Source of the DNA: Lytechinus pictus
Lineage: Eukaryota
DNA length: 64,000 bases
Assembly (NCBI RefSeq): GCF_037042905.1
Contig: NC_087251.1
Location: 31,746,001 to 31,810,000 of the forward strand
Direction: 5' to 3'
Below, piece by piece: positions 1 to 64,000 of the stretch; position 1 is the first letter of the stretch, and each line of letters opens with the position of its first letter. The position numbers and the translations under genes are program-made. The notes beneath the pieces were generated by a model. That model was not told where the DNA came from. It saw nothing but the letters and a program-made list of their open reading frames with translations, and did no database searches.

Positions 1-478
1 AATATTCTAGTTTAAGCCCTGAAAGTGAAAATTGCCACTTAAGGAAATGCTAGATAGGCCCCATGATTTTGAGTTATTCTGCAACTAACTTGTTGGGGTG
101 CACCCTTTGCTTTATAGATGTGTGTACATACATAGCCAATACCAGTTGCCATTAATGTATATACATGTAATATTTACTGATACATGTTTTTTAAGAGTTG
201 TCACTGGAGTTGCCGGTGTCAAGAACAACCTTCCATGTACAATTTCTGACCGGCATCTATTTTCACTGATAAATAATATGATATGAAAAGTATATTTTGA
301 ATGTTTTAACCCTAAAAATCAATTAGTCTTCGACCCCACAAAGCCATGGCAATGTTTCGGGCACTAGAGTTTCCATCACTATAGTCCTTGGTTTCAACCC
401 TGATTATGTCTGTTTTTGTTCAGGATTCTATTTTGCATTTTTGTAAATTTTTATTCTTCCTTTTCCTTTTTATTTCAG

Positions 479-540
479 AAAGGAAACTTGGATGAAATAG
501 TGGTGAAAGAAGAGTACAGGGGAAGACAGTTAGGAAAGTT
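479..540 (+). CDS. GNPNAT1: Glucosamine-6-phosphate N-acetyltransferase (GNA1 family), penultimate coding exon; gene starts upstream of window
   Basis: Acceptor tttcag|AA at 478/479 and donor |gtaagt at 541. Translates KGNLDEIVVKEEYRGRQLGKL, matching GNAT motif A (cf. RGRVEDVVV...RGKQLGKLL). The phase-2 end joins the exon at 5799 in frame. Confidence 0.85.
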
Positions 541-944
541 GTAAGTAGAGAATATTGTGGCTTTATATAAAACAATATGGTTTTGCTGATTTAGAGCTCT
601 TTCTCTGACCTCTGGGAAGTTGCTTAAACATACAATTTTTTTATCGTTACTGGGCCATTGAACCTTTACAATGTACCAGCAGAAATGTAATATTCCATGA
701 AGTTTGTATTACAAAAGAAATATCAAATTATATTGTTGCTAAATTGAGGTCAGATGTCACTGCAGGCTAATTGACCTGAAGATAAAAGAAAGTTGTCAGA
801 GCTTTCAAATTCTTTCTGTGATACTCAGAGTAATGAAAAAATATGTCACCTGCAAAGTATCACTCTTTAAATACCCCCACAAACCAATTATAACTCTTTA
901 AATGCCCCACAAACATTCTAATAAGAGCTGAAACTGTAAGGTAG

Positions 945-3900
945 AGTGTGGGATTAGCCCCTTACAGTCCAATTGTACTGGCAAAAAAATTATTGCCGCC
1001 TCTTTTCATGCTTTGTTTTCATGTCCACAATATGGATTTTGCTTTTATCGATATACTTAATCTTGTTATTTGCCCACCTTTATGGAGTATCGTTATTTTT
1101 CATCATTTGCATTTTTTATTATATCGATTTTTCTTTGGGCATCTCTCTCTCCAGTAATTATCTTTGATGTATTTTTACTGTCTTTGCTCTCTGACGCGTT
1201 CGTCCGCTCTGCCTACGAAGATTTCTGCTAAATGCTGCCCTCTCTCGAACCTTTATGAATTCGTTATTTGTTTTTATGTGTTTTTGTTTCTCTGTATCAC
1301 TGTTACTTATTTGTTCCCACACAGGACCTTTTATTTTGATTACTCTTCTGTTACTAACTCAATGCCGAAAGTAGTAGTGAATGTTGAGACGCTAACCGTA
1401 CTTCCGTGAATACTTTAACTAATATGCCGTTTTATTCTTTGAGTAATGATGACCTCTCCATTAGTTTAAATACACATAATTCAAATGGCAACCCTCAGGT
1501 TAATTTGGCGTACAACCACTTTGTAGCCAACAACATTAACGCATCATCAGAACTTCTTGATTTTCACTCTGATCATGACTTAATTCGCAATCCATCATCA
1601 GAATACATCACTGAACTTCAATTCAAAAACACTAGTAAACAATTCTCCAAAGATATTTTTTCTTTATTACATTTAAACATAAGAAGCATAAATAAACATT
1701 TCGAAGAGTTCCAACTGCTATTAGACAATAATTCATCTAGACATTCGTTTTCCATTATTGGACTTACAGAAACTTGGTTAACTGACGAATCCAATATTCC
1801 ATTTGCATTAGATCAATATGATTTTGTTTTCAATAATAGGAAAGATAGGCATGGCGGTGGTGTTGCGTTATATGTTTCCCACAATTACGAATACAAAATT
1901 CACGACGAAATCACTAATATGAATGAATATATAGAGTCACTTTTTATCGAAATCAATGTCCCAAATTCCAAAAATATAATTGTAGGTGTTATATATAGAC
2001 CACCAAATTCTAACCATAATGATTTTTTACTTCACCTTTCTAACTTAGTTAGAAATCCATTGTTGGTGAACAAAGATGTTTTTATATTAGGGGATTTTAA
2101 TATCGATATATTGAAGCATGACAGCAACAATACTGCCCATGAATTTCTTGAAACATTTTTGACTTCTTCATATTTGCCATTAATATCAAAACCCACTCGC
2201 ATTGCAGATCGCTCTGCAACCCTTATTGATAACATATTTTGTAACATCATGCCGTCTCCTGATTCTGAAATTATATTATCCGATCTGACAGATCATTTTC
2301 CCATTATGTCACATTTTCCCCTCAAACACTCGTGTATTAATCCTTCCAAGCCATCAAGGCGGAGACCTACTCCCGAGAATCTTGCAAGACTGGGTGTTTC
2401 GTTAGAGTCTGTTGACTGGTCGCCTATTTATAACAATAATGATGCAAACATATGCTTCAATAACTTTCTGAATATTTTTAACAGTGAATTAGATAAGCAT
2501 ATTCCAAAAGTAAAAGATAGACAAACTAACTACAAAAAATCACCAAGACTTCCTTGGATATCTAAAGCACTTTTGCGTTCAATTAACAGAAAAAATAATT
2601 TATATTATAATTCAAAACTTAAAGGTACTCTTCAGGCAAAAACTAAATACACCACATATAAGAATACTCTAACTATGACAATACGTTTGGCAAAGAAAAG
2701 ATATTTCACTGATCAAATAATTCTGTATAAGCACGACATTCAAAATACATGGAAAGTTCTTAAACAAGCAATGAATTTATGCAATAATAAGTCCGATATA
2801 ACTGAAATTAGGTCTAACGGTGATATCATTGGAGATCCTGAAAATATAGCTAATGTTTTTAATGATTATTTTTCATCTATAGGAATTAACCTTGCTAGAG
2901 ACATCCCCCCTTCAACAAAACATTTTTATGATTATCTAGGTACACCTAATTCTAGTTCAATATTTTTCACTCCCGTAGTCAAACAAGATATTACTGATAT
3001 TGTATCTAATTTGAATAATAAAAAAAGTCCTGGTTATGATGATGTCAATAACTTCATTTTAAAAGGTATAATATCTGAAATTGTTGATCCTTTGACATAT
3101 ATTTTTAACCTTTCTCTAACCTCTGGTCAAGTCCCTGATCACATGAAAATTGCCAAGGTCATTCCATTGTACAAAAAAGGTGACAAGTTAAGTATCAGTA
3201 ACTATCGCCCAATTTCTTTATTATCGTCCTTGTCCAAAATTTTAGAAAAAGTGGTTTATAGCAAAACAATTGATTTTTTAAAATCTCACAATATTTTTTC
3301 TAACTTTCAGTTTGGATTTAGAGAAAAACATAACACAGAACATGCATTATTGAATTTCGTTGATAAAGTGGCCCACGCTTTTGATAATTGCTCACATCTA
3401 GTCGGTATTTTTCTGGACTTCTCCAAGGCCTTCGACACCATTAACCATGATATTTTATTACATAAACTTTCTCATTATGGGGTGCGCGGGAAGGCCTTGG
3501 AGTGGTTCAGAAGCTACTTGTCTGATAGACGCCAATTTGTATCTTTGAATGGTCAGGCATCCAACATGCAATCTATTAATTGTGGAGTCCCGCAAGGCAG
3601 TTTGTTAGGCCCGTTATTATTTATCATCTATATTAATGACTTTTGTAAATCATCTGATGTCCTTTCGTTTATACTCTTTGCAGACGATTCCAATATGTTT
3701 TATTCCCATAAAAATCCATATACCTTAGTAAATACTATTAATAATGAACTTTTAAAAGTCACAGAATGGATAAGATCCAACAAATTGTCTCTTAATCTAC
3801 TTAAAACTAAATATATGCTATTTAGCAATTCCATTGATACACTTCCGATGGACATTGTTTTAGATGACACTAATTTAGAAAGTGTCACATTCATAAAATT

Positions 3901-5104
3901 TCTCGGTGTTACCGTTGATAATAAGCTTTCCTGGAAATACCACATAGATTGTACTTGTAAGATTATTTCGCGAAATATTGGCATTATCAATAAATTAAAA
4001 TATCATTTTTCGTCGTCGTCACTTTTAATGCTATATTCTTCTTTGATCCTACCTTACTTGAATTATGGGATACTTGCCTGGGGCAGCACACACCAAACCA
4101 TTTTAGATAGACTGTTGTTACTGCAAAAGAAGTCCCTTCGTATTATTCATAATTCAGCTTTTCGTTCACACACTGACCCACTATTTTTTGACAGCAAATT
4201 GCTGAAGATAAGCGACCTATACTTATTTCATTTAGGGCAATTTATGTTTAAATTTAACAAAAATATCCTTCCACGTGTATTTGATTCTATGTTTCCTCTT
4301 AATCGGTCTTTTCATAATTACCCTACGAGGCAATCTAACGAATTTCATTTACCCCGTTTTAGAACTTTATTGGCAAAGAGTACATTTATGTTCGATGGCC
4401 CTAGTTTTTGGAACTCCCTCGACAATAACATAAAAAATAGCCCTTCCATACATTCTTTTAAAAGAAAACTGAAAAACTTCTTACTTAAATCCTACCGAGG
4501 TCTTCATTACTAATTCCCGCTCGTTACCACCCCCTCTCAGACATCTAGTTATTTTTATTAGTCTTTATCATCTTGTTTTATTCTCTAATTTCGGTCGCAA
4601 TTCGTCCTGTTTCTATTTAAGTTTACTTCTCCTTTTGTCGTCCTGTTCTTGTTCTTGTTTTTTTTTTTTTTTTTCTTCGTGGTATTTTACTCTTTATTAG
4701 TTTTGTCTTGTTCTGTGTGTTATCTTGTTCTTTTTAATCTATTCAGTAAGTCTCCGTAGGCAAATAGCAACCATTGCGTCTCTCCCCCCCCCCCCTCTTT
4801 CTTTCTCTCTCTCCTCTTTTCTCTTCTTTGAGGGAGGTTCACATTATACAAGCTTTGCTTTTGAGTGAATCTCCTATTTCCACAGATACCTTTTTTTTCT
4901 ATTTGAATTATATTTTATAATTTGTCTACGAAATGCACCACATTTTGTATATATCTTTATATGTTAATTATCATGAATGTTTTTTACTATGATTATAAAG
5001 ACAATGATTTGTATCGCAAATATTTGTTACAATGTATGAAAATGATTTGTATCAATATTTATGTTATTTCTGTTGGAAATAAATCTGAATCTGAATCTGA
5101 ATCT
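945..5104 (+). mobile_element. Non-LTR retrotransposon (LINE, L2/Crack/CR1 group) in the last GNPNAT1 intron, sense orientation; 5' boundary approximate
   Basis: Contains an intact APE-RT ORF, a ~570 bp 3' UTR with a stem-loop (4833-4874), AATAAA at 5078 and an (AATCTG)n tail at 5082-5104. No ORF1 or TSD is recognisable. Confidence 0.85.
1424..4513 (+). CDS. LINE ORF2: apurinic-like endonuclease plus reverse transcriptase (~1030 aa; ORF open from 1406, first ATG at 1424)
   Basis: Endonuclease motifs HLNIRS, GLTETWL, GGGVALYV, YRPP, GDFNID, TLIDNIF and TDHFP. RT motifs YRPISLL, QFGFR, FLDFSKAFDTI, GVPQGSLLGPLLF, LFADD and KFLGV. No stops or frameshifts. Confidence 0.95.
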   Translation: MPFYSLSNDDLSISLNTHNSNGNPQVNLAYNHFVANNINASSELLDFHSDHDLIRNPSSEYITELQFKNTSKQFSKDIFSLLHLNIRSINKHFEEFQLLLDNNSSRHSFSIIGLTETWLTDESNIPFALDQYDFVFNNRKDRHGGGVALYVSHNYEYKIHDEITNMNEYIESLFIEINVPNSKNIIVGVIYRPPNSNHNDFLLHLSNLVRNPLLVNKDVFILGDFNIDILKHDSNNTAHEFLETFLTSSYLPLISKPTRIADRSATLIDNIFCNIMPSPDSEIILSDLTDHFPIMSHFPLKHSCINPSKPSRRRPTPENLARLGVSLESVDWSPIYNNNDANICFNNFLNIFNSELDKHIPKVKDRQTNYKKSPRLPWISKALLRSINRKNNLYYNSKLKGTLQAKTKYTTYKNTLTMTIRLAKKRYFTDQIILYKHDIQNTWKVLKQAMNLCNNKSDITEIRSNGDIIGDPENIANVFNDYFSSIGINLARDIPPSTKHFYDYLGTPNSSSIFFTPVVKQDITDIVSNLNNKKSPGYDDVNNFILKGIISEIVDPLTYIFNLSLTSGQVPDHMKIAKVIPLYKKGDKLSISNYRPISLLSSLSKILEKVVYSKTIDFLKSHNIFSNFQFGFREKHNTEHALLNFVDKVAHAFDNCSHLVGIFLDFSKAFDTINHDILLHKLSHYGVRGKALEWFRSYLSDRRQFVSLNGQASNMQSINCGVPQGSLLGPLLFIIYINDFCKSSDVLSFILFADDSNMFYSHKNPYTLVNTINNELLKVTEWIRSNKLSLNLLKTKYMLFSNSIDTLPMDIVLDDTNLESVTFIKFLGVTVDNKLSWKYHIDCTCKIISRNIGIINKLKYHFSSSSLLMLYSSLILPYLNYGILAWGSTHQTILDRLLLLQKKSLRIIHNSAFRSHTDPLFFDSKLLKISDLYLFHLGQFMFKFNKNILPRVFDSMFPLNRSFHNYPTRQSNEFHLPRFRTLLAKSTFMFDGPSFWNSLDNNIKNSPSIHSFKRKLKNFLLKSYRGLHY

Positions 5105-5798
5105 TTAATTGTGTTCAGTGTCCTTCAGAAAAATAAATTATTTAATTAGTTAATATTTTGGTGATTTTCAATGATTTACAACAAACACAGTTTTTTTGGT
5201 GCATTTTGATTTCAATAATTTACAACCAACACAATTTTTGGTGCATTTAAATAGCCTTTTAACACTAAGAATTAAATATTGTAAATTCCTTTGAACATTA
5301 CAATTCTCAACCAGAACTAAATTTTATCTTGAATTAAAACTTTACCTCTTACAATTTTATGTAAGAGAGGGTTTCTTGTATTTGTTTTTATTTGAAGTAT
5401 ATGCTCAGATTTCAATATGTTAAATTATCACGCATTAAGGGTCAGGACAAATATATTGAGCATTTCAATGGCAGAAAGTTGTCATTGCCGCTGTATTAAT
5501 AATGTATGGTAGGTGCTACTGCCAGGAATGTTCTACTGAATGAACAAGTTATCTTTAATTTGGACAAATCGTGTAATCATTTCAGAATATTTTTAAATAA
5601 GGCTTCAACTAAATTCATCTGAGTAAGAAAATTTATTGATAGCAGCAACAATGGGAGAATATAATTTGAGCAGTCAAGATATTAAAACCAATCTTTGCAG
5701 AGCCGTACCAATGTGCAAAGCTAGCTTAAATGCAAGATGCTCTTCTTACATAAAAATTACAACATTAATGTAGTGAATATTATTTGTTTTTATTATAG

Positions 5799-5976
5799 GA
5801 TAGTAGAAACCCTTACATTACTAAGTCAACAGGTTGGCTGCTACAAAACGGCTCTCGAGTGCAAGACAGAAAATATGGGATTCTACACCAAGTTTGGCTT
5901 CAAGAAGGATGTTCAAAATTACATGACCTATCGACATGAACATTGTTCATTGCATAAAGAGGAGACCAACAGTTAA
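5799..5976 (+). CDS. GNPNAT1: Glucosamine-6-phosphate N-acetyltransferase, last coding exon
   Basis: Acceptor ttatag|G at 5798/5799. Translates IVETLTLLSQQVGCYKTALECKTENMGFYTKFGF..., similar to the GNA1 C-terminus (CYK.tLeC...N..FY.KFG). Stop at 5974-5976. Confidence 0.85.
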
Positions 5977-8587
5977 TGATCATTTCTGACCAATATATCA
6001 TTTTAATCATGAGTACAGATAATTGCAGGTCAGATGTCTTCATTAATCTTCAGCTTTAGTGGAAAAGCAAAAGAATCAGGATTAGTGCAGTTGTAGTTAA
6101 CTTTTGCTACATTTTGTGTGCCTAAGAGATGTAATAATGTTGTATTCAATTTGCATTTCACGTTAATGAGTAACATCAAGGGAAAGCTAGAATTCATTGT
6201 CAGACTCAGATGAGATGGATTCTTGACTGCGTTCAGGCAAAATATGTGTCCCTGCTTTTGCCAGACCAAAATTTGTCATACAACTTATACAATTTTCTCA
6301 TGACCTCCGAGATCTTCAACCTTGTGACTCCCAATTCTAATGATGAAAATGGTAAGGATTATCCTCACATGGATATCCATATATTAGCCAAATTTGAAAT
6401 TGATCCCTCAGTTGGTTCTTCAGTTTTCACAAGAGAGATATGTATTCTAAGTTTTATAATGATCCTTGCGACCTTTGATCCTGTGCTTCTTGGTTATTGT
6501 TTGATGGTTAAAACCCTTCCTTTATATGTCCATTTTTCGTTTTTGTTGCAAACGTTTGCTCTTTTTCTTTCTCTTAGATGACGACCAGCCCAGGCAGGGT
6601 GTATGACACCCTTCCATGGAACATTGTAAAGTGTTTGAAGGGGTCTTGTGAAGAAAATATTCTTATTCTGTTTCACAGAGAATGAGGGAACGAATTTGAT
6701 TGGATTGTGAAAATTAAATTTTCACATATCAGTGAAATCGTATTTTAAGTCCACTTTTATACGTTTTTATGTTTAAGGCCATATGAATCTCACATTATTG
6801 AATCTTTACAGAACTTTAGACAGGGTCTATTAGGTGTGCCAAACAGTTAAACCTATTAAGCAAAGAAACTTTGGTGATTAAACTGCTCCCTTATGAGGAT
6901 CTTATATGTATTGGCATTCTAATATTTATTTTCACTACTGTTTGTCACTATGTTGGCTGAACCTCATGCGTGGTTGTTTAATTTATTTGGTACTGCTGTA
7001 TATTTAAAGTTTCATTCCATCTTCTGCTATATGTGTTATATGTTTTGCTTGGACACTAGTGTATGAGTTTCTGATGCTCATATTCATATTTTATAAATGT
7101 ACATTTTCTGTAGATAATGATAAAAAGTATATGACTATTTTATTTATCTAATTTAATTCATTTACTGTATAGTAGATGAACGGTTAGAATGGAAGACCAT
7201 TATAGCATGTGGAATACCAAGTAAAGTTTATGAACATCACTCATTATTTTATCAATTCGCTTTTAATAATTGAGAATGATATAATTGTGTCTTTTCATTA
7301 ACAAGGGAATGTAATGTTTGTGTGGGTGTTTCACTTCTAAAATGCATGGCTTTAAGAAATTGATTATTTGTGCAATTTAGATGGTGATTGTACATAAATT
7401 TCCAACTTTACATTACTCTATCATTAATGATTTGACATTGAATTATCACTATTGTGATATCATGAATGTCTTTATTAAATCATCAACCTCAATGTTACTT
7501 TTACTACTACTTCTGATACTACTATTAAAATACTGTTGTTGATTTGGTTTTATCACCTTATGTGCCAATTTGGTAATGAAAATGCTTTACTATATGGAAT
7601 GTCAAAGAATGAAATGTTAATGTGATTAGTATGCAACCATGAGGGGTAAACACAATACTTTTTAGGTGATTTCAGGAGGGACAATGACCTTTTTTTTCCT
7701 TCAAATTTAAGGGTCTTATTCTTAATGAATTTACAGTAGTTCATGTTTCATCCTGCCTCAAATTAGTATTTTCCAGTTTGCTTAACTGTAATTGTATTTG
7801 AATAGTGGTTAAAAACAACATACATGTAGATGTATATAGCTATACATGTAGAGAACAAAATTCATTGATTTTAATTTGGATGCCATTTTTTTTCATAGAT
7901 TTTGATAGTATATTTGAAAAGTAATATATTTCACCATTTTCTTTGTTTCATTTTTTGGGGATGGTGGAACACCAGTGTGTTAACTAGCAAACTGAAACAC
8001 CTCCAGAGTGCAGTATATGAACCAACTGATCATGTCGCAGAATTCTTGTTAAATACTGATAAATGTACAAAAATAAATAAAACAATAAAAATTGGTAAAA
8101 AGCTTATTATACTATAAATATTTTTGTCCCACAAGACTCGAGTCTAAACTTGACCAAATTAACAATCATAATGTGAAGGGACATTCTGTGATGAGTTTGA
8201 TGACAGTGCCTTAAATGTACAAAAAAGATATGTGTTCATTTACTTTTTGGAGGTTGAATCTACCTCTAACAAGTTGATTTGAATAAATAGAGCAAAAAAA
8301 AAAATCAAACAAGTATGAAAGTTCTTCCAACTCAGATGTAGAATTAGAACATAAACATTTTACCTCAATTTCACAAAATACTTGCATGTACAACTCTGAT
8401 GATAATTGAGAGTGCCAATATCATTTACTATATTTTGTATTTCAAGATATTCCAGGGGAAAGCATTGTCACTATCCATATCCTGCTACCAATTCATTTCC
8501 AACAACCTCACAAATGTGCCCTAGATGCAGAGTTCCTATTCAAATTTGGAACCCTAAATAACATCAATACATTAGAATAGTCACTAT

Positions 8588-8903
8588 GGCCTGTATTCTG
8601 AACTTGGGTTTGATTTAAACTCTGATTTTAAGTTGTGTTTTAACTATGGATAGCCAATTGTGACGGGTATCATACAATGTCTAACAGAACAAGTTCAATT
8701 TATCAGCTTATTTGACAATCATTCACAACTGACTGGGAATGATTACTTAAATAGTTCTCTCTTATCATTAAAACTGGTGGAAATGGCCAAGTAAAGATAT
8801 GTAATATATACTGAAATGCAACTTCGAAATTTTTGGCTTCTCATAAATTCTAACACAGAGTTAGACCATGGCCCATGCTAAATCGGACTTCAAAATGAAG
8901 GCC
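8588..8903. mobile_element. MITE, PIF/Harbinger-like; second copy at ~54972-55291
   Basis: Ends GGCCTGTATTCTGAA / TTCAAAATGAAGGCC. Shares AACTATGGATAGCCAATT and CACAGAGTTAGACC with the 54972-55291 copy. Confidence 0.55.
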
Positions 8904-10369
8904 AATGGAGACCCAAGGTTTATATATTTCTAAAATAAAAATGTGTTCTACTAAACATATTCCTTGGTGTCATTTACAAAGCATTGAAAACTTTAAAAAA
9001 ATGGTAGAATGCATAGCATAATTTGTAACCCTAAAATGATGTGATGGGCGAGAAAAAGGCTACCTTAAGGACATTCCACAGTTGAAATGAAATCCATGTC
9101 ATGTTTACCAAATTTTGCACAGAGATACTTAAGCTCCTAATTATTCCAAATATGTAAAAATTTAACATTGGTTCATGTGCTTGATTGTTTGCTATCGGGC
9201 ATTGAATTTCACCCATTTGAAAGTGAGAAATACGCAATAAAAATCATTTTGCGCTTTGAAACCCCATGAGATAACAACGTTGAGTTGAAACCTCTATTTC
9301 TCAGTCAAAATCCATCTAAATTTCCCAAAATTTTACATTTTAGTTTAGTATTATATATTAAATATAAAGAATCCACTCACATTGCTATTCGTTTGCTCTT
9401 TAAAGGGTAGAAGTACATTCAATTTTGAAAATAAGATGTGAAAGAAGACAAAAACATATCTAAAAATGTGAAATTTATATTACAACTTTAAGAAGTACAA
9501 TAAATGCTGCATTTTATTCAAACCACATGTCATTTTCACCAAATTTTGCATGGTTGTAGGAAAGGTATACTAAAGAGGTGAGAACATTAAAAATTGGGGG
9601 TTCATGTGCTTGTTTTCAAAATATCAGCACTTTTGTTGGAGCAAATGTGATTTTAAAAGCACAAAATATGTGTCAAAATGCTTCCATCTTCATAAAGAAA
9701 AATTCTACACCACTATCCCATCTAATCAAACTTGAGGTCATTATTCGGCATATTTCGCAGTACTACAGAGTAAAGTATTCTGAAGAGATAGATGCATTCA
9801 AAAAGTTGTTCCATAGATTATTTTCAGCTAATAGCTTTGTAAAATAACACATCAAGATTTGCTGTTAGAGCGCAGATGCTTGGAAAAAATCAGTTGATAC
9901 CTGTAGCTGATTACCCACCTGTTCACTTATTGTGGCGTCAACGCACATGGGTAAAATATGTGCAGATAGTAATGCGCACAAACATAACTGGGGAACATCC
10001 TGAAGTGGCGCTTACCAACAAATGGTGCTGAAAAGCACAATGAAATTGTTGTCTAAGTTGGATAATTGACAAATACTAAAGGAACTTACCTATTAATGGT
10101 GCAGTATTGTGATTGATTATGTAGCAATATGTAATTTATTATTTTCTGCAGAAAATAACATGAGGGTAGTATTTAATATTTATTGTTTATCTTTAATCTT
10201 TGATTTCAAACAAATTTGCTTTTTCAGAATGATTGTATTCATAAATTGGTAATTATTTAAATTTAACGAAACATCTGTAATTGTGAATTGAATATATTAA
10301 TAATAAAACATCAGATAATATGCAGTTTGTTTGTGCGTTGAGTTATTATACTAGATAATTGTTTGACTC

Positions 10370-10542
10370 GGGTGTCCGTTTTATAAAACTGTTCGTAAGT
10401 TAAGAGCGACTTTAAGAACGACAGGTGATCCTTTCTTGGGTAAATGGCATATTCATTGGCGATGGTTTAGTGCGTAAGAAATGTTCACCAGTCCTTCTTA
10501 AAGTCGCTCTTAACTTACGAACAGCTTTATGAAGCACCCACC
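10370..10542. mobile_element. Short palindromic MITE (Harbinger-like); second copy at 40636-40822
   Basis: Arms CTGTTCGTAAGTTAAGAGCGACTTTAAGAA / TTCTTAAAGTCGCTCTTAACTTACGAACAG are reverse complements. Nearly the same sequence recurs at 40636-40822. Confidence 0.7.
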
Positions 10543-11479
10543 AGGTAACATACGAACATACTTGCAGTTGTTGAGCACAATATATTGCATTTTTTGTTTT
10601 GTGTTTGTCTATACCATTTGACTACCCACCCAGGGAGAGGTATCACTCATTAACTTCAGTAGTACCCATGTTGTCCAAGCAACTTGGTGTCAGTTTTTAT
10701 CCCCAAACGGCGTAGATAGTGACAAGATTATGCAAAATGCACCCCTAAATGATAAAATATTTCCTTAAATGGTGTAAATGTTGAGGGACCAGTGAAAAGG
10801 TTTTTTTTCTTTAAAAATGTTGAATACTGGCAAAACTGAAAATTACCCGATTTAAAAAAAACCATCATCGATGCCTTGGGATGGAAATATGACCGTTATT
10901 TTTAATTGTATGGATACCACCTCAGTATGTGAATGACACAAGTGGATATTTAGAACGGGCAATGTAATATTACATTTTCTTTCCTAGTATCTCTTTTGAA
11001 CGTGCACCTTGCTGTTCATTTTCCCTATTCTGCAAATAGCACCGAAACATTACAATCTCAAAACTCTGGACAACAGATCTTTGGGACTTTCCCTGCGCTA
11101 TAGTGGGGCTCAGAATAACCATTACATTTCAAATGGTGGCTACAGTGGATAGTGAGGGAGGGTAGTGAAATTGGATGAAAAAGGGATTATGGAACATTTG
11201 TTGAGGCAGAAGGTCCACAAAGCTTAGGATTACATTTGTTACAAATCATTTTCTGCTTAGCCTAATCCCATAACCCTTGCTTTCAGTTTCAAAACATGCA
11301 TTGAAGGTGCATAGTTGACTTCAACATGGATAAAACAAAGTGTTTTCTGAAGTGTAGGCCTGTAATTCAGTTTACATTAAAGATCAGGCTTCTAAAGCAG
11401 CAAATACTTTGGTGTACATAATACAACACTTTGCCTCATGGACCCTCCCCTATGAACATTGTAAGATAGGGATAATATA

Positions 11480-12285
11480 CAGTGCGTCCCAGAAAAAACG
11501 AAACCGAGATTAAGCGATGATTTATCATAACTTAATCACAAATACAATAGACAAATGACCTACCAATGTAAAGCTTAGAATCTCCTCTTTCATCTGATAT
11601 TACTAAGATTATTCCTCATTCACGCATGAGTGAGCAAAAACAATGTGAAGAAAGGATGCCAAAAACTCATTTGGCAGGGGGTATCTGAATTTCAAAAATA
11701 AAATCACATGCCTTAAAAAGTTCAATATCTGCTCTTTCATTTACCTTAATCACAGAAAATGGTCAAGAAGTAAAGTTCTGTTCTCTCGAAACAATGCTTG
11801 TATTTCCATAATTTCATTAAATAAACGTGTTTTCACCGGTTTCCCACAGAAGCTATCGTACTGTTAACAAGACTTAATGCATGGCTGATCGTCAACAAAA
11901 TGGAGTGTCGAGTGGGTCTGGAGGCTAGCCTGTAAAACCTCTTTTTTTAATGAAATAGTTGAAATTCATGCCTTATTTCAAACAACCAGAACTTTGTTAT
12001 TTCTTGACAATTTTCTGTACTTGAAGTATCAAATTAAAGAACAGATATTGAACTTTTTTTAAATGTGATTTTCTTTTTGAAACCCAGATACAGCCCATCA
12101 AGTGACTTGTTGGTATCCTCTCTTCAAATTATTTTTGCTCACTCATGCGTGAATAATCTAAGTAATTTCAGATGAAAGAGGAGATTCTAAGCTTTACAAT
12201 GCTAGGTCATTTGTCTATTTTATTTGTGATTAAGTTTTGATAAATCATTGATAAATCTCAGTTTCGTTTTTTGTGGGACGCACTG
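11480..12285. mobile_element. Tc1/mariner-type non-autonomous element with long TIRs and TA TSD
   Basis: TA|CAGTGCGTCCCAGAAAAAACGAAACCGAGATT ... AATCTCAGTTTCGTTTTTTGTGGGACGCACTG|TA. Inverted similarity extends over 200 bp inward. A degraded fragment of the family is at ~28838-29060. Confidence 0.85.
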
Positions 12286-13444
12286 TATAACAATATATAA
12301 TAATACTAATAATACGACGTTGCTTGTATAGCGCATATCACTACCCATGGGCGTCTCTATGCGCTTAATAGGAAAATAGACAAAGAAGAGAGAGGATTAA
12401 AGCCATTATGTAGCATATAAATAGCATAAAAATATAAGAATTCAGCATGATTGCTGTTTGTGACGTGGGTCAAAATATCTTGGCACAAGCAGGTTTGAAT
12501 GCCCAATAAGCTTGTTGCAGTCATGTGATTAACAGCTCATAACAGATTACAACTACCAAAAAAATATTTCATTTTGAAAAAATATTCAATTTAATGCCTT
12601 AGTTTAATATGCAATAATGTTTGGTTTACAAGTGGCACAGCTGTTTTTTGCTACTTTATCGGGCAGTATAGTATTACACAAGCTCAGCCGCGGATCCAGC
12701 TGGATTAGAAACAATAGTTTTGAGATGCCGAATATTGTGCAAAGACAATTTGGTATGGTTTTGTGTCTAATCCAGCTAGATCCACGACTGCACAAGCTTA
12801 GAATAAATAATGACAAAAATACCTTCCCAAATCACTTCACTGACAGCTTACCTGGTGTAGAGAAGGGGAAGGAGATAATTGCATCACTTGTTTAAAATGG
12901 AGATATCTGACTGCACAGCGCACATTAATGCCTCCACCAAATCAGATACATAACACACATTCAGGGTGAATGTTAATTTTAAAACCAACAAAATTTCACA
13001 ATTTGAGAATTTTAACTTTATGATTACTGTTCCGAACTGTTCTATGAAGTGACCAAGAAATCATTGGCACCAATGTGTGTACAGATTGGACAGTGTTTGA
13101 ATTAATAAAAATACGTCATGATATGAAATGAAGCCACCTAACCAATGTGGCATTGGTAAGTTAATGACCTTTGAATAAGAATAAGAACATTGAGTTTGCA
13201 CGCTAGTATGCACGTACCAGGGCTTAAATTAATCAAGGTCATCAAAGGTCATGGCTGTGACTAGTCTTAATACCCCTCTCACAGGCCTTGATTTCTTGTG
13301 CCCTTTTGCATTGATAAAAAAATAATGCACACAAAAGCTTTTCTCCAATACAAAATTGAATCAAAAGCCTATACTGTGAAAAGTGCAATCACAAGCTCCG
13401 GTAGTGCGTTCTTAAATGCACTAGTTCAATTCATCACTCCATCC

Positions 13445-15327
13445 TCAGTGTGATTTGTACATTTCATACGTATATTCCTCCGTGTAAGTTGCGTCATATG
13501 AGACGGATATGGAGTCTATTTCAAGCGTAAACTCTCCATCCACGGCATCTCCCATAGTCAGACCAATAGCATTGACGGATTCCAAGTCCGGTGGAGTCTG
13601 CTTGTCCTGGACTCTACCTTTGCTTGACATGAAGAACTTGGTGAAAGGGATCTGCATAGGTTTGGAAAAGAAAAGGGAATCAAGAATAGGCATATGGAAA
13701 ACAGACAGAAAATCAAGGTAAATCCAATGAAACGAGTATCAGTAGAAAATCAAATTTGTTCATGGTGCTAAGTGTTGACCATTCTCATTACGTTTAACTG
13801 TAAGTATATTGAATACTTATGCTTTTCTTAGATTTTTTGCTATCTACACTGGCGGATCCAGGGGGGGGGGCACCCCCCCCCCCTTTTAAAAAGCAAAATT
13901 AAAAATTTGTAATGTAAAAATGCCATTAAAACAAAGGTGTGCCCGCTCTTGAAATTGAAGACCTTTTTTTTTTTGCTTGTCAATTTTTTGGCGGGTACGA
14001 AATATCCTTAATTTGTGGTTGAAAACATTTTTTTTTTTTGCTTGTCAAAATTTTCCTCTGAAAATTTTGCCCCCCCTTTTGGAAAATCATGGTCCGCCCC
14101 TGGCTATTTACAATTGTTTTGTACATGTCAACAGAGAACAATCTAGTGTTTAGAACACAGGACAACACTGAATTTGCATTTTAGAAAACAGAACACAAGA
14201 GATTCTAAATGAACCACAAGATGCAAATTGATATGATTTCTCTAGACACTGTGTTCAATCCTACAGCTTAAGAATATTTAATACTGATCCTTACCGTAAT
14301 ATCTTGCCAATATGGTCCACCTCGTGTGAATATGAAGTAACTCCAAACATCATCATGAGACTCTGTAAAGAAGCCCTTGATCATCAGGTTTACCATGTAA
14401 GCACGACCATCTCCTCGTACCCTCATCTTCAAGACATTGAATGGTGTTAGGTCCATTGCTTGTTTCCTATTGAAGGATTTCTGTCATGCATAAAAACCCA
14501 TAAAGGATAAAAGAATGCAAGCTCGTAATTTTGCTTAAAATACTTAATTAAAAAAATTGGTTAAAAAATGGTAAAATAAAATAATAAGAAAGCATATCTA
14601 GTCTGAAACACATTAAAGGTTTCCTAAATTAGACAAATAATTTGATCTATTGCAATTGAAAATTGTCTACCGATAACAAATAATTTTATATTCTTGTCAT
14701 ATTATACATACTTTTTACTGAATACTTTAAAGCTGTTTCAACTCCATGGAGTATAAAAAAAATCATATTCCTGCTGATATCAAGTTAACGTCTTCTTGTA
14801 AAGTGGTATATTCTACAGATTTGTTAAACATAAGAGTTTTGTTTACTCACATAAGCTTGTTTAGATCTCAAAGCACAGTATCCACTTCTTTTAGTTTCTC
14901 TATCCCTTGGAACCTCAGTGCAGAGGTTACCATGAAACAGCAGCTTATTGTTGCGACTGACAGTCAATCCTGCAGTACTTCTCCCTCCAATCTCAGCATC
15001 AGTATGGACAATAAAGTCTTCAATACTCTCAGGTCCATTAAAATGCCACAACACTCGGTTCTGGTCAAACATAGTGTCAAGGTTTGGACTTCTAATCTTA
15101 GTCCACATTTCCTCACCTAAGAGTTTCACATTCCTATTTAAGAAGGAGAAATAACCTTCTCTGCTCTTGCTTCTTTGATCTGAGCTACTCAGTCTACTAT
15201 TTGAAAGGAAAGGAATAGCTATCGATTGTCTCTGAAGATATGAGCTTTGCTTGAACTGCCAAAGTGTCCTCCACGTGTTCTCCCTCAAACGACAAACAAG
15301 ATGCTTTGGAATCATTGCCATAGTCAC
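13445..15327 (-). CDS. NDUFAF1: Complex I intermediate-associated protein 30 (CIA30), 3 coding exons: 15327-14851, 14480-14295, 13651-13445 (~289 aa)
   Basis: Spliced product has an N-terminal Arg/Ser-rich presequence-like segment, then LWHFNG, TDAEIGGRS, FHGNLCTEVP, KRSGYCALRS, MRVRGDGRAYMVNL, FTRGGPYWQ, IPFTKFFMSSKGRVQDKQ and GEFTLEIDSI. All junctions are GT-AG, phase 0. Confidence 0.93.
13847..14102. mobile_element. hAT-like MITE in an NDUFAF1 intron
   Basis: Ends CACTGGCGGATCCAGG / CATGGTCCGCCCCTG. Flanked by a near-perfect 8-bp TSD GCTATCTA / GCTATTTA. Confidence 0.7.
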
Positions 15328-17261
15328 TTAGTCACAACTTTCTACATTAAGATTGCACTAATATCACATCATCACTGCATTTATCTTCCAGAATCAGCTG
15401 ATCTCCTGTATCTGTTTGTCCTGTATGTCAGGAGAATGTTCTTTTATCTGCAAAATAAGTAGCAGGCTTAACATATAAATATGAGACAAAAAATAGACTT
15501 GTAGTAAACACTGAACAATCGTATGAATAAAATGACTTTCTGCTGATCAGAATTTCCACAAGTCAAACTAATCAAATGTTTAGCAGATCCCAATTAAATA
15601 GTGTAACTCAGATATCTATTAAATGAAATAGTAACAAAATAACAAGATATTGCAGATTACAAAAACTTTAAAGATTTGACTCAGTTTTGAAAATGAAGTT
15701 GTCAAAAAAATTACTGAAAATGAATTATGACTGTTAGTGCATGCGAAAATTGTTTCACATTGGCATTTAACAAGCACTGGACATTTAACAATGACTTCTG
15801 CCCTGGCTCTTGGCACACATGTATTTTGTATGCATGACTCAAACAAGACTGACACACAAAGATACTTTTAGAGGCCATCTGTCAAATTTTAACAAATGGG
15901 AATAATGAAGAGAGAAAATAAGGAAATTATTTGATTTTTTCTAAACTCGAAAAAATTGTTTGGAATAAAGCGATGTTTTACTTGGCCAGTATAAGCAACA
16001 AAAGAAGGAGGGTTTATAAAGTAGTGAAGAATTAGGTCTTGCATTATTTGTAACTTCCCATTAACAATACTTTAAATATTATGCTCGGAATACACAATTT
16101 TCAACATGGTTGTCATAAAAGCTCATGAAATGTTTGCTACATTAAAGAGGAAAGGGGAGCTTTTTCATTAATTTAGTTGCAAATTGTCACTCAGGAATAA
16201 TCATCAATCATTAATCTTTACTTTTTACTATTCAAACTATTCAAATTCATTGCTAGATGATCATATGAATGTGTGTGCCCTAAACAATAGATGAGAAGTA
16301 TTACACATTAAAATGTGTTTTCAATGTGCCTTCATCCATACCAGCCAATAGCTGCATCTGCAAAAAAAGTGCCAAGACAAAGTTGTAAACAACACGTCTT
16401 TCAGGGGCTCAAATACTTTTCATGGCTGCAGTTTCAGAAGCAAATTTTAATCTTTCTTGAAAAATTACAGTAGAGGCTACATGTATGTCTAATTCATATT
16501 TTGAGGTTTCAAGATCCAACAGATACAAGACCCACTTCATTCTAACACCAGCCACAACACCATACTTGAAATGAGGCTGGTGTTGGGAGTGACCTCGGAA
16601 AATATGACAAATTCCCGGCAGTTTGTGTTTAGCGCTGGTGTTGAATGTCGCCTGCTGAATAATAAGAGGCATTACAGCTGGTGTTGACTATCTTAATTTC
16701 ATGTTTGGTGTTGGTATTCGTGATTTGAAGCTCGCGAACGATGAAACATCCCAGTAATTTTTATGAACAATAATAATTTGTCTTTCAGATATTTGAAGTT
16801 ATGTTGGCCTTACTTTGCATTCTGTATGAGATTTTTATAACGCGATCGATATATCGTTCTTCTGAATCCAGCTCGGTTCAGCATTCTTTTCATGCCCTCA
16901 TCAGTCTAAACATCAACACCAGCTGACGAATGCCAAAAAAAAAAATGGCTTCAACTCAAGTCAACCCTGATGTCAACAGCAGATAGAAAACTTTGCACAT
17001 CCAAGGCAATTTAAAATTGCCTGGCCACCGGCACCGGGCACAGGCACAGTATTAAAACAAAAAAGTTCCCTATAAAGGCTATAGATACTATAATTTATAA
17101 ATACATACATGATCGCTCACAAACACAATCACTCACAAAATAAAAATGATCGGCCTTATCCTGAAATAAGTCACCTCTCTTCTCCTGTGTGCGCTTGTTG
17201 TCATGGTTGTGTACAAAGTCAATGGGAGAGGAAAGAAGTCACCTCCACTGACGAAATGAAC

Positions 17262-18732
17262 CAGGGTGACCAGACATACCGTATTTTGCTTCTTTGTCCC
17301 GGCGTCCCGACAAACCCTTCCCGGGACGCCTATTTGTCCCGTATGTCAGAATATTGAACAAAATGTAATTAATACATAGAAAAGTGAAGAATTTTCATAA
17401 AAATAACCTGGGAAAATAACCAACAGATGACAAAGGAGAGACAACAATAAAATTACTGTAAACTTTTGCAAGTTCTGCGGCTTGCAATGGCTTCCTGTCT
17501 GTGTGTGTGGCAGGCTACTAGGATCGGAGCAGATTCTCAATGGTGCAAACAATCTCACATGATCAACAGTTTTTCCACCAAAATAATCACAAAATGGGCG
17601 GGCAATTTTAATTTTTATATTATGGATTCTCAGATTACTGATTTGGTGATGTAATCGGTGGAGCAAGATATTGAGTTTTCATAACTAGATCTAGTTGTTT
17701 CAGGTTTCGTTTTAAGTCTTGTTGTGATCAGTGCTAACTTGTCATGGGATGAGAGATGTGTGATGCTGCGATGTTTCATCTAATTTTTAAGTTTGACAAT
17801 GTTTCACTTTGAAATTTTATTCATTTCTAAAACATTTTAGTGTTCTAACAATTTTTAAAATAGATTTTTAAAAACCCAAATATCATGAAGATGATTGGAT
17901 ATTTTTGCTTGCTTGAAGTTTGAACTTTTTTCCTTTGTTTCATTTTTATTTTTTATCCTTCTTTCTTCATCCTTCTATCCTTCCTGCTTGCCTTTTTTTG
18001 TTCCATCTATCTTTATTTCCAATCTTTCCTCGCTTTCTTTTCTGATCCTTTCTCTCTCTCTCTGTTCATTTTTCTTTCTTTCTCTTACTTTCCTTCTTTT
18101 AAATACCTTTTTTTATTTCCTTCATTCTTTAATTCTTTCCTTGAACTTTTCTTTGCTTCCTTCTCCCTTCCTCTCCTTTTCATTTTCGTTCTTTCTCTCC
18201 TTCCATTAGTTTTCTTTTTTTTCATACTCTCCTCTCTCCCTTTCATCGGCTTTCTTTCATTCTTTATTTTCTCTTTTCCCCTTATTCATTCTTTCCTTTC
18301 CTGTTTTTTCCATCTTTCTTTCTTTCAAAGAATGAAGGAAACCTTTTTCTTTCTTCTTTTTTTTTCTTACTTTCTTTTTTTTTCCTTTCTCTCATTTATT
18401 TATTATATCACACATGCATTCATTCATCTTCCCTTCCTTTCTTTATTCATTTCAAAGAATGGCAGAAAGTAAACCTTTTTTTCTTTTATTCATCCGACCT
18501 TTCATTCTAATTTTAAAAAAAAAATTTCCTTCATTTTCATTTCCCCCTTCATTTTGTATTTCTTTCCTCTATTCCATCTCTTTTCTTTCCTATTTTCTTT
18601 CTCTCCTTCATTCTTTCGTTCACCCTCCCTTTCCTTTTCTTATCAAACATTGTGTTTGTTGATTTTTTTTTATCAGTTGCTCCGATCGTGCATCGTGCTT
18701 TTTGTCCCATATTTCATTTTCTGGTCACCCTG
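17262..18732. mobile_element. hAT-superfamily non-autonomous element (~1.47 kb) with internal CT-rich tract
   Basis: 13-bp TIR CAGGGTGACCAGA / TCTGGTCACCCTG, subterminal TGTCCC motifs, and perfect 8-bp TSD AAATGAAC at 17254-17261 and 18733-18740. Confidence 0.88.
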
Positions 18733-19060
18733 AAATGAACGGCAGTGAATTAAATCAAGAAAATGCCAAATGATCCCTCCGCCGGACCCCTTCGAGTCTG
18801 AGGGGAAATATTCCGACCCCCCCCCCCCCCCCCTTTCCGAGCAATAACAATAGTACATTGTCCCACATGTGCTTATCTGTGTTGGTGATCAGTCATCAGT
18901 GCAGAGCAGCGTGATCTTTTCAGCTAGTCTTCCTTAGATTTCAGCCTTTCATGTATTAACAAAGTTCAGTTAATGTACCTGTACCAGATCTAGATCCACC
19001 TACGATTATAAAGTAACAATTAACCTTGGTTTTACAGACTTTCTCATAGAGTGTTTCTGA

Positions 19061-19260
19061 ACTTACCACTTACCCAGGTCGGACGTCGGCCGGCCGCTCG
19101 GAGAGCATCTTTGCCTTTGGTACACGTACCGGTATACATCACGTACGTACATCACGTGCATTATATATATGGGAACCCATTATATTAGTATGTGAGTATA
19201 TGCCATAGAATACATCTCTATGGTATATGCATGCACCGCGACATTTCGGCCAAGCTGAGT
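19061..19260 (-). promoter_or_regulatory. Candidate non-coding first exon/promoter of NDUFAF1
   Basis: CpG-enriched patch ending, on the minus strand, in two tandem GTAAGT donors (19073-19068 and 19066-19061). A matching acceptor lies at ~15447, upstream of the NDUFAF1 ATG. Confidence 0.4.
19196..19230. mobile_element. Putative P-element-type transposon excision footprint
   Basis: GTATATGC-[CATAGAATACATCTCTATG]-GTATATGC: a 19-bp imperfect palindrome between perfect 8-bp direct repeats. Confidence 0.7.
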
Positions 19261-22257
19261 ACGGCCACAGGCAAGGTTCGAGACCAAAAGTTTTAGGGGA
19301 GCTTAGCGGTGCAACAGCCGGGGTTGGGGCAGGAGTGGCAGTCTGCCCACCCTGGCGGAGCTCACCAGGAAAAAAAACCGGGGAAAGCTAAGACAGAATT
19401 AAAGAAAATGAAAAGGAAGAAAAAGAGGAAAGAGGGGGGGGGGGGGGAGAAAGGGGAAAGAATTGAGGGGAAAAAGAAAGCCGATAAATTAAGAGAAGAA
19501 AGGTAAAACGGAAGGAAAAGGAAAAAAACACGAATAGGGGGCCTACGCGTATAGATCTAGGTATAAGAAAAAATAATCCCGAAATACTAATAAATAGGAG
19601 AGAAAGGAGAACCAAGAGATGGCCACGTGGAACGGGAATTTATGGCGGGAAAACTGAGGAGTGAGAAAAGTGACGGAAAATGAAATAGAACAATGAGGTA
19701 AGTATAGACCCCGGTACGTGGTATAGGTCTTAATATGCTCAAGCTGAATTTTTAAAAATGAAGAAAAAAATGAAGACACAGTCTGGGCTACCAAAGATTA
19801 ATAATAAATTAAAGCATGAGATGGCTTATTAATGTATGATAACTTGCTAAATGGCAATAACGATCGCAATCAGGACAATATTACAGAAGATTATTAGAGA
19901 GGTTCCATGCAGAGGTACCGTCCAAGCATTGCCTTATAAATTATGTCAATTTAATGAGGCCTACATAATTTCATTTTCATAGGGCAAAAACTCGCTCTTG
20001 ATGTTATAGAAAATTTGTTTCGTAAAACCTCCGTAAAACCTGTATACCCGCGTGATTTGATTGAAAATAGCGGCCATCAAGGTAAATGACTGAATCTATA
20101 TGGAGAGGAAGGGAGTCCCAAAAATTTCTACGACCAAGAACAAACAAGCAAAAAAAGAAAAGGAGAAAAGAAAGAAAAGCACTTAAAGGACAAGTCCACC
20201 CCACAAAAAATTTGTTTGAATAAAAAGAGAAAAATCCAACAAGCATAACACCGAAAATTTCATCAAAATCGGATATAAAATAAGAAAGTTATGACTTTTA
20301 AAAATTTTGCTTAATTTCACAAAACAGTTATAATAATATGCACGTCCTGAAAAATCCTGTTCACATTATGACCGGGATATTTTTGGCTCTTGCCCCTCCC
20401 CGGCAACCGACCCCTGTTACGCCCCGAGCTTAACTGTGCATGCCTATGAGACTTCTGCAGGGAGCTTGAGAATTTTTGACGTTGTTCATTTCAGTACATG
20501 GAAAATAGTCTATCGTAAGCAGCATGCATGGGTGAAACAGCTAAGGGTCGATCGGCGGCCGGCCGGGCCGCGGGCCGGCCGGCGCGGGGGGGGGGGGGGA
20601 GAGCCAAAAATTTCCTCCCGGTCATATCATGATGTGAACAGGATTTTTCATGATTACACGCGAGCACTATGGTGCGAGGCTCTATGTGAGAGTAGCGTTA
20701 TGAGTAAAAAGATAAAATAAGTAAAAAAATCGCAAAATCAAGCTCGAAGCACAAGCTAAATTTTTTTGGTCCCACTCACTTAAAAAAAGGACCTATCCCT
20801 GTTTGCGTGACACTTTGTGATATTTTCACCAAATAAAATATGCGAGATGAAAAATGTTAATATCCTGATATGATAAGTGGACGTTAGCATTTCTTATGAA
20901 CAGGATGGGTATCCATATATCTAAACAAAAATGCATGCGAGCGCGTTTTAATACTTTTTTGCAATTATGAAATTTATTATGCAAGATGTGTATCTCGCTA
21001 AAACAAATAATGAAAACTCGAATCATGAAAAAAAAAATTATTGTGCATATTGACTCGAACACTGGATTTTTAAGCCCCATGTTATCTTATTAAACAGATC
21101 ATTTATTTATCTAAATCAAAAGTCACTGCGAGCGCGAACAAAATTTTGAATGTTATAAAATGACCTCAATTAAAGTTTTATTTCATATTGCAGGGAACTA
21201 TACCATGACTATATGAGGAAATTTTACAAAATTTGAAGGGTGAATAGTGCTAGCTGTTGTGGATCACTTTACAGCTTAAGTGAGATGCTCATGACAGCAT
21301 TTACATTATTTCTTCAGTTTCGGAATATTCGGGGGGCCGGGCGCGGGAGCAAGTAGGGCAACGATCCTGACCCCCCCCCCTTGGTACCACCACTTACAGC
21401 ATGGTGCATGTGGCAAAAGTTTCTGAATAAAAGTCCCGGGAGAGCGAAGCGAGCGAGGTTTTCTTCTACTTTTTCATTACAAGTGATAGATTTTGACATG
21501 ATCTTATTCCTCTTTCCTGTCCATTTCTTTAATTTCTCCTTTTGTTCTTGGTCGTAGAACTTTTTGGGGCCAGTCCCCAGCAACGCCTTCCATTTTTATG
21601 CCAGTGCTGCTGGGGTCCGAGCGGAACCAGAACCTCTCGAGATTTCATTACATGAAACCTTACTTTTCAATCTGATCATATATGTTTTACAAAACGCATC
21701 ACTTCAATACAGTGGAGTAATAAACCAAACATTTGAGGGGCACAACATGTGAAATGTGGGGATATTTCTAAAACGTCACGAACGAGTTCATTACACTACC
21801 TCATTTCCCGTTTCTGTTTGTCCCTTTTCTTTCCTCTTGAGTCCTGTCATACTCGTTCCCGTTCCATTTTGCCACCTTTCTATATATTTCCCCTTTCTCA
21901 TTCATTAGTAAGTTCTTTCTCATAATCTTGTCTCTGTTTTCCTCTTTCCGCTGAAAACCTTTCCTCTCTTTATAGACTCTTTTCCCTTTCCGTTTCTTTT
22001 TCCCCTCCCTTTCCCCTTTTCCTCCATTTCCTTTCTTTCTTTCGTTTCTTTCAAAGTTTTCCCATTCTCCCCGGTTTTTTTCCCGGAGCCATGCAGGGCT
22101 GAGGGGGGCAGATCGAGGCCGCCCCCGTGCCCCTCGCCGCCTGTTACCACTAAAGAAGACAAGGAATAATATGCCTTGTTAGTTGCTATTATGTCAAAAC
22201 ACTTGTTCTCAAAAGATGTATAGCTAGGCCTACATGCATTACCTCCATGAGTATATA

Positions 22258-23129
22258 GGGGAAGGCGGGGTAAGTTGAGCATAAATTATAGGGGCAAGTT
22301 GAACCACTACCCCCAGGCCAATAATGAATGAGTCAGACACTGTGGTGTTGTCATTGTATTGATGACCCATTGCATAACCCCTAACCCCACCACAAGTTGT
22401 TTTCAACTTTGAAACAAAAAGTACTTTTTTTGAGGGAAAAATACAAATTTCAGCCAAAAAAGTAAAAAAGGGTGCGAAATAGATAAGTGCTTTTTACACA
22501 CATGCACACACGTCTTTAAATAAAATAAAGACCAAAGACTATAAAGAACAACATTGTTAGCCCAGGTATGGAGCTTCATTCTTGTCATAGTCTTTTATAA
22601 TTATGATGGATGCATAAGAAATGTGTGGAAGCGAAATTATCGCATCATGTTCGGACTGGGGTAAGTTGTGCCAGCCGACATGGGGCAAGTTGAGACATGG
22701 TAATTCTTATAATGTAGGCCTATATAAAAAACAAAAAAACCTTAAAAAGCCTTCGATATGCAGACAGAAAGGAGCAAATTTACATGACTGTTCTATTCCT
22801 TTTAGGATGTTGTTATTTATAGAGAATTAGCAAGTGAAAAGACTTTGAATAAAAAAATTAGACATGCTGGTTCTTCCCCCACACATATAGTGTTTGTGGC
22901 TCAACTTACCCCACAGATGGGGCAAGTTGAGCCATCACATCAGACAATGACTTTCAGTGTGGGGATAGAAAGTTATATATAGGTGAAAGATATTTCAGAA
23001 GAATTGAATTTTAAGGCAAGGTACTTATTTCTACAAGATTATAAATAGTATCAATTCCAACATGCAAAAAGCAAAAGGTGGCTTACCCATAGAGAGTATA
23101 CATCTCTATGGGCTTACCCCGCCATCCCC
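22258..23129. mobile_element. MITE with TA TSD and subterminal GGGG(C/T)AAGTTG repeats (Tc1/pogo-like)
   Basis: TA|GGGGAAGGCGGGGTAAG ... CTTACCCCGCCATCCCC|TA. Internal GGGGCAAGTTGA-like motifs at ~22290, 22657, 22682 and 22919. Confidence 0.75.
23080..23118. mobile_element. Putative P-element-type transposon excision footprint nested in the right end of the 22258-23129 MITE
   Basis: GGCTTACC-[CATAGAGAGTATACATCTCTATG]-GGCTTACC: a 23-bp imperfect palindrome between perfect 8-bp direct repeats. Confidence 0.75.
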
Positions 23130-23817
23130 TATATACGGATCTTGTTCATAAAAGAAAGGATCGCGTTGCCCCGCGTTGACAATGCAAGCTTTTACCGTGT
23201 CGCAAAAGGTGGGACGAATGCCTGATACGATATTTCTGATGGACGACGAGTTACACTCATTGTAGAAATGGAAATGGCAGGAGCAAAGTCAAATCGTCGT
23301 ACTCTCTCCAAAGTCTCAACTTATTTTTCATATTTTCTTTGTCAGTTTTCTTAATATTGGCATACTGACGCGATCATGGCGGCTTAAAGAATCACAGTCG
23401 GCGGAAAGTCCTTCGAGAGGATTGTTTATTCCAACTCTAAATAGAATTCGCCGAACTGTTTAATAAATAAGCCTAGGCTTCACGTCTTACGACATCACTC
23501 GCAAGTCGCAGTCGATCGGAGTGTGCAATAGCCAATAAACTGGGAGGAGCTGCCTATCCGTCCGTCCAGCCAGGTTGTGTGCATTGAAGTTTGAACTCAG
23601 CCACATCTTTTTGGGGTGCTAATTCGCTTTGCTGTCCTTGGCCCTTGGCTGTGTAGTGTAGACCCTTCAGAAAAGACGCAGGATCTAATTGGGTGTACCA
23701 TACAGTACAGGCTTAAAATCTACTCCATCAAGGATCAAGGCACTAGGCCTAGTCAGCAATAATAATTTGTCATTGAGTCATTTGTAAATTAAAACAATCC
23801 CAGATCACATCCACACA

Positions 23818-26669
23818 ATGTCAAAAGCTACCAAACGCAAACATGTAACAAGAGAGGTTCTGGAAGATTATATTTTGCCAGAGGAAAATCAACAAATTTT
23901 GAAGGTTAGTAGTAAAAGTAGAGTCTTAAACTTTCACTTGGCCTAGACTTGGTCATGTTGGTCTTGGAAGTTTCGCTTGGCCATGAAACTTTTAATGAAA
24001 TGGCTCAGTCAGTGAGCACATCTCATGCTTGAGTAAACACCAAACTTCAAAGTCAAACCTTGTTTTCTCCTTATTCTTTGGAGCACTCAGTGTTACATTC
24101 AATCAAATATTTATTTTGGTTATTGATCAATTTTCATCTTAGTTAAAAGTTAAAGGTAAAAGACAGTAGGGCCTACCAATTGGCAATAGTTGCAGCAAAC
24201 AATTATTTCATGAGAAAGTCTTTTAATCAAGGTTAATTGTCAAGATATTATCAATTAAATCTAGATCTGGGATCTGTTTCATAAAACTTGTTACAATAAC
24301 AAATTTACAAGAACAGTTAAAAGCTACTGAAATCCTTTAATCTGATTGGCTGATGGTAAATTTGTTATAGAAACTCTGCATTTGTTGCAACAAATCGTAA
24401 TGAAACAGGACCCAGGTAGATCTACTTTATGTAAACTTATCTTTGTAAAAATCATGAAATCAATGGCTCAAAATCGATAATTCTGATGATTACTAACACA
24501 GAAAAGCTATGTGGGAGAGTGTATTAATATTGCTTCGAAAAATACCCAGCATTTGATGGAATTCCATGCTTATTTTGCTCATTTCTCAGCAATTAACACA
24601 TTATCTTCCAGAGGCACATATTTTTTTATTTATACATATACAAACACTTGGGTGGTAATTTCTATTGATTTTGTTCGAACTTGTTTTGAAAAAGCTACCA
24701 CAACTGGTATTTATCTTTAAAGCTTAGAATGTGCTTTTTCAAGCTCAATAATAATCTAAAAATTCATCAGGGGTGATTTTTTGTTGGTGTTGGGGTGGCA
24801 GGCAGGTCACAGTTGATCTCAAGTTGGAAAAAGTGATGCATTTTGGAAGTGGTTGAATTTCTAAAACGTGACCAATAAATAGATGCTGTATTCAACTTTT
24901 AAATTGATAATTTCCTACTGTTGAAATAATTACAAACTTGTTTAAAAAAACACTCAATTTAATTTAATCATTTGTGATTTGCTTTTGCAGATACTTGGAG
25001 GAAGAGGAAACAATCTTCATGAAGCTCAGACATCTGAAGGAGATAAATTCCTGATCAGTATGCCAACCAGGTTTAGGAAAAATGTCTGGATAAAAAGGGG
25101 TAAAAGAAATATTCTATCAGTCATTTTCTGGATTAAGTGTTGAAAATTATTGGCATCAATGTCTCCTTATCAGACAAAATAGCTTTTTGCAAAACTCTTT
25201 TCATACAATATCTGTCATTTTCCCAAAAATGTTAACCTGTAGAAACAATATAAAGTATATTACAAAATACAAAGTATATTGCAATTGATAATGCACTTGC
25301 CCTGCATGCATGGACATTATCACTTGAAATAACTAAACTGCATGTGCACGGACCAAACATGTTCACAAGGAGTGAGTTCATAAAATGATGATAAATGTGC
25401 TTTTTTTTTTAAATTTGATTACATGTAGGTGACTTTGTGCTTGCTGACCCTATTCTAGAAGGTGATAAAGTGAAGGCTGAGATTGTTGCAATTCTCTACC
25501 CTAAGCAGATCAAATATATCAAACAAGAACAACTATGGTAGGTATATGCAGGTCCATGGTATATGTAATTTACACATTATGCACTTATACCAAGTCTCCC
25601 CAAAGTGAACATTTTTTTAAAGGTTCCTTGGGGTGCAGGGTGAATTTGCCCCTGTAATGCCTAAAAGATCCCCGGAAACTAATACAATATCACAAAGCAA
25701 CAATGTCCCGATAGTATTAGTTGAATAATTTATATGTTTTATGGCTTGGATTGGCTTTTCAGGGATAAAATAACGGGGGTGCAGTAGTCTGCTGGGCAAA
25801 CCCTTCACTCGAGTTAAGGGTCTGAATGTGCAGCCTACTCATGCCTTGTGTACTGAAGGCTCTCTCGCAAGTTTTGTATGTGCTAGTCTTTGCGTGGAGG
25901 CACACTTGTTGATCAAAGTTCCAATCAGGGTCTGTGCCTGCAGACTAGGGGTGCAGAGTGAATTCGCTCCTGAATGCCCCAAAGAGCCCAGATAACTGTA
26001 ATACAACATCACAAAGCAACATAGTCCTGGGGCCCGTCTTACAAAGAGTTGCGATTGATCCGATTAATCGTAACTATGGAAAGCCAGCAAAGTCAACATA
26101 TAAAATGCATGTTTGTCCAAAAGATTTTCTAGATATGAATGTATATCCATGAATTTATTGATTTCTTGACCATTTGGTGTGTTCTCCTTTGTTTACAAAG
26201 GAAATTTTGCAAATTTCTTGTAGAAAAAATTATGGCACTGATGGATTTCCATAGAGTTACGATTGCTTGGATCAATCGTAACTCTTTGTAAGACGGGGCC
26301 CTAATAGTATTAGTTGCATAATTGATACCTTTGGATTCTCATTGTGTTACTAGGCCTCAAGGTTTTGTCACAGGAGCCAGTGAGATTAGGAATCAAAACC
26401 CAGAAGGCACTGAAGTAGAGGCCTTGACCAACCAGCTCAATGATGCATCCATAGCTGACAGAGATGTAGAGGAGAATAACGGGATCTCTGATGGAGAAGA
26501 GGATTATAGTAGTGAAGACAATGATGATGACTTGTTTGTCAATACAAACAGACCCACAGTTACATATTATTATTCAGATAGTTCAGAAGAAGACGAGGAA
26601 GAGGAGGAAGACGATTGTGAGGGGGAGGTTCAAGAGGTAACAGATGAAGATCATAGTGCGGACCGATAG
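23818..26669 (+). CDS. EIF1AD: Probable RNA-binding protein EIF1AD, 4 coding exons: 23818-23904, 24991-25099, 25429-25537, 26354-26669 (~206 aa)
   Basis: MSKATKRKHVTREVLEDYILPEENQQILK/ILGGRGNNLHEAQ...LISMPTRFRKNVWIKRG/DFVLADPILEGDKVKAEIV...QLW/P, then an acidic tail with DDLFVNTNR. GT-AG junctions are in phase. Confidence 0.95.
24150..24720. mobile_element. TTAA-flanked non-autonomous element (Kolobok-like) with nested Harbinger-like MITE (24269-24413); second copy at ~63306-63714
   Basis: TTAAAGGTAAA...AGTTGCAG ... CAACTGGTATTTATCTTTAA. Colinear with 63306-63714, which lacks the GGGATCTGTTTCATAA...TGAAACAGGACCC insert. Confidence 0.7.
26029..26301. mobile_element. Palindromic MITE (Harbinger-like) in EIF1AD intron 3
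   Basis: GGGGCCCGTCTTACAAAGAGTTGCGATTGATCC ... GGATCAATCGTAACTCTTTGTAAGACGGGGCCC. Confidence 0.8.
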
Positions 26670-27161
26670 CCGTCTCTTTAGTTAACACAGAGCCCATCAA
26701 GAAAGGGTGTTATACTTTGAGGAAGTTACATTGCATTAGAGTCTCATTGAGGACTAGGTCTTGTATCAATTCCAAGTTCATGTGTGCACATCTTTGCTTA
26801 TAAGTCATATTTAAAGAGAGAGTCCACCAAGAAATGAAGGTATTCAAGCAAAATGAAAAATTGCATGTTCTGAAGATGGCAAGAATACTTATTGAAATGT
26901 TTATTTGGGTGGTCCTTTCTGGACCAAACATTCTTGTACTTTAACCCCACAAGAGTATTTTGTCAACTGTAGGGTAAAACCTCCACATTGATTCATATTT
27001 TGTTATGGAAACCTTCAGAAGTTGTTAAAATAAGTTATTATTGAATCACAATATCAATGTGGGTTCATGCCATATTTCCGGACCACAAATAGGTTACAAC
27101 AATGTCAATTCCACTGTTGTTTGACATTAATATGAGGAAATATTGAAATTCATGTTATATA

Positions 27162-27539
27162 GGTAAATTGCCTTTTCGTCTACTGCCAACTCGTCCACAT
27201 GGTCTAATTTCATTTAGTCTAATGCCATTTCGTCCAACATTATGTCTAACAACCATTTGGTCCAATCATCACTTTGTCTAATCCCCATTTCGTCTATGAC
27301 CATTCGTCTCATAACCAGTTAGTCTAATATCCATTTCATTTTCATTTATTTTGCACAATTTAACACTTAGTCCAGTTAGACCTAATGGTATATGGACTAA
27401 ATAGCTATTGGACCAACTGGTTACTATACAGAATGGCATTAGACTAAATGAAAGTAGACCATGTGGTGAGTAGACAAACTGATGGTAGACCAAATGATAG
27501 TAGACAAGCTGGCTATTGGACGAATTGGAAATTAACCGT
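27162..27539. mobile_element. MITE built of short internally repeated motifs
   Basis: Left arm repeats TTCGTCTA/TCGTCCA and right arm repeats TAGAC/TGGAC (inverted). Termini are GGTAAATTGCC / GGAAATTAACC. Confidence 0.6.
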
Positions 27540-27890
27540 TATATAATGATAAAACAAAATAAAAAGTTAGAGGATGACATCACTTCACTTTGCATGCTAA
27601 CAAGGATGTGCATTTAACGGTTTTGTGAAATAAAATAAAACTTAAGATGTCAGAAATATCCTTATTTCATCTCCAATTTTGATGAAATTTTCAGCATTAT
27701 GCTTGTTTGTGTTTTCTTCAAATCAAACTTTCGTTGGGAACTTGGGGTGGACTTCCACTTTAAAGCAAGCATCCACTAGGGTCAGGACAACATCAGTACA
27801 TGGCACAGAATGCAATATAAGTAATCTGCATTCCTCCATAAGCGTGTCCAGACCTTTTAAATGATGCTTTGCTGTTCCCAAATGTTCCTT

Positions 27891-28066
27891 GGGGTGTTTC
27901 ACAAAGATTTAAGTATGACTTAGGGTTGCACTTAAATGCCTAGTTGCGTGCGTTATAATAGGCATGACCGCATTGTTCAGATCATGCCAAGAGGACGCGG
28001 ACAACTACATTATATGGCATTTATTTGTGACTCTTTAAGTCATGCTTAAATCTTTGTGACCCCCCC
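27891..28066. mobile_element. Short Harbinger-like MITE family; copies also at 37402-37613 and 42861-43044
   Basis: GGGG(T)GTTTCACAAAGATTTAAGTATGACTT ... AAATCTTTGTGA(AACA)CCCC recurs at three loci. Confidence 0.7.
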
Positions 28067-29315
28067 TTTGCATTTTGGGTTGGCAAAAAATTGTTAGCAA
28101 CCAAATTTGGTCTCAACTAAAATTGGATATGGAAAAATTACTTCTTGACACCTTGAGGAGCTTGTGTTGTCCTGGCGATGTCTGTCCTCAATGTTCTTGA
28201 ACACTTCTGCAGAATATTTGCAAAAATGTTAAATAAGCAAGTACACTTTTTACACTGTCCTTATGATTCACAAAATGACTTCATTTTGTTTCATGATATT
28301 GTCTAATTACTATCTTAATTGTAGTGGCTCTATATGTTACATGGCAAGAATCTGGTTGGAAAATGGAAGCTTCATGCTTGTTTTCAGAATGGATAGCATA
28401 TTGACTTGGGACTCATTTCTTTCTCATTAACTTTGCAAACAGCCCAATACATATACAAATATAAAATATTTGAATGAAATTTTGAATTAGTGCTGCAAAG
28501 ACTTGTGCCACCTTCATTTCAAGCATGTTCTTGTACATATAGGTCAATCATTGATTTAAATGTTCATATGAACAAAACTACTATAACGTCTTTGTTAAAA
28601 AAAAGTGCAAAGCGTGCACAACATGTCTTCAAGAGAGTCTTCAAATTAGATGCTACCTAGCTCATTTGTTTGTAATCAAGTCTTGTCTCCAAGCTATATG
28701 ATCAACCATTTACTGTATGTACAATGCCAATAAATCATATAAAAAAGTATTTAGTCTTGAGATTTCCATTACTATAAAATTGTGTCATTTCCCCTCATTT
28801 CCATAGCTCTATTTTATACTGTTTTTTTTTCTTTGACAATGCATCCCAGAAAATTGAACCCGAGAATCATTGTTGATTTATCATAACTTTATTACAAATA
28901 TAGTAGACAAATTGAATATTGTAAAGCTTAAAATCTCTTCTTGTACTCGGATTAACCATGGACCCTTCATAGTTAACTCAGAAGATTCCCCATCCATGCA
29001 TGAGAGAGTAAAGGCAATTTGAAGAAGGGATATAAAAAAGTCATTTTTTGAGAGTTATCTGATTAAGATTTTGATTAGAATGTTATAATTTATGAAGCGA
29101 AAAAAATCTTACAACTAAACTTTTGGATTGTGTGATATAATAATAATAATATGCAACATTTATACAGCGCTTAATACAAATGTTTCTAAGTGTTGCATAC
29201 TATTATGTGAATTCCATTTTCAAGATTCTTGTCGATTTGAATTCCAGGCATAAACACATACCATACCACATAAATACAACAAAATTATTTGGAAGATATT
29301 CTTTTGCAGTGTCAA

Positions 29316-29850
29316 TTTTTTTTTCTTGCCTAAATGCAGTTCGGTAGAGAGTAGTGACCTAGTACTACTAATCCCTTTTCTGCTAGTCCGTTAGTTTGTT
29401 CCAAAATGTGAAAGTTTTTGTTCAACTTGCTCTCATTTCTTTATTTCTGCATCAATTAAGTTCATACAAGTATGGTATATATGATCCTTGGATAATACCA
29501 CATGTGCTTTATGAGGGTGATGGGTTCAAAAGGTCAAATGATAATGTTCAAGTTTTTGTTCAATTTGCTCTTATTCCTTGAATCCTGTATCAATTACATG
29601 TATGTTGAAACTTGGTACATATTATCCTTGAGTAGTACCATGTATGTCCATGAGGGTGATGGGTCAACTCATAGGTCATCTAGGGGTCAAAAGGTCAAGT
29701 TGCTCTCATTTCTTTATTTCTGCATCAATTGTGTTTACACTTGGTACAAATAACCATTTGGTAATACCATATGAGGTCAAAAGATCATATTGCATATTTT
29801 ATCGATCACAATATATCAGGCAAGACTCGTGGTTCATGAACCACCTTGTT
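29316..29850 (+). mobile_element. Helentron-associated (DINE/HINE-like) non-autonomous element
   Basis: 5' T-run plus TCTTGCCT, matching 3' subterminal inverted AGGCAAGA, 3' hairpin GTGGTTCA-TGAACCAC then CTTGTT, and ~150-bp internal tandem units containing AAAGGTCAA. A related fragment in opposite orientation is at ~32340-32750. Confidence 0.6.
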
Positions 29851-32800
29851 TTATTACACACTGGGTACAGCAGTGATCTGGCAGGGGATGTAGAACGGTT
29901 AGAAGATGTGGGGGGGGGGGCTGAGTCGGCTGACCATTTCAAAATCACAATTAGATGGTCGTTTTTTTTAAGAGTTTTTGGAAAAAAGTGGGGGCTGAAG
30001 TACCGCGGCTCCTGTATGGTATCTCTAATAATTCATTGTTGTTCTCTTTTCTTTCTCCCTTCTACACATCTCTTTATAATCTTTCATCATAACCCAGACA
30101 ACTTAAAGACAGGAAAGAACACCTAATCTTTATCTGATTTGTACAGATGTGGTGCAACAACTGTTTTATTTCTTTTCTTTTCTCATAAAACTACAATACA
30201 TATACAACAAATGCAAGGACTTTGACAGAGTTCTTTATTAATCTTGATGCTATTCATGGTAATCTTTAAAAAGAAATAATCTTGTATCACTTTTCTCAAA
30301 GAGTTTCTACACTGTATAGGGTATGAACATCATTTTTATCTAGTCACCAGCACACAAGGTTTCTAACTGCATATGAATCATAGAAACATATCGTCCACTA
30401 AGGCAAAAAAGGTCACAAGTCCGAAGTCTGTAAATTCAAAAAACAAAAAAGCGGTATGCTACTGCCAAGCACATTGTGGCAATGGCGAAACCTTTTCTTG
30501 CTTGTCCACATTGCATAATAGACCAAATCATAGACCTTGGCCATTTTAGAAACCAAAAGTTCACCAAAAGAAAATGGAAAATAGAAGTTTACTATTTGTT
30601 TTTTTTACCACACTTGCTTGATAAAGCAGACAGGCCCTCCATCTTCCAAACTGATTAACAAAGGTACTATCAATAGATTATCAACATCAATTTTGGAAAT
30701 TATTATTCAAATCAACAAATCAACTACAATAAGTTTATTTGAACACTTGATATCGAGTTAAGCTAGACAATGCACAATATTTTTCTTGAAAAGTTATGTT
30801 GTATGTACATGTTTCTCTATTTTTTTCTCATAATTTATAGCACAAACACTAAAAACACATTGAATTCATGATTTTTTTCCCTCATAGCAATCTTCGCTCC
30901 AGAATTTTCACTCAGTATATGTAAAATCTACTTCAATGGCCTTGAATCACAATTCTAAGAGCTATCTACTTCATTGGCTGAACGACAACCAATTAAACAC
31001 ATAGACCTACAAGTATATATTTTGGCATATATCTAACTACAATCTTCAAAACTACAATGACCTGTATCTTTTCAATAATAAGTTGTATGAACATCATTGT
31101 ACATATCTTACCCAGGAAAGACCAGTATTGTACATTTTTCCTCAGAAGTAAAAATAAAACCCAAAGATTTCTCCAATTTCACCAATTAATGATAATAAAA
31201 ATAGATAACACCCTCCCCAAGTGCTTAACACATAAGACTTGCTCAACACATGACTTCAAACATAAATTTAAAAAAAGTTCTTTTAACAGAAATAATGGAG
31301 TTGGAATTCTTTAATTTAAAAGGAAAAAAAAAAACATTTCTTTACAAACATATTAACTGTTGCCTGCACTATAAATCAGAAAACATGACCCATCCAGGCT
31401 TAACAAAACATAACGTGAATGAGTGCATTCAATTTAATACAAATATTTATACACTATGTAATGACTTTATAAACTGTTTCAGTCTTGATTGCACAACATG
31501 TTTATACTTTGTTTTCTTTATACACCTGCGTTTATATATGTTGCAGCCTCTGAAAAGTGGTTAAGAAGAAGAAACACAGAAGAAGTTAAGAATATATCTT
31601 GGCACACAGAACCAAGTACCCTGGAATATTGATTGTCCACTAAATAAAGCATCTATTACATTGTTCCTTCTTAGCAGTTACTATGAAAACTAATGGCCTT
31701 ATAAAGAACTAACCACCACATGAAGATAGACTGTTAAATAAATTGAAATTTTGAAGGACAAACAGAGAAAAATAATAACGGACGATAATACAACCCTGAT
31801 TTTAGGTCATGAAGGGACATAGTCTAAATTTGCACACAATTGGTCATCTCAATAATCAAGATGGATAAGTTTATAGGACTCTATTAAAAAAAGAAATGGC
31901 AAAAGTACATGTTTGACATGATAGGGAGTTGTGATTAAAAAAACATGGATCAATATTCATAACCAAATAATTGTAGAAAACTCAAAAAAAAAAGCTAAAC
32001 ATCAGTGTAAAAGGAAAGATAAGTCAATGCTTCAAATGACAAAATAATAAATAATAAAAAATACCACATTTCAAGGCTTCTTGAATTTTTTTCTGCAGCT
32101 ATTTTGCTGGGTCATTGCGGAAAGTTTACAGAACAGTTTCACACTTAAAAAACAAAAGATTAAAATATCTCTAACTAAACTGATATGCAGCCAATCTGAT
32201 ACGGAACTTTTACAATAGCCTCATGCAGTCTCACCTGCAATTCAATATAGTAGTAATGCTGACTTTGAAAACAAGTAAGATGAATAACTTTTTGAAGAGA
32301 GACAGAGAGAGGGAAAAAAAAATTCATTAGATAACTTTATCCTACTTTCATTGACCTCAAACGACCTTTGACCTTGACTAGATCCTATAAAGACCTAAAA
32401 TTACATCCATCTATTTGCTGATACTTGATTATATGTAAGTTGTATGCAATACAGACTTATTCTTCAAATGTTATCTTGCAAATTCAAATCCTTAACGTTG
32501 TTAAAAGTTTTTGATGTTGATGCCACATTGTAGAATGTCTTTGACCCTAATATAAATGACCTTTGACCTTGATCATATGACCTGAAACTCAAGCCAAATG
32601 ATTAGTGATACGTGATTAACCTCACGTCTTAGTTATATGAAACAGTTTTGATTACATTCCAAATACTTAACCTTGGAAAAGATTTATGTTGATGACACTG
32701 TCGGAAAAGCAATCCCTATGTCGTTCTTCTGCTATGCAGGCGAGACAAAGAGGGTTAGATATTAACAGAGAACTATAAGGTAAGGAGAAAGATGAACAAA

Positions 32801-35800
32801 TAATCATACAAGCAGAAAGACAATTTCCCTGGATCTCCCTTCTTGTATATATATCCTAATCTCCAATCTTTGCACCAAATTTCTTGGACACTATCCCTTA
32901 TCTTAATCCAATAAGAATTGCACCAAAGGGCAGTACATACATCTCTATCTGCTGACATTATTTATATACAATTTACAAAATGAAGCAACTGAACATTAAA
33001 AAAACAACACAATATAAAACAATGTTTTTGGGGGAAAAAAATACATACCTACTCACAAGTAACATGTTATAAAGGTGATCATCTCTCCGGGGAGATCTGG
33101 GTATATACATGTCCAGGTTGACCCCATGGAAAAAGTATAATGCAAATTTTCAAAGGATGAAAAGCAGGAGTGATTAATCATACATAACGAGACATGCTGC
33201 TTCATCACCCCCACCCTTCTCCATTTCTTCAACTGTAATGAAAAAAAGATGAACGCTATTTTATAATTATACAGTCATTTTCTACATATGATTTAGTAAG
33301 GGACACTACCATTCATTACATTACATTACAACTTTCTAAACCTTAAATAACTTTATTAATAACAAATTGAAGGGTTGTTTTTCATATTGATCCCCTTGAC
33401 ATTATAGATCAAGTCACCCCACAAAAACTGTGATTTGAATCAATTGAGAAAAATCAAACAAGCATAACACTGAAAATTTCATCAAAATCAGTTGTAAATT
33501 AAGAAAGTTATGATATTTTAAAGTTTTGCTTTTTTTACATATCATTTATATGCACGATGCAGTGATATGCAAATGGGAGAGTCTATGATGTCGCTCACTC
33601 AATATTTCATTTGTTTTTTTGTTGTTTGAATTCTACAATATTTCACTTCTTACAGATTTGACAATGTGGACCAATATGACTGAACTATAACATGTTAAAA
33701 CAATGGTAATTCCACATGTTAAGGGAGGAATAAAACTTTGTTTCAAAGGTCAATGAGGAGAAAATTAGAATACTTCATATTTCATATAAAAATTCATAAG
33801 AAATAGTGAGTGAGTGACATCATCAGTCCCCTCATTTGCATACAGATCAGGATGTGCATGCAACTGATTTGTGAAATTAAGCGAAAATTTAAAATGTCAT
33901 AACTTTCTTATTTTACATCTGATTTTGATGAAATTTCCGGTGTTATGCTTGTTGGATTTGTTTTTTTCTTCAAATCAACTTTTTGTTGAGGGTGGACTTG
34001 TCCTTCATTGACAAATTTTCCAAGAGTGATGTACTAAAAGCTTATATTTTTAGCAAGAAATGTGCGGGCATAAAAAATACATGCATTGATAATGTCTAAT
34101 GGGAGTTGTGCAGTTCAGATTAAAAAAGTACATAAGAAGATCAATTTACATTGTATCATCTGGGAAGATTGAGTGAATTAGCGATAGTTTGAAGGTGCAA
34201 TTAGAAGCATCATCATATGTATAGATCCATATTGAAACATACATGATTGATATTATGGCAAGTGTGCAAAAAGAGAAATCAGAAAGTTCTAAAACACCAT
34301 ATATTGCACTCACTATAGAAATTCTTCTACCAGGAAAATACAAAATTTTATGAGGCAAGAGTAGATAAACAGGTAGCCCTGACATGTTTTGTAAGCTAGA
34401 TGGCATGTCTTTCGAAAATAGGCAAGAGCCTCAACAGAACCACATTTGCGTCTCTAATACATTGATAGAACTCAATTCATAACAGAATCTTTTAAAGGCT
34501 ATTCACACAAAAGATTTAACAAACATAGGACTGAGATAGGTCACAGTATATCATCACTTACAGTTCAATTAAATTATGTAATTCAAATCACTTACAATGA
34601 TAGATAAGGAGAAAACAAATTTATGAAAGCATATATGTGCCAAGAATCTTCCCATGCACAGAACTATAAAGACATTAAAAGATTCTGCAAATCACATGAT
34701 GTAAATGGGATTAAAATTTAAATAAAATAGAGCAAATCTACCATTGGTATGTCATTTGTCTTTATATGAACCAAATTCTTACTTTTTAGAGTAAAAAAAT
34801 TACATTTTTTATTAAATAAAAATAAAAACAGTATTAAAAAAATGAAAATGCAGGCAGTGCACATTAATTTGACCATTGATACTTGGTAGAAAGTACTAGT
34901 AGCCAATTTCCCCAATTAAATATTGTTTGTAGACGTTAATTGTAATAAGAAATAACAGTAAACAATATTAGGTAACTGAAACCTGATTCTCTTTAATAAT
35001 GTATTAATTAATTCCGGCTATCATTCACAGAAATTCTAGTCCATTTTCACAACATGAGAGTGATTTTGTACTCAGAGAGTGGTTAGCAAACCTGTTCATT
35101 TACAAGAATTATACCCTCAGTTAAGTTGAATGGAAAATGATATACCCTCATCATTCAGAATTCCAGTGTCTTTATCCAAAGTAATACTATCAAAGCAAGT
35201 TTAATTTGCATCTTTAGCATTCATGACTTAAGACATCCCTATATTTCTGATGCAATTCCCCCTTTTTTTTTTTTACAACATCTCCACAAGATTGTTAGTT
35301 GTGTTACATATCATATTGCAATGCAAGTTCTTGTCGTAGGTCAGTTACAAGTACATCTGTATTTACACTTAACACAAAATACATACAAACAAAACTTGTA
35401 AGTCATCATGGCAAGAGTAAGAGAAAGTCCTATTATTTCAAGAAAACAGAGAGGAAATACAGAAAATGCAGTGCTAAAAGTCCTCCCAACCCCCAATAAA
35501 TAACCCACACTCGATAAAAAGATATCCTCCTTCCAATTCTTCTGCCACTACTCTGAACGAAATATATTCATATTTATAGATTTATATATATATAATATAT
35601 ATATATATATATTATAATGCTATATACACATTGGCATACTTATTATGTAGTCACATCTCTGCCTCCCCCATTATGTACAAACAGTTTACATAACATGTTC
35701 TAAACGCGTCCTCAGCGGTATGTGTATGAAACGTCAGTGTCAGTTTTTGTTAGCGGTAAATTGTGATCTGCCAAGTCAGAGAATTGAAAAGGTTCTGGAA

Positions 35801-36221
35801 AAGTGATAGGAGAGACAGTCACACTCCCAAACAGCATTAAGTTGTCATGGTAATGAAAGAAAACATGGTTATTGGTCATAATATAAAGGAAAGAATAATG
35901 AAAATATCCGAGTTCCGATAACAGTTGCAAAGAAATAATTATAGAGCAACTCATCCTTCATGAGTTCAAGATAATCCAATATTATTGTCAACAATAAACT
36001 TAATTTGGTATTGTAAAAACATACCTTGACTTTTTAATTGAAACATTGCTTTTATTTGTCAGAATGAACTCTAACTAGAAAACCACCATTACACACAAAT
36101 GTGTCCTATATTAAACACACTACCTACTGGATCTTCGTATTCTCATTGGTTTTATATAGGGATCTCCCAGTTCCCATCCAGCATCATAAGGATCCCAGTG
36201 TTTTTTTTATATCTCACTTAA

Positions 36222-36818
36222 AGGTCTAGTCCATCCTAGAAAAATGTTGATTTGAATCAATAAAAAAAATCAATCAAAGAAGCATAACAATGAAAATTTC
36301 ATGAAATCGGATGTAAAATAAGAAAGTTATGACATAAAAAAAAAAAAATTCCACAAAACAGTCATATGCACAACTTGGTGACATGCAAATGAGAGAGTCG
36401 ACGATGTCTCTCATTCACTATTTCTTTTGTTTTTTATTGTTTGAATTATACAATATTTATAATTTTTACAGGTTTGACAATAAGGACCAACTTGACTGAA
36501 ATAAAATGTTAAATGTTAGTTCCACATATTCAAGAAGGAATAAACCATTTTTTACAGGACAATAAAGGAGAAAATTATAATATTTCATAATTCATGTAAT
36601 AGAATACAAAAGGAATATAGAGTGGGTGATGTCATCAATCCCCTCATTTGCATACCGACCAGTATGTGCATAAACTGTTTTGTGAAATTAAGCAAAACTT
36701 AAAAATTTCATAACTTTCTTATCTTACATCCGATTTTGATCAAATTTTCAGTGTTATACTTGTTGGATTTTTCTTTTTTTAAATTCAAATTAACTCTTTG
36801 TTGGGGTGGACTTGTCCT
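36222..36818. mobile_element. TTAA-flanked long-TIR MITE (Kolobok-like, AGGACAAGTCCACCCC family); other copies ~20186-20345 (partial), ~27540-27760 (partial), ~33406-34004, 36823-37389, 61423-61994
   Basis: TTAA|AGGTCTAGTCCATCC ... GGGGTGGACTTGTCCT|TTAA. Shared internal motif GAAAATTTCATCAAAATCGGATGTAAAATAAGAAAGTTATG and its inverse. Confidence 0.8.
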
Positions 36819-37640
36819 TTAAAGGGCAAGTTCACCCCCCTCCCCCTCCCTCAAAAAAATAAAATAAAAGGAGAATAATCAAACAAGCTGAACACATAAT
36901 TTCATCAAAAGTATAATAAAATTGTTATGACAATCAAGCTTCGCTTAATTTCACAAAAGCTATAAGATCCTCCTTATACTGGGGTGTAGGAACTGGAAGC
37001 ATTGCTTATTTATCCTTGTTGCTATGTAAATTAGGCAGCCAAAGACATCACTCACTCATAATTTTTATGGGGTATTATATGAAATGAAATATGATTTTGT
37101 TTTTTCCTAATTAAATGTGAAACAGAAGTTTGATTTCTCACAGAACAGTAGAAATCTATTGCTGTAACCTCGTGTAATTCAATGAAGTTTCTTCATTGTC
37201 AAATCTACAAAAATCAGCATATTGTTATTGCATTAATGTGTGAGCGACATCATTAACGCTCTCATTTGCACATCACTCTGATGTGCATACAACAACTGTT
37301 TTGCGAAAATTTTCAGAGGTATGTTTTCTTGATTATTCTCTGTTTATTCAAATCAACATTTTGTTTTGGTGGAATCCCCCCCCCCTCCTTTAATGAGATC
37401 TGGGGGCATTTCACAAAGATTTAAGTATGACTTAGAGACGCACTTAAATGCCTAGTTGCGTGTGGTATAAAAGGCTTGACCGCATTGGTGAGATCATGCA
37501 AAGAGGAACGTACAACTGCATATCAATCAATAAGATTGTGCATTGCATATGATATACGTGCCGACTCTAAGTCATACATGTACCGGGTACTTAAATCTTT
37601 GTGAAACACCCCCATGTTCCTTTTTCCTAAAGGTTGGCAT

Positions 37641-37715
37641 TAACAAAATCATTCTGCCACCAATCTAACAAAATCATTCTGCCACCAATCTAACAAAATC
37701 ATTCTGCCACCAATC
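37641..37715. repeat. Perfect tandem repeat, 25 bp x3
   Basis: TAACAAAATCATTCTGCCACCAATC at 37641, 37666 and 37691. Confidence 0.95.
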
Positions 37716-39389
37716 ATTCAAAACATTTTTCAGCAAAGCTATTGAAAACCATTTATATATAATAAAGACCCATGTTCAGATGTGTCGTACGGTTGTCATA
37801 GCCTTAGAAAGAATACAAGTGCATCTACTTACATAAAGGTTAAATCTTTCAAGCGGATTATCAATCGCACTCGGAGAATTCTTTTTTTTTTGTTTTGTTT
37901 CACAATGTATTTGTTTTGAACATGCCCAACAAAAAGGATATTTTGTTTAATAAGCTTTTTAAGTTTTCATTTGGTTAAACATACAATATCTCAATTGAAA
38001 GGAGGGATATTGTCTTGAAATTGATGTGCTTACTTAAGGGTCAAATTTAAATCATTATACACAATATTCATTTATACAGGTAATTTTAAAATACCATGGA
38101 AAAATGCACATATTTACTGATTGTCACTTTATGCTGCCAATGTCTCTTTACAATACAGCTAAATTGCACTTTTGCAGTCATAATCCATACATTTTACTCT
38201 TATTAAACATAATTAATCATTTCAATGTTTGCATATGTAAATCTTGAAGACTGATTTTAAGTTTTGAATATCGGTGTGGTTTCAGAAAAAGGGAATGACT
38301 TGTTCATCTCACCAATAATGTGAACAAATTGATTTGTATATGCTTGGAGCAACTAGAACAAAAAAATCAATACAAGAAAAAGTCAAAATATTCACTTGGG
38401 CGATGTGATTAATTGAATCTAATGCCCTCTTGGACAAGTTTTCTTTCTTTTGTCAGTAATCCTGTCTTGGAATATCTACATTTTGTTTAATTTCTTTTTT
38501 GTTTTCTTCAGCCAACATGAGAAGTTTTATTCATTTTGAGATCCATTGCACATATCTACTTGCAGTAGTTCACATTAATGATACAAAAGGGTTTTATTTT
38601 TTATTCAACCACAAAATAAATACAACCCTTTTCTGAAAAATAATAGTCAACACTATTTAAAAAATAAAGAGAAATGGAGACAGAAAGACAGACAGAGATA
38701 TAGTAAAAGAGCAAGAGAGAGAGAGAGAGAGATAGTATACTGCACTTGGTTATAAATGTAGCCTCAACTGAGATGGATTGAATTTCACAAAATGACCAAT
38801 TTTCTTTTAGAAAGACTCATCATTGTTTTAATTTCCACTACATAACATACATAGCCTAACCTTGGAATATCATTAACAATTCTCAAAGTATGACTCAAGC
38901 AACTTGGAAATGGGCTTGGGGTCAAAGGTCAACCCAAAAAGATAATAAACTGCAGCTGACTCAAAGCCTTCTTCAAAGGCTAAGAATCAAAAAGTCATTT
39001 CATAGCAGCACACACATTTCCCGCTCGATGAAAGTTTGAACAATTTTTTTTTCATACATGATAAAAAAAACACCTGCTGTGCTTAGGACCACATCGTTCT
39101 CATGACCCACGACCGTCTCAACGGATGAAAATTCAGCAAATACACTTGTCACTCTGCTCCAAAAGATCCACACAAGTCTTCAGTGTCTTCGTGTCACCAT
39201 CTGTATGATCTGGTGCACGCTACAAATTTTTCGCAGCGATCCACACGCGCATTGCATTAACAAGATGTCAGCATCCTTTGGCCAAAACCTTGAAAGTCTT
39301 CATCCATATTCTCCTCCTCCATCAAGTCTATTGCATATAATCCCAGTGGTAGAAAAAATGAAGCTCCTCCTCCTGTTTGCGCTTATCTC

Positions 39390-59298
<19,909 letters not shown>

Positions 59299-60713
59299 CT
59301 GCAGAGAAAAGGAACAAATAAAACCTTTGTCATACAATACAAACATTACAGAGTTAAATTGAAGTGTAACATGCGAATTAAATAGGAAGAAAGTTGATAC
59401 AGGCATATTAAAATGGGTAAGGCTGAGACATGCATGTTAACGTAGACATTATGTACATACAGGTGAAAAAACAGAGACCATCAATACGTCATCTTTGTAA
59501 TCTGTACAATAAAGCACTTCTTACAAGACATACTCTACCAAACTTCACGACTGATATATTTGACAAAAAATTTGACAACATTTCAAAGATAAGGGTATAA
59601 ATAATAGGAGATAATTCAAATAATAAAGGCTTTTTTCTTTGCAAAATAATTAAATAAATAGCATTATACCATATATCATGTGGAGAATTGACCTTTCATT
59701 ACAATGCCTGTTTTTGGCTAGTTTAATCCCCTCAAATAAGTCTATCACTACACCAATTCATTACCAGATTATAAAATGTCTATGCCTTAAAACAGTAATG
59801 GTGTGGAGGATATGAAATGAAAACATTGTAATTTAGCATGAAAATTTATCTTGATCTGCGTGTTTCATTATTTTAAAGTTTTTTTATCTTCTTTTTATTT
59901 TTTATAATTCCAAATCATGGAATGGGTGAAAATTTGAGGATATAATGTTTGTCTGACATAGATTTCTGATATCCAATCACTAAATTAAAAAGAAACATTA
60001 AAGCATTGTGGATATTGATTGATTGATGATACTTGGGTATTCTTATTATATTCCACATACTACATGTAAGAATCTTGCTGTAGGATTGGTCAAAAGTTGG
60101 TCACGTGATAAAGGTTAGTTTCCCTATCAATCATCACTCGCTGTAATGGAACTTTTGTGTGTTCGCTGATCGTTTTCAGCCCATAGGGTCATAACGCATT
60201 ATGAATTAATTTGAATACGTGCACATTTTGCCACTGGTTTTTTGGTCCATCATTCTTCCTCAACTGCAGTGACGATCACGCAAGGTCTATATGGGCGCGC
60301 CCATTGTACATATGCGCAAAAAAGTGCATTGCCCTGTTGGAGCAAGATCTCGGATGCTTGCGCACAGTTTGCATACACGCTAACATTAAAACAAGCATAA
60401 TCGTCTCGATTGATCTTTTTTTTCAAAGGAAACCTTGATTTGAAAAAAAATCATAAGAGAAGTATTAATATCGGTTACTTCATTTATAGTGGTTCTCGAT
60501 GCGGAATATAAAACATATAATTACCTCTTGATTTCAGGTGATGAGGCAAACTATCACTTTCTCGGCAAGCTGGATGTACTCGCTATCTTTCCTCAGCTTC
60601 GCTCTGGAAAGGTAGCTACATCCAGCTTGCCTCGTAAGTAATAGTTTTCCCATCACCTTCATCACCAACAGTGATTATATGCTTACTATCAACCATCTAC
60701 CAAAGCTTTAACC

Positions 60714-60884
60714 AGACTTTTAAAGGTGGATTTCAGTTTTAGTTATGACTTTGTTTGTGATTAGTCGAAGAATCTGTTTACAGCAAATGTTAAAGGTTGT
60801 TTAAAGACTTTTAAAGATGGATTTCAGTTTTAGTTGACTTTGATAAGTCGAAGAATCTGTTTATAGCAAATGTCAAAGGTTGTT
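60714..60884. repeat. Tandem duplication, ~90 bp x2
   Basis: AGACTTTTAAAG(G/A)TGGATTTCAGTTTTAGTT...GTCGAAGAATCTGTTTA.AGCAAATGT.AAAGGTTGTT occurs twice. Confidence 0.85.
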
Positions 60885-63800
60885 GATTATACAAATATAT
60901 ATATTTAATGATTTGGATACACCTTATTGTAACCACCTTATCTACATAAAATAATAGTTAAATAAAACGCTTGATCTGGCGTTGCACAGTGTCTGCCGGG
61001 CCCATGATCAATAATCGGGCAAAAATAATTTTTCTGAGTATTTCTATTTAAGATTTCATTTCGAACAACAGAATATGGACTCTTTTTTTTTTCAATACTA
61101 CTTTATTTGATCGGGATTTCATCATATTTACCTACTTCATGGTATACAGCAAAATTCAGTGTGCTATGAAATTGATTAAAATGTACCACTAATTATCCAG
61201 ACGTACTGAAGCATGTAATTCAATATTGCGGTGATGAGGCAGCAAACAAGGATAGGCATTCAATCTTCACAATCATCACATTGTTATTCATTGATTAGCT
61301 TTCCTATCTAAATCTCGTTACGATTCTCCAACTGTTCACTGGTAATTGTAGTCTCTCTTAACGTACCATTCACCGTGTTTTATGCAAGCTTGCCTCTGAA
61401 AGTGTCATCCAAACACCTTTAAAGCACAAGTCCACCCAAACAAAAAGTTGTTTTGAATAAAAAGAGAAAAATCAAATAAGCAAAACACTGAAGATTTCTC
61501 AAAATCGGGTCACCCGTGTAAAATAATTAAATTATGGCACTTTGAAGTTTCTTTCAGAAAACAGTTACAGTCCAGTGATAAGCAAACAAGAGAGTCAATG
61601 TCACTCATTCACTATATCTTTTGTTTTCATTGTTTGAATAATAAAATATTTCAATTATTACTGATCTGACAAAAAGACCCTCTTCATTGAACCGCAAAAT
61701 GCTTTAACAATGCTAATTTCAGGGAGGAATGAAATTTAGTTTCACATGACAAAGAGGAAAAAATTTAATAATTTATATTTCATATAATTACAAAACAAAT
61801 GCGTGTGTTATGTCTTCGGTCAACTCATTTGCATACAAACTAGGATGCATATAACTGTTTTTACGAAACCAAGCAGAACTTAAAATAAAACTTTGTTACT
61901 TTACATCCGAGTTTGATGAAATTTTCAGTGTTATGCTTTAAGTTTGATCTTTCTTCTTCTAAAAAACAATTTTTTTTTTAGGTGGACTTGCCCTTTATCA
62001 TTCAAGGAGCCTACTTCACCACATGTATTTATAAAGGCATCTGACTGCAACACCTACATGTATCTAATAGATGACTGTAATTGGTGTCCCCAAATGTTTA
62101 TTATAATTGCCACTTTTTGTCTCAAGCCTAAAAATTAGTCTTTCATTGCTAAAAATATATGGTAGGAATGCCCAAGACAGTTGTTCAACATTGATACCTT
62201 TGATTTTAAAAAGAACCAAGAATCATAGAAACAATCGTAAAAGAGCTACGTATTCTCGTAATTTCAAGTTGAGTGGTTTGGATTCTCCCTGTACAAAAAC
62301 GCCGTAGGGAATAAAACAGCGCTGACCGCATTTTCAATATGCATGATCAACCAAACCCTTGTATCTCTGTTTCACGTGCAAAGTCAATGCAACATAGACA
62401 GGACAGTTTGTTTACCGCGTATGCTTTGCTACAGTACATATTTCCAATGGGATTAGGGCATTTCATCACAAATTTGTATGGCACCACATTGAAAATCCCT
62501 ACATATCCAAGAAACTAAAATAAATTGCTTCCTAAAAAAAAAACCATATATGGAGTAGGATTTGTACTTCTATTCTCTACAAAAATCTCAAATCAATTTT
62601 TGACCAAAATAGACTGATCTGATGGTTTGGATGAATGCTGGTGACATGTGCATTACGTTATATTCCTTAATTCGTTTATCAAACAGGTAATTATACATAA
62701 ACCATCATTTTTTTATATATATATTTTACAGTATGATAGGAATAAAATTATCTGCTTATGCAAGAAGATGACCTTCCTTTTCCCAGTGGATATGATTGTA
62801 CTCTCATCAGTATAATGCATAATGGAAATACATACATGTAGGTTGGTCATTACTTCACCTCCTCAATATCACCTTACTTCCTGCCTCCATCTCAACAATT
62901 ATCATTCAGCTTGTCATTGAGGATGTCATTGAGGATGTCTTTCAGATTGTCAATGACAGAGTCACACATTTTAATGATAAATATATTCAACAATATTACG
63001 AAGTGATTTCTTTTCTCTAGTTTTCTTTTTTTCCTCTACTTTTTTTCTCTAAAATACAGATGGGGGTGGAGGGATAATAATTCCTCCAATTCTCAATGAT
63101 CCCAATGATGGAACATGCACGGCCACACAATGGGATAATTAAAAAAAAAACTACACTTTTTACAACATTAACTTTAATTGCAATATTACCACTAAAAATT
63201 ATAATGAATTTCAATCCAATTCTTTGAATTTGAGAAAATACGAGATGCTTAACTAACAGAACGATATACACTGTGGGCCCCCATGATTTCAGAGAAAATA
63301 AAGCTTTAAAGCTAAATGAAAGTAGTTGCAGTAAAACACTGATTTCGTGAGAAAATCTGTAAAACCAAGGTTAAGTATTACTATATCATTGTGGATCTAG
63401 ATCATAGATCTGGTACAGTTACATAAACTGAACTTTGTGAAATCATAAAATCTAAGCTGAAAAACGATCACACTGAAGATCGCCAACACAGATAGGCACA
63501 CGTTGGACAGTGTATTATTATTGCTGGAATAAAGACCCGACGGAAGTGCCCAAATCCACGCTTATTTTGCTTATTTCTCAGCAATTACACAATTTCTTCC
63601 AGAATCCTTTGGCACATATTTTTTATTCATACAAACACACACTTGAGTGGTCATTATATTGGATTCTGTAAAAAGTCATTTTGAGATCGTTACCACAACT
63701 GGCATTTATCTTTAATGCATTATACCCATTTTGGTTTTCCTTTTCCTTTTACTATCATTAGACAACAACATGACTATTTTGCCACTTAAGACTGACGGTT

Positions 63801-64000
63801 TACTGGTAAAAATGTTTTTAAATGAAGAAATATTGATTTAGCAGAGGGTTCCCACTCTAATGCCATATGTTAACTGCTGAAAACAACTGTTTGGAACTGC
63901 AAAGGCATATCACGTTTGGAAGTAAACTTGTAGGAAGTAATTCCTCAAAAAGCTGTGTGCACCTGAATAGGTAGCCTAGCTTAGCCGGGGTAATAATAAT

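Follow-up and report, generated by a model that had tools for sequence, protein, structure and literature searches.

To our knowledge, the Drosophila P transposase is the only well-studied enzyme that leaves single-stranded tails of terminal inverted repeat (TIR) sequence at the ends of the break from which an element has been cut, and it is the only P transposase whose cut has been mapped so far. Excision of hAT elements proceeds through hairpins on the flanking DNA, and the resulting footprints carry no TIR remnants; footprints of Tc1/mariner elements consist of the TA target and remnants of 2-3 nt. Work on the P element describes a transposase that cuts one strand, the 3′, at the tip of the element and the other, the 5′, at 17 nt into its 31-bp TIR, 8-bp target duplications, and an excision break that is repaired via homologous recombination or end joining (PMC7776569, PMC10983969). 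In zebrafish Pdre2 the TIRs are 13 bp long and enclose the intact gene. A single intact transposase gene may serve a whole family of such elements (PMC7776569).

The window analyzed here is a stretch of 64,000 nt from the sea urchin Lytechinus pictus (NC_087251.1, positions 31,746,001 to 31,810,000); it corresponds to C7:31746001-31810000 of the 812-Mb assembly in which the genome-wide counts were taken, and positions given without a contig name are those of the window. At 19196-19230, close to the first exon of an NDUFAF1-type gene, an 8-bp target duplication surrounds 6 nt and 13 nt of two transposon ends, a structure that is most likely (with a probability of roughly 0.8) an excision scar left after the break was rejoined. 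Excision footprints are a known kind of feature; this one is ordinary in its genome, one among several hundred, and nothing points to a function of its own.

The family from which the remnants derive resembles the Drosophila P element in its 8-bp duplications, TIRs of about 30 bp, CAT...ATG tips, and non-autonomous copies around 2.9 kb and below; its donor sites retain both target copies together with TIR-derived remnants, as the staggered cut and end joining described for the P element predict (PMC7776569, PMC10983969). It differs from the P element in depth, with a 17-nt stagger there and remnants limited to 24-26 nt per end here, and in that no transposase is linked to it; the Drosophila repair products are experimental, whereas those of the sea urchin are relics in the germline, fixed or still segregating, as seen in its genome sequence. 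Like zebrafish Pdre2/THAP9, the family is a P-like element of a non-insect animal, makes 8-bp duplications, and includes many copies with internal deletions; one intact THAP9-type open reading frame (ORF) is present in the sea-urchin genome too, but, unlike that of Pdre2, it has no detectable TIRs or duplication. The relic as such, a duplicated target with a few terminal nucleotides, is like that of Tc1/mariner elements, but the target here is 8 bp rather than TA, and the remnants reach 24 nt rather than 2-3 nt.

A Probable Excision Scar and Its Sister

The target-site duplication, GTATATGC, occupies 19196-19203 on the left and 19223-19230 on the right (no strand assigned), as read directly from the window letters and found in a direct-repeat search. 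Between the two copies lie CATAGA (19204-19209, plus strand), equal to positions 1-6 of the TIR as taken from long copies of the family, and ATACATCTCTATG (19210-19222, minus strand), the reverse complement of TIR positions 1-13 and an exact match to that 13-mer; the two remnants were also recovered, at C7:31765204-31765222, in the genome-wide scan for short scars described below. A repeat finder reported 19196-19230 as an 8-nt direct repeat with a 12-nt inverted repeat of 92% complementarity. As in an excision footprint, both copies of GTATATGC abut a remnant without a spacer, and what they enclose is the outermost bases of both element ends, correctly oriented; the 6-nt and 13-nt remnants meet without a shared base. 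The earlier note had proposed precisely this arrangement, which agrees to the base with the window letters.

The structure lies within 301 bases that occur only once in the genome, so the event took place at 19196-19230 itself and was not brought in by another repeat. The 19-nt core (19204-19222) is unique among the 100 of 136 short-scar matches listed. A loose scan of the window alone, for the 13-mer with up to two mismatches, is not significant (six matches against 2.44 expected, with six reached in 5 of 100 shuffles). Two of these matches are exact, each abutted by a perfect 8-nt direct repeat; the remaining four carry mismatches, and the one inspected (32937-32949) has no flanking repeat. 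The case for more than chance rests on the two exact matches, the perfect flanking 8-mers, and the genome-wide counts set against a control.

A sister scar is found at 23080-23118 (no strand assigned), where the window letters read GGCTTACC (23080-23087), CATAGAGA (23088-23095), GTATACATCTCTATG (23096-23110), and GGCTTACC again (23111-23118); the short-scar scan places it at C7:31769088-31769110. Its remnants measure 8 and 15 nt, or 7 and 16 nt with one shared A at the junction, and its 23-nt core was found once more, at C8:4390712, among the short-scar matches listed. Both scars had been attributed to a single TIR family, and this is borne out, since the remnants at 19196-19230 and 23080-23118 are the tips of a family with long copies ending CATAGAGATGTATACTA...ACGCTAGAG. 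They had also been taken for separate events; in keeping with this, the two differ in their 8-bp duplications and in the lengths of their remnants, and the perfect duplications of scars fetched from across the genome are likewise all different except for one site used twice.

These are the only scars in the 264 kb around the window, and they lie 3.9 kb apart; the pair may reflect a local hop or a common preference for open promoters. No resident copy of the family was found within the same 264 kb, and no occupied allele of 19196-19230 was seen in those surroundings or in the sequencing runs examined. An exact TIR 13-mer at C7:31908788, 99 kb past the end of the window, has no recognizable partner or duplication and may be a decayed scar or a chance match.

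The Scars in Relation to Genes and CpG-Rich DNA

Three minus-strand ORFs at 13448-15327, among them 14271-14483 and 13448-13738, match Pfam CIA30 (NDUFAF1 family). The second exon of this gene (14851-15447, minus strand; X4 record 17, X1 record 3) contains the start codon ATG at 15321, and further exons at 14295-14480 and 13397-13651, also on the minus strand, are given by a spliced, RNA-type contig (X4 record 17). Contigs of two studies stop at 15448, and this position was considered as the transcript start; it was ruled out by an upstream exon and by the splice acceptor that the minus strand forms there, ttattttgcag followed by ATAAAAGAAC.

The upstream exon comes from run X7. Two RNA-type contigs of 51 nt with a depth of 3-4 align from 19103 down to 19070 or 19063, with one mismatch each, and the loose letters of X7 records 9 and 10 are, in reverse complement, AAGAACATTCTCCTGAC, the start of the next CIA30 exon. 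Exon 1 thus ends at 19074 or 19067, with GTAAGT next in both cases, and is spliced to 15447; the two donors are 7 nt apart. Its minimal extent is 19067-19128 (minus strand, non-coding), X7 records 9-12 covering 19063-19128. A first-exon donor some 130 bp from the scar had been a candidate in the earlier note; the contigs joining 19074 or 19067 to the next exon establish that the donor is real, with the scar 122 nt upstream of it. The first exon of this NDUFAF1-type gene is situated 3.6 kb upstream of the second. A short upstream frame of 12 codons begins with an ATG at 19103 and stops just past the splice.

The sister scar is near a divergent neighbor, the first exon of which (23227-23902, plus strand; X4 record 18, X1 record 8) contains an ATG at 23818 that begins the ORF 23818-23946; an eIF-1a domain is encoded at 24946-25140. 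The scar precedes the furthest RNA contig of this gene (23227) by about 110 nt, and adjoins a CpG-rich patch with an observed/expected ratio of 1.42 in 23119-23300. Around the scar at 19196-19230, which had likewise been placed in a CpG-rich patch, the ratio is 1.06 and GC content 50% in 19060-19330, as against 0.49 and 35% for the window, so the description was apt.

A peak of CpG content at 39 scars elsewhere was not detected: the median ratio is 0.85 within 250 bp and 0.73 at 1.25-1.5 kb (Wilcoxon p=0.22). At both distances these values exceed those of three convenience backgrounds, which are not random samples (medians 0.40-0.63), a hint, at most, that scars are enriched in CpG-rich DNA. 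Elsewhere in the window, a 1,041-amino acid frame at 1388-4510 (plus strand) with reverse-transcriptase and endonuclease/exonuclease/phosphatase domains represents a LINE-type retroelement.

Alleles and a Related Species

The earlier note had expected the ancestral allele at the orthologous site to show a single target copy. What bears on this is one 150-nt contig (record 5 of run X13) from a second organism, whose DNA runs X9, X10, and X13 supply contigs for the flanks, mostly less than 95% identical to the window. The contig, less than 90% identical, aligns to 19224-19340; the 28 letters to the left of 19224, GTATATAGCTAGCGTATGATGAGTTCAT, lack the CTCTATG remnant and, compared by eye in this single diverged contig, resemble the window to the left of the first target copy (TATATTAG..TATGTGAG). 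By eye it looks as an unoccupied site would, with one 8-mer and TATGTGC at its end.

Within the species of the window, a 398-nt contig (X7 record 13) spans 19099-19352 with seven mismatches and 38 gap positions; dips in depth show that it lacks about 29 letters of the window between 19164 and 19228, and it shares the change A19227G with the related species. It may come from a haplotype in which the scar is absent or of a different form. Past 19352 the same contig continues for 164 letters that are unlike the window, and the purine-rich, low-complexity sequence at 19353-19540, which includes a G run, may differ between haplotypes.

A Transposon Family and Its Long Copies

The termini belong to a cut-and-paste transposon that is abundant in the genome. 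The terminal 15-mer CATAGAGATGTATAC has 519 forward and 530 reverse matches (1,049) in the 812-Mb genome, against 0 and 1 for a reversed control, and the 29-nt terminus pattern CATAGAGATGTATACTA-NNN-ACGCTAGAG has 260 matches in the whole genome, against 0 for its control. The family TIR is imperfect, about 29-33 bp, and starts with CATAG. Thirteen long copies were read, of 1.27, 2.7, 2.9, 3.3-3.8, and 5.9 kb; all 13 are bounded by perfect 8-bp target duplications, each different. Copies within one subfamily are 99.0-99.3% identical over 2.9 kb, and those of different subfamilies 74-85%. Two features of the P superfamily are seen in these data: duplications of 7-8 bp, in 13 of 13 long copies and in 14 of 15 and 17 of 24 scars of the two sets described below, and TIRs of 13-31 bp, compared with about 29-33 bp here.

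Coding capacity is slight, with no ORF longer than 159 amino acids in the long copies. No Pfam hit at E<=0.001 was obtained with 65 ORFs (at least 42 amino acids) of two subfamilies, and a tblastn search of the family copies with a P-type transposase protein gave nothing below E 0.09. The absence of longer ORFs and of any Pfam or P-type match, combined with identities of up to 99.3%, shows the copies seen to be non-autonomous yet recently mobile. The TIR string, searched in full-text literature, matched only unrelated virus work, and the family appears undescribed in the portion of the literature that the search reached.

One full 2.9-kb copy (L036, C2:17472177-17475112) is followed, after its target duplication, by an extra 18-nt remnant of a right end; it may have re-entered an older scar. 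By eye, the motif GCGTACTT in another copy (L031, C1:16958161-16961073) starts at position 50 from one tip and position 31 from the other, an unequal spacing that recalls the transposase-binding sites of the P element; the sites here are putative, being read from sequence.

A source of transposase was sought among P-type genes. The domain PF12017 has eight matches in the genome. An intact 817-amino acid ORF (C12:261277-263727; L045, L068), which has 57 protein matches in the genome, contains every domain expected of the P/THAP9 type (HTH, RNase H N and C, GTP-binding insertion domain, and THAP9 C-terminal domain), with a THAP-like exon upstream. No TIR and target duplication were found around this ORF; it may be a domesticated gene or a source acting in trans. 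The family TIR, with up to three mismatches, occurs at none of about 34 P-type loci fetched (30 of the 57 protein matches included), nor in the 1.5-kb flanks of the best 30 of 62 loci with the hAT-dimerisation domain PF05699.

Other candidates were set aside. A TIR-like word with two mismatches is found 400 bp away from the P-type fragment at C7:9859532, but it is unpartnered and falls within an intron of another gene. Two 959-amino acid P-like ORFs are part of a duplication rather than a bounded element: C21:9240000-9259999 and C4:26162200-26182199 are 99.5% identical over more than 20 kb, the 959-amino acid frame included, and are a segmental duplication or an assembly duplicate. Long or oversized copies of the family itself contain only nested LTR-retroelement or other inserts. 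A coding copy may exist, 100 of the 260 29-nt termini having been listed. Because no transposase is tied to the family, we infer its superfamily and the staggered cut from the scars alone.

Scars across the Genome

About three quarters of the 15-mer termini are tiny scars, each with its own duplication, and only 260 of the 1,049 run on into the 29-nt terminus. Among the first 30 matches on contig 1, three (L004, L020, and L021) are ends of long elements, most others are structures of 24-63 bp between duplicated 8-mers, and eight are one scar-like sequence inside another repeat. This 36-nt sequence, found between TCTTCAAC repeats at at least eight loci of contig 1 (L001, L006, L009, L012, L019, L022, L026, and L027), seems to be an old scar copied with its host repeat.

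Both 15-mers are found no more than 30 nt apart at 58 loci in the genome; perfect 8-bp duplications, all different, flank 14 of the 15 that were fetched. The short-scar pattern CATAG-N(0-10)-TACATCTCTATG gave 75 and 61 matches on the two strands (136), both window scars included, against 0 and 0 for the control. Twenty-four of these were fetched; 17 have perfect duplications, three have one mismatch, and four have five or more. The duplications of the fetched scars are all different except for one target hit twice.

A target with the same flanks, TCCTTGCC, was used at least three times, by a long copy (L004) and by two different scars of 22 and 26 nt (L138 and L158), which suggests a hot spot within repeated sequence. 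Scars nested in scars occur at C5:8382065, C5:8383765, C20:183884, and C16:22372438, where a second element of the family entered an existing scar and left again; one nested form of 65 nt is present three times. Searches of the full-text literature returned, at the level of abstracts, no papers on such excision scars in sea urchins.

Size Limit and Junctions

The lengths of scars containing both 15-mers, in 50 listed loci of the 58, are 32 nt (n=6), 34 (2), 35 (2), 36 (5), 37 (2), 38 (1), 39 (6), 40 (1), 42 (2), 44 (12), 45 (2), 46 (6), and 54-55 nt (3). Forty-seven of the 50 thus fall at 32-46 nt and none at 47-53 nt, and the three loci of 54-55 nt either contain an internal duplication of 9 or 11 nt or represent one scar nested within another. 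Only five loci have the 15-mers spaced 31-60 nt apart, all composites of two scars; simple scars of 61-90 nt were absent from the spacing search of the genome, and the size class above the scars is that of elements of at least 1.27 kb. A genome-wide search for at least 27 nt of one terminus, with at least 11 nt of the other coming no more than 30 nt later, found no locus, although the TIR has at positions 24-27 a 4-nt palindrome, CTAG, that would be well suited to joining. The full 24 nt per end is reached in 11 of the 50 listed loci, one to three of which might be read as 26 nt.

Junctions of the recurrent forms fall at small palindromes: TA within GTAC in the 22-nt scar, GTATAC in the 24-nt scar, TA in the 32-nt scar, AATT in the 36-nt scar, CG in the 44-nt scar, and GC in the 46-nt scar. 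A fixed maximum remnant and palindromic junctions are what is expected of flanks that each end in a single-stranded tail with the same TIR sequence, since such tails, being identical, can pair with each other only at palindromes. The repair by end joining that the earlier note had suggested is consistent with these junctions and with the sharp size limit, which fit joined cut ends. If so, the cut would be bracketed at 24-26 nt inside the element end, and the family would be P-like with a deeper cut, at about 24-26 nt.

Origin of the Scars

As we envisage the process, the enzyme of the element would cut the transferred strand at the tip of the element and the other strand some 24-26 nt inside it, so that each flank would keep a single-stranded tail of TIR sequence. 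End joining could then follow two routes. The two identical tails may pair at small palindromes, giving the recurrent scars of 24, 32, 36, 44, and 46 nt; or they may be trimmed first, giving short, unequal remnants such as the 6 and 13 nt at 19196 and the 8 and 15 nt at 23088. At 19196-19230 this would have lengthened the promoter or 5′ leader of the NDUFAF1-type gene, a housekeeping gene, by 27 bp, made up of 19 nt of remnants and one copy of the target.

The superfamily assignment itself can be questioned, as 8-bp target duplications and cut-and-paste movement are equally characteristic of hAT elements (Ac/Ds, hobo, Hermes, and Tol2) and no P-type transposase is linked to the family; many duplications also seem, on an impression by eye, to begin with G and end with C, although G...C-type 8-bp targets fit the preferences of hAT and P elements alike. 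It is nevertheless unlikely that the family is hAT, or of another superfamily with 8-bp duplications, and that the scars formed in some other way: hAT hairpins on flanking DNA leave footprints free of TIR sequence, whereas scars here regularly retain up to 24 nt of it; a TIR of about 29-33 bp starting CATAG is unlike the ends of hAT elements, which are short and of the YARNG type; and no hAT-dimerisation transposase was found between family TIRs at the best 30 of 62 loci, none of which has the TIR at up to three mismatches. Rather improbable, too, is abortive gap repair, in which the break is refilled from a sister or homologous copy, synthesis stops after a few bases, and the nascent strands are joined, with no need of a staggered cut. 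Internally deleted P and Ac/Ds elements arise in this way, and some scars here do contain templated duplications or filler (the 55-nt forms; poly-T filler in L007) typical of synthesis-dependent joining. Random stopping predicts a continuum of sizes, however, and the size distribution is discontinuous: 47 of 50 listed scars are no longer than 46 nt, simple forms of 61-90 nt are absent, no remnant of 27 nt or more stands beside the other end, and the next size class begins at 1.27 kb.

Two further readings dispense with excision. The insertion of a ready-made 19-bp unit, a tiny MITE making its 8-bp duplication on arrival, would look identical in one genome, and both the 24-nt palindrome and a 44-nt form recur, each at no fewer than 10 listed loci with different duplications. 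The recurrent forms, however, are exactly those predicted from pairing at TIR palindromes; dozens of other forms are seen once or twice, the 19-nt form being unique among the 100 of 136 matches listed; scars mix left and right TIR subtypes of different long subfamilies; and six nucleotides of one end would be an unlikely substrate, so that we regard such a micro-element as very improbable. Least credible by far is a chance palindrome or conserved transcription-factor site with a direct repeat of low-complexity sequence. The promoter-like, CpG-rich setting and the non-significant loose 13-mer scan would suit it, but the structure matches the termini of an abundant transposon exactly, perfect 8-mers flank it, hundreds of similar structures occur elsewhere in the genome, and the contig of the related species lacks the core. 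Excision followed by rejoining of the break remains the reading we prefer.

Implications

A wider picture can be sketched only tentatively, at somewhat less than even odds: a P-like enzyme with its cut in the non-transferred strand 24-26 nt from the element tip (against 17 nt in Drosophila) would account for germline excision scars numbering on the order of a thousand and concentrated in CpG-rich, probably unmethylated DNA like the two promoters described here, and the pair 3.9 kb apart would be the product of a local hop. If the size limit of the scars reflects the position of the cut, the cleavage geometry of a transposase can be read from sequence alone and compared with that of the P-type enzyme studied biochemically; should the deeper cut prove real, it would be a variation on P-type chemistry.

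For the sea-urchin genome, the scar record marks former transposon sites, and can be used in dating activity and in finding insertion preferences, here for CpG-rich, promoter-like DNA. Such scars help to explain small promoter indels between sea-urchin haplotypes and species, and the structure at 19196-19230 is of value as a clean, verifiable example of this genome-wide record.

Follow-up and report, generated by a model that had tools for sequence, protein, structure and literature searches.

Two short palindromes in the 5' region of the divergent genes NDUFAF1 and EIF1AD are very probably insertion-and-excision scars of a cut-and-paste element. We propose, with a probability of roughly 0.55, that a P-type element inserted there and was excised, its two visits being drawn to this region by a preference for transcription start sites (TSSs). 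Positions below are those of the window, meaning the whole 64-kb stretch of DNA that was analysed. The scars and their duplicated target sites are:

19196-19203, no strand assigned: left target-site duplication of scar 1, 8 bp, GTATATGC
19204-19222, no strand assigned: scar 1, CATAGAATACATCTCTATG, 19 nt, made of 6 letters of the left end and 13 of the right end
19223-19230, no strand assigned: right target-site duplication of scar 1, 8 bp, exact
23080-23087, no strand assigned: left target-site duplication of scar 2, 8 bp, GGCTTACC
23088-23110, no strand assigned: scar 2, CATAGAGAGTATACATCTCTATG, 23 nt, made of 8 letters of the left end and 15 of the right end
23111-23118, no strand assigned: right target-site duplication of scar 2, 8 bp, overlapping the terminal arm of its host MITE

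A search for the scar pattern found two matches in the 64-kb window, where the mean expected by chance was 0.01 and none of 100 shuffles reached two, in agreement with the preliminary description, which had reported these as the only two scars in 64 kb. Exact 8-bp direct repeats, GTATATGC and GGCTTACC, flank scars 1 and 2, respectively; no such case arose in 100 dinucleotide shuffles, which rules out chance palindromes. A blind search for inserts that have inverted ends and lie between direct repeats likewise recovered both scars with their 8-bp duplications. A relaxed scan of the window (CAT..ATG, one mismatch allowed in the repeat) returned five matches against a shuffle mean of 2.05 and no further clear scar, the other three matches being indistinguishable from chance. 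A 12-bp CAT...ATG insert at 7198-7209 lies between 8-bp repeats with one mismatch; it may be an older scar, from another family, and does not rise above chance.

Both scars have the form CAT...ATG with 6-8 bp of perfect inverted ends. They have 13 right-end letters in common although they lie at unrelated sites, and each retained piece is shorter than 17 nt. The right end of scar 2 served as the yardstick for their anatomy, its 15 letters being the reference by construction; on this measure scars 1 (6+13) and 2 (8+15) are fully accounted for by end letters, with none left over. Alternatively, they could be 5- and 1-letter deletions, respectively, of a perfect 24-letter palindrome in which two overhangs had annealed at a self-complementary hexamer. 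That such micro-palindromes record insertion and excision had been proposed before, and we adopt this reading because of the exact 8-bp duplications, the occurrence of one end sequence at two unrelated sites and the unequal junctions. Local template switching was rejected, since the inserts contain no copied flank sequence yet are alike at two unrelated sites. A structured RNA was rejected as well, its predicted folding reflecting the inverted ends alone.

We identified the two places as insertion sites because of their duplications, the motif alone being insufficient for this in other collections. An exact 8-bp duplication accompanied none of the 119 listed matches to the same or a looser motif in the viral collection, none of the 22 motif matches in the metagenome collection and none of the 14 in prokaryote genomes, and the strict scar pattern had no match in viral contigs. 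We regard as chance one metagenome match that has a single mismatch and is situated in coding DNA of bacterial appearance.

By analogy with known systems, the element that left the scars was probably of the P type. P-element ends read CAT, and both scars carry the ends CA(T)...(A)TG of the superfamily, together with its 8-bp target-site duplication. The retained 6+13 and 8+15 letters are compatible with the P-type limit of at most 17 nt per end, in two cases of which the 15 is the reference by construction. Donor-site remnants of the Drosophila P element are alike in having 8-bp duplications, retained outer repeat letters and pieces shorter than 17 nt; the scars differ from them in the sequence of the ends beyond the first letters, and in being fixed in the urchin assembly rather than laboratory-induced (excerpts of PMC7776569). 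Zebrafish Pdre / THAP9 elements are P-like elements of a deuterostome, with short terminal repeats (13 bp) and 8-bp duplications; the portion of PMC10983969 on which we rely describes neither a promoter preference nor a class of genomic scars.

No P transposase (THAP, GTP-binding insertion, RNase H) was found among the window open reading frames scanned (24, then 147 of 169 filtered), and no parent element with the scar ends was found in the 64-kb window. A partner end accompanied none of 34 viral matches to the end motif, and no empty allele at the scar sites was present among the indels listed. The target motif of P in Drosophila melanogaster is the 14-bp ATRGTCCGGACWAT (excerpts of PMC2577343). 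Its G...C at the duplication ends fits both sites, and its outer A and T, the two most informative positions, are absent at both (flanks TGA/ATG and GGT/CCG), a mismatch that excludes only the Drosophila-specific target motif.

We describe the mechanism on the model of the Drosophila P element, which makes 8-bp duplications, is cut 17 nt inside its terminal repeat, is repaired by HR or NHEJ and favours promoters (excerpts of PMC7776569). What inserted at each site, producing the 8-bp duplication that we observe, was a DNA transposon that most likely belonged to the P superfamily. A staggered cut within the terminal inverted repeats would then have excised it, with single-stranded repeat pieces staying on the chromosome, and end-joining would have trimmed and joined these pieces to give the 6+13 and 8+15 letters now seen between intact duplications. 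Both visits fell in the unmethylated-looking 5' region of NDUFAF1 and EIF1AD. The balance tilts modestly towards an element that, like Drosophila P, prefers transcription starts, and selection favouring excised alleles at promoters may contribute.

Whether the scars lie near transcription starts depends on the gene models, of which the parts needed here are:

14851-15447, minus strand: NDUFAF1 first coding exon, acceptor 15447, ATG 15321, in-frame stop just upstream; X1 and X2 contigs end at 15448
19067-19160, minus strand: candidate NDUFAF1 non-coding first exon and promoter, with donor-like sites (last exon base 19074 or 19067) and CACGTG at 19153-19158
23278-23904, plus strand: EIF1AD first exon, comprising the unspliced 5' UTR and first codons (ATG 23818-23820), bounded on the left by a contig end

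NDUFAF1 (CIA30; minus strand, Pfam PF08547) and EIF1AD (plus strand, Pfam PF01176; PDB 6zxf_j EIF1AD, E 6.6e-13) form a divergent pair, whose promoter region is the only one identified in the window. The window also contains the 3' part of a protein kinase C gene on the minus strand, and two small exons on the plus strand (478-541 and 5800-5940) that resemble, presumably, the end of glucosamine-6-phosphate N-acetyltransferase; the last exon of this pair had no Pfam or PDB match.

Reads of 4 of 24 runs were mapped at 85% likeness; of these, X1 and X2 are not recorded as RNA runs, yet their contigs stop at exon borders. EIF1AD contigs extend unbroken to the donor at 23904, from 23278 in X2 and from 23390 in X1, and the stranded run X22 has 9 sense reads at 23315, 28 at 23393 and 30 at 23637. 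About two antisense reads lie over 23315 in the same run. The 5' UTR (23278-23817) is unspliced and roughly 430-540 nt long, and the EIF1AD 5' end falls at approximately 23.28-23.39 kb, a position blurred by contigs that give no true start and by a MITE that masks the upstream bin. By this RNA evidence, about 170-280 bp separate scar 2 from the EIF1AD 5' end downstream of it.

For NDUFAF1, the in-frame stop just upstream of ATG 15321 means that an earlier non-coding exon must exist. From its sequence, the best place for it, by a small advantage, appears to be the candidate at about 19.07 kb, which has two good donor-like sites, a CACGTG box and a CpG peak and which lies 130 bp from scar 1. The joint between exons 1 and 2 is absent from the joints listed, and a neighbouring repeat hides exon signal in the 19.07-kb bin. 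In the unique bin 19605-19901, X1 coverage is low (mean 2.7); these reads could come from DNA or from the intron of a transcript that starts more distally, and they speak mildly against the candidate. The contigs ending at 15448 suggest that the upstream exon ends in G, not AG; such an ending fits donors at 19074, 19067, 19130, 17280, 19366, 22910 and 23118, and not those at 17175 and 17243. In the bin 23169-23465, the EIF1AD contig explains all of the depth (19.5 expected and 19.5 observed in X1; 65.3 and 65.2 in X2), which makes 23169-23277 an unlikely place for NDUFAF1 exon 1. On the minus strand, the target duplicated at scar 2 (23080-23087 and 23111-23118) is splice-donor-like, and a very short NDUFAF1 exon may use the donor-like site 23118 within it.

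These models refine the interval 19061..23820 that had been drawn between the two genes. Both genes are confirmed; position 23820 belongs to the EIF1AD start codon, with the transcript start some 430-540 bp further upstream, and the NDUFAF1 exon at the other limit is a candidate. Of the promoter proximity claimed for both scars, the part concerning scar 2 holds by RNA, and that concerning scar 1 stands or falls with the candidate exon. At this locus, then, one of two scars lies near an RNA-supported 5' end and the other near a candidate exon.

The surroundings of the scars are rich in CpG, as had been noted by eye: scar 1 falls in the top 2.1-3.8% of window positions for CpG richness and scar 2 in the top 4.0-9.4% (+-200 to +-500 bp), both thus within the top 2-9%. 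The strongest CpG peak of the window, at 56.6-57.4 kb, has no scar; since it has the look of a palindromic repeat, we do not treat it as a promoter that lacks one. The GC-rich palindromic repeat spans 56710-57380, within a protein kinase C intron. The whole of the 16.6-23.5 kb region is CpG-rich and crowded with other elements, among them the host of scar 2:

22251-23136, no strand assigned: high-copy MITE, 886 bp, TA-type ends, 24-nt arms at 22251-22274 and 23113-23136 that are 96% complementary

Bins within this MITE reach depths of about 260,000-407,000 in run X8 (DNA of a related organism), against about 100 in unique bins, and from this depth we judge its copies to number in the thousands. 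Scar 2 interrupts its right end and is therefore younger, a later insertion into an element already beside the promoter. At 20345-20653, a MITE-like element with 27-nt inverted arms explains the mid-intergenic CpG peak. An EIF1AD intron holds two small elements, at 25785-25947 and 26036-26294, one with 8-bp inverted ends and a 9-bp direct repeat, the other with long inverted arms between GGGGCCC sites. Further away there is one more element:

1388-4510, plus strand: LINE, with an uninterrupted 1041-codon frame and endonuclease and reverse transcriptase domains

This LINE is young and apparently intronic.

We assessed the placement of the scars with p values that assume two independent random positions in the window and that are after-the-fact, with n=2 and a window chosen for the pattern. 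They were 0.018 for both scars falling between the NDUFAF1 and EIF1AD ATGs, 0.0055 for both within 19061..23820, 0.019 for one or both scars lying within 300 bp of one TSS, and 0.12 for two scars no more than 3.9 kb apart. As a control we used the TA-type scar TACATGTA, of which the window holds 12 copies, none between 16.5 and 25.4 kb; one of the 12 lies in the ATG-to-ATG interval (Fisher p 0.033 versus the two scars). A look-elsewhere estimate, partly hand arithmetic, assumed 3000 scars, a genome of about 800 Mb and 247 windows. Under these assumed numbers and random placement, about 44 scar pairs less than 3.9 kb apart are expected genome-wide, about 6 of the 247 windows would have two scars, and about 0.1 would have both in such a promoter interval. 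Overall, non-random placement of the scars is favoured.

The strongest competitor to our proposal, though we think it distinctly less probable, keeps the P-like scars and drops the targeting. The two sites would reflect one local hop, or an element that generally prefers unmethylated intergenic DNA or survives there, and the closeness of the EIF1AD start would be coincidental. P elements do hop locally, over 50-150 kb (excerpts of PMC7776569), the entire 16.6-23.5 kb region is CpG-rich with many other elements in it, about 44 pairs this close are expected at random under the assumed numbers, and scar 2 lies in a MITE rather than in conserved promoter sequence. Against this competitor stand the position of scar 2, less than 300 bp from an RNA-supported 5' end (p 0.019), and the expectation, again under assumed numbers, of only about 0.1 windows with both scars in such an interval.

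Targeting by a P-type element has a clear precedent. In Drosophila, P insertions are strongly enriched at TSSs, 5' UTRs and the 200 bp upstream, in highly expressed genes, and the authors argue that targeting tracks Pol II initiation rather than general open chromatin; its cause, replication origins or Pol II initiation, is still debated (excerpts of PMC7337890). Scar 2 lies at the edge of the zone most enriched in the TSS precision targeting described for Drosophila P and maize Mutator, a comparison of thousands of insertions there with n=2 here, and with scars, not elements, in a deuterostome (Zhang et al. 2020, PMC7337890, in excerpt). The preliminary description had called the region a hotspot. 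That goes beyond the evidence: the within-window p values of 0.006-0.02 come from two events, possibly one local hop, in a window chosen for the pattern, and it is reasonable to treat the hotspot as a hypothesis, not a result.

Less likely still, and in our view improbable, is that the scars were left by another superfamily that duplicates 8 bp, such as hAT or one like it, when gap repair was aborted or the element was deleted internally, or that they are inserted minimal MITEs. Duplications of 8 bp are not exclusive to P, the reading frames scanned contain no transposase that would tie the scars to P, and an intact element with an 8-bp duplication and different ends lies nearby:

17262-18732, no strand assigned: second cut-and-paste element, 1471 bp, 13-bp terminal repeats, exact 8-bp duplication AAATGAAC

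This element is situated in the NDUFAF1 5' region and has a pyrimidine-rich filling; its features suggest that it is hAT-like or P-like and non-autonomous, and its ends differ from those of the scars. In hAT excision the hairpins form on the flanking DNA, and element letters do not normally remain between two intact duplications. Contrary to this rule, both scars hold element-end letters in exactly that position, and neither is a flank-letter footprint free of element ends. Elements of 19-23 bp would moreover be too small for transposase sites. Copies of one mini-element would be alike; the two junctions are not, as is usual for repair products. Tc1/mariner elements resemble the scar-leaving element in producing uniform short excision scars (TACATGTA), but their footprints have a TA target and add 6 bp, with 2-4 retained letters, while the scars have 8-bp duplications and 19-23 retained letters; the two kinds also differ in placement, 1 of 12 footprint copies in the window falling in the ATG-to-ATG interval. 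A P-type origin remains the one we prefer.

The preliminary description had further suggested that the scars might be co-opted as binding sites for THAP proteins, here taken as regulating NDUFAF1 or EIF1AD, and this we consider very improbable, even though the scars adjoin promoters and the SELEX motif of zebrafish THAP9 is absent from its own element, so that end-binding rules may vary (excerpts of PMC10983969). The Drosophila THAP domain binds not the outer repeat but internal 10-bp sites that begin past the 31-bp terminal repeat, at distances of 9 and 21 bp from it (excerpts of PMC7776569); with the cut lying 17 nt inside the repeat, such sites would leave with the element, and by analogy they would be outside the part left behind here. 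The scars are also trimmed, differ in length and spacing, and look young, having perfect duplications and, in one case, a position inside a MITE. A loose THAP-type pattern occurs 290 times in the window, so matches in the scars are uninformative. Most likely, both scars are inert.

Footprints and promoter preference are already known for Drosophila P. We found no report of such scars in sea urchins in a literature search that covered few subscription papers. Taken alone, this locus amounts to two small, probably inert scars, and the pair cannot prove a hotspot. Old promoter insertions are usually purged, which makes the preference difficult to observe in other animals; excision scars, being tiny, should be near-neutral and persist, and repeat annotation would miss them. 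The wider suggestion, which we advance tentatively and at somewhat less than even odds, is that P-like excision scars, peaking at transcription starts, form a large fixed record in the sea-urchin genome. If the scars are common, a genome-wide test in a deuterostome would be possible from an assembly and TSS or ATAC data. If the suggestion is true, the P superfamily would have TSS precision targeting as a trait far outside flies, and a 20-bp scar, taken together with its 8-bp duplication, would mark germline-active promoters from sequence alone, including those of unannotated non-coding first exons such as the NDUFAF1 candidate.

Follow-up and report, generated by a model that had tools for sequence, protein, structure and literature searches.

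A probable pair of P-type excision scars upstream of a sea urchin EIF1AD gene

Genes and repeats of the locus

The window (the entire 64-kb stretch of sea urchin DNA analysed here) carries two short inserts, termed scar 1 and scar 2, which lie 3.9 kb apart between two divergent coding starts: that of EIF1AD on the plus strand and that of a CIA30-domain gene on the minus strand (Table 1). The original prediction had placed scar 1 upstream of EIF1AD, and the identity of this gene is confirmed by its match to human EIF1AD, with the start codon situated 700 nt downstream of the scar. Scar 2 lies 4588 nt upstream of the same codon, and these two distances (n = 2) are too few to show a promoter bias like that of fly P. 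A donor-like CG/GTAAAA on the minus strand near 23195 (~23194–23197) hints at a candidate noncoding first exon of the CIA30/NDUFAF1-like gene, in which case both scars would reside in its first intron; the coverage of organism A (introduced below) ends at 23191.

Table 1. Positions, in the window, of the two scars, the repeat that hosts scar 1, and the flanking coding exons
Feature	Position	Strand	Remarks
CIA30/NDUFAF1-like coding exons	13445-15327	-	CIA30 domain
Scar 2, left copy of 8-bp duplication	19196..19203	.	GTATATGC
Scar 2, 19-nt remnant	19204..19222	.	Ends as in scar 1 (6 nt + 13 nt)
Scar 2, right copy of 8-bp duplication	19223..19230	.	GTATATGC, identical to left copy
Host MITE of scar 1, ~0.89 kb	22251..23136	.	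24-nt inverted arms; bounded by either TA or TATA
Scar 1, left copy of 8-bp duplication	23080..23087	.	GGCTTACC
Scar 1, 23-nt remnant	23088..23110	.	Pieces of two transposon ends: 8 nt + 15 nt without overlap, or 24-nt palindrome lacking one base
Scar 1, right copy of 8-bp duplication	23111..23118	.	GGCTTACC, identical to left copy
EIF1AD first coding exon	23818..23904	+	Human EIF1AD match, E 4.9e-06

Scar 1 splits the right-hand terminus of a MITE whose arms (22251–22274 and 23113–23136) are 96% complementary and which occurs at very high depth, as a high-copy repeat, in two whole-genome runs. Between 22267 and 22935, a 14-nt motif akin to the terminal repeat of this MITE occurs five times in direct and once in inverted orientation, with pairs of motifs spaced 24 nt apart; the copies are likely to be transposase-binding repeats.

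Mobile elements of several other kinds occur in the window. Positions 17262–18732 are occupied by a 1471-nt element with 13/13 inverted ends starting CAGGGTGACCAGA (CAG) and a perfect 8-bp duplication (8/8), which looks nonautonomous and of the hAT type; its ends are unrelated to those of the scars, and it is the one convincing element among 26 candidate pairs of long inverted ends. An open frame of 1041 aa with endonuclease and reverse transcriptase domains (1388–4513) is apparently an intact non-LTR retrotransposon ORF. Foldback or MITE-like elements with long arms are situated at 11476–12289 (139-nt arms), 58239–58742 (161 nt), 41796–42471 (46 nt), and 26029–26301 (47 nt), and a protein kinase C-like gene has its exons, among them one with a C1 domain, at 40161–59436 on the minus strand.

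Anatomy of the two scars

Scar 1 consists of a 23-nt insert (23088–23110) with a perfect 8-nt terminal inverted repeat and with GGCTTACC on both sides, so that the claimed insert between perfect 8-bp duplications is indeed present at 23080–23118; its predicted fold is an 8-bp stem with a 7-nt loop. Scar 2, which was absent from the original prediction, is flanked by a different 8-mer and is predicted to fold into a 6-bp stem, likewise with a 7-nt loop. The sequence common to both scars amounts to 6 nt at the left end and 13 nt at the right, and the existence of a second site with its own 8-mer bears out the expectation that the duplications flanking this transposon family are variable.

An exact scan of the 64-kb window (8-mer duplication, insert of 12 to 60 nt, terminal inverted repeat of at least 4 nt) returned five matches: two have an inverted repeat of at least 6 nt, and both of these begin CATAGA, and the remaining three involve low-complexity 8-mers. 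When windows were simulated with a fourth-order Markov model and an inverted repeat of at least 6 nt was required, 58 of 60 contained no match, two contained one, and none contained two. Under a base-composition model, a second site with such arms and a duplication is expected by chance ~9e-10 times. Outside controls comprised 22 prokaryotic genome stretches and two viral stretches with the arm pattern, plus one viral palindrome (L008, described below); among these 25 loci, none has seven or more of its eight flanking bases duplicated (range, 0 to 5 of 8), versus 8/8 at both sites of the window. Because the control loci are without duplication, the tie between such ends and a duplication is specific to the source genome. 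The simulations, the expected count, and the controls exclude a chance origin of the two scars. A third candidate scar at 50725–50754 (a 7-mer duplication with one mismatch) is attributed to chance, as relaxed scans yield at least one match in 56 of 100 simulated windows.

Evidence on the site before insertion comes from contigs of 4 of the 14 listed public runs, compared over positions 22900–23500. At least four loose ends at 23071–23080, from three runs and two organisms, run on into the terminal repeat without the insert; since these paralogous MITE ends continue uninterrupted, the insert of scar 1 is secondary to the MITE. Together with the second site and its other 8-mer, they uphold the view of scar 1 as an insertion scar. 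Removal of the insert plus one 8-mer had been said to restore the MITE end, and the end so obtained is continuous, but it is ~5 nt shorter than both the left end and the paralogous ends. This shortening predates the insertion because both copies of the 8-mer carry the shortened form, and the order of events would thus have been insertion of the MITE, a small deletion, insertion of a second element, and loss of that element. Among the matches listed for the four runs, no contig bridges scar 1 and its unique flank, and positions 23131–23172 are without coverage there, a gap that carries no weight as evidence. For scar 2, the search for an empty site led to the repeat at 18846–19046, which has a paralog near 63.4 kb, and this alignment stops short of the scar.

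Only 12 to 13 nt of the terminal inverted repeat (TIR) are firmly reconstructed. Positions 10–15 of the reconstructed end are self-complementary, and therefore two single-stranded tails of this sequence could pair into a perfect 24-nt palindrome, relative to which scar 1 is short by one base and scar 2 by five. For this reason, the proposed parse of scar 1 into 8 nt of a left end and 15 nt of a right end fits, but it is one among several, and the palindrome less one base fits equally well. The length of the duplication is subject to a similar latitude: both 8-mers begin with G and end with C, so the boundary can slide by one base, and a 6-bp duplication with CCAT..ATGG ends also fits both sites, leaving the inverted repeat intact and the empty site unchanged in each case. 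The remnant arms measure 6, 8, 13, and 15 nt (all shorter than 17 nt, though four arms are too few to establish a cap at ~17 nt per side), the long remnant exceeds the short one by 7 nt in both scars (n = 2; this shared difference may be chance), and neither join has any microhomology within the known 15 nt of the end.

Parent element, family, and age

No parent element was recovered from the loci searched. In the window itself, none of the 26 candidate long CA..TG pairs starts with the scar end. Searches with the 15-mer found the partner end together with a duplication in none of 34 loci from a viral collection and in none of 113 metagenome loci (from 17 of 64 parts, out of ~470 loci estimated in all, and with full flanks for 80), and both collections may hold no host DNA. 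In prokaryote genomes, the arm pattern matched 22 times, in no case with a duplication. The partner end alone occurs in a single one of the 34 viral loci, L008, where a 54-nt palindrome of a giant-virus contig (positions 3001–3054) shares the same 14 terminal bases. As a parent, this palindrome was rejected: its flanks match at 5 of 8 positions, no other such site occurs in its 434-kb record, and a 451-aa ORF has its start codon in the final three bases of the palindrome. Three tandem 10-mers lie inside it, and its likeness to the scar ends is taken as coincidence.

The P superfamily is defined by an autonomous element whose transposase, of the GTP-binding RNase H type, bears a THAP domain. 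The scars appear to behave like a P footprint, and the defining long element with a THAP transposase is absent from the loci searched. Among the traits of the superfamily (P, Galileo, and THAP9-type elements), a variable 8-bp (7 to 8) duplication is seen as perfect, different 8-mers at both sites, where the 6-bp parse also fits, and the CA or CAT end is seen in both remnants, which read CAT..ATG. Subterminal transposase-binding sites and internal inverted repeats, also traits of the superfamily, would lie in the full element. The ends of fly P and of zebrafish Pdre2 likewise start with CAT (accessible portions of PMC2895639 and PMC10983969). Repbase classifies nonautonomous elements by the alignment of terminal positions 1 to 11, with at most one mismatch to a classified member (PMC4455052, in excerpt). 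Over its first 11 bases, the scar end matches fly P at 6 and Pdre2 at 5, with only these two elements as references; the end sequence gives no family call, because the true members fly P and Pdre2 themselves agree at only 3 of 11 positions. Target preference is similarly indecisive: the scar sites match the 14-bp palindromic P motif at 3 to 5 of 14 positions and the hobo motif at 4 to 5 of 8 (motifs as given in the accessible part of PMC2577343), P and hAT are not separated, and the targets of hobo and Hermes likewise begin with G and end with C. Taken as a whole, membership of the scar family in the P superfamily is plausible. In the literature covered (a partial set that includes few subscription papers and lies outside Repbase), we found neither sea urchin scars of this kind nor any mention of this end sequence.

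The original prediction had called the excision recent, and this claim is unsupported. Organism A, whose unique flank is ~4 to 10% diverged from that of the window, appears to hold DNA matching scar 1: in its two high-depth runs, the depth table has single-copy coverage over 23089–23109 and on to 23115, with no listed difference. Such coverage, a measure of depth only, suggests that this organism holds DNA matching scar 1 and part of the right 8-mer. The match may derive from the same site, the scar then being older than the split, or from another scar of like form. Contigs of organism B are identical to the window for 185 and 111 nt and, among the matches listed, end before scar 1. As to its consequences, scar 1 is most simply regarded as an inert alteration of 31 bases at the end of a MITE, and nothing indicates that EIF1AD or the CIA30-domain gene is affected; both scars are inert leftovers, for which we claim no function.

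Staggered excision, its alternatives, and known systems

Both inserts are likely to be donor-site scars of one cut-and-paste transposon family, and the best reading of the pair, which we regard as reasonably probable, is excision by a long staggered cut followed by end joining; on this basis, the two would most likely be excision scars of the P-element kind. A deep staggered cut is the simplest account because the lengths and junctions of the scars differ, their arms are shorter than 17 nt, the duplications are intact, and the ends start with CAT. The Drosophila P transposase generates duplications of 8 bp, and its cut on one strand lies 17 nt inside each end, in agreement with what the original prediction had stated; this stagger of fly P is called unusual (accessible text of PMC7776569). 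The P-element donor site retains 17-nt 3′ tails, and in junctions from Rad51-mutant flies, two copies of the duplication enclose a piece of the left end followed by a piece of the right end, with unequal arms in some and a blunt 12 + 13 join in one (PMC2895639 and its Table 1, in the accessible portion). Most of the fly junctions listed in that table use microhomology or insertions, whereas both scars lack microhomology in the known 15 nt, a difference that counts against the comparison.

As we envisage it, an element would have inserted and duplicated 8 bp (the duplication is observed; 8 and 6 bp both fit), after which the transposase would have cut one strand at the tip of the element and the opposite strand deeper in, by at least 13 nt and possibly by 15 to 17 nt. 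By analogy with Drosophila biochemistry, both flanks would then have borne identical single-stranded tails of end sequence, which host end joining might have trimmed and joined variably, yielding the observed 8 + 15 and 6 + 13 products; repair would have taken place in the germ line, with the product subsequently inherited. If the tip of a 17-nt tail provided a 2-nt microhomology at scar 1, positions 16–17 of the parental TIR are predicted to be T and C, and, given the self-complementary positions 10–15, a perfect 24-nt palindrome is predicted to be a common class of scar.

Several other origins would produce at least some of these features. One that we consider unlikely is aborted gap repair, in which a hAT-type or other flush-cutting family with 8-bp duplications excised, end bases were copied from the sister chromatid, and the copies were then joined. 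Duplications of 8 bp are also made by hAT elements, the G and C at the borders of the scar 8-mers recur in hobo and Hermes targets, and the 1471-nt CAG-ended element with its perfect 8-mer attests that other 8-bp families are present in the window; moreover, a sister or homolog can template repair of the donor site (PMC5499845, in part). Against this stands the brevity of the remnants: both scars end within 15 nt per side with their duplications intact, where we would expect a broad range of longer lengths, and the 64 kb contain no longer, internally deleted copy. Hairpins on the flank, in addition, usually damage the duplication. The hAT, MULE, and Transib transposases form hairpins on the flanking DNA at cutting, which also agrees with the earlier statement that hAT excision normally leaves no TIR remnant, unless the ends are copied back (PMC5499845, accessible part).

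It is similarly improbable that the element collapsed independently of any transposase, by replication slippage across its folded-back form, leaving a 24-nt palindrome that later lost one base in scar 1 and five in scar 2. A collapse of this sort, which resembles the “nearly precise excision” of Tn10, depends on the self-complementary 6-mer at positions 10–15, which both arms carry in direct orientation. In keeping with this origin, each scar can be derived from the same perfect 24-mer by simple deletion, but the secondary deletion is needed in two of two scars even though 32 of 32 duplication bases are unchanged, and scar 2 is without part of the 6-mer that slippage needs.

The deep cut itself could belong to another lineage. 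We think it doubtful that the parent comes from a non-P superfamily (for instance, one that fits the 6-bp parse) with a long staggered cut of its own, in which case the 7-nt difference would mean that the two ends are cut or protected unequally; to our knowledge, a long staggered cut has so far been described only for P. Were the parent such a non-P deep cutter, the scars would naturally record a cleavage geometry not yet described, together with the choice of repair in the germ line. Less probable still is a non-P family with 6-bp duplications (as in IS3EU-like elements) and CCAT..ATGG ends that also cuts deep inside its ends: the one-base slide of the boundary at both sites would accommodate it, but its preferred flank bases would have to equal the terminal bases of the element, a coincidence that the 8-bp parse does not need, and CAT ends combined with 8 bp fit P. 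Finally, that the unit of 19 to 24 nt is a mobile microelement inserted as such is highly improbable, since the two units, for all that each has the formal MITE marks of terminal inverted repeats and a duplication and that DNA matching scar 1 is apparently present in a second organism, are unlike in length and junction and are without the internal binding sites beyond the tips that P-type transposases require (PMC7776569, in its accessible text).

Staggered excision with end joining, if it is indeed the origin of these natural scars in a noninsect animal, would mean that deep cutting is common to distant relatives and that end joining in the germ line is frequent. The presence of two scars in 64 kb suggests that such scars are common, and genome-wide counts of scar lengths would yield the cut depth of each family without an enzyme assay.

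Among known systems, hAT elements are alike in their 8-bp duplication, which is the length seen at both sites here; in hAT, MULE, and Transib excision, however, end joining leaves no end sequence, whereas 19 and 23 nt remain in the scars and the duplications are intact (PMC5499845, accessible part). Zebrafish Pdre2/THAP9 is a deuterostome P-like family that resembles the scar family in its CATA ends and 8-bp duplications, but only 5 of 11 end bases agree, and its excision in cultured cells gave larger flanking deletions rather than clean remnants (PMC10983969, in the portion accessible). With respect to the Drosophila P junctions, the scars differ in being natural, inherited, and located in a noninsect animal, in an end that departs from that of P after CAT (6 of the 11 first bases match), in target sites that do not clearly resemble the motif preferred in the fly, and in that the cut and the repair are here deduced from sequence. 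The likenesses to the P{wa} junctions of Drosophila melanogaster are nevertheless detailed: the 8-bp duplication is kept on both sides, the pieces of end sequence are shorter than 17 nt, the arms are unequal, and the ends start with CAT (PMC2895639 and PMC7776569, accessible portions). The scar pair is most likely a natural example of the product known from the fly P experiments.
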